The notes below the pieces were generated by a model. The model was not told the origin of the DNA. It made no database searches and saw nothing but the letters and a program-made list of their open reading frames with translations. From contig VXYT01000040.1 of NCBI GenBank assembly GCA_009845855.1, positions 24,367 to 88,366 of the forward strand: a stretch of DNA of 64,000 bases. Reading direction: 5' to 3'. Below, piece after piece: positions 1 to 64,000 of the stretch. This stretch comes from Candidatus Palauibacter ramosifaciens. Lineage in GTDB: Bacteria > Gemmatimonadota > Gemmatimonadetes > Palauibacterales > Palauibacteraceae. How positions within the stretch are numbered: the first letter of the stretch is position 1; the number at the start of each line of letters is the position of its first letter. A program made the position numbers and the translations under genes.

Positions 1-1756
1 TCTCATCATGCAGTCGATCTTCCGGATGGGGGTCCCGGTGTCGGGGAAGAACGTCTTCCCCTCGAACATCCAGGGCCTCCCCACCTGGTACGAGATCCGC
101 GTGAACGGGTCGGGCCACGTCGCGCGCACGCCGGACTTCGACCTCATCGTGGCGATGAATCCGGAGACCTACGCCCGGGACATCGAGGAACTCGTCCCCG
201 GCGGCTGGCTGCTGTACGACTCGAGCTGGCCCATGGCGGACACGCTGCGGCGCGAGGAGGTGATCTTCCTCGGCGTCCCGCTGGCCGAGATGTGCGTGAA
301 GGCGTTCGACGGCGGCCGCACGCGCATCCTGATGAAGAACATCGCCTACACGGGCGCCCTTGCCGCCCTCCTCGACATCGACATGGCGGTGATCCGCGGA
401 CTGCTCGAGGAGACCTTCGGCGAGCAGAAGCGTCACCTCCTCGAAGCGAACTTCGAGGCGATCCGGCTCGGCTACGACTACGCGGCCGAGAACTTCGAAT
501 GTCCCCTGCCGATCCGGCTCGAGGGCATGGATGCCACCCGTGAGTCGATTCTGATCGATGGCAACACGGCGGCGGCGCTCGGCTGCGTCTATGCGGGCGC
601 GACGGTCGCGGCCTGGTATCCGATTACGCCCTCGACCTCGCTCGTTGACGCCTTCACGGCCTATTGCCGGCGGTTGCGCGTCGAGGAGGAGACCGGGCGG
701 AGCAGGGCGGCGATCCTGCAGGCGGAGGACGAACTCGCGGCGGCGGGCATCACGATCGGCGCGGGGTGGGCCGGAGCCCGGGCCTTCACGGCGACGAGCG
801 GGGCCGGGATCTCGCTCATGACGGAGTTCATTGGACTCGCGTACTATGCCGAAGTCCCCTGCGTGTTCTTCGACGTCGAGCGCGTCGGCCCATCGACCGG
901 GATGCCGACGCGCACCCAGCAGGGCGACATCCTCCTCTGCGCCTACGCCTCCCACGGGGACACGAAGCACGTCTGCCTCTACCCGAAGGATCCGGCGGAG
1001 TGCTTCGAGTTCAGCGTGCAGGCGTTCGATCTTGCGGAACGCTTCCAGACGCCCGTCTTCGTGCTCTCCGACCTCGACATCGGGATGAACGACTGGGTCG
1101 TGCCCCGCTTCCGGTGGGACGACGAGTACAGGCCGGATCGCGGGAAGGTGCTCGACGCCGAGGCGCTCGCGGAGATCGAGACCTTCTATCGCTACCTTGA
1201 CGTGGACCGGGACGGGATTCCATACCGGACGATTCCGGGCGAAGACCCGAAGGGGGCCTACTTTACGCGCGGCTCCGGCCACACGAAGTACGGCAAGTAC
1301 ACGGAGGACCCGGACGAATACCAGGAAGTCGTCGACCGCATCGCCGAGAAGATCGACCGTGCGGCGGAGGCGGTGCCTCGCCCCGAGATTCGCACGCGGC
1401 CGGACGCGCGATACGGACTCGTCACGCTGGGCGGCTGCGACGGCGCGGTGCGCGAGGCCATCGAGCGCATGGAAGCGGAGGACGGGATCCGGCTCGACTA
1501 CATGCGGATCCGCGGGTTCCCCTTCGCCCCCGAAGTCGGGGGCTTCATCGAGGCCCACGACCTCAACATCGTCATCGAACAGAACCGGGACGCCCAGTTG
1601 AAGTCGCTCCTCACGCTGGAGACGCCGGCCTCGAAGGAACGGCTGACCTCGGTCCTCCGCTACGGAGGGCTCCCGCTGAGTGCCCGCCACGTCATCGCGG
1701 GCGTCAAGGATCGTCTCGGCCTCGCGGCGGAGACCGCCGAAGGGGTGAGCGCATGA
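1..1756 (+). CDS. korA: 2-oxoacid:ferredoxin oxidoreductase alpha subunit (N-terminal gamma-like domain fused); 5' end lies before the window
   Basis: 582-aa ORF whose N-terminus resembles the gamma domain of pyruvate/2-oxoglutarate:ferredoxin oxidoreductases; ORF runs to the window edge; stop overlaps the next start (ATGA at 1753). Confidence 0.8.
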   Translation, partial: LIMQSIFRMGVPVSGKNVFPSNIQGLPTWYEIRVNGSGHVARTPDFDLIVAMNPETYARDIEELVPGGWLLYDSSWPMADTLRREEVIFLGVPLAEMCVKAFDGGRTRILMKNIAYTGALAALLDIDMAVIRGLLEETFGEQKRHLLEANFEAIRLGYDYAAENFECPLPIRLEGMDATRESILIDGNTAAALGCVYAGATVAAWYPITPSTSLVDAFTAYCRRLRVEEETGRSRAAILQAEDELAAAGITIGAGWAGARAFTATSGAGISLMTEFIGLAYYAEVPCVFFDVERVGPSTGMPTRTQQGDILLCAYASHGDTKHVCLYPKDPAECFEFSVQAFDLAERFQTPVFVLSDLDIGMNDWVVPRFRWDDEYRPDRGKVLDAEALAEIETFYRYLDVDRDGIPYRTIPGEDPKGAYFTRGSGHTKYGKYTEDPDEYQEVVDRIAEKIDRAAEAVPRPEIRTRPDARYGLVTLGGCDGAVREAIERMEAEDGIRLDYMRIRGFPFAPEVGGFIEAHDLNIVIEQNRDAQLKSLLTLETPASKERLTSVLRYGGLPLSARHVIAGVKDRLGLAAETAEGVSA

Positions 1757-2826
1757 CGTACATCGCCAAGCCGAGGGTCTTCCACCCGAGTCTGGACAAG
1801 AACGAACTGGGGCTCACGCGCCGCGACTACGAGGGCGTGATGTCCACGCTGTGCGCGGGGTGCGGCCACGATTCCGTCACGGCGGCGCTGATCGAGGCGG
1901 CGTGGGAACTCGCGATCCCCACGCACCGGGCCGCGAAGATGAGCGGGATCGGCTGCTCGTCCAAGACGACCGCCTACTTCATGTCCGAATCGCACGGCTT
2001 CAACAGCGTGCACGGGCGGATGCCGTCGGTGGCGAGCGGGGCGAACGCCGCGAACCGCGACCTCGTCTACATCGGCGTCTCCGGCGACGGGGACTCGCTC
2101 TCGATAGGACTCGGGCAACTGTGCCACGCGGTGCGGCGCAACCTCAATCTCCTCTATATCATCGAGAACAACGGGGTCTACGGCCTGACGAAGGGCCAGT
2201 TCTCGGCCTCGGCCGACATGGGCTCGAAGTCGAAGCGGGGCGTGCCGAACGAACAGCCTCCCATCGATCCCGCCCTGCTCGGACTTTCGATCGGCGCGAC
2301 CTTCGTGGCCCGCGGCTTCTCCGGCGACAAGAACCAGCTCGTCCCGATCATCAAGGCGGGGATCCGGCACCCGGGCCTCGCCCTCGTCGACGTCATCTCG
2401 CCTTGCGTGACCTTCAACGACCACGTGGGGTCGACGAAGAGCTACGCCTACACGCGCGAGCACTTCCGCGAGGCGGTCGAGGCCGCGTTCGTGGCCCCGA
2501 AGGACTTCGTCCCGCCGGCGGATGAGATCACGGCCGACATAAGATCCGCCGATGTGCGCGACGTCCCGATGCACGATGGCAGCGTGATCCGCTTCCGGCA
2601 GGTGGAGGGCGATTACGATGCGACCGACCGGGACGCCGTGTACGGCTATCTTCGCGAGCGGCAGAACGCGGGTGAGGTTCCGACCGGGCTCCTCTACGTG
2701 GACCCGGAGTCGAGGGACTTGCACGACGTGCTGGGGACGGTCGACCGGCCGCTGTGGAACCTCCCCTTCGAGGAGCTGTGTCCGGGAGCCGACGCGCTGG
2801 ACGCCCTGATGGAGAACTACCGATAG
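1753..2826 (+). CDS. korB: 2-oxoacid:ferredoxin oxidoreductase beta subunit (TPP-binding)
   Basis: 357 aa; TPP-binding motifs (GCGHD..., GDGD); ATGA overlap with korA. Confidence 0.85.
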   Translation: MTYIAKPRVFHPSLDKNELGLTRRDYEGVMSTLCAGCGHDSVTAALIEAAWELAIPTHRAAKMSGIGCSSKTTAYFMSESHGFNSVHGRMPSVASGANAANRDLVYIGVSGDGDSLSIGLGQLCHAVRRNLNLLYIIENNGVYGLTKGQFSASADMGSKSKRGVPNEQPPIDPALLGLSIGATFVARGFSGDKNQLVPIIKAGIRHPGLALVDVISPCVTFNDHVGSTKSYAYTREHFREAVEAAFVAPKDFVPPADEITADIRSADVRDVPMHDGSVIRFRQVEGDYDATDRDAVYGYLRERQNAGEVPTGLLYVDPESRDLHDVLGTVDRPLWNLPFEELCPGADALDALMENYR

Positions 2827-3257
2827 CCGCCGAGGAGCGGGCGGCCCGCCTCGAGGCGGTGCAGCCCGTGCTTCCCTCGCGGGACGTCGCCGCGGCGATC
2901 GGCTTCTACGTCGGACGGCTCGGCTTCGAACTCGCCTTCGCCGATTCGACGCGCGATCCGGGGTACGCCGGCGTGAGACGGGATGGGATCGAGTTGCACC
3001 TCCAGTGGCACGACGCCGAGGAGTGGTCCGGAGTCGAGCGGCCCATGCTCCGCTTCGTCGTGCCCGCGGTCGAGGACCTGTTCGAGGAATACCGGAACCT
3101 GGGGGTCTTCCACGAGCGCACGGCTCTGCGGCGGACCCCGTGGGGTACGCGCGAATTCGCCTTTTACGACCTCGACATGAACGGACTCACCTTCTACCGC
3201 GATCTCGCGGAGGACGAGACACCGGATCCGCCCGCGGACGAGGGCCTCTCCGACTGA
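2754..3257 (+). CDS. VOC/glyoxalase-bleomycin resistance family protein (true start probably near 2826-2850, non-ATG)
   Basis: C-terminal 140 aa have a glyoxalase-like fold signature (PSRDVAAAIGFYVGRLGFEL...); the ORF N-terminus overlaps the korB end. Confidence 0.5.
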   Translation: MEPPLRGAVSGSRRAGRPDGELPIAAEERAARLEAVQPVLPSRDVAAAIGFYVGRLGFELAFADSTRDPGYAGVRRDGIELHLQWHDAEEWSGVERPMLRFVVPAVEDLFEEYRNLGVFHERTALRRTPWGTREFAFYDLDMNGLTFYRDLAEDETPDPPADEGLSD

Positions 3258-3357
3258 CTGCGCGCTGATCGAAGGATAGGGCCGTCACACCGCAACCGCC
3301 CGAGCAGCGACGCACGATCTCGATCAATCATGGGAGTTCCACTACGCCTGCATCGGC

Positions 3358-3394
3358 TTAAGCCAATTCAAAATCCAATTTTCGATTGGCTTAA
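3358..3394. repeat. AT-rich nested palindrome/hairpin between convergent genes (possible bidirectional terminator or protein-binding site)
   Basis: TTAAGCCAAT (3358-3367) pairs with ATTGGCTTAA (3385-3394); inner AAAAT/ATTTT stem; AT-rich island in a 70% GC background. Confidence 0.45.
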
Positions 3395-3458
3395 CGCTTT
3401 ACAGGGACTTCCAACGATCTCCGCCCCACACCTCGGATTGCGCGCCCACATCTCGTTC

Positions 3459-4067
3459 CTACGGCGTGTCGCCGGGATCGCATACGTGTCTTGACAGGTG
3501 CGCGCCGATCAGGGTGCCGACGACCGGGCCCCAGACGTAGGGGAGGGAGAGGGACCCGACCCCGAGGGCGACCGCGGGGTTTAGCACCGCGTTCGATCCG
3601 TGCGCCGCCCAGGCGATCGCCACGACCAGGGATGCGCCGATGACGGCGCCGGTCAGCCGGACCGGGATCCGGCCCATGAAGACGGCCGCGATCGTGAAGG
3701 CGAGGAGTGCGGCTCCCAGCATCTCCGCGACGCCGGTGCCGATGGAAGTGTCCACGGGAAGCGGGATGCGGTCGGCGAACAGGACGTTTCCGAAAGCCAG
3801 GGCCAGTCCGGCTCCCGCCAACTGCGCCAGGATGAACGAGATCGCGTCCCTCGCCTCGATTCTGCCGATCGACCAGATGGAGAGTGTCACCGCCGGGTTG
3901 AGGAGACAGCCGGAGACGGGCCCGAGGAGGTGAACCAGCACGCCCAGCGTGAGTCCCGCCATCGCCGGCGCCGGAATGGCAAAATCCGGGTTGTTGACGG
4001 AGATCGATACGGACAGCGTGAGCGCGAACGTACCAACGACCTCGGCGGCCACAGCCCTCGGTCTCAT
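3459..4067 (-). CDS. aqpZ: aquaporin / MIP family channel
   Basis: 202 aa; two NPA boxes (LNPAVTL, LNPAVAL); hydrophobic 6-TM pattern. Confidence 0.85.
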   Translation of the reverse strand: MRPRAVAAEVVGTFALTLSVSISVNNPDFAIPAPAMAGLTLGVLVHLLGPVSGCLLNPAVTLSIWSIGRIEARDAISFILAQLAGAGLALAFGNVLFADRIPLPVDTSIGTGVAEMLGAALLAFTIAAVFMGRIPVRLTGAVIGASLVVAIAWAAHGSNAVLNPAVALGVGSLSLPYVWGPVVGTLIGAHLSRHVCDPGDTP

Positions 4068-4208
4068 GCCTTCTCCTGGAGCAAAGGACCGACGTGCGGC
4101 GCAGCGGGCCGCCCGCCGGAGCGGACTTCGGCAACGGGGCGTAAGATCAGCGACGCCAGCATACGATGATCCCGCCGCCGGGGGCCACCGTCACACCGAG
4201 GAGTTCAC

Positions 4209-5237
4209 ATGACCTGGACCGCGCCCGAACACTGGCTTCGCGTCGAGACGATCGACGCCCACACGGAGGGAGAACCGCTGCGGGTCATCGTGGCGGGCTT
4301 CCCGGAGTTGGCGGGAGACACCGTCCTCGCCCGCCGGCGTGTGGCCCGTTCGGACCATGACAAACTCCGCCGCGCGCTGATGTGGGAACCGCGGGGCCAT
4401 GCGGACATGTATGGTTGCCTCGTGATGCCTCCCGTGCGCCCCGGTTCCGATTTCGCGGTCCTGTTCATGCACAACGAAGGTTACTCGACGATGTGCGGTC
4501 ACGGGATCATCGGCGTGGCGAAGATCGCTGTCGAAGCCGGCTGGATCGATGGGGCGGGCGGAGAGCGGTCGGTGACGATCGACACGCCCGCCGGGCTCGT
4601 GCGCGCCACCGCGATCCTCGAAGGCGAGCGCGTGCGGGAGGTCCGGTTCCTCAACGTGCCTTCCTTCGCGCCCGCGCTGGGGCGGGCCCTGGAGGTCGAG
4701 GGGTTGGGGGCGGTGTCATACGACCTCGCCTTCGGCGGCGCCTTCTACGCCTACGTCGATGCGGACGCGCTCGGGCTCTCGCTCACTCCCGGCGGCGCGG
4801 CCGACCTCATCGACGCGGGGCGCCGGATTACGCGTGCGGTGTCCTCGTCCGCCCGCGGCGAAATCTCGCATCCGGATGATCCGGATCTCGGGTTTCTCTA
4901 CGGCACGGTGTTCACGGGCGCGGCGGTCGACGCCGCACACCACTCGCGGCACGTCTGCATCTTCGCGGACGGGGAACTCGACCGCAGTCCGACCGGGACC
5001 GCCGTGAGCGGCCGCCTCGCCATCCTTCACGCGCGCGGAGAGCACTCCGGGGATGCGGAGATCATCGTCGAGAGCATCATCGGCGGCCGGTTCAGCGGCC
5101 GCGTCGTGGACACGACGTCTGTCGGCGGGTACGCGGCCGTCGTGCCGGAGATCGGCGGCCGGGCCTGGGTCACGGGCCGCCACGAGTTCCTCGTCGATCC
5201 GGAGGACCCGTGGCGGGACGGCTTCCTCGTCCGCTGA
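4209..5237 (+). CDS. proline racemase family protein, Cys/Thr type (trans-3-hydroxy-L-proline dehydratase-like)
   Basis: SMCGHG first catalytic motif; second motif DRSPTGTA has Thr where epimerases/racemases have Cys. Confidence 0.8.
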   Translation: MTWTAPEHWLRVETIDAHTEGEPLRVIVAGFPELAGDTVLARRRVARSDHDKLRRALMWEPRGHADMYGCLVMPPVRPGSDFAVLFMHNEGYSTMCGHGIIGVAKIAVEAGWIDGAGGERSVTIDTPAGLVRATAILEGERVREVRFLNVPSFAPALGRALEVEGLGAVSYDLAFGGAFYAYVDADALGLSLTPGGAADLIDAGRRITRAVSSSARGEISHPDDPDLGFLYGTVFTGAAVDAAHHSRHVCIFADGELDRSPTGTAVSGRLAILHARGEHSGDAEIIVESIIGGRFSGRVVDTTSVGGYAAVVPEIGGRAWVTGRHEFLVDPEDPWRDGFLVR

Positions 5238-5297
5238 GGCGCCGGTCGCGCCGATGAGCCGATTCCCGCGCCGGACCCATCGTCTTCAGGAGGCGAA

Positions 5298-5867
5298 ATG
5301 CCGCATATCGACACGGTAGCTCCCGAGGAAGCAGAGGGGCTCGTCGCCCGCGAGTACGAGAAGGCCGTCCGCCGCGCGGGGCGCGTCTTCAACGTGATCT
5401 GCATCCAGAGTCTGAACCCGCCCGTCATGCGTGCCTCGATCCGGCTCTACGAGGCGCTGATGCTGGCGCCCGGACCGCTGGGGAGGGACGTGCGGGAGAT
5501 GCTCGCGACCGTGACCTCGCGCGAACTCGACTGCTTCTACTGAACGGAGGCGCACGGAGAGGATCTCCGTCAGGCGACCGGGGACGATGACCTGGCCCGC
5601 GCGATCCGGATCGACTATCGGACGGCGGGGCTCGACGCGAAGACGCGCCGGCTGATGGACTATGCGGTGGCGATCACGCGCGAGCCGACCTCCACGGCTC
5701 GGCCGGACATCGACGGGCTGCGGGAGGTCGGCTGGACCGACGCGCAGATCCTGACCGCGACGGAGGTCGTCGGCTTCTTCAACTACTACGTGCGCATGGT
5801 CGAGGCGCTCGGTGTAGAACCGGAGCCTGAGATGGAGCGGGACCCGGCCTTGTGGCCGGATCCCTGA
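5298..5867 (+). CDS. carboxymuconolactone decarboxylase (CMD/AhpD-like) family peroxidase-related selenoprotein; in-frame TGA (5541-5543) read as Sec
   Basis: ORFs 5298-5543 and 5655-5867 are in the same frame. Together they reconstitute one ~189-aa CMD-family protein. The TGA falls at the second Cys of the family C-x-x-C-x3-H motif (here C-F-Y-U-T-E-A-H). AGGAGG RBS 8 nt upstream of the ATG; hairpin 11 nt after the TGA. Confidence 0.7.
5554..5570 (+). promoter_or_regulatory. candidate bacterial SECIS hairpin for the CMD-family selenoprotein
   Basis: ACGGAGA/TCTCCGT 7-bp stem (or 5-bp stem with GAGGAUC loop), beginning 11 nt downstream of the in-frame UGA. Confidence 0.45.
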
Positions 5868-5888
5868 TCCCGGCCGCCCAGGCTGCTG

Positions 5889-8126
5889 CTAGCCTCCGGA
5901 CCGGCCTCGCGCGCGGGCGCCGCCGGTCGACCGCGAACTGCCGCCGGACCGGCGGACGGTGCCGCCGGACCGGGACCCGCCGCCGGATCGGCGGACCGCC
6001 CCGCCGGACCGGGACGCGCCGCCCGAACGGCTGACAGTGCCGCTCGACCTCGATGGCCCGGGGGGCCGCGCCGCCGGTCGCGATGACCGTGGGGCGGATG
6101 GCCGGGTCACGGGTCTCGTGGTGGACGGCGGGCGGCGAACGTCCGGCCGGGACGGCCTCGCCGCGGTGGGTCGCACGGGGGGCCTCGCCGGCACGGAGCG
6201 CACCGCCGGCCTCGCGGGATTCGACCTTGCCGTCGGCCGCGCCGTCGCGCCGCCCGTCCTCCGAACGGGCGGCGACTCCCGCGCCGTCCGCGGACGGACG
6301 ATCCGACGAACGCCCTCGTCGCCGGTCCGCGGGGCTGCGCGCTGTACGCCGCCGGAACCCGTCCGCGTCGCGGGTCGCACGGCCGGTCGTCTCGCGTCGT
6401 CGGGCACACCCCGCTCGCGCGCCGTGGGACGCCGGATCACCGGGCGAGCGCCGGTCCCCGATGCGGGCGGCGTTGCGCGCTGCACGCCGGATCGCTGCGT
6501 CGCCCGCTGCACACCGGGCCGCGCCGTCCTCGGCACGCCGGACCGCTCCGGCCGCAACGTACCGGCCTCCGGCGACCGTCTGGTCACCCGGACCGCCGGT
6601 GAGCCGGCCGTCCGCGAGGCACCGCTCGGCGCCCCGGCGGTCGCGTCGCGCGGGCGGGCCGACCGGCCATCGCGCCCTCGCAGCACGACGCGTTCGACCT
6701 CCCGCGGCAAGCCCGCGCCGCGATCGATGAAGCCGTCCGCATCGACCGCCGTTCTCCCGTCCCGCGAGACCGCGCGCCGCAGGCTCGCCAGCGTCTGCGC
6801 GGGTCGGCGCCGCGCCTCGCGCCCGAGCAGGCGGGAGTCCGTCAGCAGCACGCCGCGCTCGACCGCCTTCCGCCCGCGACCGAAGTCCGAACCGCCGACC
6901 GAGTAGAAGTGCTGTCGCCGGTGTCCGAGCCGGCCGTGCGGCAGGAATGTCCAGTGCCGATAGCGCCCGAAGCCGCCCCCGATGTGTCCGTAGACCCCGA
7001 AGTGGAAGCCCCAGCTGCTCCCGTAGTGGTTTCGGTAGTGGCGCCAGTAGTATCCCGAGGGAATCCAGCCCGCGTAGCTCGGGCCCCAGTACCAGTAGAC
7101 GTGCGCGACGGCGAAACGCCGGCCCGGGAACCAGACCCACCCCCAGCCGGGATCGAGGTCCCAGTACCCGTAGTGGTAGGGCACCCATCCCCATGGTTCG
7201 TACGAGACCCAGAACATTCCGCTGGGCGTGTGTCGCCAGCGCCCGTGCCGGTACGGAGCCCAGCCCGTTGAGACTCGCGGACGCCAGGCGACCCCCGCAT
7301 CGACGTGTACCCACGATCCGTGCCCGCGGAGCGAAGAGGCGGCGTAGTGGAGGTCCGGATCCAAATGGGCGGTGTACTCGCCGGACGCGTAGTCGCCGAC
7401 CCCCTGGCCCCACGCCTCCAGGCGATCGAGACCGGGGGCCGCCGCGAAGCGGAGCCGGTCCCCTCGCGCACCCTCGACGAAGAGGCTCTCCCCGCGGCGG
7501 ACCTCGGCGAGTTCCATCTCCGTCGTGACTTCCGCCACCCCCTCGCGCACGACGACCTCGCTCCGGCGCTCGTCGTCGACGACGATCAGGAAGGAACCGG
7601 CTCCCCGCGGCCGGATCGTCGCGTTAGGCGTGATGATGGAAGGCCACTCGGCCCCCGGTTGGTTCGGGGCCACCACGAGCTGCAGCGACCCGCGCGCGAT
7701 TTCGAGGATGGAGGCGGGATCGCTCGCATCCGCTGAGTTGGCGAGCGCGCGGAAGAGAAGCTCCGTCCGATCCCCGATCCGGACGAGGTTCCCGTCGGCG
7801 AGCGAAATCTCGATGCGGGATTCGCCGGACACGAAGATCCGGTCGCCGACGAGGACGGGCTCGTTCACCGCGAGCTGGATGCGATCCCGGGTGTCCCCCT
7901 GAATGAGCGTCGCTGACCCGTCCAGCGCCCGGAGGTATCCGTAGCTGCCGTCGATCCCGCTTTGCGCGACCGCGGCGTCATAATCGATCGGTGTCTCCGC
8001 CTCCTGGGCGGAGACCGGGGGCGCGACGAACGAGGTGCCCCACGCCACCCCGACCGCCCACACTCGCCGCCGGCCCCGCAACCACCGGGGCGCTCCGGAG
8101 TTTCCTCTCGCCTTTGCGAACCGCAT
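5889..8126 (-). CDS. FecR-domain secreted protein with W/Y/G-rich segment and basic RSGG/PR-rich C-terminal tail
   Basis: signal peptide (VAWGTSFVAPPVSAQ); FecR-like beta domain (aa 60-200); aromatic-rich aa 280-410; low-complexity tail with RSGG repeats; C-terminal extent uncertain. Confidence 0.5.
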   Translation of the reverse strand: MRFAKARGNSGAPRWLRGRRRVWAVGVAWGTSFVAPPVSAQEAETPIDYDAAVAQSGIDGSYGYLRALDGSATLIQGDTRDRIQLAVNEPVLVGDRIFVSGESRIEISLADGNLVRIGDRTELLFRALANSADASDPASILEIARGSLQLVVAPNQPGAEWPSIITPNATIRPRGAGSFLIVVDDERRSEVVVREGVAEVTTEMELAEVRRGESLFVEGARGDRLRFAAAPGLDRLEAWGQGVGDYASGEYTAHLDPDLHYAASSLRGHGSWVHVDAGVAWRPRVSTGWAPYRHGRWRHTPSGMFWVSYEPWGWVPYHYGYWDLDPGWGWVWFPGRRFAVAHVYWYWGPSYAGWIPSGYYWRHYRNHYGSSWGFHFGVYGHIGGGFGRYRHWTFLPHGRLGHRRQHFYSVGGSDFGRGRKAVERGVLLTDSRLLGREARRRPAQTLASLRRAVSRDGRTAVDADGFIDRGAGLPREVERVVLRGRDGRSARPRDATAGAPSGASRTAGSPAVRVTRRSPEAGTLRPERSGVPRTARPGVQRATQRSGVQRATPPASGTGARPVIRRPTARERGVPDDARRPAVRPATRTGSGGVQRAAPRTGDEGVRRIVRPRTARESPPVRRTGGATARPTARSNPARPAVRSVPARPPVRPTAARPSRPDVRRPPSTTRPVTRPSAPRSSRPAARPPGPSRSSGTVSRSGGASRSGGAVRRSGGGSRSGGTVRRSGGSSRSTGGARARGRSGG
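5930..6040 (-). repeat. tandem 12-20 nt GC-rich repeats (GCCGCCGGACCGG units) encoding the RSGG repeat tail
   Basis: visible direct repetition of ccgccggaccgg(g/c)... units on the + strand. Confidence 0.5.
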
Positions 8127-8250
8127 CCCAAGCTCCCGTGTCTTCCGATCCCCGCCCCGGGCGGCCGGTTCGCCGCCGGGACTGTCTTCAGAAACTAGAC
8201 GGTCCGCAGGCGAAGTCGGTCACCGAACCGGGTCTTGCCACGGAACGCCG

Positions 8251-9402
8251 CTAGGGAAGGTCGTCGATCCACTCGGCGATGAAGATGTTTGTGTTGCCCA
8301 GGTGGGATCCGTGCCGGTTCGATCCGAACACGAGATGACGGCCGTCCGGGCTGAACATCGGGAAGCTCTCGAACTCGTCGCTGAACGTCACCTGCTCCAG
8401 GCCCGTGCCGTCCAGGTTCACGAGGAAGAGATCGAAATTGCGGCTGCGGGGATCGCCCTCGTGCAGGTTCGAAGCGAAGATCACCTTCTCGCCGCTCGGG
8501 TGGAAGAAGGGGGCGAAGTTCGCGGCCTCGTTGTCCGTGAGACGCACCCGGTTCGAGCCGTCCACATTCATCACGTAGATGTCGAGCACGCCCGGCCGGA
8601 CGAGACCATCGGCCAGGAGCGCCTGGTAGTCCGCGAGTTCCTCTTCGCTCTCCGGGTACCTCGCCCGGTAGACGATCTTCGATCCATCCGGGGAGAAGAA
8701 GGGCCCGCCATCGTATCCGAGTTCGTTCGTTATCTGCCGGACGTCGGAGCCGTCGGGATTCATCGTGTAGATGTCCAGATCTCCGTTGCGCGTGGAGGTG
8801 AAGACGATCCGCGACCCGTCCGGGGCGAGGGTCGCCTCCGCGTCGTAGCCGGGACTCGAGAAGATCGGCTGGACGTCGGAACCGTCCGGGTTCGCCGTGT
8901 AGATGTCGAAGTCGTGGAGCGGCCACACGTACCCACGCCGCATGTCGGGCGGCGGAGGGCACTCGGGCGACACGTGATGCGTGGAACTGTACACGATCCG
9001 CGAATCGTCCGGGAAGAAGTAGGAGCACGTGGTCCGGCCGAGCCCCGTCGAAACGAGCTTGGGGTCGCCGCCCTCGACGCCGATCGTGAAGATCTGGTCG
9101 CATTCGTACTCGCCCTCGTGGCGGCGCTGGAAGATCAGCCGCTCTCCGTCCGCCGAGTAGTAGGCCTCGGCGTTCTCTCCCTCGAAGGTGAGTTGAGTCA
9201 GGCTGGCGAAGCGCCGCTCGTCCGGGAGCGGATCGCGGCTCACGGCGGCGTTCTCCGCGATATTCTCCCCGCCGTTCCCGCTGGTCGCGGCATCGGTCTC
9301 CTCTCCGGCGTTACCGGCGCAGGCCGTCGCGACGAAGGCTGTCGCGAGCGCGGCCGCGATGCAGGTCGGGGACGATACGGGTCCGAACTGTGCTGATTTC
9401 AA
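8251..9402 (-). CDS. TolB-like PD40 beta-propeller lipoprotein
   Basis: lipoprotein-type signal (…ATAFVATAC); repeated F/YSPDGSxIVF PD40 motifs. Confidence 0.75.
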   Translation of the reverse strand: MKSAQFGPVSSPTCIAAALATAFVATACAGNAGEETDAATSGNGGENIAENAAVSRDPLPDERRFASLTQLTFEGENAEAYYSADGERLIFQRRHEGEYECDQIFTIGVEGGDPKLVSTGLGRTTCSYFFPDDSRIVYSSTHHVSPECPPPPDMRRGYVWPLHDFDIYTANPDGSDVQPIFSSPGYDAEATLAPDGSRIVFTSTRNGDLDIYTMNPDGSDVRQITNELGYDGGPFFSPDGSKIVYRARYPESEEELADYQALLADGLVRPGVLDIYVMNVDGSNRVRLTDNEAANFAPFFHPSGEKVIFASNLHEGDPRSRNFDLFLVNLDGTGLEQVTFSDEFESFPMFSPDGRHLVFGSNRHGSHLGNTNIFIAEWIDDLP

Positions 9403-9611
9403 GAGAGCCTCGGTTCTGCCGATTCGATGTTCAACGGCGCGCCGGCCGCCGCAGTGTTCTGCAGGCCCGGGCGAGCCGCGGGCTCACAGGGTACGATTCA
9501 CGCGCTCGCGCGGCCAGTTCAGGAGCGTCCCGCTTTCACGGTTTCCGCGACGATACGTTCTAAGGGACGAGAACGAGCGTTGGCGAGCGGGGAAAGGCGG
9601 AGCCGGGGCGC

Positions 9612-10154
9612 ATGACCACAGGGACGGAGTCGGCGCATCGGGTGCGGAGCTGGTCGGAGCGGTACGGCCCCGAATTGCAGCGCCACGTGGCTGCGATGCT
9701 GGGTAGCGCGGATGAGGCCCGGGACATCGTGCAGGACCTGTGGGTGACGGCGCTCCGTGCCCGGCCCGAGAGGGTGGACGGCGCCAACATCCGTGCCTGG
9801 CTGTACCGCGTCGCGACGCGGCGGGCTCTCGACCACCTGTCCGCCCGCCGCCGGCGCTCGGACTTGCTCGCGGCCCACTCCGACGAACTGGAGCCGGGCC
9901 CCCTTCCCCCGGCCGACGCGGCGCTGGGTAGGCTCTCCGAAGCCGCCGCGGCGCGCGTCCGGGAGGGTGTCGCGGAACTCCCCCGGCGGCAGCGGGACGC
10001 CGTCTGGCTGCGCTGGATCGAGCAGTTGGACTACCCGACGATCGCGCGCCGGATGGATGTCTCCCCCGAGGCCGCGAGAGCCAACGTCTACCACGGGATG
10101 AAGAAGCTGCGCCGCGACCTCGCCGAGGTGTGGCGCGAGGAGGGGCCGATATGA
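9612..10154 (+). CDS. RNA polymerase ECF-type sigma-70 factor
   Basis: region 2 (DIVQDLWVTALR) and region 4 (DYPTIARRMDVSPEAARANVYHGMKKLR) signatures; 180 aa. Confidence 0.85.
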   Translation: MTTGTESAHRVRSWSERYGPELQRHVAAMLGSADEARDIVQDLWVTALRARPERVDGANIRAWLYRVATRRALDHLSARRRRSDLLAAHSDELEPGPLPPADAALGRLSEAAAARVREGVAELPRRQRDAVWLRWIEQLDYPTIARRMDVSPEAARANVYHGMKKLRRDLAEVWREEGPI

Positions 10155-10858
10155 CCCGACGTTGCACGACCTGTCGCGAAGAAGACGTACTTGCCTGGGT
10201 CCTGGGCGACCCGGATGCGGATGCCGCTCCCGAGCTCGCCGAACGCATGGCGGCGTGCCCCGCCTGCCGGGAGCGCGCGGTGGAATACGGGTTGCTGCAT
10301 CTCTCGGCGGAGAGCCTCCGAGACGGCCCGGCGATCCGCTGGCGCCGCTTCGGTTCGCCCTTCGGCGCCATGCGCATCGCCGCGGGTACGGGCGGCCTGG
10401 TCGCGCTTTCGTGGCAGGACGAGAGCGACGATGCGTTCGTCGCCGGCCTCGAGCGCCGGTACCCGTCGACGCCGGTGGTGTGCGATACCGACCGACTCGT
10501 CGCAGCGGAAGAGCAACTGACGGAGTACTTCGGTCGCCGGCGCCCGCGCTTCGATCTCCTCGTCGATCTCACGGAACTGGGCGACTTCCAGCGCGCCGTG
10601 CTGGACGCCGCCTCCGGACTCGATTTCGGCGAGACGGTGACGTACACGGAGATCGCCCGGCGCATCGGACGTCCGAAAGCGTCGCGCGCGGTGGGCAACG
10701 CGCTCGGCCGGAACCCGATACCGATCATCGTGCCGTGTCACCGGGTCGTCCGGGCCGACCGGACGCTGGGGGGATACACCGGCGGACTCCGTTACAAGCG
10801 CACGCTCCTCGACATCGAGGGCCGCACCGACCTCCTCCGCCCGCCCGCGATCAGATGA
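10151..10858 (+). CDS. zf-HC2 anti-sigma domain fused to methylated-DNA--protein-cysteine methyltransferase (MGMT/Ogt, N- and C-domains)
   Basis: ATGA overlap with the sigma gene; N-terminus C-TT-C...AERMAACPACRE matches the zf-HC2 anti-sigma pattern; C-terminus has IPCHRVV alkyl-acceptor site and helix-turn-helix YTEIARRIGRP. Confidence 0.75.
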   Translation: MTRRCTTCREEDVLAWVLGDPDADAAPELAERMAACPACRERAVEYGLLHLSAESLRDGPAIRWRRFGSPFGAMRIAAGTGGLVALSWQDESDDAFVAGLERRYPSTPVVCDTDRLVAAEEQLTEYFGRRRPRFDLLVDLTELGDFQRAVLDAASGLDFGETVTYTEIARRIGRPKASRAVGNALGRNPIPIIVPCHRVVRADRTLGGYTGGLRYKRTLLDIEGRTDLLRPPAIR

Positions 10859-10861
10859 GAA

Positions 10862-11881
10862 TCAACCTTCTTCGGCGACGGTGAACCGCATGAGACTTCC
10901 CGGGAACATCAGCCAGGCCGTGCCGTCGTCCAGGATGCGGCTGCTCCACGCCGCCTGGCGCCGCTGCGGGTCGCGCCACAGCACGGTGGCCCGGCCGTCC
11001 TCCTCGTAGGGCAGAAATACCCCGTCCACCGGATCAATCGCCGGGACGAGCCACACCCCCCGCTCGCCGGCCCGCATTTCCTTGAACCCCGGCGCGCTGA
11101 CGCCGGGGCGGCCCGCGACGCGCCGCTCCGTCTCCGCGCGCGTGCTCTCGACCAGCCATTCGGGTACCGCGATGCGGGAGATGCGAACAATCCTGGACGG
11201 ATCGTACTCCAGCTCGATTCGCCACAGGATCGTCCGCACCCCGTCGAGAAGGATCACCTCGCCCTTCCGTCCAACCGACATCACGACATGCTGCGCGCTT
11301 ATTCGGTCGACCGGTCCAAACGCCAACTCCTCGGGAAGCGGAACTTCGTTCGGGATGTTCAGGGGCCCATCCGCCAACCCGTACGCTGCAAGCAGAAAAC
11401 CCGGCTGTGCGCTGAGCCCGATGGCGCCGAGGACATGGTCGACCCCGAATCCAACGGCGGTCGCCATCGTCGCTCCCGGAAGCCGCGCCGTCTGCGGCTC
11501 TCCGCCTCCGGAAGGAAAGTGTATGAGCGCTGCCCGCCCGGGATCGCCTACCCAGAGTGAGCCATCGGGCGCGAACTGGACGCGCCACGGGGATTCGAGG
11601 ATCTCGGGATCCCCCGGCCCCGGAGGGCCGCCCAAGGTCGCGATATGCTCCCCCGACGAGCGGAACAACTGGACCCGCCCCGCCATGCGGTCCGCAACCG
11701 CGACCGTGTCCCCGAACAGATCGAACCCGCGCGCCGACTCGATAAAGATGTCGTCCGAAAGGAGGCCTGCGGGCGGCAGCTCCTGCACCAGCTCCCTCAC
11801 CGCGACCTGCGTGCTCGAATCAACATCAAGCGAGCGGTCGGCGCCGCCATCGCCGCACGCCCAAGTCGTCAACGCCGCCAT
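10862..11881 (-). CDS. secreted/lipoprotein-like beta-propeller family protein (paralog of the 29837 gene); start uncertain
   Basis: signal-like RRRLALVAMAALTTWAC; QELP motif and overall similarity to the low-GC paralog; the only nearby ATG gives a short signal peptide. Confidence 0.5.
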   Translation of the reverse strand: MAALTTWACGDGGADRSLDVDSSTQVAVRELVQELPPAGLLSDDIFIESARGFDLFGDTVAVADRMAGRVQLFRSSGEHIATLGGPPGPGDPEILESPWRVQFAPDGSLWVGDPGRAALIHFPSGGGEPQTARLPGATMATAVGFGVDHVLGAIGLSAQPGFLLAAYGLADGPLNIPNEVPLPEELAFGPVDRISAQHVVMSVGRKGEVILLDGVRTILWRIELEYDPSRIVRISRIAVPEWLVESTRAETERRVAGRPGVSAPGFKEMRAGERGVWLVPAIDPVDGVFLPYEEDGRATVLWRDPQRRQAAWSSRILDDGTAWLMFPGSLMRFTVAEEG

Positions 11882-11937
11882 CGCGACGAGCGCGAGCCGC
11901 CGGCGGACGACCGACGCGCCTGCTCCCCCGATGCCAC

Positions 11938-12441
11938 TCAACAGTGGTTCAACGAGCAGGGGTCTGGAGCGGGACCCTGAATTCTGATTGCCGAATTGCA
12001 ACCGCTGCTCGTCGAAAAATTCATCGTCGAGCCGTCGTGCATCTCGTACCAGCAGGAACAGACCTCGCAGGTTACGAAGCCCCAGGGGTCCATCGGGACG
12101 TCCGCACAAACGCCAAACGTGCGGACGCCACTAGCGGGGTTATGGGGGCCGCCCGAGATGTACGGGGGACAGCCGCCTTGGGCGGTCGCCGCTCCGTTCA
12201 CGCCTGATGCCGCCTTCGCTTCGATCGCGGGCACGTCGCCGACCTCGTGCTCGTCCTCCTCCGCGTGGACGTGTCCCATCGGTACGAATGGGGTCAGCAT
12301 CGTGAGGAGGAGGCCTGCGGCCACCCCTCGCCGCAACCGTCCTGCACCGAAGACGACCGAGCGGGCCGCCAGTACCGCGAGTACTTCTCCGATTGGTGAG
12401 GCGCCGGATGCGATGAAGGGGAAGAGCTTGAAGCTGGACAT
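11938..12441 (-). CDS. small membrane-anchored Cys/His-rich protein of unknown function
   Basis: GGGAGG RBS 5 nt upstream of the ATG; two N-terminal hydrophobic segments; HVHAEEDEHE; C-terminal domain with 8 Cys (CPPY...CADVP...CEVCSCW...CNS...CSLNHC). Confidence 0.45.
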   Translation of the reverse strand: MSSFKLFPFIASGASPIGEVLAVLAARSVVFGAGRLRRGVAAGLLLTMLTPFVPMGHVHAEEDEHEVGDVPAIEAKAASGVNGAATAQGGCPPYISGGPHNPASGVRTFGVCADVPMDPWGFVTCEVCSCWYEMHDGSTMNFSTSSGCNSAIRIQGPAPDPCSLNHC

Positions 12442-12547
12442 GCTTGCCTCCCGGGTGCGGGGTACTCGTTGCCCGGGACTCGCTTAAGGTTCCTAACGCC
12501 TAACCATACACTTGACAAGGCATTGTTCGGGGATCGGGGGCGTCGGG

Positions 12548-14305
12548 CTACGTGAACTCCTCGACGAGCTGGATCAGGCGGCGCAGGCCGAGGCCTTCGG
12601 GGCCGCCCACGCGGACGCGGAGCGCCCGGCGTTCGCGTTGGCCGAGGGCCGCGAGGTCCCCCAGCGCCTGCGCCCGGATCAGTTGGCGGAAGGTGAAGTC
12701 CGACTCGGGGACATGGACGTGCTCGCCGGCGTCGTCGACCAGCTGCAGAAATGCGCCGTTATCCGGCCCCCCCTTGTGCAGTTGTCCGGTCGAATGCAGG
12801 AAGCGGGGGCCATGGCCCAGCGTGGTCGCGGCGCCCGTGGCTCGGGCGAGGGCCGCGCGCAACGTCCCGAGCAGCCCCTCCTCCTCCTCGCCGCCCGCAA
12901 GAAACGCCTGCACGGCGACGTAGTCCGTCGGGGCCACCTCGGCCAGGAAGTCTCCCAGCCGCTCTCGGATGCCGTCCGGATCCGGCGGCACCGGCGTTCG
13001 GGGCGGGGCGTGTCCGAACTGCGGCAACTCCCAGACGAGGTCGATCTCATCCGCTTCGGAGAGCTGCGCGTCCTCCGCAGACTCGGCCTCCGCCGGCCCT
13101 CCGTCCGGCGCGCCCTCGGCCGCCATCGCCCGCCCCGCGAGGCGCTTGGCGAGCTGCACGTCCGGCTGGTTGAAGGGATGGATGCCGAGTGCGGCTGCGG
13201 CCATGGCCACGCCCACCTCCCAGACGAAGAAGAGCGCGCCGAGTTCCTCGGGCCGCTCGAGCCGGATCCGCAACGTCGGGTGGCCGGCCGCTTCGAGCGC
13301 GTCGACGAGGTCCGGCGTCTCATCGGCTTCTCCCCATTGTTCCGCTTCGCGCGCGGCGTCGCCGCCGAGGAGGAGGCCGACGAATACCCTGTCCCCGCCA
13401 TAGTCGCCCGGTGGCCGCGGGGGCTCGGCGACGACCGGGACGATGCCCCGGCCCTCCTTGCCGGTGCTCTCGGCGAGGAGCTGCTCCGCCCAGTCCGGAA
13501 ACGCGTCCCAGTCGGACGCCGCGATGAAGGTGACCTTGTCGCGCCCCGCGAGCGCGAATTCCCCCAGCGCGGCCCCGAGGAGGAAGCCCGGGTTGTCGTG
13601 GACTTCGTCCTTGCAGGTATCCGCCGCCTCAGCCGCCTCCTGGAGGAGTGTCGCGACATCGGCGCCCGCGAGCGCCGCCGGCGCCAAGCCGAACGGGCTC
13701 AGGGCCGAGAAGCGGCCCCCGACCTTGGGGGGCGCCTCGAACACGGCGCGGAATCCCCGCTCGCGGCCGAGTTCGGCGAGGAGAGAGCCGGGGTCCGTGA
13801 TCGCGATGAAGTGCGCGCCGGGGTCTTCCACGACCTCCGCGGTCCGCGACCAGAAGTGGCGGAAGAGCGAGAGCGTTTCGACGGTCGTGCCCGACTTGCT
13901 GGAGACGACGAAGATCGTGTTCGCCGGGCGCAGCCACTCGAGGTCGCGGAGCGCCCCCGGGTGCGTCGTATCGACGAGCGTGAGCGGCAGCCCCTCGCCC
14001 TGCATCGTCCGCGCGATCACTTCGGGCGCGAGGCTCGACCCCCCCATGCCGAGCAGCACGAGATCGGTGAACCAGAAGGGCACGCTCGCGCGCAGCTCCT
14101 CGAGCGGGCGGAGCGCGGCGGGAGACGTCTCCGGGAGGTCCAGCCAACCGAGCCGGTCGGCGAGTTCCGGGATGTCCGGGTCCGCGCTCCACAGCGTGGG
14201 ATCCCGCCGCCAGAGCCGCGCCACCGCGTCCTCGGCGGCCCATTCCCGGAGCCGGCGCTCGACGCCCTCCGTGTGGGGACCGGCGGAAAGATCGATCTCG
14301 ATCAT
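12548..14305 (-). CDS. pgi: glucose-6-phosphate isomerase
   Basis: 585 aa; SIS-domain motifs (LGMGGSSLAPEV, VVSSKSGTTVETL). Confidence 0.85.
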   Translation of the reverse strand: MIEIDLSAGPHTEGVERRLREWAAEDAVARLWRRDPTLWSADPDIPELADRLGWLDLPETSPAALRPLEELRASVPFWFTDLVLLGMGGSSLAPEVIARTMQGEGLPLTLVDTTHPGALRDLEWLRPANTIFVVSSKSGTTVETLSLFRHFWSRTAEVVEDPGAHFIAITDPGSLLAELGRERGFRAVFEAPPKVGGRFSALSPFGLAPAALAGADVATLLQEAAEAADTCKDEVHDNPGFLLGAALGEFALAGRDKVTFIAASDWDAFPDWAEQLLAESTGKEGRGIVPVVAEPPRPPGDYGGDRVFVGLLLGGDAAREAEQWGEADETPDLVDALEAAGHPTLRIRLERPEELGALFFVWEVGVAMAAAALGIHPFNQPDVQLAKRLAGRAMAAEGAPDGGPAEAESAEDAQLSEADEIDLVWELPQFGHAPPRTPVPPDPDGIRERLGDFLAEVAPTDYVAVQAFLAGGEEEEGLLGTLRAALARATGAATTLGHGPRFLHSTGQLHKGGPDNGAFLQLVDDAGEHVHVPESDFTFRQLIRAQALGDLAALGQRERRALRVRVGGPEGLGLRRLIQLVEEFT

Positions 14306-14326
14306 GGTCTCGGGGTCTCCGGCGGC

Positions 14327-16003
14327 TCAGAAGAGCCCGACCACGCTCCCGTCCTCGACGATCCGGATCCCCTCCGCGGCGGGCACGCGCGGGAGCCCCG
14401 GCATCGTCATGACGGTCCCCGCCCTGGCCACGACGAAGCCCGCCCCCGCCGAGGGACGCACGTCCTGAACCGTGATGCGGAAGCCGGTCGGCCGCCCCAG
14501 GCGCGCCGGGTCGTCGCTCAGACTGTTCGGCGTCTTCGCGATGCAGACGGGCGTATCCCCGAGCCCGGCCGTCTCGAGTTGGCGGATGTCCTTCGAGGCG
14601 CGCGCCGCATAGTCCACGCCGTCCGCTCCGTACACCTTCCGCGCGATCGCCTCGATCTTGTCCCGGATCGAAGCCTCCGCATCGTATTTCGGCGCGAAGG
14701 CGGCCGCCCCCTCGTCGAGCGCCGCCAGCACTGCGCGGGCCAGATCCTCGCAGCCGGCGCCACCCAGCGCGTGGCCATCGGAGCGGGCCCAGGGTGCGCC
14801 CAGATCCTCGCACGCCTCGGCCACCGCGGCGATCTCCTCGTCGGAGTCCGTCGCGAACACGTTGATCGCCACCACGGGCTCGATCCCGAAGCCGCGGATG
14901 TTCTCGACGTGCGCGCCCAGATTCGCGAGCCCGCCGCGGACCGCGTCGGGCTCCGGGGCCGAGAGCGCCGTGCGGTCGCCCCCGCCGTGCAGCTTGAGGG
15001 CGCGGATCGTGGCCACGAGCACGGTGGCTTCCGGGTTCAGCCCTCCCGTCCGGCACTTGATGTCGAAGAACTTCTCGGCGCCGAGGTCCGACCCGAAGCC
15101 CGCCTCCGTGATCACGACATCGCCGAAGGCCAGCCCGGCCCGCGTCGCCATGAGGGAATTGCAGCCGTGCGCGATGTTCGCGAAGGGTCCGCCGTGGACG
15201 AAGGCCGGCGTGCCCTCCAGCGTCTGAACGAGGTTCGGTCCGATCGCCTCCCGCAGCAGCAGGGTCATGGCGCCCGCCACGTTCAGTTCGCGCGCCCGCA
15301 CGGGCTCCCCGCCGTAGTCGTATCCCACGATGATGCTGCTCAGCCGCTCCTCCAGGTCCTCGAGGCTGGCGGCGAGGCAGAAGATCGCCATCACCTCCGA
15401 GGCGGCTGTGATCATGAACCCATCCTCGCGCGGCACTCCGTTGATCCGGCCTCCGAGCCCGACGACGATGTTCCTGAGCGCCCGGTCGTTCATGTCGACG
15501 GCGCGCCGCCAGGTGATCTGGCGCGGGTCGATCCCGAGCCGGTTCCCCTGCTGCAGGTGGTTGTCCAGTGCGGCCGAGAGGAGCGCGTGCGCCGACGTGA
15601 TCGCGTGCAGGTCCCCCGTGAAGTGGAGGTTGATGTCCGCCATCGGGATCACCTGCGAGTACCCTCCGCCGGCGGCGCCGCCCTTGACGCCGAACACCGG
15701 GCCCAGGCTCGGCTCGCGAATGCAGAGCACCGAGTTCGCTCCCACGCGGCGCAGTCCGTCGGCGAGCCCCACGGAGACGGTCGTCTTGCCCTCGCCCGCC
15801 GCCGTCGGAGTGATGCCGGTGACGAGGACGAGCCGGCCCGCTCCGGGCTCACGCGCGAAGATGGACTCCGGGCCAACTTTCGCCTTGAAGTGGCCGTAGG
15901 GCACGAGTTCATCGAGCCCCAGCCCGATCTTCTCCCCGATCTCCCCGATGGGCCGGGGCGTCGCGGCCTCGGCGATCTGTACGTCCGTGAGCATCCGTAT
16001 CAT
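14327..16003 (-). CDS. fhs: formate--tetrahydrofolate ligase
   Basis: 558 aa; PTAAGEGKTT P-loop signature of FTHFS. Confidence 0.9.
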   Translation of the reverse strand: MIRMLTDVQIAEAATPRPIGEIGEKIGLGLDELVPYGHFKAKVGPESIFAREPGAGRLVLVTGITPTAAGEGKTTVSVGLADGLRRVGANSVLCIREPSLGPVFGVKGGAAGGGYSQVIPMADINLHFTGDLHAITSAHALLSAALDNHLQQGNRLGIDPRQITWRRAVDMNDRALRNIVVGLGGRINGVPREDGFMITAASEVMAIFCLAASLEDLEERLSSIIVGYDYGGEPVRARELNVAGAMTLLLREAIGPNLVQTLEGTPAFVHGGPFANIAHGCNSLMATRAGLAFGDVVITEAGFGSDLGAEKFFDIKCRTGGLNPEATVLVATIRALKLHGGGDRTALSAPEPDAVRGGLANLGAHVENIRGFGIEPVVAINVFATDSDEEIAAVAEACEDLGAPWARSDGHALGGAGCEDLARAVLAALDEGAAAFAPKYDAEASIRDKIEAIARKVYGADGVDYAARASKDIRQLETAGLGDTPVCIAKTPNSLSDDPARLGRPTGFRITVQDVRPSAGAGFVVARAGTVMTMPGLPRVPAAEGIRIVEDGSVVGLF

Positions 16004-16138
16004 CCCGATGAGGTTCGATGAGGGCCGTCCCCCGAAAGGAATCCGGGGGTTGCATATGGCGCTTTTCCGAGCGGAGACTCTACCGCCCGCGCCGTCCGCT
16101 GAAAACCGTACCGCGTATCGTCCCCGCCCCGAAGCCCC

Positions 16139-17842
16139 TCAACCCGCGGTGGCGGCGGACCCTCCGGGCCCCTGCGGCTCCCGCCTGCGCAGGGCGAGGC
16201 CGACGGCAAGAACCGCCAGGGTTCCGACGACGTTGTACCACAGCCACGCGATCTCCGTGAAGCGCGACACGGCGAGCACGGCGAGCATGGCGGAGATCAG
16301 GCCGTAGAAGGCGCCCGCCGCGGTTGCCCGCTTCACCAGGAAGGCGAGGAGGAAGACACCGAGGAGCGCCCCGTAGAAGATCGAGCCGACTTCGTTGACT
16401 GCTTCGACGAGCGACCCCAACTGGCCTGCGTAGAGCGCGAAGAGCACGGCGAACCCGCCCCACCCCAGCGTGGCGAGCCGCGAGACGAGCAGATAGTGGG
16501 CGTCCGTCCCCTCCGGTTTCACGTACCTCCGATAGAAGTCAATCACCGTCGCGCTCGACAGGGCCGTGAGTTCGGAGTCCAGCGAGGACATCGCGGCCGC
16601 GAAGATGACGGCGATCAGCAGTCCCAGGATGCCGGCGGGGACATAGGAAATGAGATAGGACGGGAAGACGTAGTTCACATCGTTCGACGAAGACCCGCGC
16701 ACCTCGGACACGAGCGATTTCGACGCCTGCCTCAACTGCGCCAGTTCGTCATCATACCCGGCGATCCGCCGCTGCATCGCCCCGGGATCCTCGCCGGTGC
16801 GGCGCGCTTCCAGCACCGCGAGCGTGCTCTCCCGGCGCAGTTCGTGCGTGCGTTCGTGCTCGGCCTCCAGCGCGGCGAAGTCTCCGGCGCGGGGACTTTC
16901 CGCGACCATGGCGGCTTCCGCCGAATTGAAGACGAGCGGGGGACGCTCGAAGTGATAGAAGACATAGAGGAGGACGCCGATGGCGAGGATGAAGATCTGC
17001 ATCGGGACTTTGACGAAGGCGTTGAAGATGAGCGAAAGGCGGCTCTGGCGGAGCGAGCTTGCCGTCAGATAGCGCTGCACCTGGCTCTGGTCGGTCCCGA
17101 AGTAGCCCAGGGCGAGAAAGAGCCCTCCGATGAGTCCCGACCAGAGCGTGTAGCGATTCGTGGGGTCCCAGGAGAGGTCAATGCTGCGCCACATCTCGTG
17201 GATCCCGCCGATGTACGCCACATCGCCGACGCCCACCCCCTCCGGCAGCGTCGCGAACAGCACGGCGATCGCGATCCCGATGCCGGCGAACATGACAATC
17301 ATCTGCAGCACGTCCGTCCAGATGACGGCCGTGATGCCTCCCATGATCGTATAGGCCACGGTGATCAGGCCCATGACGAGAATCGTCACGCGCTCGTCCC
17401 AGCCCATGATGACGGAGAGGACGATGGCCGGGGCGTAGAGGACGATCCCTGCGGAGAGTCCGCGCGACACGAGAAAGAGAAAACTCGTCAGCGACCGGGT
17501 TCGGGGGTCGAAGCGGCGTTCGAGGTACTCGTAGGCGGTGAACACTTTCGAGCGATAGAAGAAGGGAACGAAGACCACGCAGAGAATGACCATGGCGATC
17601 GGCTGGCCCAGGTAGAACTGGACGAACTCCATGCCGTCGTCGAAGGCCTGTCCGGTCGTACCGATATACGTGATCGCGCTCGCCTGCGTCGCCATGACGG
17701 AGAGGCCGATGGCGCCCCAGCCCAGCCGGCGGTTGGCGAGAAAGAACCCCTCGACGCCGCGGTTCTTCCGGCTCTGTCGCCAGGCGAAGGCGACGACGGC
17801 GCCGAAATAGACCGCAAAGACGATCCAGTCGAGGCCGCTCAC
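16139..17842 (-). CDS. sodium:solute symporter family transporter with cytoplasmic coiled-coil insertion
   Basis: 567 aa, 13+ TM pattern typical of SSS; ~70-aa charged insertion (AESPRAGDFAALEAEHERTHELRRE...). Confidence 0.85.
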   Translation of the reverse strand: MSGLDWIVFAVYFGAVVAFAWRQSRKNRGVEGFFLANRRLGWGAIGLSVMATQASAITYIGTTGQAFDDGMEFVQFYLGQPIAMVILCVVFVPFFYRSKVFTAYEYLERRFDPRTRSLTSFLFLVSRGLSAGIVLYAPAIVLSVIMGWDERVTILVMGLITVAYTIMGGITAVIWTDVLQMIVMFAGIGIAIAVLFATLPEGVGVGDVAYIGGIHEMWRSIDLSWDPTNRYTLWSGLIGGLFLALGYFGTDQSQVQRYLTASSLRQSRLSLIFNAFVKVPMQIFILAIGVLLYVFYHFERPPLVFNSAEAAMVAESPRAGDFAALEAEHERTHELRRESTLAVLEARRTGEDPGAMQRRIAGYDDELAQLRQASKSLVSEVRGSSSNDVNYVFPSYLISYVPAGILGLLIAVIFAAAMSSLDSELTALSSATVIDFYRRYVKPEGTDAHYLLVSRLATLGWGGFAVLFALYAGQLGSLVEAVNEVGSIFYGALLGVFLLAFLVKRATAAGAFYGLISAMLAVLAVSRFTEIAWLWYNVVGTLAVLAVGLALRRREPQGPGGSAATAG

Positions 17843-17861
17843 GCGACTCCCTGGAGGCCGC

Positions 17862-18008
17862 TCACGGCACGCCGAAGTCGAGCAGACGGGTGACCATATA
17901 GAGGAGGAGGATGAGTCCGGCCGTATAGACGATCACCGACACGTACAGGGCGCGCCAGCTGCGGAAGGGTCCGATCCGGCCTTCCGTCTCGTCCCGTCGC
18001 TCCGTCAC
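17862..18008 (-). CDS. possible 48-aa single-TM small protein (SSS-associated small subunit?)
   Basis: GTG start overlaps the upstream stop (GTGA); C-terminal TM LYVSVIVYTAGLILLLYMV; sits immediately upstream of the symporter. Confidence 0.3.
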   Translation of the reverse strand: MTERRDETEGRIGPFRSWRALYVSVIVYTAGLILLLYMVTRLLDFGVP

Positions 18009-20695
18009 GGAGCGGCGATCTCGCGCCAGCGGCTCCCATCGAGAGAGAGCAGGTTGGCCCATAGACGAAAGGCGCCCGGCACGCCGGCGCGCAACTGCCG
18101 GAAGAAGGAGAGCGACGTGTGAATGTAGAGTCCGCGACCCACCGGGGCGGCGAGCAGGCCGCCGCGACTCGGCGGTTCTCCCGTGTCGGCCATCTCCAGT
18201 GGGGCCTGGTATCTCTCGTCCCACGCGTCGGGGAAGTACAGTCCGCGCTCCTGAACCCAGCCTTCGAAATCTCCCGGGCCGAGGCGGTTGGGCTCCATGA
18301 GCACCGGCGCAGTCGGGTCGGCGAGTGTAACGGGCGCGTCCTCCTCGGTGACGCGGGGCGCGGGGCGGCCGATCGCGATCGGGTACGGTGCGTACGCCCC
18401 CTGGTTGAACTCGTAGCGGTTGTACTGGACGACGACCGTGCCGCCGCGCTCCGCCCACGCGAGCAGCTCCGCGTTGGCCGCGATCAAGTCCTCGCGCACC
18501 TCGTAGGCCCGGATCCCGAGTACGATCGTGTCGAACCGGTCGAGCCTCCCGGCTTCCCAGTCTCCCGGTTCGATGAGTTCGACGTCGAGCCCGAGCTGTC
18601 GGATGGCTTCGGGTCCGTCGTCGCCGGAACCCATCACGTATCCGATGCGCCGGTTCGCGACCCGAACGGGGAAGCGCACGATCCGCACCGCCGCGTCGCC
18701 GGTCAGGAGCCGAGGCTCGATGTGCGGATAGTCGATCATGGTCGCGTGCGTGGCGGGCACCGCGGTTCCGGCGATCCGGATCCGCGGCCGCGCGAAGAAC
18801 TCCCCCTCCGTCTCTCCCGCCGCCGGCTCGACCGTGAAGCTGACGGTCTCAACCGCTCCTTCTCCCGCGAGTTCGAACGCCGCCGTCTCGGGTGCCGCGC
18901 GCCATCCGGGCGGCAGGTCGAGCCCGATCTCTCCGACCGTGGAGTCCCGGGCGAAACTCGAGACCCGGAAGGCGATGACGCGTGAACCCGGGCGGCCGCC
19001 GGGCCAGATCAGCGTAGGCGCCGTCGCCGTGACGGATACGCGCGGCGCCACCTGCAGCGGCCGCCAGCTTTCTCCCGTAACGCCATCCACGGCCCGATGG
19101 CGGACCGGATCGGCGACCTCGATGTCGAACCGTTCGCCCGCCGCCGACACGATCGCGGCCACGCGGCCGAGAAGGGGCGGAGGCCGGAACGGCAGTGCGC
19201 GAAGGTCTAGCGCCGCGGGCCATTGGTACAGGTCGCCGTCCCGCGGATGTTCAAGGAACCACGGGGAGGCCGGCGGCGCTTCCGCGGGCGCCGTGACGGC
19301 ATGGCGCCACAGCCCGAGTTGGCCCGGCTCGATTCGGGCCCGGGCCGACGGGTCGAGCACGACATCCGGCTGGCGGAAGAAACGGGCGAAAGGACCCGCA
19401 TCGTCGGGCTCTGTCTCGACGTCCGGGCCAATACCCTCCACCGACCAGCCGGGCGGCACCTCGATGACCGGCGGGTCGAGCTCCACCGTGGCCCCGGCGC
19501 CGCTCGAGATGCGCGCCTCGACGAGCACGGTCTGTCCCGGGACCAGGACGTCGTCCCGCGCCCGCAGTTCGATTCGCACCCCGGCCACCGCGAGGATCGC
19601 CCGCATCAGCAGTCGCGCGCGGCGGTCGAGTTCGCGCTGCAGCTCGCTCTCACCCGCGGGGCGAGCGGCGGTGCGGAGCCGCTCCAGTCGGCGAAGCGCC
19701 TCGGCGAGGAAGGGCAGGGCGGGCTCCGGCCCCGTCGCATTGAGCGAGCCGCGGGCGCGCCCGATCGCCGCCCGGTACGAACGGAGATCCGCCCGCGCGG
19801 TCTCGCCGAGATCTCCGGCCAGGCTGGCCAGCGTCGTGTCGACCCCGGCCAGCAGCGGATCCGTCGGCGAGCCGCCGACCCGCGAGGAAACGAGCGAGAG
19901 CCGGGTGGCCCGGGGACCGAGCGGCAGGGCCGTGCCGAAATCCTGCGAGCGGTGCTGGCTGCGGCTGTCCATCGCGACCTGGTGGTGCGTGAGGCCGAGC
20001 AGGGGATCGAGGGCGCCCGTCTCGATGTCGATCGCGGTGGCGCCCAGCTCGAAGAGGGGCCGGCGGTACAGTTTCATCGGCGCCCACGGCGCCGCGCCCG
20101 CCGCGACCTGGTCCGGGAAGCGCGTCGCGTCTCCGGCGGCGTCGAAGGCCTCTCGCGTGAGCAGACCGGATACCTGGTGGTGCCCGTGCCCATCCCGCTC
20201 CGTTCCGCTCCACATCGAGATGAGCACATGGGGGCGGAAGCGCCGGATGGTCCAAACCAGATCGGAGAGAACGCGCTCGCGCGGCCACTTCGAGAAGGTC
20301 TCGTCCGCCGTCTTCGAGTAGCCGAAGTCGAACGCGCGGCCAAAGAACTGCTGCGCCCCGTCGACCGTACGTGCGGCGAGAAGTTCGCCCGAGCGGATGA
20401 TGCCGAGTCCCTCGCCCAGCTCGGTGCCGATGAGGTTCTGGCCTCCCTCGCCTCGGGTGAACGAGAAGTAGGCGGCCTCGACACCCCATCCGCGCGCGAG
20501 CGTGGTCAACAGGGCGGTATCCTCGTCGTCCGGGTGCGCCGCGACGACGAGGACCCTCTTCACCCCATCGATCTGCCGGAGGATGAGTCCCGCTTCGATC
20601 GCGCCCGGGAGGCGCGACCCCTGCGCGTGCGCGAATGCCGGGAGCAGGCAAGACGCCAGGACAGCGATTGCGACGGTCATGGATCGAGGTTGCAT
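18005..20695 (-). CDS. secreted PIG-L/LmbE-family deacetylase with ThuA-like C-terminal domain
   Basis: signal peptide; AHPDDE motif (VVAAHPDDEDTALLT); C-terminal class-I amidotransferase-like region. Confidence 0.7.
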   Translation of the reverse strand: MQPRSMTVAIAVLASCLLPAFAHAQGSRLPGAIEAGLILRQIDGVKRVLVVAAHPDDEDTALLTTLARGWGVEAAYFSFTRGEGGQNLIGTELGEGLGIIRSGELLAARTVDGAQQFFGRAFDFGYSKTADETFSKWPRERVLSDLVWTIRRFRPHVLISMWSGTERDGHGHHQVSGLLTREAFDAAGDATRFPDQVAAGAAPWAPMKLYRRPLFELGATAIDIETGALDPLLGLTHHQVAMDSRSQHRSQDFGTALPLGPRATRLSLVSSRVGGSPTDPLLAGVDTTLASLAGDLGETARADLRSYRAAIGRARGSLNATGPEPALPFLAEALRRLERLRTAARPAGESELQRELDRRARLLMRAILAVAGVRIELRARDDVLVPGQTVLVEARISSGAGATVELDPPVIEVPPGWSVEGIGPDVETEPDDAGPFARFFRQPDVVLDPSARARIEPGQLGLWRHAVTAPAEAPPASPWFLEHPRDGDLYQWPAALDLRALPFRPPPLLGRVAAIVSAAGERFDIEVADPVRHRAVDGVTGESWRPLQVAPRVSVTATAPTLIWPGGRPGSRVIAFRVSSFARDSTVGEIGLDLPPGWRAAPETAAFELAGEGAVETVSFTVEPAAGETEGEFFARPRIRIAGTAVPATHATMIDYPHIEPRLLTGDAAVRIVRFPVRVANRRIGYVMGSGDDGPEAIRQLGLDVELIEPGDWEAGRLDRFDTIVLGIRAYEVREDLIAANAELLAWAERGGTVVVQYNRYEFNQGAYAPYPIAIGRPAPRVTEEDAPVTLADPTAPVLMEPNRLGPGDFEGWVQERGLYFPDAWDERYQAPLEMADTGEPPSRGGLLAAPVGRGLYIHTSLSFFRQLRAGVPGAFRLWANLLSLDGSRWREIAAP

Positions 20696-20739
20696 GGGCG
20701 GGAAGCTATGCCCGCGCGGGGGCCGCAGAAAGCGGGGGT

Positions 20740-20850
20740 CCGTACATCTATCGTCGGTCCTACAGTTGACGCGCAGTGCGCCGCGGGAGATTATGGTTCA
20801 TTCCACGCCGGAAACACGCGCCGGGCACATCTATCGTCCGGCATACCGCT
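20740..20850 (+). promoter_or_regulatory. promoter region flanked by 12-bp perfect direct repeats ACATCTATCGTC (20744-20755, 20827-20838)
   Basis: TTGACG (20766-71) - 17 nt - GATTAT (20789-94); repeats extend to 18/22 identities; lower GC than the flanks. Confidence 0.45.
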
Positions 20851-20867
20851 CCGCAGGAGGAGGCATA

Positions 20868-21545
20868 ATGAACAAGAACGTGATGGAATTCATAGAACTT
20901 GAGTTGACAAAGGACCCCGGGGTCTCGAACGCGACGCTCTTCGAAGGGGCGAAGCTCATAGACAAGACCATCGGGAAGCTGAATCCGAGGCAGTTCCACG
21001 CGAAGTACCCGCTGCAGGTCAAGCGCCGTCTGGCGGGGCACAGCTCGGGGCGCGCCGTTCGGGCGCCGGTCAGGCCGAAAGCGGCGCAGCGACCGCGTGC
21101 CCGGAAGGGAGATGCGGATGCGGTGCTGGCGTACGTGAAGCGCGTGCTCAAGAGAAACCCCGAGGTCACGAACGCGGAGTTGTTTTCGGGCGCCTGTGAG
21201 ATCGACGCTTCGGTCGCCGAGCTGTCGCCCCGACAGTTCCATGCAAAGTACCCGCTGCAGATCAAGCGTCGTCTGGCCGCCGCGGAGGCTCCGCGACGCG
21301 CCGCTCCGGCTCCGCGCCGCGCCGCGCCGGTGGTGGCGGAGCCCGCGCCGGCCGCAGCACCGCCGTCCGCGCCCGCGGTCGCCGCGGCCCCGGCGATGGG
21401 AGGCGGCGACGCGGCCGCCGTCCGCGGGCTGCTTCTCAGTCTGGTGAGAGAGCTGGCCAAGGCCGAGACGCAGGCCGAGACGATCGAGGTCATGGCGCGA
21501 CTGGACGGCTATGTGAACGACGTCATGCAGGCGGCTCGAAGCTGA
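20868..21545 (+). CDS. hypothetical protein with tandemly duplicated ~42-aa domain, Ala/Pro-rich linker and helical C-terminus
   Basis: AGGAGGAGG RBS; repeats: ...NATLFEGAKLIDKTIGKLNPRQFHAKYPLQVKRRLA / ...NAELFSGACEIDASVAELSPRQFHAKYPLQIKRRLA. Confidence 0.6.
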   Translation: MNKNVMEFIELELTKDPGVSNATLFEGAKLIDKTIGKLNPRQFHAKYPLQVKRRLAGHSSGRAVRAPVRPKAAQRPRARKGDADAVLAYVKRVLKRNPEVTNAELFSGACEIDASVAELSPRQFHAKYPLQIKRRLAAAEAPRRAAPAPRRAAPVVAEPAPAAAPPSAPAVAAAPAMGGGDAAAVRGLLLSLVRELAKAETQAETIEVMARLDGYVNDVMQAARS

Positions 21546-21616
21546 GCCCCGGCGACCGGCCGGCGCCGCGCCGGCGGTCCCCTTCGCCGCAGTCCCCGGG
21601 AGCCCGGCGTTCGCGC

Positions 21617-22456
21617 GTCGGGCTCTCGTGCGTTCTCGCCGGCGCCGTCGCCGTGGCGGTGGCGATTCCGGCGCAGGGGCAACTGAAGCGCGACGCCCTC
21701 GTGCAGCCCGTGGGAGGCGCTCGGTCCGGCGAGGCTCTGCTCGGCGTCGGCGTCTCGCGTACGGAGAACGCAGACTTCCCGCTCGCCGGGCTGGGAGGGG
21801 ACTTGACCGCCTTTCCCGACCTGCACGCCGCCTGGGCGATCGGGCCGCGCGTCGTGTTCGAACTGAAGGGGGCGGCGCGGAAGAGGCTCTCCATCGAGAG
21901 GCGCGATTCGGTCTCTTCCATCGATCTCGACCCTTCCCTCGCCGATGGCGCCTCCCGCGACGTGGGCGACTTCGAACTCGCTGTGTCGTTCGCGCCCATC
22001 GGCGGAGCCACGGGCTTCTCGGCGGGCGGACATCTGGGCGTCAAGCTCCCGAACTCCGACGAAATTCGGGGGATCGGACTCAACACGACGGACATCACGA
22101 TCGCGGCCCTCTTCTCATGGGGCTCGGCTCGCTGGCGCGCCACGGGCTGGCTCGGGGTCGGCATCCTGGAAGTCCCGATCGAGCCTTTCGAGCAGAACGA
22201 CGCGTTCGCCTACGCGTTCGAGGCGCTGTGGGACGCGGCCCCCGGCTGGCGGCTCTCCGTCGGGGCCTGCGGGCGGTCGAGCACAAGAAGCGTGTCGCCG
22301 CCGGGCACGGGCGACCTCGGCGAACTCCGGGCCACCGTGGAGTGGAGACGGGGACCGGTGTCCGTCGATGGCGGGTTCGGCCACGGAACCACCGAAATGA
22401 GCGGCGACTGGAATGTGCGCGCAGGCGTGGCCTGGACGCTTGCCGGGAATCGGTAG
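21617..22456 (+). CDS. secreted hypothetical protein (possible beta-barrel); non-ATG start
   Basis: signal-like VGLSCVLAGAVAVAVAIPAQGQ; alternating amphipathic strands; Gly/aromatic-rich. Confidence 0.45.
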   Translation, partial: VGLSCVLAGAVAVAVAIPAQGQLKRDALVQPVGGARSGEALLGVGVSRTENADFPLAGLGGDLTAFPDLHAAWAIGPRVVFELKGAARKRLSIERRDSVSSIDLDPSLADGASRDVGDFELAVSFAPIGGATGFSAGGHLGVKLPNSDEIRGIGLNTTDITIAALFSWGSARWRATGWLGVGILEVPIEPFEQNDAFAYAFEALWDAAPGWRLSVGACGRSSTRSVSPPGTGDLGELRATVEWRRGPVSVDGGFGHGTTEMSGDWNVRAGVAWTLAGNR

Positions 22457-22528
22457 GCGGCACATCGTCCGTCCCCCGAACAGGCCCGGTCTCGGAGTCC
22501 GGGAGCCAACCCGCAAGGAGGAAACGTC

Positions 22529-22909
22529 ATGAGCGAAGCGAAGCCCCGGCACTTCCGCTGGGAGGAATTGCCATGGGAGCGCGTGACCGGGCAGTTGGGC
22601 CGGCGCATGGTTACGGGAGACCGGGCCATGATCGCGCAGGTCCTGCTCGAGGAGGGCGCGGTCGTTCCCACGCACTCGCACGAAAACGAGCAGTTCACAT
22701 ACATCCTCGAGGGCGCGCTGCACTTCTGGCTGGGCGAAGACGGGCGCGACGAGGTCGTCGTACGGGCGGGCGAGATCCTCCATATTCCCTCCCGCGTCCC
22801 GCACAAGGCTATCGCGCTCGAAAAGACGCTGGATCTCGACATCTTTTGCCCTCCCCGCACGGACTGGCTCGATGGGACGGACTCCTACTTTCACGACACG
22901 GAGGACTGA
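22529..22909 (+). CDS. cupin domain protein
   Basis: 126 aa; cupin motifs (HSHENEQFTYILEG...HIPSRVPH). Confidence 0.75.
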   Translation: MSEAKPRHFRWEELPWERVTGQLGRRMVTGDRAMIAQVLLEEGAVVPTHSHENEQFTYILEGALHFWLGEDGRDEVVVRAGEILHIPSRVPHKAIALEKTLDLDIFCPPRTDWLDGTDSYFHDTED

Positions 22910-23700
22910 TGGACCTCGGGATTGCGGGCCGCGTCGCCCTGGTCGCCGCCTCCTCCAAGGGTCTCGGCCGGGCCGTGGCGGACGAGCTGGCGGCGGAAGG
23001 GGCGCACCTGTTGATGTGCGCGCGCGGGGAGGCGGCGCTCGCGACGGCCGCGGCCTCCGCCGACGCACGCGGGCCCGGCGACGTCGTCGGAATCCCGACC
23101 GATCTGTCGGATCCCGCGGAGGTGTCCAGCCTCGTGAAGGCGGCGATGTCCCGCTTCGGGCGCGTCGACATCCTCGTGAACAACGCGGGCGGGCCACCGG
23201 CCGGAACGTTCGAGGACCACGACCGGGCGGCCTGGAAGGCGGCCGTACGGCTCAACCTGGAGAGCGCACTCGATCTCACCCGCGCCGTCCTGCCCGGTAT
23301 GAAGGAGCGCGGCTGGGGGCGGATCCTGAACATCACTTCAGTTGCCGCGAAGGAACCGGAAGCTGATCTGATCCTCTCCAACAGCGTGAGGGCCGCCGTG
23401 ACGGGCTTCGCGAAGTCGCTCTCGAACGAGGTCGCCGCGTACGGCGTTACCGTGAACAATGTGCTCCCGGGCTTCACGCGCACTGCGAGGCTCGAGCAAC
23501 TGGCCGCCGTGCGCGCCGAAGCCGGGGGGATCTCGATGGAGGAAGTGGAAGCGGGGTGGCACGCCGCAATCCCCGCCGGACGTCTCGGCGACCCGCGCGA
23601 GTTCGCCGCGGTCGTGGCGTTCCTCGCCTCCGAGCGCGCCAGCTACGTGACGGGCGTTTCGATCGCCGTCGACGGGGGCCGCACGCGGGCCCTCCATTGA
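22909..23700 (+). CDS. SDR family oxidoreductase
   Basis: ATG overlaps the cupin stop (TGATG); N-terminal GxxxGxG-like AASSKGLGRA; NNAG; catalytic S...K. Confidence 0.85.
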   Translation: MDLGIAGRVALVAASSKGLGRAVADELAAEGAHLLMCARGEAALATAAASADARGPGDVVGIPTDLSDPAEVSSLVKAAMSRFGRVDILVNNAGGPPAGTFEDHDRAAWKAAVRLNLESALDLTRAVLPGMKERGWGRILNITSVAAKEPEADLILSNSVRAAVTGFAKSLSNEVAAYGVTVNNVLPGFTRTARLEQLAAVRAEAGGISMEEVEAGWHAAIPAGRLGDPREFAAVVAFLASERASYVTGVSIAVDGGRTRALH

Positions 23701-23702
23701 CC

Positions 23703-25934
23703 CCCGGGGCCCGCCGGTCGTCGGAGCGCGGCGCCATCGCGGCGGCCGCTGCGGCGCTGGGCGCCGCCGGGGCGCTGGGCGGAGCGCTCTGGCTGTGGTC
23801 GGGTTCGGCACCCCCGGGAATGTCGCCGTCAGAGGAGGCCTCTCCCTGCGCGCCCGGCGCGGAACAGGAGAGCGCGGCGAGTCCCGACCTGTACTGCATG
23901 GCCCTGTTCCCGACGCCCCGCGTCCCGGATGCGACCGGTACGGTGGAGTTGCGGCGCCCCCCGGGGCCATTCCCCATGGGGGTGACGCCGGACGGGCGGC
24001 TCCTCTACGACGCGGTGATCTCGACGGACCTTCCGGCCCCGTCCACGCTCGGTCCGTACGACCGCTACGTCGCCTGGGCGTCGACCCAGGTGCTTTGGCC
24101 CATCGAGCGGCTCGGGGAAGTCCCGGCGCGCGGCCGCGTCGAGGCGGGGCAGGTCGCGTTCAACAAGTTCCTCATCCTGGTCACGGCGGAATCCGGGGCG
24201 GAATCCGGGGCGGAACCCGGAGCGGCCGAGGAAGCGGGCGCGGAGCCGGCGGGTCCCTATGTGTTGCGGGCCCAATCGCCTTCCAGCCGCATGCAGCCGG
24301 CCGACTTCCTCGAGTTCGCGCTCGGCGCCTCGCGGACCCCTCCCGGCGGGATGGCGATGGACGACGCGTGGGGCGGCGTGCCGATGCCCGAAGGGGTCAT
24401 GATGCTCCCGTCGCTCATGGAGCTTCGGCCGGATGTGCAACCCTGGTTGCCGGGAGACGGATGGGAGGGTGAGATCGTCGACGCCCGCCCACGCGAGGTG
24501 TTCGAACTCGCCGACGGCGATTCGCTCGCCCTGGACGCCGTCTACGTGCGCCGCCGCATCGGGAGCCGCGAAATCCTCGGCTACGGCTTCAACGGACAGA
24601 TCCCCGGGCCCCTCCTCTGGGTTCCCGAGGACGCGACGGTCACCATCGACTTTACGAACCGGATCGACTGGCCGACCGCGATCCACTGGCACGGACTGCG
24701 GCTCGACAACCGCTTCGACGGCGTCCCGGGCCTGACGCAGGATGTCGTGGCCCCCGGCGAGAGCTTCCGCTACACGGTGTATTTCCCCGACCCCGGCCTC
24801 TACTGGTATCACCCGCACCACCGCGAGGACGTCCAGCAGGACCTGGGGCTGGCCGGCAACCTCATGGTCCGGTCTGAAGATCCCGATTACTTCAGCTCCG
24901 TCCACCGCGAAGAGGTCGTGATGCTCGACGACCTGCTCGTGGGCGAACACGGGGTCGTCCCCTTCGGTCTCGAGCGCGCCACGCACGCGCTCATGGGTCG
25001 CTTCGGCAACACCATGCTCGTGAACGGGGAGCCCGGCTACGCGCTGGACGTGGAGCGCGGTTCGGTCGTCCGTTTCCATTTCACCAACGCCTCCAATACG
25101 CGGACGTTCAACGTCTCCTTCGGCGGAGCGCCCATGAAGCTTGTGGGCGCCGACGTGGGCAACTTCGAGCGGGAGGAATGGATCGAGAGCGTGATCATCG
25201 CGCCTGCGGAGCGCTACATCGTGCACGTCGCCTTCCCCGAGAGCGGGAGCTACCCCTTCCTGAACCGGGTGCAGGGGATCGACCACATCGGCGGCAGCTT
25301 CTTCCCGGAGCAGGACACGCTGGGCGTCGTTCGCGTCGGCGCGGCCGACGCGACGCCGGATCTGAGCGCGGCCTTCGAGGCGCTGCGGGAGAACCGGCGC
25401 GCGCGCGACGAGATCGCGCCGTATCGCCCCCTCTTCGACCGGCCGGTGGACCTCACGCTGGAACTCGACATGTCGACGCGCGGCCTCCCGCTCGTCGTCG
25501 AGCGTCTCATGCAGGTGGACTCGGCGTACTTTCACCCGGTCGAGTGGTCGGGAACGATGCCGATGATGAACCTGATCTCGACGCCTGAAAACGTGTCGTG
25601 GACGCTGCGCGAACCCTCCACGGGGCTCGAGAACGAGGCGATTCGCTGGAACTTCCGCGTGGGCGACGTGGTCAAGCTGAGGATCCGGAGCCGCCGCGAG
25701 ACGCTGCACCAGATGCAGCATCCGATCCACATCCACGGCCAGCGCTTCCTCGTCCTCGCCACGAACGGTGTGGCGCACGACAACCTCGCCTGGAAGGACA
25801 TGGTGGTCGTCCCCGTGGGCGGTTCGGTCGACCTCCTGCTCGAACTCTCGAACCCCGGCCGCTGGATGCTGCACTGCCACATCGCCGAGCACCTCGAGGC
25901 GGGCATGCAGATGGTGTTCACGGTGGAACCGTAA
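23703..25934 (+). CDS. multicopper oxidase (Tat-like leader; start codon unresolved between 23556 and 23820)
   Basis: copper-site motifs HWHG, WYHPHH, HPIHIHG, HCHIAEH; leader RRSSERGAIAAAAAALGAAGALGGALWLW has no in-frame ATG. Confidence 0.8.
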   Translation, partial: PGARRSSERGAIAAAAAALGAAGALGGALWLWSGSAPPGMSPSEEASPCAPGAEQESAASPDLYCMALFPTPRVPDATGTVELRRPPGPFPMGVTPDGRLLYDAVISTDLPAPSTLGPYDRYVAWASTQVLWPIERLGEVPARGRVEAGQVAFNKFLILVTAESGAESGAEPGAAEEAGAEPAGPYVLRAQSPSSRMQPADFLEFALGASRTPPGGMAMDDAWGGVPMPEGVMMLPSLMELRPDVQPWLPGDGWEGEIVDARPREVFELADGDSLALDAVYVRRRIGSREILGYGFNGQIPGPLLWVPEDATVTIDFTNRIDWPTAIHWHGLRLDNRFDGVPGLTQDVVAPGESFRYTVYFPDPGLYWYHPHHREDVQQDLGLAGNLMVRSEDPDYFSSVHREEVVMLDDLLVGEHGVVPFGLERATHALMGRFGNTMLVNGEPGYALDVERGSVVRFHFTNASNTRTFNVSFGGAPMKLVGADVGNFEREEWIESVIIAPAERYIVHVAFPESGSYPFLNRVQGIDHIGGSFFPEQDTLGVVRVGAADATPDLSAAFEALRENRRARDEIAPYRPLFDRPVDLTLELDMSTRGLPLVVERLMQVDSAYFHPVEWSGTMPMMNLISTPENVSWTLREPSTGLENEAIRWNFRVGDVVKLRIRSRRETLHQMQHPIHIHGQRFLVLATNGVAHDNLAWKDMVVVPVGGSVDLLLELSNPGRWMLHCHIAEHLEAGMQMVFTVEP
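24186..24221 (+). repeat. 3 tandem copies of a 12-nt unit (GCGGAATCCGGG) encoding AESG repeats in the MCO linker
   Basis: direct tandem repetition seen in sequence. Confidence 0.6.
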
Positions 25935-25980
25935 CGCGGTACGTTTGCGGGTCCTGCACGGCTCAACACAGGAGTTTCCC

Positions 25981-27417
25981 ATGAGAAAGTTCATCGCGGC
26001 CCCCGCCGCGCTCGGGGCCCTTCTCGCTCCGGCTCACCTGCCCGCCCAGTCGGCGGCCGAACTCGGCGACGCGACCTCCGAATTCGTCTCCATCGCCGGC
26101 CCGGCGGTCGCCCTCACCGGCGTCAAGGTCATCGACGGGACCGGGGCCGGCGCCCGGACGAACCAGACCGTTGTGATCGAGGGGAACCGGATCGCCGCGG
26201 TGGGTCCGGCGGGCGCGGTGGAGATCCCGCCGGGCGCCGAGGTCCGTGATCTCCCGGGACACACCGTGATTCCGGGCATGATCGGACTCCACAACCACAT
26301 GTTCTTCATGGGGGCCGGGGGCCGGATGGCCCAGGGCAACATCTCCTCCCCGCGACTCTATCTCGCGGCGGGGGTCACGACGATCCGCACGACGGGCAGC
26401 GTCTCGCCCTACGCGGACCTCAACGTCAAGTCGAACATCGAGCGCGGGCTGGCGCCGGGACCGCGCATGCACGTCACCGCGCCATACGTCACGGGGCCCA
26501 ACCCGGCCCTGGGGGACATGGCGCAGGTGAACTCGCCCGAAGAGGCGCGCCGCTTCGTCCGTTACTGGGCCGGGGAGGGCGCCTCCTGGATCAAGGCGTA
26601 CACGACGATCCGGCGCGCCGAACTCGCCGCCGTCATCGAGGAGGCGCACGCGCAGGGCCTCAGGGTCACGGGGCACATCTGTTCGATCACCTTCCAGGAA
26701 GCCGTGGATATGGGGATGGACAACATCGAGCATGGCTTCGGGACGGCGACGGACTTCGATCCGCGCAAGGAGCCCGACGAGTGTCCGCCCAACTCGATGG
26801 TCACCGTCGGCGAGGAAGGGGATCCGACGGGCGAGATCGCCCGGTCGCTGATCCTCTCGATGGTCGAGAACGATGTGGGGATGACCTCGACGATGGCCGT
26901 GATCGAACCCATGACGAAGGGGCGGGCCGTCCTCGACGAGCGGACGCTCGAGGCGATGGCGCCCGAGGTGCGGGAGGATTACCTGGAGACCGTGGACGCG
27001 ATCGAGGCGAACCCGGATTGGCCGATGACGGAGGCGCACCTCCAGAAGCACATGGCGTTCGAACGCGGCTTCGTCGAGGCCGGGGGCGTGCTCGCGGCGG
27101 GCGTGGACCCGACGGGGATCGGGGGCGCCATCGCGGGCTTCGGAGACCAGCGCAACTATGAACTTCTCATCGAAGCGGGTTTCGACGCTTCCACCGTCGT
27201 CCGGATAGTGAGCGCGAACGGCGCCCGCATCATGGGCGTGGACGATGAGCTTGGAACGATCGAGACCGGAAAGCTCGCGGATCTCGTCGTGCTTGAAGGC
27301 GATCTCGAGTCGGACTCCGCGATCATCCGGAACGTGACCGTCGTGTTCAAAGATGGCGTGGGCTACGACTCGGAGAAGCTTATCGACTCCGTGAAGGGGA
27401 TGGTGGGGATTCGGTGA
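25981..27417 (+). CDS. secreted amidohydrolase family metal-dependent hydrolase (paralog 1)
   Basis: AGGAG RBS; signal peptide; GLHNHMFFMG metal-binding motif. Confidence 0.8.
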   Translation: MRKFIAAPAALGALLAPAHLPAQSAAELGDATSEFVSIAGPAVALTGVKVIDGTGAGARTNQTVVIEGNRIAAVGPAGAVEIPPGAEVRDLPGHTVIPGMIGLHNHMFFMGAGGRMAQGNISSPRLYLAAGVTTIRTTGSVSPYADLNVKSNIERGLAPGPRMHVTAPYVTGPNPALGDMAQVNSPEEARRFVRYWAGEGASWIKAYTTIRRAELAAVIEEAHAQGLRVTGHICSITFQEAVDMGMDNIEHGFGTATDFDPRKEPDECPPNSMVTVGEEGDPTGEIARSLILSMVENDVGMTSTMAVIEPMTKGRAVLDERTLEAMAPEVREDYLETVDAIEANPDWPMTEAHLQKHMAFERGFVEAGGVLAAGVDPTGIGGAIAGFGDQRNYELLIEAGFDASTVVRIVSANGARIMGVDDELGTIETGKLADLVVLEGDLESDSAIIRNVTVVFKDGVGYDSEKLIDSVKGMVGIR

Positions 27418-27478
27418 CCGGGGGATCCGATGAAATGGGACCCGCCGGGAAGGGATCCGTCGAGGGAGGAATGAAGGA

Positions 27479-28903
27479 ATGAAGATATCCAGAGTTCTCG
27501 TCGCCTTCGCGGCCATCGCGGCCGTGCTTGCCGACCCCGTGGTCGCGCAGAACTACGGTCGGCTGTCCGAGGAAACCCGCGCCTATGTCGCCGTGCAGGG
27601 GCCGACCGTGGCGCTCGAACACGTGCGCGTGATCGACGGCACCGGCGGCCCGGTCCTCGAGGACCAGACCGTGCTGCTGCGCGACGGGCGGATCGCCGCC
27701 GTGGGCCCCGCCTCGTCCGTCGACGTGCCGGAGGACGCTGATCGCCACGACCTGGGCGGCCACACCGTGATCCCCGGGATGGTCGGCATGCACGACCACC
27801 TGTTCTACACCTCCGTGGGCGGACGGCGCGTGCAGCTCGGCTTCAGCGCGCCGCGGCTCTACCTCGGCTCCGGCGTCACGACGATCCGCACGACCGGGAG
27901 CTTCACTCCCTACGCGGACGTCCACCTGAAGGACGCGATCGACCGCGGCGATTCGCCCGGCCCCCGCATCCACATCACGGCGCCGTACATCACCGGCTCG
28001 ACGGGCTCGCCGCACCAGGCCCGCATGACTTCCCCCGAACAGGCGCGGCGCTTCGTCGAGTACTGGGCGGAGGAGGGGGCGACGTGGGTGAAGGCGTACA
28101 CGTCGATCGGGAGCGCCGAACTCGGGGCGGCGATCGAGGAGGCGCACCGCCTGGGTCTCCGCGTCACCGGGCACCTGTGCTCGGTGAGTTTCCAGGAGGC
28201 CGTCGCGCTCGGGATCGACAACCTCGAGCACGGGATGCTCACGGCGTCCGATTTCGTGCCGGAGAAGGAGCCGGACCGCTGTCCCGGCAACATCATGCAG
28301 CGGGCCGGCGGCTCGGACCCCACGGGACCCATCGCGCGGGAGACGATCGAGGCGATGGTGGAGGCCGGAGTGGGGCTCACCGCCACGCTCTCGGTCTACG
28401 AGGCGTTCTTCCCGGATCGCGATGTCGTGGACGAGCGGACGCTCGAGTTGATGGCTCCGGACCTCCGGGAAGCCTACCTGGACGAGCGCGGGCGCATCCA
28501 GGAGATGGGACCCGATCCCGAGAACTTCCGGAACGAACTGCGCTTCGAGAAGGCGTTCGTCGACGCCGGCGGGCTGCTCGCCTCGGGCGTCGATCCCACG
28601 GGCAACGGCGGTGCGCTCCCCGGCTTCGGGAATCAGCGGAACTTCGAGCTTCTGCTCGAGGCCGGGCTCACGCCGGCGCAGGCCGTGCAGGTAGTGAGCG
28701 CCAACGGCGCGAAGATCCTCGGTGTCGATGACGAACTCGGCACCGTGGAGGCCGGGAAGCTCGCCGATCTCATCGTGCTGAACGGCGACCCCGGGAGCGA
28801 TCCGAGCGCAATTCGGGCCGTCCGCTGGGTGTTCAAGGACGGCGTGGGGTACGATTCCCGGGAGCTGATTCAGGCGACGCGGGGCCTCGTCGGCGTCCGC
28901 TGA
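27479..28903 (+). CDS. secreted amidohydrolase family metal-dependent hydrolase (paralog 2)
   Basis: colinear homolog of the upstream gene (GMHDHLFY...); signal peptide. Confidence 0.8.
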   Translation: MKISRVLVAFAAIAAVLADPVVAQNYGRLSEETRAYVAVQGPTVALEHVRVIDGTGGPVLEDQTVLLRDGRIAAVGPASSVDVPEDADRHDLGGHTVIPGMVGMHDHLFYTSVGGRRVQLGFSAPRLYLGSGVTTIRTTGSFTPYADVHLKDAIDRGDSPGPRIHITAPYITGSTGSPHQARMTSPEQARRFVEYWAEEGATWVKAYTSIGSAELGAAIEEAHRLGLRVTGHLCSVSFQEAVALGIDNLEHGMLTASDFVPEKEPDRCPGNIMQRAGGSDPTGPIARETIEAMVEAGVGLTATLSVYEAFFPDRDVVDERTLELMAPDLREAYLDERGRIQEMGPDPENFRNELRFEKAFVDAGGLLASGVDPTGNGGALPGFGNQRNFELLLEAGLTPAQAVQVVSANGAKILGVDDELGTVEAGKLADLIVLNGDPGSDPSAIRAVRWVFKDGVGYDSRELIQATRGLVGVR

Positions 28904-28954
28904 GCGTTGACCCTTGAGTCCCGCGTTTGATTCCATGACACTCGGGCCGATCCG

Positions 28955-29629
28955 ATGACGGACAGCGGAACGTACCGTCCCGTTCCGCTGGCGACGTTCA
29001 CGCGGCGCGCGGAGGAGGAGATGGTGCGTCGCGCGCGGGCCTTCCGCGACGAGGTGCGACGGCGCCGGACGGTCCGCGAATACTCCGATGAGCCCGTCCC
29101 CCCTCAGGTCATCGACGCCTGCATCGAGGCGGCGGGAACGGCCCCCAACGGCGCGAACCGGCAACCGTGGCACTTCGTCGTGGTGCGCGACCCCGAGGTG
29201 AAGCGCCGGATCCGCGTGGAAGCGGAGAAGGAGGAGCGGGACTTCTACGAGCATCGCGCGCCGGCCGCGTGGCTCGAGGCGCTCGCCCACCTCGGAACGG
29301 ACGAGCACAAACCCTTCCTGGAGACGGCGCCCGTCCTCATCGCGATCTTCGCGGAAAGCTACGAAATGCGCGGCGGGGAGAAGCTCAAGAACTACTACGT
29401 GACGGAGTCCGTCGGCATCGCCACCGGGATCCTCATCACGGCGCTACACCACGCGGGACTCGCTACCCTCACCCACACCCCGAGCCCCATGGGCTTCCTG
29501 AACGAGGTCCTCGACCGCCCCCGCAACGAGCGGCCCTTCCTGCTGCTCGTCGTGGGCTATCCCGCAGACGACGCGCTCGTCCCGGACATCACGAAGAAGC
29601 CGCTGGACCGCATCGCCTCCCGCCGCTAA
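28955..29629 (+). CDS. nitroreductase superfamily protein, iodotyrosine deiodinase (IYD)-like subfamily
   Basis: [13 protein letters not shown]...[15 protein letters not shown]...; E-x3-Y segment ([10 protein letters not shown]) typical of flavin dehalogenases. Confidence 0.7.
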
Positions 29630-29836
29630 GTGTGGATTACATGATGGCTTGGATGGAAGCCCATCCCGGAGGGTGGCGGAAGATCACCGCCCTATTCTTG
29701 TGTGCCATGTGACGCGACGTTAGCTCGAACCATATCGTTGCGGCTTGGATGGTGATCTCGGGTATTCTTCTTGTATCTGCGTCCAGTAGCGTTCTGCGGT
29801 CAGCCGAATCGGATCACGAAGACGGGGCAATGCTGC

Positions 29837-30977
29837 ATGCGATTGCAAACACTCCTGACCGGTTTGGTAGTTGCCCTCCATGTCGGCCTTCCACGCGCGG
29901 TGGCGGGGACTGGTGTGGCTCAGGAGTTGCCGTTCGCATATCGCGTCTCCGAAGAGCCACGGCTCCAGATCGGATCCATTGATGGTGACGACTCCGTCCT
30001 CTTCAGGATAACCGATGTGATTCGCCTGAGAGACGGTGGGATTCTTGTGGCGGATGGGGGAGCACGGACCCTGAAGTTCTTCGATTCGCGGGGCGCTTAC
30101 GTGGCGTCACTTGGCCGTGCGGGTGACGGACCGGGCGAGTTCAGGCGCTTGTACCGCGTCGCGGAACTTGAAGATGGCGGGTTGGCGGCGTTGGACCTCC
30201 TGCTGGGGCGTGTGACGTTATTCTCCCCTGATCGACGGCTCGTGCGGACGTACGATGTGTCGCGGGAGTTCCAAGCAGCGGGACGAAGGGTCCACCTATA
30301 CGGGTTTCTTGCGAACGGAACCTTGGTGGGTCTCGAGGAGATTAAGGGAGAGGGCGTTGAAGCACACTACGGAGATTATCCCAGCAGTGTGCTTACGTAC
30401 CGAGCACCGGTCGTGCAGCCGTTGCTAGTCGACACCGCTGGCCGAGCCGTTCCGTTTGGACGGCGGACACCGGGGAGCGAAAACCTCTATCAGATGCGAG
30501 TAGGTACGGGGGGTGAGAGCATACGCGTCGGTGGAGAGACCGTGTCGGCGCCCTTCCTTCGTACGGTTACAATTGCCGCGCGCGACAAATCGATTGCTTT
30601 GGGGCCAATCGAAGAACGAACGGGTCACCCGGTTTTCCCGCCGAACCGAGCGCCGCACATGGCGAGATCGGTACGAAGAGTTCGTAGCCTCCGTATCGGT
30701 GCCCATGACTCTTCCACCTTTCAAGGCGCTCGCGCTGCAAGAGGGCGGTAAGGTCTGGAGGGAGGTCTACGATTCGGCAATCGCTGAAGGTGCTCCAACG
30801 CGCTGGATCGTAACTGATCCGTCGATTCGTGGAGATTTCGGAGGTATCGTCGTTCTACCACAGGGCTTCCGTCCGTACGACATCGGACGCGATTACGTGC
30901 TAGGCGTTTGGAGCGACGAACTGGGCATCGAGTTCGTGCGCATGTACGATCTGATCGAAGCCTCGTCCGGCGGTTAG
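29837..30977 (+). pseudogene. frameshifted secreted beta-propeller family gene (paralog of 10862-11881) in a lower-GC segment
   Basis: ORF 29771-30751 (frame 2) and ORF 30513-30977 (frame 0) together match the full-length paralog; shift near the T4/C3 run at ~30630-30642. Confidence 0.5.
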
Positions 30978-30991
30978 CCTCAGCGGTTGGC

Positions 30992-32038
30992 CTACGTATC
31001 GAGGAACCGTCGGGCTCGCCGGCGGGCCGCGTGAAGCGGCGATTCTCCGGCGGCGGCCGCCTCCTCAAACAGCTCTCGCAGTGATGCCCCGATCTCGTCG
31101 ACGCGGGCCCGGAGCCGGGTCTCGTCGCGCTCGCCCCGGTGGATGGCGGCGAAGGCGACCGCCCCGCCGGCGTTGATCACGTAATCGGGAGCGTAGAGGA
31201 TCCCGCGCGCGCGCAGCCTGTCCGCGTCGGCCTCCGAAAGAAGCTGGTTGTTCGCGGAACCGGCGACGATCCCACACCGCAGGCGGGGGATCGTGTCTGG
31301 ATTGAGGGTCGCCCCGACGGCGCAGGGCGCGTACACGTCCGCCTCTACCTCCCACATGTCGTCAGCGGGGATGACCGTCCCCCCAAAGCGTGTCTGCGCC
31401 CGCCTTGCGGCCTCCTCGCGCAGATCCGTCAGGTGGAGGGTCGCCCCGGCCTCGGCCAGCATCCCGGCCAGGGGGAGGCCGACATCTCCGAGCCCCTGCA
31501 CGAGTACGGAGCGGGCGCCGAAATTTGCCTCGCCGAACCGGTGCTCGAGGGCGGCCCGGATCCCGGCGAAGACACCACGTGCGGTGTACGGCCCCGGGTC
31601 TCCCGGCTTCCCGTCCACGAGGCCGACGGCGTACCCGGAAATGGCGCCGATGCGGGCCATGTCCTCCGGGGTCGTGCCCATGTCGACGCCGGTCTGGAAG
31701 GCGCCGCGCAGCGAGACGAGACGCGCCGCGTATCGATCGATCAGGCCCGCGCGGGCTTCGTGGCCCAGGTCGTTCGGGATGGCGATGACCGCCTTGCCGC
31801 CGCCGAACCGAACGCCCACGCCCGCCCACTTCCAGGTCATGCCCTCGGCGAGACGCATGGCGTCGATCAGACCGTCCACGGGCGCCGGATACGACGCCAT
31901 CCGGGTGCCTCCGGCGGCCGGACCCAGCCGCGTATCGTGCAGGGCCACGAAGATCCAGGCCCCGGTAGCGGAGTCGAACGCGGTGACGACGGATTCGCCG
32001 TCCCACGCCTCCATGACCTCGAGAAAGCCGCGGGTCAT
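30992..32038 (-). CDS. Glu/Leu/Phe/Val dehydrogenase family (leucine dehydrogenase-like)
   Basis: GGGK motif (FGGGKAVI); NAD-binding GLGDVG. Confidence 0.85.
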   Translation of the reverse strand: MTRGFLEVMEAWDGESVVTAFDSATGAWIFVALHDTRLGPAAGGTRMASYPAPVDGLIDAMRLAEGMTWKWAGVGVRFGGGKAVIAIPNDLGHEARAGLIDRYAARLVSLRGAFQTGVDMGTTPEDMARIGAISGYAVGLVDGKPGDPGPYTARGVFAGIRAALEHRFGEANFGARSVLVQGLGDVGLPLAGMLAEAGATLHLTDLREEAARRAQTRFGGTVIPADDMWEVEADVYAPCAVGATLNPDTIPRLRCGIVAGSANNQLLSEADADRLRARGILYAPDYVINAGGAVAFAAIHRGERDETRLRARVDEIGASLRELFEEAAAAGESPLHAARRRARRFLDT

Positions 32039-32193
32039 ACCCTCTCCGTATTCGATTCGTGGGCTGCCGGGTGCGCGAGCGCGGTGAGACTATCGCGCGC
32101 TGCCCGCCCGGGCGACATTGGGAACATGCGGGGCGCGATCGCGTATCGGTGCTAGCGAGGTAACACGGCGGCGACCGACCGGGAGGCGATGGG

Positions 32194-32790
32194 ATGACGA
32201 CACTGTTCTTCGGAGACATGCTCCCCCCGTCGCCCGAAGCCGAAAAGCGCCGCGAACACGTCCTCGTCGGCACTGCCACCCCCCTCAAGCTCGATGTCCG
32301 GCCGATCGAGCACGACCTGACGCCCCGGGGCAGTATCTGCATCGGGACCTTTCACGAAGACAAGCCGATCGGGCGCTGCGCGATCCCCCGCGACAGCGTG
32401 CAGCACTTCCTCGAGATGGATCTCTTCGACCGGCCGGTCGCGCTCGCGCTGAACGTCCGGAAGGGCGGGCCCGGCATGGAGGGCAGCCTGCTCGCGCTCG
32501 TGCCGATGGACCGGGCGTCGCGGGGCGGATCCGAGCGGGATGAACCGTGGAGGGCCAGCGTACCGGGAGCGGCGTACGACGATGCGATCAAATCGGGCGG
32601 CGACGACTCCGGGTCCACTCAACTGGTCGGGATCTTCCTCGGCGAGGTCGTGCGTTTCGAGGGCGACCGGCGGGAACCGGCGTCGATGCTGCGCGAAGCC
32701 GCCGACATGCTGGCGTGCGTGATCCGCGGGCAGGTGGACAGCGTCGGCGGCCGAGTGCTCGAAGACCTGACCGCAAGCCCGGAAGGCTGA
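32194..32790 (+). CDS. hypothetical protein
   Basis: GGAGG RBS 9 nt upstream; no recognisable family; competing antisense ORF judged less likely. Confidence 0.4.
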   Translation: MTTLFFGDMLPPSPEAEKRREHVLVGTATPLKLDVRPIEHDLTPRGSICIGTFHEDKPIGRCAIPRDSVQHFLEMDLFDRPVALALNVRKGGPGMEGSLLALVPMDRASRGGSERDEPWRASVPGAAYDDAIKSGGDDSGSTQLVGIFLGEVVRFEGDRREPASMLREAADMLACVIRGQVDSVGGRVLEDLTASPEG

Positions 32791-32832
32791 CCGCAGCGGA
32801 GGCTTTGCCACGGGCTGCCAGGCACGCGAAGG

Positions 32833-33897
32833 TCAGGCGAGCGGCTCGCCGTTGAAGCAGACTTCGGTTCCCGGGCGGCACCGGCACGAGGTCCCGGGAG
32901 GCAGGGCTGGAACGTCGAGGCCCAGCGCCGCCAGCGCGAGGTCGGCCAGCACCTCGGCGAACGCTCCATCGTCGTGCGGCACACCGACGCGGCGAAACTC
33001 GAGGCCGAGTGCGTCGGCGTGCCGGGCGAGGTCCACATCCAGCTCCATCAGCGTCTCGGACTGCTCGTGCATGAAGCTGACGGGGTCGACGAGGACTCTT
33101 CCCACGCCCCGGAGGCGCTCCAGCGCCGTCTCGATGTCCGGCGGAGTCCATTCGATCCCTCGGTTCGTGTGGTTCTGGTAGCCGAGCGTCCACATGTCGA
33201 GGTCCAGCGCGCGCGCCTGGGTCGCGCACCACTCTTCGACGTATTCCACGTAGCGGCTGCCCGCTTCGATGTACCGCAGCGGGGTGCCGTGGGCGCTGAA
33301 CACGAGGCGGACCTCCGCGTCCGTCACGCTCCAGCCCGCCTCCCCGGCCGCGCGGCGGATCGCGTCGGCGCGAAGGCGTGCGTAGCGGGGATGGCGATGC
33401 CACCCGGTCACGCCGCGCACCTCCGGGCGCCATCCGATTCGCTCGAGCGCTTCCTCGACCTCGTCCAGCGCCGCAACGGTGGTCGAGGGGCCGCAAAGCG
33501 GGTACACGGGTAGGGCAACGACGGCCTCGGCGCCTGTCTCACGCAGGCGGCGCAGCGCCTCCTCGATCGACGGCTCGGTGAACTGCATCCCCACGGTCAC
33601 GCGCACCGGGTGGCCGCGGGCCCTCAGCGCCCGGTCGAGCGCCTTCGCCTGCGCCTGCGCCTGCGCGTGGAGCGGTGAGCCGCCGATCGTCTCGTAGACC
33701 TCGATCAAGCCGGGCGTCCGCCGCCGCGCGAGTTCGCGGCTCCGTGCACGGGCCGCCGCCGCGTCCATGTGCGGCTCCAGCCGCGCGTTGGCGAGGAAGA
33801 TCCGCTCCAGAAAGCGGGCGACGGCGCTCGGGTCCGTGCCTGTCGGTTCACCGAAGTTCAAGAGGAGGACGGCGGGTCGGGGTTGGGAGTTCGCCAT
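32833..33897 (-). CDS. hemH: ferrochelatase with C-terminal Cys cluster ([2Fe-2S]-type extension)
   Basis: 354 aa; ferrochelatase core; C-terminal ...CRCRPGTEVCFNGEP. Confidence 0.85.
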   Translation of the reverse strand: MANSQPRPAVLLLNFGEPTGTDPSAVARFLERIFLANARLEPHMDAAAARARSRELARRRTPGLIEVYETIGGSPLHAQAQAQAKALDRALRARGHPVRVTVGMQFTEPSIEEALRRLRETGAEAVVALPVYPLCGPSTTVAALDEVEEALERIGWRPEVRGVTGWHRHPRYARLRADAIRRAAGEAGWSVTDAEVRLVFSAHGTPLRYIEAGSRYVEYVEEWCATQARALDLDMWTLGYQNHTNRGIEWTPPDIETALERLRGVGRVLVDPVSFMHEQSETLMELDVDLARHADALGLEFRRVGVPHDDGAFAEVLADLALAALGLDVPALPPGTSCRCRPGTEVCFNGEPLA

Positions 33898-34027
33898 CGC
33901 CCGAACCTATCGGCGCCGTCCCCGGCTTGCCCGCGCCGGAAGGGTTCGGGACGTTGCCGCCTCCAGGTGTGGCGCCGCGGAAGCGCCTTGCCCCCTTCGA
34001 GCGGCGAGGCAGCCGGAGGGGGAAGGC

Positions 34028-35293
34028 ATGCGGGTCGGAATCATCGGCGGAGGGATCACGGGGCTGGCGCTCACGCACGCCCTGGCGCGGCGTGGCGTCG
34101 ACTCGATCCTGTTCGAGGGAGCGGATGACGTCGGGGGGGTCATCCGTACCAGCCGCGACGACGGCCGGGTCGTCGAACTCGGCCCCCAGCGGACGCGCCT
34201 CTCGCCTCCGGTGCGGCGGCTTGTCGATGAACTCGAGCTTCGAGGGGAGGTGCTGGAGGCGCGGCCCGGGTCGCGGCTGTTCGTCTGGGCCCGCGGCCGC
34301 CTGCGGGTCGTGCCGCACCGGCCGCGCGGGCTCCTGACGGGGGACCTGCTCTCGCCGGCGGGGCGCGCCCGCGCCGCCCTCGAACCGCTCACCAGAGGGA
34401 TTCGGCCGCGGGAGTCCGTGGCGCGCTACTTTCGACGCAAGGCCGGGAGTGAGGCGTACGAGCGGCTGTTCGGTCCCCTCATCTCCGCGACCTTCGGATC
34501 CGACCCGGAGACGATGCCGGCAGCACGCGTCCTTCCCATGCTGCTCGGCCCGCTCGGTGTGAAGCGCAGCCTCCTCGCCGCGGCGAGCCGCTGGCAGCCG
34601 GCCGCGTCGCCACCGGCGTTCACCTTTCGCGCGGGCATGGCCGCGCTGCCGAACGCCATCGCGCGCCGACACGCGGACCGGATCCGGGTCGCGGCGCCGG
34701 TCCACGAGTTGCGGCGCTCGCGCCGGCGGTTCGAGGTCGCCCACGGGGGCCGCCGGCCGGACTCCGAGTCCGTGGACCATGTGGTGATCGCGACGCCGGC
34801 GCGCGCCGCGGCGGATCTCCTGAGGACCATCGCACCCGCTGCGGCCGACCGCCTGGCCGGACTGCGGTATCACCGCGTGGCCGTAGTGCCGCTTCAGGTC
34901 GAGCGGGCGCCGGAGGGGTTCGGCTTCCAGGTCGCCCTGGGAGAACGGTGGCGTACGCGCGGTGTGACGTGGAACGCCTCGCTGTTCGGGCGCGACGGCC
35001 TCTGTACGGCCTATCTGGGCGGCGGTCTCGATCCCGGCGTTTCCGCCTGGGACGCGGCCCGACTCGAGCGGACCGCGGCCAGCGAGTACGAGGCGATCCA
35101 TGGGGCGGCGGCGACGGCAATCCGTTCGGCCCGACCGCGGCTCCCGGCATATGACGGCTCGTGGGCGGCGCTGGACGGGCTCGACCTTCCTCCCGGCATC
35201 ACGCTCGCCGCCGGCTACACCGGACGGCTCGGCATATCGAGCCGCGTCGCCGAAGCCGAGTCGGTAGCGGAGCGTCTCGCCGCGCGCGCATAG
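34028..35293 (+). CDS. hemY: protoporphyrinogen/coproporphyrinogen oxidase (HemY/CgoX family, FAD)
   Basis: MRVGIIGGGITGLA dinucleotide fold; amine-oxidase-like. Confidence 0.8.
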   Translation: MRVGIIGGGITGLALTHALARRGVDSILFEGADDVGGVIRTSRDDGRVVELGPQRTRLSPPVRRLVDELELRGEVLEARPGSRLFVWARGRLRVVPHRPRGLLTGDLLSPAGRARAALEPLTRGIRPRESVARYFRRKAGSEAYERLFGPLISATFGSDPETMPAARVLPMLLGPLGVKRSLLAAASRWQPAASPPAFTFRAGMAALPNAIARRHADRIRVAAPVHELRRSRRRFEVAHGGRRPDSESVDHVVIATPARAAADLLRTIAPAAADRLAGLRYHRVAVVPLQVERAPEGFGFQVALGERWRTRGVTWNASLFGRDGLCTAYLGGGLDPGVSAWDAARLERTAASEYEAIHGAAATAIRSARPRLPAYDGSWAALDGLDLPPGITLAAGYTGRLGISSRVAEAESVAERLAARA

Positions 35294-35330
35294 CCGCGCT
35301 CCGGCCGCCAGCGTTCCCGCGGGAACGTCC

Positions 35331-36353
35331 TCAGCGGTTCTCGCCCGGTGCCCTCCAGCGCCGCACCTCGTCGACAACGGCGCCGATCACCTCCGGGTCG
35401 GACTCCGGGTGCAGGCCGTGCCCCAGGTTGAAGATGTGGCCGGGACGCCCGCCGGCCCGCCGCAGGACTTCGCGCGTCCCCGCGCGTGCCGCCTCCTCGC
35501 CCGCCAGGATGCAGGCCGGATCGAGATTCCCCTGGATCGCCCGCTCCGGGCCGATGACGTCCCACGCCTCGTCGAGCGGCGTGCGCCAGTCGACGCCGAT
35601 CGCGTCGCCTCCCGCCTCCGCCACCGCGGCGTGCGTGGCGCCATAGTGCACGGTGGGAACTCCCTCCTCGCGGAGCCGCTCCAGCAGACGGCGCGAGTAG
35701 GGAAGCACACGCGTCCGGTACGAGTGAGGATCGAGGACGCTGCACCAGGAATCGAACACCTGGATCGCGCCGGCCCCGGCCTCGTACTGAGCGATCGCGA
35801 ACTCCGCGAGGTGATCGGCCCAGAACCCCGCGAGCCGGTCCCAGAGCGCCGGTGACCGGAGCATGAAGGCCCGCAGCTGGGCGAGCCGGCTGTCGCGCGT
35901 GCCGCGCGCGAGGTATGAGCACAGCGTGAAGGGGGCCCCCACGAAGCCGATGATGGGACGCGCCTCGTCCGCGGCGAGGAGACGGATCGCCTCGAGCACG
36001 AAGGCGAGGCGCTCGCGCGGCTCGAAGGGGCGCAGGCGTTCCACGTCGGCGAGTCCGCCCCAGGGGGGCAGGGGAACCGGCCCGACGCCTGCCCGCAGCT
36101 CGATCTCGATCCCGGCGGCCTCGAACGGCGTCGAGAGGTCCATGAAGAGGACGAGGGCGTCCACGTCGAAGTACTCGAGCGGGAGTCGCGTGACGCGGGC
36201 GGCCGCCTCCGGGTCGCGCACGAGTTCGAGGAACGCGCGCTCCCGGCGGAGGTCGCGATAGGCGGGAAGTGAGCGTCCCGCCTGGCGCATGAACCACACC
36301 GGCGTCCGCTCCACGGGTTGGCGCGCGAGGGCGCGCAGCAGGAGATCGTTCAT
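35331..36353 (-). CDS. hemE: uroporphyrinogen decarboxylase
   Basis: N-terminus TPVWFMRQAGR signature. Confidence 0.9.
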   Translation of the reverse strand: MNDLLLRALARQPVERTPVWFMRQAGRSLPAYRDLRRERAFLELVRDPEAAARVTRLPLEYFDVDALVLFMDLSTPFEAAGIEIELRAGVGPVPLPPWGGLADVERLRPFEPRERLAFVLEAIRLLAADEARPIIGFVGAPFTLCSYLARGTRDSRLAQLRAFMLRSPALWDRLAGFWADHLAEFAIAQYEAGAGAIQVFDSWCSVLDPHSYRTRVLPYSRRLLERLREEGVPTVHYGATHAAVAEAGGDAIGVDWRTPLDEAWDVIGPERAIQGNLDPACILAGEEAARAGTREVLRRAGGRPGHIFNLGHGLHPESDPEVIGAVVDEVRRWRAPGENR

Positions 36354-36478
36354 GACCCGCCGATCTTACCCCGTCGCCTGCGGTGCGCCAAACCGCACCG
36401 TTGGACCCGCGCGGGACCTTTCGTAGCTTGCAGTCCACGTGCGGCCACGACTTCGGATCTCTCACAGGGGAAGCGATC

Positions 36479-38200
36479 ATGAACCGCAGACTCCTTCGGG
36501 CGCTCCTTTTCGCCGCCGTCCTCGGATTCCCGCATGTTGCGACCGCGGCCGCTCAGGAACCGGCCTTCGATATCCTGCTGCGCGGCGGCCGCGTCCTGGA
36601 TGGCACGGGAAATCCATGGTTCCGCGCCGACGTGGGGATCCGCGGCGGGCGCATCGCCCGGGTCGGGGATCTGGCCGGCGCCGCCGCCGACCGCGTGATC
36701 GAACTCGCTGGCCGGTACGTCGTCCCCGGATTCATCGACATTCATTCGCACGCGGACCAGGGACTCGACGCGGAGGGAGACTCGGGAAGCGAAGGCGCGC
36801 GCCGCCGGGCCGCTCCCAACCTCGTGAGTCAGGGCATCACCACCGTCGTCATCAACCAGGACGGCGGGGGGCCGTGGCCGATCGCGGACCAGCGCGGGCG
36901 GCTCGAGTCCCGCGGGCACGGGCCCAACGCGGCACTCATGGTCGGGCACAACACGATCCGCCGCATGGCGCTCGGCAACGACTTCATGCGTCCGTCGACC
37001 CCGGCCGAGGTCGAGCGCATGACGGAGCTGGTGGAGCAGGGGATGGCCGAGGGCGCCTACGGCCTCAGCGCCGGGCTCGAGTACGTGCCGGGGATCTGGA
37101 GCGAGACATCCGAACTCTTTCCGCTCGTCGAGGCGGCGGGCCGGAGCGGCGGGATCTACATCGTGCACGAACGCAGTTCCGGCATGACGCCGATGTGGTT
37201 CTGGCCGAGCCAGGACGACCCCGGTCCTCCCACCATGATCCAGACCATCCTCGAGGATATCGAAGTCGCGGAGCGCACGGGCGTGACGACCGTAGCGACC
37301 CACATCAAGGCCCGGGGCGCGGACTTCTGGGGCGCAGGACGTGCCCTCGTGGACCTCATAGAACGGGCCCGCGCGCGCGGAGTCCCGATCTTCGCCGACC
37401 AGTACCCCTACAACACGACCGGGAGCGACGGGAACACCGTGCTCCTCCCCCGCTGGATCTTCCCCGGCGGCGGACCGGGCGCGCGTCCGGCCGGACAGGA
37501 AGCGGTCGACTACGCCGCCGTCCTGACGTACGTGCTTTCCGATCCCCAGCGCGGTGAACGCGTCCGCCTCGACATCGCGCACGAGATCAGCCGCCGCGGC
37601 GGGCCCGAGAACCTCGTCATCATGGACCACCCCGACGAGATGCTGGTGGGCAGGACGGTGGCGGAGCTGGCGGCCGAGTGGGATGCGTTCCCTGTCGAAG
37701 TTGCGATCCGGCTGCAATTGGAGGGCGACCGAGCGCGGCCCGGCGGGGCGCGCGTGCGCGGGTTCTCCCTCTCCGAGATCGATGTCGAGGAGTTTTCGGC
37801 CCATCCGTGGCTCGTGACAGCGTCCGATGCCGGCATCGCCCTCCCGGGCGACGGGCCGGTGCACGCGCGCTTCTACGGCACCTTCCCCCGCAAGATCAAG
37901 CGCTACGCGATGGATCTCGGCATCTTGTCCGCGGAGAGCGCGGTGCGCTCGATGACAAGTCTCCCGGCGCAGGTCATGGGGCTCCGCGACCGGGGTCTCA
38001 TCCGGGAAGGGCTGGTGGCGGACATCGCGGTGCTGGACCTGGGCGAACTCCAGGACAACGCGACCTTCTTCGAGCCGCACCAGTACCCGTCGGGTGTGGA
38101 CTACGTGCTGGTGGGCGGCACTTTTGTGGTCGACGACGGCGACTTGACGTGGGCACTGCCCGGCGCCGTCCTCACGCCGGAGGCGGATGATGAGAGCTGA
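36479..38200 (+). CDS. secreted N-acyl-D-amino-acid deacylase family (amidohydrolase 3)
   Basis: signal peptide; FDILLRGGRVLDGTG...VVPGFIDIHSHAD. Confidence 0.8.
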   Translation: MNRRLLRALLFAAVLGFPHVATAAAQEPAFDILLRGGRVLDGTGNPWFRADVGIRGGRIARVGDLAGAAADRVIELAGRYVVPGFIDIHSHADQGLDAEGDSGSEGARRRAAPNLVSQGITTVVINQDGGGPWPIADQRGRLESRGHGPNAALMVGHNTIRRMALGNDFMRPSTPAEVERMTELVEQGMAEGAYGLSAGLEYVPGIWSETSELFPLVEAAGRSGGIYIVHERSSGMTPMWFWPSQDDPGPPTMIQTILEDIEVAERTGVTTVATHIKARGADFWGAGRALVDLIERARARGVPIFADQYPYNTTGSDGNTVLLPRWIFPGGGPGARPAGQEAVDYAAVLTYVLSDPQRGERVRLDIAHEISRRGGPENLVIMDHPDEMLVGRTVAELAAEWDAFPVEVAIRLQLEGDRARPGGARVRGFSLSEIDVEEFSAHPWLVTASDAGIALPGDGPVHARFYGTFPRKIKRYAMDLGILSAESAVRSMTSLPAQVMGLRDRGLIREGLVADIAVLDLGELQDNATFFEPHQYPSGVDYVLVGGTFVVDDGDLTWALPGAVLTPEADDES

Positions 38201-38762
38201 ACGGATGGCGTGCGCGTCGAGTGTCGGCGCCCTCGTGGCGCTGATCGGGCTCGGGTGCGCCCCGGGCGACGATGCGTCCGCAGCGGCTGGCGGCTCGGCG
38301 GATCGCGACCCGGCCGCGAGCGGTGCCCCGGATGGGGTGCCCTCGGGGGCCAAGCCCGCGCCCGGCGACGCGTTTCGCACCCTGGACGGCGGCGAGGCCG
38401 GCTTTGAAGACCTGCGGGGCAACGTGGTCGTCGCGAACCTGTGGGGCACCTGGTGCCTCCCGTGCCGCGATGAGTTGCCGGAGCTCGTGGAGTTGGCCCG
38501 CATCTACGACGGCCGGCCGGTCGTCATCCTGGGACTCGCCGTCGATTCCGGCGACGTCGATGAGATCCGTGACTTCCTCGAGGATTTCGGCGTCGAATAC
38601 CCCAACTGGATGATCGGGATGGATGACGCCGTCGCCACCTTCGGGGCCGTCGGCTTCCCGACGACGGTGATGGTGGATCCGGAGGGCTGGATCCGAAAGG
38701 AACTCCTCGGCCCCCAGACCGCCGCATCCCTGACAGCCGAGATCGAAGCCCTCCTCCCCTGA
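38187..38762 (+). CDS. TlpA-like thiol:disulfide oxidoreductase (thioredoxin fold)
   Basis: WGTWCLPCRDELPEL CxxC motif; N-terminal signal/lipoprotein-like. Confidence 0.75.
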   Translation: MMRAERMACASSVGALVALIGLGCAPGDDASAAAGGSADRDPAASGAPDGVPSGAKPAPGDAFRTLDGGEAGFEDLRGNVVVANLWGTWCLPCRDELPELVELARIYDGRPVVILGLAVDSGDVDEIRDFLEDFGVEYPNWMIGMDDAVATFGAVGFPTTVMVDPEGWIRKELLGPQTAASLTAEIEALLP

Positions 38763-38805
38763 CGGCCCCGGTGCCGGCGTGCTGCGTACAGCGCGTCACG
38801 TGCGG

Positions 38806-40578
38806 CTAGGCGAGTTGCTGGCCCTCGTAGAGGCGGGCGTAGAGTTCGCAGCGATCGATGAGGGCGTCATGCGGACCGCTGTCCGCGAGCCGTCCCCGAT
38901 CCAGGACGAAGAGCCGGTCGGCGCGCCGCACCGTGCGCAGGCGGTGGGCGATGATGACGGTGGTCCGCCCGGCGGAGGCGAGTTGTAGCGCCTCTTCGAC
39001 CAGCGCCTCGCTCTCGGCGTCCAGGCCGCTCGTCGCCTCGTCCAGAATGAGGATCTCCGGTTCCTTGAGGAGGACACGGGCGATCGCGATCCGCTGACGC
39101 TGCCCGCCGGAGAGCCGGACTCCCCGCTCGCCGACCCGCGTGTCGTAGCCGTCCGGAAGCCGCTCGATGAACTCGCGCGCGTGTGCCGCCTCCGCCGCCG
39201 CCTCGATCGCCGGACGGTCCGCCCCCGCCCGTCCGTAGGCGATGTTCTCCGCGATCGTGCCGGCGAAGAGCGGGTGGTCCTGCGGCACGATGCCGACCTG
39301 CGATCGCAGCTCCGCCACGCCGCAGGCCCGTACGTCGGTCCCGCGCACGCGCACGCGTCCCTCGGTCGCATCCCAGAAGCGAGGGATGAGCGACGCGAAG
39401 GTCGTCTTTCCGGCGCCGCTCGGCCCGACGAGGGCGACCACCTCGCCCGGGGCGACCGTCACGTCGATCCCCTCCAGGGCCCACGGTTCGTCCTCGCCGT
39501 AGCGGAACGAGACGCCCTCGAAGGCGATCTCCGGCGGTCCCGCTCCCGCGAGGGATTCCGGGGTTTCGGGGTCCGTGATCTCGCTGTCCATGTCGAGGAG
39601 GTCGAACACCCGGCGCGCGGCGCCCTGTGCCTCCTGGTAGCTGCCCCACAGCGACGCGAGCGCCATGATCGCCGCCGCCACGGAGAAGGCGTAGAGGAGG
39701 AACGACACCAGCTGTCCGGCCGTGATCTGGGCCGCGAGCACGAGCCGCCCGCCCTGCCACAGGACGGCCACGATGCCGCCGAAGGCGACCACCGTGAGCA
39801 CGCCGAAGAGGACCGCCCGCACCACCGCCCGCGAGAGCGCCGCCTCGAGGGCCGCGGCGATGCCGGCCCGGTAGCGGGCCGCTTCCCACTCCTCCCGCAC
39901 GAATCCCTGCACGACCTCGATCTGGCCGAAAGCCTCGTCCGCGACCGCGTGCGCGGCGGCGAGACGGTCCTGCACCTCTGTGCTCCGCCGCCGCAGGAGG
40001 CGGCCGAGCGCGAAGCCGGCGAGGACGACCACGGGGGCGACGGTCAGCGTCGTCAGCATCAGCTGCCAGTGAAGCAGCGTGAGCAGGATCGCCGCGCCGA
40101 CGAGGAAGAGCACCTGCCGCACGAGCTCGGCGATCTGGTGCCCCATGATCTGCTGGAGCGTCGAGCAGTCGGAGGCCAGCCTCGACGTGAGTTCGCCGCT
40201 CGTGCGGCCCGCGTGGAAGCCTGGCGAGAGTCCGACCAGCCTGGAGAAGAGTTCGTCGCGCAATTGCGTTACGACCCGCTCGCCCGTCGCCCCCAGCCAG
40301 TACGTCTCTCCGAAGTTGAACACGCCCTGGAGGGCGAAGAGTCCCAGCAGTCCCAGGGCGATCGCACCCAGGAGGGCGGGGTCCCCCTCGCCGAAGGCCG
40401 CGTCCATCAGGTAGCGGACGATGAGGGGGAAGGCGAGCCCGATCGCGGTGCTGAAGAGCAGGCAGATCCCGGCCCCGACGAGCGCCGGCCTGTGGGCCCG
40501 CAGTCTGGGGGCGAGCCGCCGGAGGGCGAACATCGAAATGCGTGCTCCGGAGTCCGACATCGCGCTTGGCCTCTCCAC
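38806..40578 (-). CDS. ABC transporter permease/ATP-binding protein (MsbA-like exporter)
   Basis: 6-TM domain plus Walker A GPSGAGKTT, LSGGQRQR signature, Walker B ILILDEATS. Confidence 0.85.
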   Translation of the reverse strand: MERPSAMSDSGARISMFALRRLAPRLRAHRPALVGAGICLLFSTAIGLAFPLIVRYLMDAAFGEGDPALLGAIALGLLGLFALQGVFNFGETYWLGATGERVVTQLRDELFSRLVGLSPGFHAGRTSGELTSRLASDCSTLQQIMGHQIAELVRQVLFLVGAAILLTLLHWQLMLTTLTVAPVVVLAGFALGRLLRRRSTEVQDRLAAAHAVADEAFGQIEVVQGFVREEWEAARYRAGIAAALEAALSRAVVRAVLFGVLTVVAFGGIVAVLWQGGRLVLAAQITAGQLVSFLLYAFSVAAAIMALASLWGSYQEAQGAARRVFDLLDMDSEITDPETPESLAGAGPPEIAFEGVSFRYGEDEPWALEGIDVTVAPGEVVALVGPSGAGKTTFASLIPRFWDATEGRVRVRGTDVRACGVAELRSQVGIVPQDHPLFAGTIAENIAYGRAGADRPAIEAAAEAAHAREFIERLPDGYDTRVGERGVRLSGGQRQRIAIARVLLKEPEILILDEATSGLDAESEALVEEALQLASAGRTTVIIAHRLRTVRRADRLFVLDRGRLADSGPHDALIDRCELYARLYEGQQLA

Positions 40579-40672
40579 CGTCCCCGTCTATCTTCCGCGC
40601 CCCGGTGACTCCGGGAGGGACCGAAGTTCGCACGGATCGCGAAACCGGCGCAAACGCACCCCGGAACCCCTC

Positions 40673-41800
40673 ATGCCATCGCCTCCTCTCCAGAGCGAAT
40701 CGCGGCGCCACGCCCGGATCATCGCGGCCTGGCTCCTCCTCGGCTGCGCGCTCGTCGCGGCGACCCTCGTCGTCGGAGGCGTGACCCGCCTGACCGGATC
40801 AGGCCTCTCGATGGTCGACTGGGAGCCGGTGAGCGGCGTCGTTCCCCCGTTGAGCGCCGAGGAGTGGGAGCGCGAGTTCGCCGCTTATCGGGACTCGCCG
40901 GAATACCGACTCGTGAACCGCGGGATGTCGCTGGCCGAGTTCAAGCGCATCTTCTGGTTCGAGTACGCGCACCGGATGCTGGGGCGCGTGATCGGCCTCG
41001 TCTTCATCATCCCCTTCGCGGTCTTCCTCCTGCGGCGGATGATTCCCCGATCCCTTATCCCCCGCCTTCTGCTCCTGTTCGCGCTGGGTGGCGCGCAGGG
41101 GCTGCTCGGCTGGTGGATGGTGCGGAGCGGACTCGTCGACATCCCTCGCGTGAGCCCCTACCGGCTGACCGCGCACCTCGCGCTCGCCGTCCTCGTCTAC
41201 GCCCTCACGCTGTGGACCGCGCTCTCGTTGCTGCGCCCCGGCGTGGGAGACGGCGTGGGAGGCGGGGCGGGAGACGGCGACCCGGGATCCGGGCGGGGCG
41301 CCGGCCTTCGACGGGGGTCGGCCGTCGTGCTCGGGCTCGCCGCGCTCACCCTGCTGTCAGGGGGCTTCGTCGCGGGCCTGGACGCGGGGCTCATCTACAA
41401 CACGTTCCCGAAAATGGGGAACGGCTGGATTCCCCCCGACCTCTTCGGGGCGACCCCCTGGTGGCTGAGCCCCTTCGAGGACCGGACGACGGCGCAGTTC
41501 AACCACCGCATCCTCGCCATCGTACTGCTCGCGGGCGTCACGGCGCACTGGTGGGCCTGCGCTCGCCGCGCTCCGGCGCCCGCACGAACGTGGGCGCACG
41601 CGGGCTTCGCGGCGGCATGGGCGCAGGCCGCGCTCGGGGTCGCGACGCTGCTGCTCTTCGTCCCCATCTCGCTGGCGGCGCTCCACCAGGCGAACGCGCT
41701 CGTCCTCTTCACCGCGCTCCTGGGCGTGACCTTCGAACTCGGCGCTAAACCGCCTCGAGCAGCGCCACGTGGCCGAGGCCGCCCGCGGCGCACACGCTGA
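40673..41800 (+). CDS. ctaA: heme A synthase (COX15/CtaA family)
   Basis: multi-TM with conserved His; VDWEPVSGVVPPLSAEEW...FWFEYAHR. Confidence 0.75.
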   Translation: MPSPPLQSESRRHARIIAAWLLLGCALVAATLVVGGVTRLTGSGLSMVDWEPVSGVVPPLSAEEWEREFAAYRDSPEYRLVNRGMSLAEFKRIFWFEYAHRMLGRVIGLVFIIPFAVFLLRRMIPRSLIPRLLLLFALGGAQGLLGWWMVRSGLVDIPRVSPYRLTAHLALAVLVYALTLWTALSLLRPGVGDGVGGGAGDGDPGSGRGAGLRRGSAVVLGLAALTLLSGGFVAGLDAGLIYNTFPKMGNGWIPPDLFGATPWWLSPFEDRTTAQFNHRILAIVLLAGVTAHWWACARRAPAPARTWAHAGFAAAWAQAALGVATLLLFVPISLAALHQANALVLFTALLGVTFELGAKPPRAAPRGRGRPRRTR

Positions 41801-43043
41801 CGATCGCGCGGGTGCCTGCGGGGTGCCCCGCGAGTTCGAGTACCGCCTGGCAGAGGATGCGCGCTCCGGTGGCGCCGAAGGGGTGTCCGAGCGCGACGCT
41901 GCCGCCGTTGGGGTTGATCCGGTCGCGCGGGAAAGAGCCGAGACCGTCCTTCGCGGAGGAGCGCGCGGCGAGCCACTCCGGATCTTCGAGCGCCGCGATC
42001 GTGCACAGGACCTGCGCTGCGAACGCCTCGTGGAACTCCCACAGCCCGATGTCCTCGAGCGTCAGTCCATGGCGGTGCAGCAGTTCGGCGATCGCGAGGG
42101 CCGGGGCGATGAGGAGCCCCTCCCGGTCCGGGTCGATCGCGGCCTGCCGCCAGTCCAGCAGGCGCGCCCGGGGGAGGGAGTCGGGGAGCAGGGAGAGCCC
42201 GGCCGCGGACGCGACCCAGCACGCGGCGGCGCCGTCCGTGAGCGGGGTCGAGTTACCCGCCGTGAGCGTCCCCCCGGAGCGGGAGAAGGCGGGGCGGAGG
42301 CCCGCGAGCTTCTCCAGCGACGTGCCGGGGCGCGGGAGGGTGTCGCGGTCGATCGGGAAGGTGCCGGGCGTGACAAGCAGTGGCCGGAAGAAGGCTCCCT
42401 CATCCCGGGTGGCGCCTTCGTGACTCGCGAGCGCAAAGCGGTCCTGGGCCTCACGCGAGATGTCCCATTCACGGGCCATCTCCTCGGCGTGCCGTCCCAT
42501 CGTCTTTCCCGTCGTGCGCTCCTTCACCGCGGGGGCCGAGATGCGAAGGTCGCGGGGACGAATCCCCGCCAGCGTCCGCGCCATGCGCGGCGGGCTGCCC
42601 GCGCTCCCGGCGCGCCGGATGGTGCGGCTGAGTCCCGGCGAGAGTCCGATCTGCGTGTGGCTCATCGACTCCACGCCGCCGCAGAGCACGAGATCGGCCC
42701 GCCCTGCCGCAATCTGGCCCGCGCCGTGAGTGGCGGCGGCGAGCGAAGTGGCGCACGCCTGAACGATCCCCTGAGCCGGGACGCTCGCGTCGAGTCCCGC
42801 CTCGAACCAGACTTCCCGGCCCCAGTTGCTCACCGTGAGCGAGGGGATGACCGCGCCCCACAGGAAGAGGTCGATCCTGCCTGCCGCGTCCCGGCCCGGG
42901 CCCCCGTCGCCCGCGACTGTCTGCTGGATCACCGGGGCGGAAAGCGCCAGACCGTTGAAGCGCGACAGTTCCCGGTCGATCTTCGCGAACGGACTGCGGA
43001 GGCCGGGCAGGACGAAAGCGGATCCGGAGCTCATGCGTGGCAT
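41745..43043 (-). CDS. acetyl-CoA C-acyltransferase (thiolase)
   Basis: active-site CATSL, GHPFGATGAR, CAAGGLG. Confidence 0.85.
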   Translation of the reverse strand: MPRMSSGSAFVLPGLRSPFAKIDRELSRFNGLALSAPVIQQTVAGDGGPGRDAAGRIDLFLWGAVIPSLTVSNWGREVWFEAGLDASVPAQGIVQACATSLAAATHGAGQIAAGRADLVLCGGVESMSHTQIGLSPGLSRTIRRAGSAGSPPRMARTLAGIRPRDLRISAPAVKERTTGKTMGRHAEEMAREWDISREAQDRFALASHEGATRDEGAFFRPLLVTPGTFPIDRDTLPRPGTSLEKLAGLRPAFSRSGGTLTAGNSTPLTDGAAACWVASAAGLSLLPDSLPRARLLDWRQAAIDPDREGLLIAPALAIAELLHRHGLTLEDIGLWEFHEAFAAQVLCTIAALEDPEWLAARSSAKDGLGSFPRDRINPNGGSVALGHPFGATGARILCQAVLELAGHPAGTRAIVSVCAAGGLGHVALLEAV

Positions 43044-43147
43044 CCTATCGGTCGTCCATCCAAGATGGAACGATCCACGGCCTGCCCGGGCTTCGGCGCG
43101 CAGGGCGCGGAGAGTTCGGCGGTTTCTCCGAGGAAGAGGAGCGCAGA

Positions 43148-44623
43148 TTGACGGTACGGGTGCGGTTCGCCCCCAGTCCCACCGGTTTCCTGCACGTGGG
43201 CGGCGCGCGCACGGCGCTGTTCAACTGGCTGTATGCCCGCCGCGCGGGCGGGACATTCCTCCTGCGCGTGGAGGACACGGACCGGGCGCGTTCCCGCCCC
43301 GAGCACACGCGGGCCATCCTGGAGGGACTCGCATGGCTGGGGCTGGACGTGGACGAGGGGCCGGTCTTCCAGGCGGACGGCGTCGAGCGGCACCGCCGCG
43401 ATGCCCTGAACCTGCTCCGGCAGGGCGCCGCCTACCGGTGTTTCTGCACGGCAGAGGAACTGACGGCGCGCCGCGAGGAGGCGAAGCGGGCCGGGTCGGG
43501 GTACGGGTACGATGGCCGTTGCGGCCGCCTGGATCCCTCGGTTTCGCGGGCGCGGGCCGACGCCGGGGAGCCGTTCGCGCTCCGTGTACGGGTGCCGGAG
43601 GAGGCGATCGAGTGGGAGGACATGATCCACGGGCCGATGTCGTTCCCCACCGGTTCGATCGACGACTTCATCGTCCTTCGCTCCGACGAGACACCCGTCT
43701 ACAATCTCGCCGTGGTCTCCGATGATGCGGAGGCCGGGATTACGCACGTGATCCGCGGGGACGACCACCTCTCGAACACGCCGAAGCAGATCCTCCTCTA
43801 CCGGGCCCTCGGCCGACCGCTCCCCGTCTTCGGGCACGTGCCGCTGATCCTCGGGCCGGACGGCAAGCGGCTCTCGAAGCGCCATGGCGCGCTGTCGGTG
43901 CTCGCGTATCGCGACGACGGGTACCTGCCCGAGGGGATGGTGAACTTCCTCGCCCTCCTCGGCTGGTCGCCGGGGGATGACCGGGAGGTGTTCGATGCCG
44001 GAGGCCTGATCGAGGCGTTTTCCATCGGTCGCGTGCTGAAGAAGAGCGCGGTGTTCGACCTGGAAAAGCTCGGCTGGCTGAACGGGCGCCACATCGCCGA
44101 CGCTCCGGCGGCCGACCTGGCTGCGGCGGTGGTCGGGATTCTCGGCCGGGAGGCGCATGAGGAGGGGGGGGATCCGGCGGGCGACCACCCCGGACTCGAA
44201 GCCTCGCCGGAGCGTCTGGCGCGGATCATCGATCTCGTGAAGGGTCGCCCCCGAACGCTTCCCGCCCTTGCGCGGCAGGTGTCTCCCTTCTTCGCTGCGA
44301 GCGTCGCCTACGACGGAGACGCGGTGAAGCGTTTCTGGAAGCGCCCGGAGGAGACGGCGTTCCATCTGCGGCGCCTGGAGGAGCGTCTCGCCGGCGAGGC
44401 GGTCTTCCGCGACGTGGAGACACTGGAGTCCGAGGTGCGGGGTCTCGCGGCGGAACTCGAGGTCGGCGCGGGGCGGATCATCAACCCCCTCCGCGTCGCC
44501 CTCATGGGCCAGGGCGTGAGCCCCGGCATCTTCGACGTCCTCGAGGCGATGGGGCGGGAGCGGACCCTGACCCGGATTGGCGCGGCGGTGCGTTTTCTCG
44601 ATGCCCGGGTGATGACGGCGTGA
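43148..44623 (+). CDS. gltX: glutamate--tRNA ligase (TTG start)
   Basis: VRVRFAPSPTGFLHVGGART (HIGH region), LSKRHGA (KMSKS-like). Confidence 0.85.
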   Translation: MTVRVRFAPSPTGFLHVGGARTALFNWLYARRAGGTFLLRVEDTDRARSRPEHTRAILEGLAWLGLDVDEGPVFQADGVERHRRDALNLLRQGAAYRCFCTAEELTARREEAKRAGSGYGYDGRCGRLDPSVSRARADAGEPFALRVRVPEEAIEWEDMIHGPMSFPTGSIDDFIVLRSDETPVYNLAVVSDDAEAGITHVIRGDDHLSNTPKQILLYRALGRPLPVFGHVPLILGPDGKRLSKRHGALSVLAYRDDGYLPEGMVNFLALLGWSPGDDREVFDAGGLIEAFSIGRVLKKSAVFDLEKLGWLNGRHIADAPAADLAAAVVGILGREAHEEGGDPAGDHPGLEASPERLARIIDLVKGRPRTLPALARQVSPFFAASVAYDGDAVKRFWKRPEETAFHLRRLEERLAGEAVFRDVETLESEVRGLAAELEVGAGRIINPLRVALMGQGVSPGIFDVLEAMGRERTLTRIGAAVRFLDARVMTA

Positions 44624-45087
44624 ACTCGACGTGGCCGGCCGAGCACGAGGCGCCGATGCGGCGGGCGCTCGAACTCGCGGCCCTCGGGGGTGAGCGCGGA
44701 GAGGTGCCTGTCGGCGCCCTCGTCACGGACCCCGAGGGCGGGATCGTCGCGGAGGCGCACAACCGCACGCGCGCCGACGCCGACCCTACGTCCCACGCGG
44801 AGGTTCTGGCGTTGCGCGCCGCCGCCGCCCGCCTGGGGGACTGGCGCCTCGAGGGACACACCCTGTACGCGACGCTCGAGCCGTGCGCGATGTGCGCCGG
44901 TGCCGCGGTCCTCGCGCGCGTCCGCACCGTGGTGTTCGGGGCCGCCGACCCGAAGGCCGGGATGTGCGGGTCGGTCGAGAATCTCGTCTGCCACCCGCGG
45001 CTGAACCATCGGGTGGAACTCGTGAGCGGCGTGTTCGCCGACGAATCCGCGCGTCTCCTGCGGGACTTCTTCCGCCAGCGGCGCTAG
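44620..45087 (+). CDS. tadA: tRNA-specific adenosine deaminase
   Basis: HAEVLALR...PCAMCAGA zinc-binding CMP/dCMP deaminase motifs; GTGA overlap with gltX. Confidence 0.85.
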   Translation: MNSTWPAEHEAPMRRALELAALGGERGEVPVGALVTDPEGGIVAEAHNRTRADADPTSHAEVLALRAAAARLGDWRLEGHTLYATLEPCAMCAGAAVLARVRTVVFGAADPKAGMCGSVENLVCHPRLNHRVELVSGVFADESARLLRDFFRQRR

Positions 45088-45088
45088 C

Positions 45089-45532
45089 TCAGCCTCGCGG
45101 GGCCGCGGGCTCGTCGTCGTCGCACACCGCGCACGCGTTCGCGTCGGCCTGGCAGATACGGGCACCCTGCAGAAGAGCACCCGCGAGGACGAGGCTGCCG
45201 GCGGTCGACGTCGCAGTCTCGGGCAGCGGCTCGAGCCAGCCGGCGAGCGAGGTAGCCCAGAACGCGGCCCCTCCCGCAAAGGCAAGGATCACCGCCGCGT
45301 TCCTGCCGGCTGGGCCCAGGAAGAGCATGACTGCCCCGAGAACGACGGTCCCGACCAGAAACGCTCGTTCCACGCCTTCGGAGAGGGCGAGCGCGGGCGC
45401 CACCGCGACGAGAATCGGTGTCATTGCACAATGCACGCCACACCAGGCCGCGGCGCACCCCGCCAGGCGCGATCCGGAGACCAGATACCCGCCGGGCGGG
45501 ATGGCGGCAAAAGTTGCAATAGGGGTCTTCAT
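45089..45532 (-). CDS. membrane protein with paired-cysteine motifs
   Basis: 4 hydrophobic segments; GCAAAWCGVHC and CQADANACAVC. Confidence 0.45.
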   Translation of the reverse strand: MKTPIATFAAIPPGGYLVSGSRLAGCAAAWCGVHCAMTPILVAVAPALALSEGVERAFLVGTVVLGAVMLFLGPAGRNAAVILAFAGGAAFWATSLAGWLEPLPETATSTAGSLVLAGALLQGARICQADANACAVCDDDEPAAPRG

Positions 45533-45710
45533 GATTCCGAGTCAACGCCGGGAGCGAGAGTCAACGCCGGGAGCGAAGAGAGCAGAGCGTGAACGCCGAG
45601 GGCGTAATGATAATCGATTCTCACTTCCGTGTCACGAAAATCACGCGCGGCCTCGGGAGAACCACGCGCGGTCCCGGGATGATCCGGGCAGGCGCGAGAC
45701 GGCGGCGCGG

Positions 45711-47672
45711 TCACGTTCCCGCGGGAACGGGCCTCCCCACGAAGCGCAGCACCCCGATGACCACGCCGACGCCGAGCAGGTGCGCGATCCAGGGCGACAG
45801 TCCGTACGACGTCCCCACGTGGCCGAAGAGCATTGCCGCCGCAGCCACGACGAGCGCGTAGGGCAGTTGCGTCCGCACATGGTCCATGTGGTCGCACGCC
45901 GACGCCATCGAACTGAGCACCGTCGTGTCGGAGATGGGCGAGCAATGGTCCCCGAAGATGGAACCGGCGAGGACCGAACTGATCGAACTCACGAGCAGCT
46001 CGCCGCCTCCGGCCTCGAAACCGGCCGCGCCGCCGAGCGCGACGACGAGCGGGACCACGAGCGGCAGCAGGATGGTCATCGTGGCCCATGACGTGCCGGT
46101 GCAGAAGCTGACGACCGCGGCGGTCACGAAGGTGATGACCGGGATGAGTTCCGGCGCGAGGCTGCCTTCGAGGACCTGGGTCAGGTACTGGGCGGTTGCG
46201 AGCTGACTCGTCACCTCACCGAGCGACCACGCCAGGGTGAGGATCACGAACCCCATCGTCATGGCCCGGATCCCGGCGAGCCAGCCGTCGAGCGCCTGGC
46301 TCAGCGACAGGATGCGCTGGGTCGTGGCCAGCGCGATGGCGACCAGGCAGCCGGCGAGCGAACCCCACAGGATCGCCTTGAACGGATCCGCCGCGCCGAA
46401 CGTGTCCCAGAGCGAGGCCGGCCCCACGGCGCCGCGGCCGTCGAAGTACAGCCCCAGAAGGACCGTGGCGACGACCGTCAACACGGGGATCGCGGCATTG
46501 TACCAGCGCAGAGGCACGCCCTCCGGAGCGTCGAGACCGGTCTCCTCGGAGTTCACCATGAGCTGGGAGCCCGGCCGAAAGACGCCGCCGCCGGTGCGCG
46601 CCCGCATCTCCGCTCCGTGCATGGGGCCGAAATCCCGCTGCGAAACGATGACCGCGGCCACCATGAACAGGGCGAGGATGGGATAGAAGAGGTAAGGAAT
46701 GCTGCTCAGGAATACGGTGAAGGGGCTGGCGGAGGCGAGCGCCCCGGCCAGCGCGGGGTCCGCGGTCTGCTCGGCGGCGATACGAAGTCCGTCGCGGATC
46801 AGCGAGATCTCGAAGCCCACCCAGGTCGATACGAAGGCGATCGTGACGACGGGGGCGGCCGTCGAATCCACGAGGTAGGCCAGCTTCTCCCGCGACACCT
46901 TCAGCTTGTCCGTGACGGGGCGGAAGGTGTTTCCGACGATGAGGGTGTTCGCGTAGTCGTCGAAGAAGATGCCGACGCCCGCGAAGAAGGTGGCGAGCTG
47001 CGCGCGGCGCGGCGTGGTGGCCAGCGGCCGCACGGCTTCGACGATTCCGCGTGTGCCTCCCGAGCGCGAGATCACCCCCACCATGGCGCTCAGGAGCGCC
47101 GAGAACATGAGGATCGAGGCGTTGTCGCGATCGGCCAGGGAAGGCACGATGAACGTGTCCACCGTCCGCCCGAGCCCCGCCAGCGGGTCGAGGCCGGCGA
47201 TGAAGAACCCGCCCAGCCAGATTCCGAAGAAGAGCGACACGACGACGTGGCGGAAGATGAGCGCGAGGGCGATCGCGATGAGCGGCGGCAGCAGGCTGAT
47301 CCAGCCCGGGAACCGCGGCGGATCCACGCTCGCGCGCGCCGGTCCCTGGTCGGACTCCATCTCCACGGTCAGCGGGAGGTCCCCCGCCCCGGCCCGCAGC
47401 CCACCCACGGCCGTCTCCGAGCGGAGGGGCAGGGCGCCGGCGGCGAGTTCGCGTCCCGCGGCGGATGTCACGCGATAGCGGGCGTTCTCCCCGTCCTCCG
47501 TATGGAGCGTAAGGGAGAAGGGAACGCCGGTGAGGACGACGGCGGGTCCCTCCACGGCGAGCGAGGGGCCGTCCTGAGCCGAGGCCGCGCCGGGAAGGGA
47601 CGCGGGCAGGACGACCGCCGGCAGCAGAAGCCACCGTCCGGCGCGCCGGAAGACATCGGGTCGCATGCGCAT
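45711..47672 (-). CDS. NhaC-family Na+/H+ antiporter-like transporter with N-terminal secreted domain
   Basis: signal peptide MRMRPDVFRRAGRWLLLPAVVL; NhaC-like core (FFDDYANTLIVGNTFRPVTD...). Confidence 0.7.
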   Translation of the reverse strand: MRMRPDVFRRAGRWLLLPAVVLPASLPGAASAQDGPSLAVEGPAVVLTGVPFSLTLHTEDGENARYRVTSAAGRELAAGALPLRSETAVGGLRAGAGDLPLTVEMESDQGPARASVDPPRFPGWISLLPPLIAIALALIFRHVVVSLFFGIWLGGFFIAGLDPLAGLGRTVDTFIVPSLADRDNASILMFSALLSAMVGVISRSGGTRGIVEAVRPLATTPRRAQLATFFAGVGIFFDDYANTLIVGNTFRPVTDKLKVSREKLAYLVDSTAAPVVTIAFVSTWVGFEISLIRDGLRIAAEQTADPALAGALASASPFTVFLSSIPYLFYPILALFMVAAVIVSQRDFGPMHGAEMRARTGGGVFRPGSQLMVNSEETGLDAPEGVPLRWYNAAIPVLTVVATVLLGLYFDGRGAVGPASLWDTFGAADPFKAILWGSLAGCLVAIALATTQRILSLSQALDGWLAGIRAMTMGFVILTLAWSLGEVTSQLATAQYLTQVLEGSLAPELIPVITFVTAAVVSFCTGTSWATMTILLPLVVPLVVALGGAAGFEAGGGELLVSSISSVLAGSIFGDHCSPISDTTVLSSMASACDHMDHVRTQLPYALVVAAAAMLFGHVGTSYGLSPWIAHLLGVGVVIGVLRFVGRPVPAGT

Positions 47673-47780
47673 GCCCGAACCTACCGGGGCCGTCTCGCGA
47701 GGGTCAACGCGAGTCGCTATACTCCCGCCCGACCGGGGCCGCCCAAGCAGCCAGCCGCCCGCCACGGATCGAGCGAAGCC

Positions 47781-48341
47781 GACACGACACTGACGCACAA
47801 CGTTCTCGACGAGGCCGCTGCCCGAGGGCTCCTTGCCGAGCTTTCCGCGCAGCTTGACCGGGCGATCGAGCCCGAGGCCCGCCTCATCCTCATCGGCATC
47901 CACCGCCGCGGCGATTCGATCGCCGCCGAGATCGGTCGCCACCTCGAGCCGACGCGCGGCCCGATCCCCATCGGTTCGCTCGACATCACCCTCTATCGTG
48001 ACGATTTCGGGCAGATCGGCGCGCTCCCCACGGTCGGGATGACCCGGATTCCGGAGACCATCGAAGACGCCGATATCGTCATCGTGGACGACGTGCTCCA
48101 CACGGGACGAACGATCCGGGCCGCGCTCCAGGAGCTGTCGGATTTCGGGCGCGCCCGCCGGATCCAGCTCTGCGTCCTCGTGGATCGTGGAGGCCGCCAG
48201 CTCCCGATCCAGCCCGACTACGTGGGCCGTGTGATCGAGGTCGGACCCAACCAGGACGTGGCGGTGCGCGTCGCGGACATCGACGGCGGCTGGGGTGTCG
48301 ATATCGTCGCCCTCCGCGCTGTTCCCGAGGCCGGGGCATGA
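47781..48341 (+). CDS. pyrR: bifunctional pyr operon regulator / uracil phosphoribosyltransferase (start approximate, non-ATG)
   Basis: PRTase motif [13 protein letters not shown]; ATGA overlap with pyrB. Confidence 0.75.
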
Positions 48342-49312
48342 CGGCGCAGGGCCGGGAACTCGGTCTCGGAAAGGATCTCATCGGACTCGAATCCCTCACG
48401 GGGGAGCAGATCGAGGCGATTCTCGATACTGCGGAGCCCTTCAAGGAGATCAGCGAGCGGAAGATCAAGAAGGTGCCGGTCCTCCGCGGGCAGACCATCG
48501 TCAACCTCTTCCTCGAACCCTCCACCCGGACCCGCATCAGCTTCGAGTTCGCCGAGAAGCGGCTCTCCGCCGATACGGTGAACATCTCCTCCGTGGGCTC
48601 GTCCGTGCAGAAGGGCGAGACGCTCGTCGACACGGCGCGCAACCTCGAGGCGATGAGGATTCACATGGTCGTCGTGCGGCACGGATCGTCGGGAGCGGCG
48701 AAGTTCCTCGCGGACCGGATTCCCTCCAACGTCATCAACGCCGGCGATGGTCAGCACGAGCATCCGACGCAGGCCCTCCTCGACCTGTTGACGATCCGGG
48801 ACCGGTTCGGGGCCATCGCGGGCCGGCGCGTCTGCATCGTCGGCGACATCCTCCACTCGCGCGTCGCGCGTTCGAACATCTGGGGCCTTCTGAAGTGCGG
48901 GGCGGAGGTCGCGGTATGCGGGCCTCGCACCCTGATCCCGGCCGGGATCGAGGAGTTGGGCGTGCGACGGCTGCACTCGATCGAGGAGGCGATCGAGTGG
49001 TGCGATGTGCTCTACGTGCTGCGGCTTCAGCTGGAGCGGATGGAAGGCGGCTACGTCCCCTCGCTCCGCGAGTACAACCGCGTGTTCGGCGTCAGTTCGG
49101 AGCGCCTCGGTCACGCTGGCGACGGGATGATCGTCCTCCACCCCGGGCCCATGAATCGGGGCGTCGAGATCGACTCCGACGTGGCGGATGGGCCGCGCTC
49201 GGTGATCTTGCCGCAGGTGACGAACGGGGTCGCCGTGCGGATGGCCGTCCTCTATCTGCTCGCGGGCGGACGCCCGGAGCTGGCCGAAGATGCCAAGGCG
49301 GCGAGAACGTGA
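48338..49312 (+). CDS. pyrB: aspartate carbamoyltransferase catalytic subunit
   Basis: STRTR, HPTQ, HPGP motifs. Confidence 0.9.
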
Positions 49313-50613
49313 GCGAGTCGCTCCTTCTCGCCGGAGGTCGGGTGATCGATCCCTCCACGGGGATGGATGGGGTGCGGGATGTGCTCGTGCGGGATGGGCG
49401 CATCGAGACCATCGCGCGGGGCGTCGCGGGGCCGGAGGGGATCCCCCGGATCGACGCGCGCGGACTCGTCGTCGCCCCGGGGTTGATCGACGTGCACGTC
49501 CACCTCAGGGAACCGGGGGCCGAGCACAAGGAGACGATCCGCACGGGCGCCCGGTCGGCGGCGGCCGGCGGCTTCACGACGATCTGGGCGATGCCGAACA
49601 CGGATCCGCCGCTCGACGACCCCGCCGCGGTCGGCTTCGTGCGGGAAGAGGCGCGGCGCTGGGCCCGGAAGGGGGAGGGCGGCGCGCGCGTGAGTCCCGT
49701 GGCGGCCGCCTCCCTCGGCCTCGCCGGCAGGCAGATGACCGAGATCGGCGGCCTGGTCGAGGCGGGCGCCGTCGCGGTCACGGACGATGGACACCCGATC
49801 CACGATCCGGCGCTCATGCGGCGCCTGCTCGAGTACACGCAGTCCTTCGGGATCCCCGTCCTGCAGCATGCGGAGGACACGGCGCTCTCCGCCGGAGGGG
49901 TCATGAACGAAGGCGCCGTGGCGACCGCGCTCGGCCTGCGCGGGATCCCGAACGCCTCGGAGGCCACGGTCGTGGCGCGGGATATCTACCTGGCCGAACT
50001 CACGGGCGGGCACGTACACGTCCAGCACGTCTCCACCCGCGAGGCGGTCGAACTCATTCGCCTGGCGCGCGAGCGCGGAGTGCGGGTGAGCGGCGAGGCT
50101 TCGCCCCACCACATCGCGCTGACGGAGGAGGCCGTGCGCGGTTACCGCACCGAAGCCAAGATGAACCCGCCGCTCCGGTCCGAGGCGGATCGCCTGGCGG
50201 TCCGGCAGGGGCTCATCGACGGCGTGCTGGAGTGCGTGGCGACGGACCACGCGCCGCACCACTACGAGGAGAAGGAACGCGAGTTCGACGATGCGCCCTT
50301 CGGCATCGTCGGTCTCGAGACCGCGCTCGCCGTGTGCATCGGCGAACTCGTGACGCCGGGGGACCTCGCGCTCTTCGACCTCATCGAGCGGATGTCCACG
50401 GCGCCGGCCCGGCTGATGGGGATCGAGGGGGGCACGCTGCGCCCCGGCAGTCGTGCGGATCTCGTCCTCTTCGATCCCGAGGAGGTGTGGACGATCGACC
50501 CCGCGAACTTCCGCTCGAAGAGTCGGAACACGCCGTTCAGCGAGTGGGAAGTGACGGGACGCGTGAAGCGCACGGTTGTCGGTGGAGAGACCCGCTACGA
50601 GGCGGGTGGCTGA
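49309..50613 (+). CDS. pyrC: dihydroorotase
   Basis: GTGA overlap; [10 protein letters not shown] metal-binding motif; allantoinase-like architecture. Confidence 0.85.
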
Positions 50614-50618
50614 CGCCC

Positions 50619-50672
50619 GATTCGCTGGCGGGCCGTGGCAAGAATCCGCGTCACCGCCGAGAGCGGCGAATC
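50619..50672. terminator. candidate bidirectional terminator structure between convergent pyrC and rpsT
   Basis: GATTCGC...GCGAATC outer arms with inner GGCGG/CCGCC pairing. Confidence 0.3.
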
Positions 50673-50685
50673 GGTCGCCTGACTG

Positions 50686-50940
50686 CTAGCTCAAACTGTT
50701 GACGTGCCGCGCCGCACGCGCCTTCTGGCGAGCCGCGGCGTTCGCCTTGATGACGTTTCGACGGGTCGCCCGGTCGAGAACCCGATACAGTTCGGAGAGT
50801 GCCGGGGTCGCCTCCTCCGTCGATTCCGTCGCGAGAAGGTGCTTGGTCCGGGTCCGGAGCTCGGACCGCACCCGGCGGTTCCGGAGCCGCCTCGCACGCG
50901 ACTGGCGCAGGCGCTTCTTCTGACTCTCGTTATTCGGCAT
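50686..50940 (-). CDS. rpsT: 30S ribosomal protein S20
   Basis: 84 aa basic protein matching S20; A-rich leader with AAGGA RBS. Confidence 0.9.
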   Translation of the reverse strand: MPNNESQKKRLRQSRARRLRNRRVRSELRTRTKHLLATESTEEATPALSELYRVLDRATRRNVIKANAAARQKARAARHVNSLS

Positions 50941-51179
50941 TCCGTTCCTTCTTTTTTTGCTTCAAACGTGCGGCGGTTGGCGGGGGGCCGCGGGCCGACC
51001 CCCTCATCCGTCCGAAATTCAACAAAAGAACATACCAGACCTGGCGGATACCTCCAACCCGGCGCGTCGGCCGGCGTGGGTCGTCGGGGGTACTCGCCGC
51101 GGGTATGCCCGTGCTACATTGGGTGCCTACCGGCTGGCGGCCTTCCGTTTCCGCCGGCCCGAGCGTGCGGGGAGGTTCC

Positions 51180-51956
51180 TTGACGGCGGTGCCCAACCGA
51201 CTTCCGAGCCAGCGGACGGCGCAGCCGTTTCTCGTTGAACTCGACCGCTTTCAGGGCCCCCTGGATCTTCTCCTGCACCTCATTCGGTCGCAGGACATCG
51301 ATATCTTCGACATCCCGATCTCCACCATCACGCGGCAGTTCCAGGAGGCCCTGACCGACGACATCGACCGTCTGGAGCTCGATCGCGCCGGTGAGTTCCT
51401 GGAACTGGCCGCGACGCTGGTCCATATCAAGGCCCAACTCCTCCTGCCGGGGCGCAGCGATGCGGAATGGGAAGATGATCCGCGAGCCGAACTCGTGCGG
51501 CGGCTGCTGGAGTACGAGCTGTTTCAGGAGATCGCGAGGACGCTGGGCGCGGCCGAACTGGAACGGCGGCGACACATGTCGAAGGGCTTCCTGCCACCGC
51601 GACCTCCGCCCGAGGCCGATGGTCAGGAACTCTCGACGACATTCGACGATTTCCTCGCGGTCCTCGGCGATATCCGGGGCCCCGATCCCGTCACGACGCA
51701 CGTCGCCCCCATCCGCATCGTCCCGGTTGAAGACAAGATCGCCGTCATCCGGCGTTTGCTGGGCGAGCAGCGGCGAGTGCCGTTCAACCGGCTGTTCGAC
51801 TCGTGGCGGGAGCGCCCGCACGTCGTGGCCGCGCTGCTCGCCTGCCTGGAACTTGCCAGGCAACAGTTCGTGAGGCTGGAGCAGGTGAAGCGGTTCGGTG
51901 CGATCTGGCTGTTCGGACGCCGCTCGCGGGACGGCGGGGGAGAGGGGGTCGAGTGA
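51180..51956 (+). CDS. scpA: segregation and condensation protein A (TTG start with GGAGG RBS; alternative ATG at 51105)
   Basis: FQGPLDLLLHLIRSQDIDIFDIPI... ScpA signature. Confidence 0.8.
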   Translation: MTAVPNRLPSQRTAQPFLVELDRFQGPLDLLLHLIRSQDIDIFDIPISTITRQFQEALTDDIDRLELDRAGEFLELAATLVHIKAQLLLPGRSDAEWEDDPRAELVRRLLEYELFQEIARTLGAAELERRRHMSKGFLPPRPPPEADGQELSTTFDDFLAVLGDIRGPDPVTTHVAPIRIVPVEDKIAVIRRLLGEQRRVPFNRLFDSWRERPHVVAALLACLELARQQFVRLEQVKRFGAIWLFGRRSRDGGGEGVE

Positions 51957-52534
51957 GCCCGGAGCAGATCGTGGAAGCCGCGTTGTTCGCGAGTCAGACG
52001 CCGCTCACCGCCCGCGAACTGGCCCGGGCCGACGACGCGCTCGATGTGCGGCGGGTCCGCGAAGCGCTCGCCGCGTTACGCGAGCACTACGACACCGACG
52101 GACGAGCCTTCCAGGTCTATCAGCTCGGGGACGGGTTCCAGATCCTCACGCGCCCGGAATTCGTGCCGTACCTCGAGCGGTTCGACTCGGTGCCGCGACC
52201 GCCGACCCTTTCCCGGGCCGCGCTCGAGACGCTGGCGATCATCGCGTACCGGCAGCCGATCGGGCGGATCGAGGTGGAAGAGATCCGGGGTGTGGCGTCC
52301 ACCTCGGTGCTGCGAACGCTCCAGGACTGGGAACTGATCGAAGTCGTGGGGCGGGGAGAGGGGCTCGGGCGGCCCCTCCTCTACGGGACCACGCCTCGTT
52401 TCCTGGATCACTTCGCCCTGCAGTCGCTGGACGATCTCCCCGCGCCGGAGGATCTGTCGGTGGCGCTCGCTCGCGTCGAACCGGAGGCGTCCGCCGACGA
52501 CGTGGCGCCGCGGGAAGAGCCCGCCGCGGACTGA
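51953..52534 (+). CDS. scpB: segregation and condensation protein B
   Basis: GTGA overlap; winged-helix ScpB motifs (LETLAIIAYRQPI...). Confidence 0.85.
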   Translation: MSPEQIVEAALFASQTPLTARELARADDALDVRRVREALAALREHYDTDGRAFQVYQLGDGFQILTRPEFVPYLERFDSVPRPPTLSRAALETLAIIAYRQPIGRIEVEEIRGVASTSVLRTLQDWELIEVVGRGEGLGRPLLYGTTPRFLDHFALQSLDDLPAPEDLSVALARVEPEASADDVAPREEPAAD

Positions 52535-52539
52535 GGCCG

Positions 52540-53280
52540 ATGCGACTGCAGAAATACCTTGCCCGGGCCGGCGTCGCTTCCCGGCGCGCGAGCGAAGCAC
52601 TCATCGCCGCCGGCCGCGTCCGCGTGAACGGCGAAGTCGTGACGAAGCTCGGCGTGACGGTGGATCCGGACGCCGAGCGCGTCGACGTGGACGGCCGCCG
52701 CGTCCGCTTGAAGCCTCTGCTCTGGTTGGCGCTCAACAAACCGCCGGGGTACGCCTGCACCCGGCACGACCCCCGCCGTCGACCGATCATCTACGATCTG
52801 CTCCCCGCCGATGTGCGCCACCTGCCTCACGTCGGCCGGCTCGATTTCATGAGCGAGGGGCTCCTTCTCCTGTCGAATGAAGGGGATGTCGTACATCGGC
52901 TCCTGCACCCCGGGACCGGCATCGAGCGCGTGTACCACGCGAGCCTCCGCGGGCCCGTGGCGGCGGAGCTTCCGGACCGGCTGCAGGCGGGCGTGGCGCT
53001 CGAAGACGGACCCGCGCGCGCCCGCCGCGCGGGCTGGATTACGCCTCCGCATGCGTCGACCCCCACCGTCGAGATCGTCCTGGCCGAAGGAAGAAATCGG
53101 GAGATCCGGCGCATGCTCGCCTCGCTCGGCGTCACGCTGCGGAGACTTCGCAGGACCTCGTTCGGGCCGGTTCGACTGGGCGCGCTCGCAGCGGGAGCGG
53201 CCCGAGAGTTGTCTCCGAAGGAGCGGGCGGCGCTCCGGCGGGCGGCGGGTCCCGCTTGCTCCCGGGCGGTTACGGAGTGA
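52540..53280 (+). CDS. rluB: rRNA pseudouridine synthase (RluB/RsuA family)
   Basis: S4 domain (MRLQKYLARAGVASRR), catalytic HVGRLD. Confidence 0.85.
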   Translation: MRLQKYLARAGVASRRASEALIAAGRVRVNGEVVTKLGVTVDPDAERVDVDGRRVRLKPLLWLALNKPPGYACTRHDPRRRPIIYDLLPADVRHLPHVGRLDFMSEGLLLLSNEGDVVHRLLHPGTGIERVYHASLRGPVAAELPDRLQAGVALEDGPARARRAGWITPPHASTPTVEIVLAEGRNREIRRMLASLGVTLRRLRRTSFGPVRLGALAAGAARELSPKERAALRRAAGPACSRAVTE

Positions 53281-53329
53281 ACATCGGGCGGCTGACAGAC
53301 CGAACATCACCGCCACAGCGAGAGAACGC

Positions 53330-54348
<1,019 letters not shown>

Positions 54349-54352
<4 letters not shown>

Positions 54353-55281
54353 GGCTGCCCGACTTTCTATGGCGCCCCCGGCGACCGGTGCCGACGGCCG
54401 ACTCCACCTCCGCGTCGAAGGAGGTGCGCCGGTTGGAGCTGAAGAGCCGAAGGTTCATGGACAACCCGGCCCTGGGCCCCTATCCGTCGCTCTTCCGCGG
54501 GCACGGCATCGAGTTCTCCGAGGTCCGCGAGTATCAGCCGGGCGACCCGTTCCAGGCGATCGACTGGAAGGTGACCGCCCGCATGCGGCGCCCCTACGTG
54601 AAGCGCTTCGTGGAGGAACGGGAGCTTGCCGTCCTACTCGTCGTCGACGTATCCGCATCGAACGAGTTCGGTACGCGGCGATCGCTGAAGCGCGATCTCG
54701 TCGCGGAGGTGGCGAGCACCCTCGCGCTCGCGGCGATGCGCGCCGGAGATCCGGTGGGCATGCTGCTCTTCAGCGACCGGATCGAGCACTACGCACGGCC
54801 GGCTCGTGGCCGCAACCGGAACCTCCGTCTGCTGCACGAACTGGTGTCCGTCCGGCCGGAGGGGAAGGGGACGGACCTCGATCTCGCTCTCGCCACGGCG
54901 GCGCGCATGCTCACCGTCCGCTCCCTCGTGTTCGTGATCTCGGACTTCGTGGGCGCCGGCGACCTGGCTCGCCCGCTGCTTGGGCTTTCCGGCCGCCACG
55001 ACGTGGTCGCGCTCGCGGTCGACGACCCCGCGGAAACGACGATTCCGGCATCGGGCTGGGTAGAGGTCGTGAATCCCGAAACGGGGGACCGCGCCGTGGT
55101 CGACCTCGGAGATGCGGCGGTTCGGCAGCGGCTCGTGGAGCGCTCGACTGCGGGGGCCCGGGCGCTGGAGCGGCTGTGCGCGCACTGCCACATCGACCTC
55201 ATGCGGCTGGGTACCGACACCCCCTACGAGTCCCGGCTCGCCGGCTTCTTCGCCGCTCGCGGCCGGCGGAGGCTCCGGTGA
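54349..55281 (+). CDS. DUF58 protein (MoxR-associated)
   Basis: GTGA overlap; GHGIEFSEVREYQPGDPFQAIDWKVTAR DUF58 signature. Confidence 0.85.
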
Positions 55282-56240
55282 GGAGGTCGCGATGGCCGGT
55301 CCGGGCGGCTCTCTGTGCGGGGTTGGGACTCGCCCCGGGTCTGGCGGCCCAGTCCGCTGTCGACCTCGAGGCGACGGTGCTGCCGGAGTCCGTGCGGGTT
55401 GGCGAGGCGTTCACCGTCCGCCTCGTCGTCGGGCAGGAGAGAGCCGGAGAGGTTCGCTTTCCCGCGCTCATCGACGGGCCGGAGTCGATCGAGCAGACGG
55501 GGCCGGTGCAGATCCGATCCGTTGACGAGGGTCGGCGCTGGGAAGCGGAGTACACGATGCGCGCCTGGCGCGCGGATACGCTCGTCATCCCGCCGGTGGA
55601 GGTGGAACTGGCGGCCGCGGGCGGCGTGGTCCGTCGGCTGCAGCCGCCCGCGGTCCCCGTCGTGAGCGTGCTGCCCGCATCCGGTGACCCGCTCGAGTTG
55701 AGGGAGGCCCGGCCCCTCCTGAGCCTGCGGGGCCTGCCCTGGTGGCCGATCCTGCTCGCCGCGGCGCTTGCCGGGCTCGCCTGGTGGACCTGGGGCCGCG
55801 GCCGCGCCGCCGCGACCGCCGCCGATGTCCCCCTCGGCCCCGGCGATCTCGCGCTTCGCGACCTCGCGCGCCTCCGCGAAGGATGGGTTCGTCAGCAGGT
55901 GAGCGGCGACCGGTTCTACGACGGCTACGAGGAGACGCTTCGGCGCTACGCGAACGTGACGCGCGGGTGGGCGCCGTCGAAGGAACTCTTCGGGCTCGGA
56001 GGTTCCGATGCGGGGCTCGTCGCCGCTCTGCGCCACTCGATCCTGGCCCGTTTCGCGCGCCTGCGGACGCAGTGGGAAGATCCGCTCGGCGATGTGGAGG
56101 TCGGCGAGGCGTTCGTGCGCGCCGACATGGCGGAGTCGCTTCCGGCCGATGAATCAGGCGAGACGGGTGCCGCCGGGGAAGGCGCCGCTGGGGATGGCGC
56201 TGGCGGGGCCGGTCCCAGCGGGATCGGAGGCGGCGCGTGA
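55278..56240 (+). CDS. membrane protein of Bat-like operon (DUF4381/BatD-like?)
   Basis: GTGA overlap; signal peptide, central TM (WWPILLAAALAGLAWW), Gly/Ala-rich acidic tail. Confidence 0.5.
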   Translation: MRRSRWPVRAALCAGLGLAPGLAAQSAVDLEATVLPESVRVGEAFTVRLVVGQERAGEVRFPALIDGPESIEQTGPVQIRSVDEGRRWEAEYTMRAWRADTLVIPPVEVELAAAGGVVRRLQPPAVPVVSVLPASGDPLELREARPLLSLRGLPWWPILLAAALAGLAWWTWGRGRAAATAADVPLGPGDLALRDLARLREGWVRQQVSGDRFYDGYEETLRRYANVTRGWAPSKELFGLGGSDAGLVAALRHSILARFARLRTQWEDPLGDVEVGEAFVRADMAESLPADESGETGAAGEGAAGDGAGGAGPSGIGGGA

Positions 56241-57229
56241 GCGAATTCGCGCTCCCCGGATGGCCGTTCCTCCTTCTTCTGGTCCTGCTGCCGCTTGGCT
56301 GGGCCCTCATGGGCTCGGGGAGGATCCGTCTCCCGTATCCGGACATCGCCCGCCTTGCGAGCTCTCGCGGCCGGGGTCGGGGGCGGTTCTGGTGGTGGTT
56401 TCCCGCCGCCCTTCGCTCCCTCGCGCTCGCGCTCGTCATCATCACGCTCGTCAACCCCGTGCGGGTCTGGGAGCGCGTCGAATCGGAGCGTGAGGGCGTG
56501 GCGATCATGCTGGCGGTCGATATATCGAGTTCGATGCTGGCGGAGGACTTTCGTCCGGATAACCGCATCGAGGTCGCCAAGCGGGAGGTCATCCGCTTCG
56601 TGGAGGGACGGGAGTCGGACTGGATCGGTCTCGTCGCCTTCGCGGGGGAGGCCCTCACGATGGTCCCCGGGACCCTGGACCACGCCGTGGTGGAGAGTGC
56701 CGTGGAGCGGCTCGAGGCCGGGCAGCTTCGGGATGGAACGGCCATCGGCGTGGCGCTGGCCACGGCGGCGAACCGGCTCCGCGACCTGGAGCCCGAATCC
56801 CGAATCGTCGTCCTGCTCACCGATGGAGACAACAACAGCGGCGGCATCTCGCCGGAGGAGGCGACGGCCGCCGCCGCCTCGCTCGGCATCCGCGTCTACA
56901 CGATCGGCGTCGGCCGCGACGGGGTCGCCCCCGTGCCCGTGGCCCGGACCGCCTTCGGATACCAGTACGCCAATATCCGCGTCCATGTGAACGACGAACT
57001 CCTCGACCGCATGGCGACCCGCACCGGGGGGCTCTATTTCCGCGCCACCGATCCCGAGGGGCTGACGCGGATCTACGAGCGGATCAACGAACTCGAGACC
57101 ACGCCGATCAAGGAGGTGCGGACGGAAGAGCGGGTCGGGATGCGGCGGGAGCTTCTCATCGCGGCGCTCGCCCTCGTGCTGCTCGAACTTCTCGTGGCGG
57201 CGACGCGCTCCCGCCGGGTCTGGGTCTGA
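56237..57229 (+). CDS. vWA domain membrane protein (BatA-like)
   Basis: N- and C-terminal TMs; MIDAS DISSSM...TDGDNN. Confidence 0.85.
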   Translation: MSEFALPGWPFLLLLVLLPLGWALMGSGRIRLPYPDIARLASSRGRGRGRFWWWFPAALRSLALALVIITLVNPVRVWERVESEREGVAIMLAVDISSSMLAEDFRPDNRIEVAKREVIRFVEGRESDWIGLVAFAGEALTMVPGTLDHAVVESAVERLEAGQLRDGTAIGVALATAANRLRDLEPESRIVVLLTDGDNNSGGISPEEATAAAASLGIRVYTIGVGRDGVAPVPVARTAFGYQYANIRVHVNDELLDRMATRTGGLYFRATDPEGLTRIYERINELETTPIKEVRTEERVGMRRELLIAALALVLLELLVAATRSRRVWV

Positions 57230-57231
57230 CC

Positions 57232-58221
57232 GTGGCCCCCCTCCCGATCGCCCTCCTGCTCGGAGCCGTGGCCGTTGGGCTCAGGCTGCTCGCGTCGCGA
57301 CGGTCGGGCGCGGACCGCGAGAAACTCGCCGACAGCTCGCTGCTCGAGCGCTATGTGCGGCTGCCGGCGCACGCCCTTCCGCCCGTTCGCCTGGCGCTGC
57401 TCGGCGCGGGCGTCGTCGCGATCGCGCTCGCCTCCGGTTCGGGCGGGACGGAGGCACGGCGTCTCGATGAAGGCGGGGCGGAAACGATCCTGGTGCTGGA
57501 CGCGTCGAACTCGATGCTGGCGGGCGACGTCCAGCCGAGCCGGCTGGAGGTGCAGCGGCAGTTGGCCGCCCGTCTCGCGACGCAGACGCAGGGTCGGATG
57601 GGCGTCGTCTACTTCGCGGGCCGCGCGTACGTGCTGTCGCCGTTGACGACGGACATGAGCGCGATCGAGATGCTGGCGGAAGGCGTGCGGCCCGCCGCAG
57701 TGGGGCTGGGCGGATCCTCGCTCGCCTCCGGCCTCACGCAGGCGATCGATCTCCTCGCGGGCGGAGAGGAAGGCGCGCGCAAGTCGATCGTCGTCTTCTC
57801 CGATGGCGAGGAAACCGCCGGGGCGCCCCTCGGGGAGGCGATCGGGAGGGCCCGGGATGCGGGGATCGTCATCCATTCGGTGGGCATCGGAACCGAACTC
57901 GGAGGACAGATCCCCCTGACGCGGGAGGCGTCGCTGGACCCGACGATGGCCGCGCGACGCCGGGGCGGGGCTTCGGTGCTTCAGGGACCGGACGGCAGCC
58001 CGGTCATCACCCGGTTGAACGCCGCGCCGCTGCGGCAGATGTCTCTCGGCACGAGCGGGCACTACGTTGATGGTTCGGACGGCACCGACGCGATCGAGCG
58101 GGAACTGGCACAGGGCGGCCGGGAACCCCTTACATCGACCGACGACGTGGCCGTAGCGGCGTTGCTTCTGCTCGCCTTCGTCAGCCTCTGGGGAGAAGGG
58201 TTCCTGTTGCCACGTGGTTGA
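57232..58221 (+). CDS. vWA domain membrane protein (BatB-like)
   Basis: LDASNSM...SDGEETAG vWA motifs; TM flanks. Confidence 0.8.
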   Translation: MAPLPIALLLGAVAVGLRLLASRRSGADREKLADSSLLERYVRLPAHALPPVRLALLGAGVVAIALASGSGGTEARRLDEGGAETILVLDASNSMLAGDVQPSRLEVQRQLAARLATQTQGRMGVVYFAGRAYVLSPLTTDMSAIEMLAEGVRPAAVGLGGSSLASGLTQAIDLLAGGEEGARKSIVVFSDGEETAGAPLGEAIGRARDAGIVIHSVGIGTELGGQIPLTREASLDPTMAARRRGGASVLQGPDGSPVITRLNAAPLRQMSLGTSGHYVDGSDGTDAIERELAQGGREPLTSTDDVAVAALLLLAFVSLWGEGFLLPRG

Positions 58222-58924
58222 GTCGACGAGGAAGTGCGCGATCTTCGGGCTGGTGGCCGCGGCCGCCTCGCTTGCGGCGTTCGCCGGGGGTGAGCCGCAG
58301 GACCCCTCGGAGGAGGCGGCCGGTCAGGCCGGGGCCGCCGACCGGCAGGCGTCCGAATCCGAGACCGTCGCGCGCTACCGGGAACGAGCCGCTTCCTCCG
58401 ATCGGCCGATCGACCATTACAACTACGGGACCGCTCTGCTCCATGACGGGCAGGTGGGCGAGGCGCAGCCCCCCCTGGAACTTTCCATCGGCAGCGAGCG
58501 GGGCGAGGTGCGTGAGAGCGCCTTCTACAACCTCGGACTCAGCACGGCCCTCGACGGCCGCTTCGCTCAGAGCGACCCTTCCGCGCGGCGGGCTGCCCTC
58601 CAGTCGGCGCGCGAAGCCTTTCGCGAAGTCCTCCGCCGCCGCGTGGACGATGAGGATGCGCGCTGGAACCTCGAACTCGTCGAGCGCTGGCTCGAGGAGG
58701 AAGGGGAGAGCGGCGGTGACGAACAGCAGGGCGGGCAAGGACAGTCTCCGCAGGGGGCCGGCGCCGGGGCCGCGGCGGCCGCCGGCTCCGGCGAGATGGA
58801 GATGCTGTCGCCCGAACAGGCGGCGGCGCTTCTCGAACAGGCGGGCGACGCGGAGGCGGCGATCCGCGACCGCGTCATGGGCCGCAACCGTTTCCAGGAT
58901 CCGGTCGTGGAGCGGAACTGGTGA
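58214..58924 (+). CDS. TPR repeat protein (BatC-like)
   Basis: TPR-like helices (YNYGTALLHDGQ..., FYNLGLSTAL...). Confidence 0.65.
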   Translation: MVESTRKCAIFGLVAAAASLAAFAGGEPQDPSEEAAGQAGAADRQASESETVARYRERAASSDRPIDHYNYGTALLHDGQVGEAQPPLELSIGSERGEVRESAFYNLGLSTALDGRFAQSDPSARRAALQSAREAFREVLRRRVDDEDARWNLELVERWLEEEGESGGDEQQGGQGQSPQGAGAGAAAAAGSGEMEMLSPEQAAALLEQAGDAEAAIRDRVMGRNRFQDPVVERNW

Positions 58925-59982
58925 ACTCGCCTTCCGCCGAAGCGGCCCGCCTGACCCAGTACTCGCACGGGGCCGGCTGAGCGTGCAAGCTCGGCCCGGA
59001 GGATCTGGGCCGCATCCTGCAGCATGTTCCGCACTTTCCGGACGACCGGCTCCTCGTGGGACTCGAGGGCCCGGACGACGCCGCCGTGTATTTGCTCGAC
59101 GAGGGAGAGGCCATCGTCGCGAGCCTCGACTTCTTCACGCCGCTCGTCGACGATCCGGCCGACTTCGGAGCCATCGCGGCCGCGAACGCGCTCGGAGATC
59201 TGTACGCGATGCGGGCCCGCCCCCTGTTCGCGCTCAATATCCTGGCGATTCCCGCGGGGACCCTCTCGGATGAGACGGTCGGCGCGATCCTCCGCGGCGC
59301 GGGGGAAGTGTGTCGCGAGGCCGGCATCGCCGTGGCCGGGGGACACTCGATCGACGACGCGGAGCCGAAGTTCGGACTGGTGGCCATCGGGCTCGGCGAT
59401 CCCGACCGCCTGTGGAGAAAGGGCGGAGCGCGGCCGGGAGATGCGCTCGTGCTGGGCAAGGCGCTCGGAACAGGTGTCATCACGACCGGGCTCAAGCGCG
59501 GCGTGGCGGACCCGGCCGACCTCCTCGTCGCCGTCGATTCCATGCGGCAGCTCAACCGCGAGGCGGCGGCCGTCCTTGCCGGCTTCGACGTTCATGCCGC
59601 AACCGACGTCACGGGCTTCGGACTCCTGGGGCACCTGCTCGAGATGTGCCGCGCGTCGGACGCGAGCGCCCGGCTCCGGGCTTCGGCGCCCAGGCTTCTC
59701 CCCGGAGCGCTGCGCCTCGCCGGCGAGGGGTGCGTGCCGGGCGGCACGACGCGGAACCGGGACGCCTACGCGTCGCACGTGCAGTGGGCTGACGCCGTCC
59801 CCGACGACCTGCGCAACCTGATCCTGGACCCGCAGACTTCCGGCGGACTGTTGGCGGCCGTCCCTGCGGACGAGGCGTCGGCGGCCTCGTCCGCGCTCGC
59901 CGCGGCGGGCTATGCGGCCGCCGTGATCGGAGAGGTCATCGAGCGTGACGATCCGGCGGTCGGGATCGAGGTGTCGCCCTGA
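58921..59982 (+). CDS. selD: selenide, water dikinase (selenophosphate synthetase), itself a selenoprotein: in-frame TGA 58978-58980 read as Sec
   Basis: GTG start overlapping the BatC stop (GTGA). N-terminus MNSPSAEAARLTQYSHGAGUACKLGPEDL aligns with the SelD LTQYSHGAGCGCK motif, with TGA at the catalytic Cys/Sec position. The downstream 308 aa form a canonical AIR-synthase-like SelD body. Confidence 0.85.
58992..59012 (+). promoter_or_regulatory. candidate bacterial SECIS hairpin for selD
   Basis: CGGCCC/GGGCCG 6-bp stem with 9-nt loop GGAGGAUCU, starting 12 nt after the UGA. Confidence 0.45.
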
Positions 59983-60057
59983 TCGCGCGGCAGTCCCGCG
60001 GTCGTCTCCGGGGCGTTGGTGCCGAGCGCCGCCGCGCGTACGTTTCACGCTCCGTCC

Positions 60058-60131
60058 GGGCCCGTAGCTCAGCTGGTTAGAGCAGGGGACTCATAATCCC
60101 AAGGTCGCAGGTTCGAATCCTGCCGGGCCCA
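60058..60131 (+). tRNA. tRNA with anticodon CAU; acceptor-stem C4-G69/C5-G68 favours tRNA-Ile2 (lysidine) over elongator tRNA-Met
   Basis: cloverleaf: acceptor GGGCCCG/CGGGCCC, D-arm GCTC-AGCTGGTTA-GAGC, anticodon loop CUCAUAA, T-arm GCAGG-TTCGAAT-CCTGC; no encoded CCA. Confidence 0.85.
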
Positions 60132-60189
60132 TCCTCAGGATCCCCGAGTCCCGACGCCTGTATCCACCATCGAGAGCAAGGAGTCGTCC

Positions 60190-63100
60190 ATGCGGCCATG
60201 CCGGGTTCCGGTCTCCCGACGCGGGTCCCCCTTCCTGTTCGCCGTGCTCGCGCTGTGTTGCGCCGCGGCCTCGGACGCGGCCGCGCAGGCTCAGGCGACG
60301 ACCGGCGTCATCCGCGGGGTCGTCCGCGATCCGGTGGGGGCGCCGGTGGCCGAGGCCGCCGTCGTCATCGAGCATCGCGCGACCGGCTTCGCGACGACGG
60401 TCGTGACGGGCTCCAACGGGGCGTTCGTGCGCACGCTCCTGCCGCTGGGCGTCTATGACGTCACGGCCCGGGCGCTGGGGCAGTTCGGCGACGAGCGCAC
60501 CGAAGGGCTCGTCCTCCGCGTGGGAGAGGTCCTCGATCTCGTACTCGAGTTCAAGCCCGTCGCGGTGTCCGAGATCACCGTGACGGCCGACCGGACGCCG
60601 CTCGTCGACACCGGGGACCCGTCGAGTTCGCATCGGCTCGCCGAAGAGGTCGTCGACAACCTGCCCAACGACGGCCGCAACTTCCTCGACTACACGCTCC
60701 TCACGCCGGGCGTGTCCGTGTCGCAGGGTCCGGACGGCGAGGTCCTCAACATCGGGGGACAGCGGGGGATCTTCAACAACGTCTCCGTGGACGGAGCCGA
60801 CTTCAACAACCCCTTCTTCGGCGAGCAGCGCGGCGGCCAGCGTCCCGCCTTCACCTTCAGCCAGGACGCCATCGAAGAGATCGTCGTCGTGAGCCAGGGG
60901 GCGTCGGCGGAGTTCGGGCGCTCCGCGGGAGGCTTCGTGAACATCATCACGAAGTCGGGCACGAACGAGTTCACGGGCTCTGCGCACTACTTCGGCCAGT
61001 GGGATGCGATCTCCACCCCGTACCCAAGCGAGCGCGGGGGCGGAAAGCCCGAGTTCGGGCGGGGCCAGTTCGGCTTCACGCTCGGCGGCCCGATCGTGCG
61101 CGACAGGGCGTTTTTCTTCGTGGCCTACGACCAGCAGCAAGCGAGCGAGACGAAGCAGTTCACGCGCAACGTCGCGAACCGATCCGAACTCGAGAAGCTC
61201 GAGAACTTCCTCCAGACGCAGTGGCCCGGCCGGTTCGATGCCGAGTTCGGCCCGATCCGCCGCACCGACGACAACCGGGCGCTCGTGGCGAAGCTCGATT
61301 TCAACCTCAGCGACCGTCACCAGGCGTCTCTCAAGTACAACTACACCTGGTCCCAGCAGGTGAACGGTACATTCGACGTGGACTCCTGGGGTCTCAGCGC
61401 CAACGGTCTCGAGGAGGATTTCTCCCACGCGATCAACGCGAGCCTGAGGTCGCAGCTTTCCAACACCGTCTCCAACGAGTTTCGCGTCCAGTACGCGCGA
61501 GAGGATCGGCCCCGGGGATACGATGGACCCCTTATTCCGGGCTCCGCCCCGCCTCCGCAGCCGGCCTTCGGCACGGTCGGCGGCCGCCCGTTCCCGGACA
61601 TCGCGATGGACTTTGCGGACGGGTTCCGCATCGGGATGCCCTTCTTCCTCCCCATCGACCCGGCCTACGACCACCGGATCCAGCTCGTCGACAACCTCTC
61701 CTTCCTGGCGGGGGATCACCTGCTCAAGGTGGGCGTCGAATACAATCGGACGGGGGTCGGCCAGCAGTTCATCGGCTTCGCCAACGGCCTCTACAAGTTC
61801 TCCTCCGTCGACGGATTCATGAACTTCGTCACCCAGGGGAACCGATACGTCACCTGTTCCGACGGTTCCGACGGCGCGGAGGGCGTCTGTCCTCCGGGAA
61901 CCGCGATCACCGGCCCGGTCCTCCTCTACCTGCAGGCCCTCACGCTGGGAGATACTCCCGCCGGGCAGCTCGGACTGCAGGACTTCTCGATGCACGAACT
62001 CGGGCTTTTCGTTCAGGACACCTGGCGCCCGCGCGACAACCTGACTCTGAACCTCGGCGTGCGCTGGGAAGGGTCGTGGCACCCGGGGATGTTCATCGAG
62101 CCCGAGGACACCTTCTACGGGCCATGGATCGGGACGGCGGGGTTTCCGTCGGATGGGACGATTCCGGACGACCTCGACAACTTCCAGCCGCGCTTCGGCC
62201 TGGCCTGGGATCCCCGGGACGACGGGCGCACGCTCGTCCGCGTGAACGCGGGGTCCTACTTCTCGCGCATCCCGATGCTGGTGTTCGCGCAGCACCGCAC
62301 GACGAACGGGGCATTCCAGGGAACGCAGTTCGCGGCCAGCGACGCCACCTTCCTTCCGCCGCCTCCGCAGATCGGAGGATTCCTGACGCCGCCACCGCCG
62401 GGCACGCCGCCCTTCCAGCCCGGCGTGAACATCGCGGACCGCAACCTCGAACTGCCGCGGACGTGGTCGTTCAACGTTGCCGCAGAGCACGCGCTGAGCG
62501 GGAGCACCGCGGTGGAGCTTTCTCTCCAGCACGCCCGCACGGACAACCTGTTCCGCTTCGTGGACCGCAACGCAGCGGAACTCGGGGCGCCCTTCGCGGA
62601 CGGGGCCAGCGGACTGGGCACGCTCACCGTGACCGAGAGCAGCGCGCGCTCCCGCTACAACGCCGTCACCCTCGGATTGCGCGGGGACGGCGCGCTCGAT
62701 GGGAGACTGGCTTTCGAGGCGAACTACACGCTGAGCTTCGATCGGTCGGACGACGATAACGAACGTGATCCGTTCAACTTCTTCTATGCGACCGCAACCG
62801 ATTTCGAGCCCGAGTACAACTGGTCGATCCGGGACCGGCGGCACCAGATGACCGGCTTCATGCTCTTCGATCTCGGGCGCGGCGTCGTCCTCAACCACAT
62901 CTTCCGGTATCTCTCCGCGTCGCCGATGTCGGAGAGTTGCGGCCCGAGCGAGGCGAACCCTCTCGCCGCCCCGGCGGGCCAGCGCGCGGGCGCTCCGGCG
63001 GACCGCGTATGCGCCGATGGCTCGGTCCTCAAGCGCAACACGCTCCGGCGGGAGAACGACTTCTTCACCTGGGACCTGCGACTCTCGAAGGCCTTCGACA

Positions 63101-63270
63101 TCGGAGACGGGCGCACCGTCGAGCCGATCCTGGAGATCTTCAACCTGACGGGCGCCGACAACTTCCTCGACACCGCGCAGACCGGACTCCTGTTCAACTT
63201 CGACGGCACGATCCGGAGCGGCCTCGGAGACACGCGCCGCGCGCAACTCGGCGTCCGCGTCCGCTTCTAG
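60190..63270 (+). CDS. TonB-dependent outer membrane receptor with N-terminal carboxypeptidase-regulatory-like domain
   Basis: AAGGAG RBS; signal peptide; CarbopepD_reg-like start (TTGVIRGVVRDPVGAPVAEAAVV); plug and barrel; C-terminal Phe (…GVRVRF). Confidence 0.85.
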   Translation: MRPCRVPVSRRGSPFLFAVLALCCAAASDAAAQAQATTGVIRGVVRDPVGAPVAEAAVVIEHRATGFATTVVTGSNGAFVRTLLPLGVYDVTARALGQFGDERTEGLVLRVGEVLDLVLEFKPVAVSEITVTADRTPLVDTGDPSSSHRLAEEVVDNLPNDGRNFLDYTLLTPGVSVSQGPDGEVLNIGGQRGIFNNVSVDGADFNNPFFGEQRGGQRPAFTFSQDAIEEIVVVSQGASAEFGRSAGGFVNIITKSGTNEFTGSAHYFGQWDAISTPYPSERGGGKPEFGRGQFGFTLGGPIVRDRAFFFVAYDQQQASETKQFTRNVANRSELEKLENFLQTQWPGRFDAEFGPIRRTDDNRALVAKLDFNLSDRHQASLKYNYTWSQQVNGTFDVDSWGLSANGLEEDFSHAINASLRSQLSNTVSNEFRVQYAREDRPRGYDGPLIPGSAPPPQPAFGTVGGRPFPDIAMDFADGFRIGMPFFLPIDPAYDHRIQLVDNLSFLAGDHLLKVGVEYNRTGVGQQFIGFANGLYKFSSVDGFMNFVTQGNRYVTCSDGSDGAEGVCPPGTAITGPVLLYLQALTLGDTPAGQLGLQDFSMHELGLFVQDTWRPRDNLTLNLGVRWEGSWHPGMFIEPEDTFYGPWIGTAGFPSDGTIPDDLDNFQPRFGLAWDPRDDGRTLVRVNAGSYFSRIPMLVFAQHRTTNGAFQGTQFAASDATFLPPPPQIGGFLTPPPPGTPPFQPGVNIADRNLELPRTWSFNVAAEHALSGSTAVELSLQHARTDNLFRFVDRNAAELGAPFADGASGLGTLTVTESSARSRYNAVTLGLRGDGALDGRLAFEANYTLSFDRSDDDNERDPFNFFYATATDFEPEYNWSIRDRRHQMTGFMLFDLGRGVVLNHIFRYLSASPMSESCGPSEANPLAAPAGQRAGAPADRVCADGSVLKRNTLRRENDFFTWDLRLSKAFDIGDGRTVEPILEIFNLTGADNFLDTAQTGLLFNFDGTIRSGLGDTRRAQLGVRVRF

Positions 63271-63556
63271 CCCGGTATCGCCGACATCGTGGCTGTTCCG
63301 CTACAGCCGCCGATCGACCTCGTCGCACAGGGCGACATCTGCCGATTTGGCGGCCCCGGGCGGGCTTCCGCTCGCCGGAACGACAGCTCCCCCGCCCGCG
63401 CGCTGCAGCCGAGGCAGAAACACTCGGCCTCACAGGCGCGTCCTCCGGGCACGCAGCTTGCACCTCCCGTTCGGTGGTCGCGCCACGGGTGCCGTCCGGC
63501 ACGCCGCTGCGGGACCGAAGGCACAAACCGTTTACCGATTCGACGGAGGATATCCC

Positions 63557-63988
63557 ATGCTGCCGACCATCATTCACCGGACGCCGACCCGGCGCCGTGC
63601 GGACTTCGACTTCGATCGGCTGTTCAACGGCCTGCTGGATCTCGATCGCTCGAGCCGTCCCGTGGTGCCAGCGGATCTGTACGAAACCGAGGACGGTTAC
63701 GGCCTCGAACTCGAGCTTCCGGGATTCGCCGAAGCCGAGATCGAGATCACCGTGGATCGCGGTGTGCTCACGATTTCGGGGGTCCGAGCCGAGGAGGCAG
63801 ATGCGAACGGGCGCGTCTACCACGTGCGCGAGCGGCGGAACGCACAGTTCACGCGCAGCTTCTCGCTTCCCGCCTCGATCCGCGGCGAGGACGTCGCGGC
63901 TCACCTCGACGCGGGCGTGCTCACGGTCGAGCTTCCGAAGTCGCCGGAAGCGAAGCCGCACCGCGTCGCGGTCGGCGGCATGAAATAG
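63557..63988 (+). CDS. Hsp20/alpha-crystallin family small heat shock protein
   Basis: AGGAGGA RBS; alpha-crystallin domain (GVLTISG...LDAGVLTVELPK). Confidence 0.85.
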   Translation: MLPTIIHRTPTRRRADFDFDRLFNGLLDLDRSSRPVVPADLYETEDGYGLELELPGFAEAEIEITVDRGVLTISGVRAEEADANGRVYHVRERRNAQFTRSFSLPASIRGEDVAAHLDAGVLTVELPKSPEAKPHRVAVGGMK

Positions 63989-64000
63989 CCGCCTCCGCGC

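Follow-up and report, generated by a model that had tools for sequence, protein, structure and literature searches.

The selenocysteine (Sec) insertion hairpin of the Escherichia coli fdhF type, known from the work of Böck and Engelberg-Kulka, reportedly lies within the coding sequence, with a minimal upper stem-loop that starts 11 nt after the UGA and is said to carry a GGUC loop and a bulged U. To our knowledge, the selD gene of E. coli has no linkage to a MoxR/vWA operon. Among bacterial selenoproteins, SelD and FdhA have the widest distribution (PMC1794560). Sec-containing SelD has been catalogued for bacteria such as Haemophilus influenzae, Geobacter and Clostridia (PMC1794560; BSepDB, PMC13326102), and SelD is often mis-annotated (PMC13326102). 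The diversity of SECIS elements in bacteria precludes a general model (PMC12013277). Both Sec-containing SelD and its mis-annotation are already well known, and the selD gene described below is an ordinary case in this respect.

Here, we have analysed this gene in the window, i.e. the whole 64-kb stretch of DNA. We argue that it very probably encodes a normal Sec-containing SelD, with its UGA recoded via a SECIS hairpin, and that the gene was captured by a Bat-like operon through a 47-nt deletion. The features at and around selD are as follows.

58909..58912, plus strand: Shine-Dalgarno-like GGAG, 8 nt 5' of the selD GTG and within the codons of the upstream gene; recognised from the sequence, with a putative function
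58921..58924, plus strand: GTGA, where the selD start codon (GTG) and the stop codon (TGA) of the preceding 236-aa gene overlap; the 47-nt deletion has its junction here
58921..59982, plus strand: selD, full-length coding sequence of 353 codons with Sec as codon 20 (NF002098, TIGR00476, AIRS/AIRS_C, 3U0O alignment)
58978..58980, plus strand: putative Sec-encoding UGA, at the position of Cys17 in E. coli SelD
58979..59029, plus strand: SECIS-type structure, with a lower helix (58979-58986/59022-59029), an apical helix (58992-59000/59004-59012) and a GGA loop (59001-59003)
59056..59058, plus strand: GTG within selD (Val46) at which the publicly called 308-aa ORF wrongly begins; it falls inside the conserved LLVG motif in the alignment with E. 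coli SelD
60058..60131, plus strand: tRNA-Met(CAT), 75 nt 3' of the selD stop codon, its position being kept in Palauibacter relatives

Translation of 58921-59982 gives VNSPSAEAARLTQYSHGAG, then the sole internal stop at 58978-58980, then ACKLGPEDL and the rest of the protein. No possible start codon other than GTG 58921 occurs in this frame between the preceding stop and the TGA. When U was replaced by C, the product scored above cutoff with the profile HMMs NF002098 (378 bits, cutoff 299, residues 6-351) and TIGR00476 (376 bits, cutoff 125), and it contains the AIRS (PF00586, 85 bits) and AIRS_C (PF02769, 80 bits) domains. Residues 7-341 align locally with residues 4-336 of the E. coli SelD chain in 3U0O (E = 4.7e-80). 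The segment LTQYSHGAG-U-ACK aligns with E. coli LTQYSHGAGCGCK (residues 7-20), which is the Gly-rich loop with the catalytic Cys/Sec and Lys. Judged by family membership, the product of the 353 codons is a genuine SelD, and it is predicted to be active as a selenophosphate synthetase. Translation and the E. coli alignment both agree with the suggestion of a first-pass annotation that the annotated 308-aa ORF lacks the SelD N-terminus and that starting at GTG 58921 restores the motif. Since gene callers stop at the UGA, they return the 308-aa ORF from the internal GTG. These observations support that the annotated 308-aa SelD of public Palauibacter records is a truncation of a 353-residue selenoprotein, and the finding corrects a mis-annotated gene across these records.

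The first codon of selD at 58921-58923 overlaps the TGA at 58922-58924 that ends the ORF 58214-58924. This GTGA overlap at 58921-58924, pointed out in the first-pass annotation, is confirmed in the sequence. The upstream ORF is the last of six genes in tandem.

53330..54352, plus strand: MoxR-type AAA+ ATPase (AAA_3, 217 bits; AAA_lid_2)
54349..55281, plus strand: DUF58 protein (DUF58, 219 bits), starting at GTG 54349 (GTGA overlap with the MoxR gene) or ATG 54457
55278..56240, plus strand: 320-aa gene with weak BatD/DUF4381 resemblance
56237..57229, plus strand: vWA protein, BatA-like (VWA domain; weak BatA N-terminal match)
57232..58221, plus strand: vWA protein, BatB-like (VWA, VWA_2; BatB_Lepto below cutoff)
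58214..58924, plus strand: 236-aa gene at the place of BatC, with TPR resemblance only via homologues (BatC_Lepto below cutoff)

All the other junctions in this operon likewise overlap or nearly overlap. The Bat-specific matches are weak: the BatA-like protein scores 21.6 bits against the BatA N-terminal Pfam domain (cutoff 25.9) and 171 bits against BatA_Lepto (cutoff 380), the BatB-like protein 71 bits against BatB_Lepto (cutoff 350), and the 236-aa protein 17 bits against BatC_Lepto (cutoff 175). A trace of BatD (18 bits, below cutoff) is found in the 320-aa gene, located 5' of the BatA-like gene. There is no clear BatD or BatE in the operon, and no gene lies between the 236-aa gene and selD. 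The order moxR-DUF58-vWA-vWA-TPR proposed earlier is borne out for the Bat-like MoxR, DUF58 and vWA genes, but it omits the 320-aa gene at 55278-56240. The label TPR (BatC-like) for the last gene depends only on the weak matches and on homologues of 40-68% identity that have TPR Pfam domains or names; the 236-aa protein itself has no Pfam match even at E<=1.

That the linkage of selD to this operon is a recent acquisition is suggested by comparison with relatives (loci are given as L numbers). In most relatives, selD starts with ATG after a spacer of 41-54 nt, and this spacer contains a TAGCTT box, the sole conserved block in otherwise divergent spacers. In alignment A2, the window and L003 lack exactly 47 nt relative to the others, and a blastn alignment against L005 breaks exactly at 58922. 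L003 is a different species with 91.8% DNA identity and has an identical GTGA junction; the overlap occurs only in the window's species and one sister species. The Bat-like operon followed by selD is an order kept across Palauibacter and related genomes, and the linkage is absent outside this clade. A divergent pcm gene is found directly upstream of selD in five relatives (L012, L013, L015, L017, L021), and L015, L017 and L019 lack the Bat genes. These comparisons show that the linkage is derived and lineage-specific and that the deletion appears recent. Based on the conservation of the TAGCTT box, the pcm gene upstream of selD in relatives and the absence of Bat genes in some of them, the ancestral selD was probably independent of the Bat-like operon. 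What the first-pass annotation regarded as an unusual linkage is therefore real as an overlap of stop and start, but it reflects a derived 47-nt deletion in two species rather than a functional coupling that has been conserved. Between the window and L003, the dN/dS of selD is 0.24 and the TGA is retained in both, showing that purifying selection on selD has continued after the deletion, as expected if its function was kept.

How the deletion could have changed the expression of selD is suggested by the arrangement of the junction. We propose that it took place before this species and Ca. Palauibacter irciniicola diverged, in their shared ancestor, and that three elements were lost: the TAG stop codon of the gene upstream, the entire spacer including the TAGCTT box, and the A of the ATG of selD. 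The remaining sequence, in which TGG is joined to TGAAC, would give both the new TGA stop and the new GTG start. The TAGCTT box may have served as the -10 element for a leaderless selD mRNA; elsewhere in the window, boxes of this type precede four called gene starts by 12-15 nt. After the deletion, transcription of selD would depend on read-through from the operon 5' of it, and its translation could proceed by termination-reinitiation, aided by the GGAG 8 nt upstream. If so, the locus offers a clean and datable case of operon growth, in which a single loss of 47 nt eliminates a spacer with a promoter and at once yields a new stop and a new start codon.

It is conceivable, but rather unlikely, that selD keeps a promoter of its own, so far unrecognised, inside the 3' end of the 236-aa gene, so that the GTGA would reflect compact packing and not operon capture. 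Our consensus scan for sigma-70 promoters and terminators over 52500-60400 gave no promoter and only chance-level terminators, and it found nothing even before obvious operon heads; promoters of this organism are poorly recognised, and the promoter consensus of the phylum is not established. Moreover, for many genes in the window, the start is preceded by a Shine-Dalgarno sequence but no -10 box can be recognised. Against a private promoter, the conserved TAGCTT box has been lost, and the last ~220 nt before the GTG of selD contain no TAnnnT and not even a TA dinucleotide. The other junctions of the operon all overlap or nearly do, as expected for a single transcript.

If selD was captured by the operon, as we propose, the question arises whether the coupling is adaptive, with the supply of selenophosphate and Sec placed under the oxidative-stress or aerotolerance control of the MoxR/vWA genes in these sponge symbionts. 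We consider this unlikely. The order of the Bat-like operon and selD is kept across Palauibacter and related genomes, the fused state is kept in two species-level lineages with ~92% DNA identity and with selD under purifying selection, and the other selenoprotein gene in the window (see below) encodes a peroxidase-related enzyme, all of which would fit an adaptive role. However, the linkage is absent outside the clade, in outgroups the divergent pcm separates selD from the operon or the Bat genes are missing altogether, and a spacer with a promoter-like box is kept in most Palauibacter genomes. Literature searches showed no functional link between Bat proteins and selenium, and a neutral microdeletion accounts for the data. 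The claim that the 47-nt deletion itself was selected, with the loss of the leaderless promoter of selD and with selD as the last translationally coupled cistron tying the supply of selenophosphate and selenoproteins to the stress or oxygen signal of the operon, is very unlikely. Were it true, the enigmatic Bat operon would gain a testable physiological partner, and the selenoproteins concerned would include the AhpD-like peroxidase-related enzyme.

Our interpretation of selD as a selenoprotein gene depends on the recoding of its UGA. All 22 Gemmatimonadota relatives examined (62-92% identity) have an in-frame TGA at the Sec codon of SelD, which is also found in Marinimicrobia, Planctomycetota and Deltaproteobacteria. 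In total, 44 distinct sequences (L001-L032 and others) carry TGA at this codon and 18 others carry TGC, the latter being the codon of more distant orthologues. Across relatives of 62-92% identity, the peptide on either side of the TGA is nearly invariant, and the start codon lies 57 nt 5' of the TGA in 21 of the 22 Gemmatimonadota relatives and 54 nt in the remaining one (L019). The alternation of TGA and TGC and the conserved flanking peptide support that UGA 58978-58980 is recoded to Sec and that selD is itself a probable selenoprotein gene with TGA at the catalytic Cys/Sec position, in line with the earlier proposal. Translation would start at GTG 58921 and place Sec in the N-terminal catalytic loop SHGAG-U-ACK. 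An alternative genetic code was considered and rejected, as TGA terminates the MoxR gene, the 236-aa gene and other genes here.

A SECIS hairpin of the bacterial type, beginning 11 nt 3' of the UGA and with the apex GA-GGA-UC, would direct the recoding. In the RNAfold structure, 58992-59012 (CGGCCCGGAGGATCTGGGCCG) forms a 9-bp stem with a GGA triloop above the lower helix; the 6-bp GC stem described in the first-pass annotation is present, while its 9-nt loop closes further to give the longer stem and the triloop. Compared with dinucleotide shuffles of this GC-rich sequence the hairpin is only modestly unusual (z = -1.7). Its energy of -26.3 kcal/mol is, in contrast, lower than those of synonymous-codon resamplings (-17.7 +/- 3.0), beating 99.6% of them (p = 0.004). 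Synonymous diversity in selD reaches its whole-gene minimum at codons 18-29 (0.22-0.29 versus a mean of 0.45). The apical helix is 100% paired in nine distinct relatives, with one compensatory change (C-G to U-A in L022) and one one-sided change, so that the covariation is underlain by few independent changes. TGA-type selD genes also fold more stably at this site than TGC-type genes (median -12.8 versus -8.75 kcal/mol, p = 2.6e-4). With respect to the sister clades, the hairpin in the window is shifted in register by 3 nt and its stem lengthened to 9 bp. A search of 58850-59150 against Rfam, which holds no general bacterial SECIS model, returned no SECIS family and only chance matches, both at the gathering score and at E<=10. 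Synonymous-site conservation, compensatory changes and the codon-resampling test together support a probable SECIS element downstream of the selD UGA, and the SECIS-type hairpin claimed earlier is upheld by the fold, the pairing in relatives and the resampling.

A second UGA-containing gene provides independent genomic evidence that this lineage probably decodes Sec.

5298..5867, plus strand: AhpD-like peroxidase-related selenoprotein gene (TIGR01926, CMD domain), with UGA 5541-5543 in DCFY-U-TEAH and a hairpin at 5554-5570

It emerged from a GC3-based scan for in-frame TGAs, which otherwise returned mostly the antisense-frame noise of high-GC DNA. The product matches TIGR01926 with 125.7 bits (cutoff 81.8), the match spanning the TGA, and has a CMD domain. 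Membership of the NF041238 equivalog was rejected at 42.5 bits (cutoff 175). The TGA is kept in L088-L091, L093 and L094-L117 and replaced by TGC in L119; the hairpin stem shows a compensatory change in L091. The apex GA-GGA-UC (GAGGAUCU) is identical in the hairpins of this gene and of selD. Taken together, selD and the AhpD-like CFYUT gene point to Sec use in a widespread marine/sponge-associated Gemmatimonadota lineage; our literature searches on selenium use in Gemmatimonadota or Palauibacter turned up nothing specific, and Sec is not mentioned in the papers retrieved on this group.

That the TGA is a true stop, with the 45 codons upstream non-coding and the product either a 308-aa protein from GTG 59056 or a selD pseudogene, is hardly credible. 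Public gene calls do give the 308-aa ORF, and Sec machinery genes were not seen in the window: selA, selB and tRNA-Sec genes were found neither within the 64-kb window nor in the flanks of Gemmatimonadota relatives. A SelB GTPase motif search of all fetched loci gave hits only beside selD in other phyla and none in the Gemmatimonadota loci or the window, and ARAGORN found tRNA-Sec only in non-Gemmatimonadota loci. However, the 308-aa product would lack the Sec/Cys-x-x-Lys catalytic loop (the missing part aligns with E. coli residues 4-45), the peptide flanking the TGA is nearly invariant and the start 5' of it conserved, orthologues swap the TGA only for TGC, and the window has another UGA-containing gene with a matching hairpin. 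Virtually no weight can be given to an assembly or binning artefact as the source of the 47-nt gap: the window comes from a metagenome-assembled genome, but the junction is identical in six independent assemblies (four ENA scaffolds from different samples, one Logan assembly and the NCBI MAG) and is also found in the different species L003.

We would like to point out how the locus, read as a Sec-containing selD captured by a Bat-like operon, compares with known systems; the general picture of Sec decoding and of the Bat operon is unchanged by our findings. With E. coli SelD (PDB 3U0O, the Cys17 form), the product shares the RLTQYSHGAG-C/U-xCK motif and the AIRS N- and C-terminal domains over nearly its whole length, but E. 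coli has Cys17 at the position of the predicted Sec. It resembles the Sec-containing SelD of H. influenzae, Geobacter and Clostridia in having UGA at the catalytic Cys/Sec of the N-terminal Gly-rich loop, in the SECIS hairpin directly 3' of the UGA, inside the K-L-G-P-x-D-L codons, and in being a gene that annotators routinely shorten. The host, unlike those catalogued, belongs to a sponge-associated Gemmatimonadota lineage (Ca. Palauibacter). A hairpin of the same type is located at the same place in the Acetomicrobium SelD given as an example in BSepDB (UGAGCAGCCAAAUUGGGUCCGGCGGACCU; PMC13326102). Like the E. coli fdhF-type SECIS, the hairpin in the window lies within the coding sequence, 11 nt after the UGA, and has G residues in its apical loop. 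The predicted fold differs in that the loop would be a GGA triloop closed by A-U and G-C instead of a GGUC loop with a bulged U. The AhpD-like product has the exact C-F-Y-U-T motif of the AhpD-related CFYUT (seleno)protein (NF041238) and passes the cutoff of the peroxidase-related enzyme model TIGR01926, but it consists of one domain of 189 aa, against 357 positions in the NF041238 model. Finally, the upstream genes resemble the Bat (Bacteroides aerotolerance)/MoxR-DUF58-vWA operons of Bacteroides, Leptospira and others in the succession of MoxR, DUF58, a small membrane protein, a pair of vWA proteins (with a possible N-terminus of the BatA type) and a protein in the BatC position, and in the overlapping stops and starts of neighbouring genes. 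The operon in the window differs from them in having no clear BatD or BatE, in that all Bat-specific models score below cutoff, and in the addition of selD as the last cistron, which is seen only in this sub-lineage.

Reading 58700-60100 and translating 58921-59982 bore out all the coordinates of the first-pass annotation. The translation runs VNSPSAEAARLTQYSHGAG*ACKLGPEDL..., with the TGA at 58978-58980 as its sole internal stop; from there back to the preceding in-frame stop, the frame offers no candidate start other than GTG 58921. As had been proposed, the start codon (58921-58923) overlaps the stop of the upstream ORF (TGA 58922-58924) as GTGA. The 353-residue product, searched with U as C, scores 378 bits against NCBIfam NF002098 (cutoff 299) and 376 bits against TIGR00476, in a match spanning residues 6-351 that therefore covers the N-terminal extension, and carries the AIRS and AIRS_C domains of Pfam. 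Its top match among solved structures is E. coli SelD (3U0O, E = 4.7e-80; query 7-341 against chain 4-336), and since RLTQYSHGAGCACK is aligned opposite E. coli RLTQYSHGAGCGCK, the UGA occupies the position of Cys17. The public gene call is a 308-aa ORF starting at the internal Val46; it lacks the SelD N-terminus, as suspected, and its product would miss the catalytic loop.

That SelD can itself contain selenocysteine (Sec) is textbook knowledge. The nearest relatives of the window are Candidatus Palauibacter genomes from sponges, and TGA is kept at the Sec codon in 22 of 22 Gemmatimonadota relatives (SelD identity 62-92%), within a near-invariant peptide and 57 nt downstream of an ATG or GTG (54 nt in L019). 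Together with the alignment to Cys17, this upholds the claim that selD encodes a selenoprotein. TGA is also found at this codon in Marinimicrobia, Planctomycetota, Deltaproteobacteria and some Bacillales, and TGC in other orthologues. Such alternation of Cys and Sec between conserved flanks is the classic hallmark of a selenoprotein gene, and rules out that the TGA is a true stop, that selD is a pseudogene or that the codon is a sequencing error. In one relative (L020:10001-11200) the frame is open for 400 codons, compared with about 352 elsewhere, perhaps because the stop codon was lost or the C-terminus extended.

The hairpin reported after the TGA is present at 58992-59012 (CGGCCCGGAGGATCTGGGCCG). 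RNAfold predicts a 9-bp stem here, capped by a GGA triloop and beginning 11 nt past the UGA, and stacks it on a lower helix (58979-58986/59022-59029). Compared with dinucleotide shuffles the fold is only modestly unusual (z = -1.7), as expected because the DNA is GC-rich. Constraint at the RNA level is supported by four further lines of evidence. Across 23 selD sequences, synonymous diversity in 10-codon stretches reaches its minimum for the whole 353-codon gene where the stretch begins at codons 18-29 (0.22-0.29; the gene averages 0.45). The alignment shows complete pairing of the apical helix (100% of cells), compared with 23-39% in every shifted register; in one relative (L022) U-A replaces C-G, a compensatory change that brings two amino-acid substitutions with it, and one further change is G-U to A-U. 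When the same peptide was recoded with synonymous codons drawn by the codon usage of this genome, the samples averaged -17.7 +/- 3.0 kcal/mol, whereas the real sequence folds at -26.3 kcal/mol, and only 0.4% of the samples were equally stable. Finally, the region from +8 to +44 has a median of -12.8 kcal/mol in TGA-type and -8.75 kcal/mol in TGC-type genes (Mann-Whitney p = 2.6e-4, uncorrected for phylogeny or GC content).

Scanning for in-frame TGAs returned a second candidate selenoprotein gene.

Second candidate selenoprotein gene
5298-5867, plus strand: AhpD-like gene, with TGA at 5541-5543 and hairpin at 5554-5570

Reading through the TGA of this gene gives an AhpD-like protein of 189 aa, in which the motif is DCFY-U-TEAH (C-F-Y-U-T). 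With U as C, the protein matches TIGR01926, 'peroxidase-related enzyme', at 125.7 bits (cutoff 81.8; residues 5-178), has a CMD domain (Pfam), and also touches NF041238, which is named AhpD_rel_CFYUT '(seleno)protein'. Gene callers would give only an 81-aa fragment. The TGA is kept in metagenome relatives from 92% down to 31% identity (L088-L117) and is TGC in one relative. The hairpin, ACGGAGA-GGA-UCUCCGU, is kept in L091 through a compensatory G-C to C-G stem change. The 8-mer GAGGAUCU at its apex recurs in the selD hairpin, and the codons past the UGA spell ...G(P)EDL... in both genes. Neither the 64-kb window nor the flanks of the Gemmatimonadota relatives yielded selA, selB or tRNA-Sec. 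That two unrelated genes carry a UGA in place of a catalytic Cys codon and have hairpins with the same apex makes it very likely that this lineage decodes Sec.

The genes upstream of selD are arranged as follows.

Genes from MoxR to selD, in order
53330-54352: MoxR gene, first of the genes upstream of selD
next: DUF58 gene
55278-56240: 320-aa gene
next: two vWA genes
58214-58924, plus strand: 236-aa gene in the BatC position
58921-59982, plus strand: selD

Successive genes overlap by 4, 4, 4, -2 (a 2-nt gap), 8 and 4 nt. Most of these junctions are overlapping stop/start pairs (54349-54352, 55278-55281, 56237-56240 and 58214-58221); at least two are GTG starts with a 4-nt overlap and a third is possible at 54349, although the public call starts the DUF58 gene at ATG 54457 instead, leaving a 104-nt gap. 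In gene order, the arrangement is of the Bat-like MoxR/vWA type. The first-pass annotation had described a moxR-DUF58-vWA-vWA-TPR operon. The Bat-like order stands, but the 320-aa gene had been omitted, every Bat-specific model scores under its cutoff, and the 236-aa protein, with no Pfam match of its own, is TPR-like through homologues only. Profile searches found neither BatD nor BatE in the operon. A tRNA-Met(CAT) (60058-60131, plus strand) lies 75 nt past the selD stop, and directly 3' of selD, again on its strand, in all close Palauibacter relatives (at about 11094-11265 of L001-L010 and L014), about 35-135 nt from the stop.

When the proteins of the window were searched by tblastn against all loci, the order ScpA-ScpB-RluB-MoxR-...-236aa-SelD was found in L001-L014, L016, L018 and L020-L022; in L015, L017 and L019 the interval from RluB to selD contains no Bat genes, and none of the loci surveyed links a Bat-like operon to selD in other phyla. 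In L012, L013, L015, L017 and L021, a divergent pcm gene (minus strand, about 9165-9975) lies directly 5' of selD, so that selD must be transcribed as a separate unit in these genomes. The copies tested are PF01135 protein-L-isoaspartate O-methyltransferases (E = 1e-54 in L013, 3e-57 in L015). This gene is missing from the position upstream of selD in Palauibacter.

Most Palauibacter genomes have a spacer of 41-54 nt before selD and an ATG start. TAGCTT(C) is the sole conserved block in these otherwise divergent spacers and ends 5-8 nt before the ATG. A TAGCTT, TAGGTT, TAAGAT or TAGGAT box also lies 12-15 nt 5' of four other called starts in the window, all without a Shine-Dalgarno sequence.

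Box-preceded starts
20695, minus strand: ATG, no Shine-Dalgarno
33897, minus strand: ATG, no Shine-Dalgarno
36353, minus strand: ATG, no Shine-Dalgarno
43034, minus strand: ATG, no Shine-Dalgarno

Most other genes of the window have GGAG-type sites. We infer that TAGCTT may serve as the -10 element for a leaderless selD mRNA, and the pattern suggests that this Gemmatimonadota genome could mix leaderless and Shine-Dalgarno-led mRNAs. The ancestral spacer (L005:9958-10000; also L002, L014, L007 and L008) also holds a small conserved hairpin without a T-run, GCGAG-ACGC-CTCGC, just 5' of the box; its arm is GCGGG in L007 and L008, with pairing kept through G-U, and it is lost in the window.

Exactly 47 nt that are present in the other relatives, beginning with the upstream gene's TAG stop and ending with the A of the ATG of selD, are missing in the window and in its sister species Ca. 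P. irciniicola (L003). The remaining junction, ...AAC TGG/TGA ACT..., provides the upstream gene with a new TGA stop and selD with a new GTG start, and leaves both proteins unchanged. In blastn, the alignment of the window with L005 breaks at exactly 58922 and that with L003 is uninterrupted. An assembly artefact is ruled out by the identical junction in four ENA scaffolds, one Logan assembly and an NCBI MAG (GCA_009838765.1, contig VXQX01000017.1). All outgroups retain the spacer, which makes its loss the derived condition. At 91.8% DNA identity, the window and L003 have both retained the TGA and the hairpin, and comparison of their selD genes gives a dN/dS of 0.24, so selD has been functional since the deletion. 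No TAnnnT element, or even a TA dinucleotide, is found in the ~220 nt before GTG 58921, and a GGAG lies 8 nt upstream of it. In the most economical reading, selD would be transcribed by read-through from the Bat-like operon and translated by termination-reinitiation at the GTGA.

The observation of the first-pass annotation is thus confirmed and its interpretation supported in substance, and its significance is modest. What is new is a Sec-containing SelD, with a mis-annotated gene, in a new lineage, along with the 47-nt operon-capturing deletion, an evolutionary event on a small scale. Selenium use goes unmentioned in the papers found on Palauibacterales and Gemmatimonadota. There is no sign that Bat proteins and selenium are functionally related, and we think it very improbable that the operon capture was adaptive.

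The selD hairpin is conserved in place and kind, while its exact register differs. Sister clades (L012-L021 and Marinimicrobia) have a GGUCC-GGA-GGACC hairpin shifted 3 nt upstream of that of the window, so the SECIS register has moved within the same KLGPEDL codons. At +12 to +30 after the TGA, L012-L021, L023-L025 and L031-L034 have GGUCC-GGA/UGA-GGACC, with the loop displaced by the same 3 nt. A Cys-type SelD of Gemmatimonadales (L033:126, TGC codon) retains the hairpin AGCUCGG-CAGUU-CCGAGCU of its TGA-type relatives (L026-L030); it appears to have switched from Sec to Cys recently, with its SECIS surviving as a relic. No Rfam family matches the selD hairpin. The SECIS of Acetomicrobium SelD (BSepDB, PMC13326102) has the same hairpin, GGGUCC-GGC-GGACCU, in its KLGPxDL codons.
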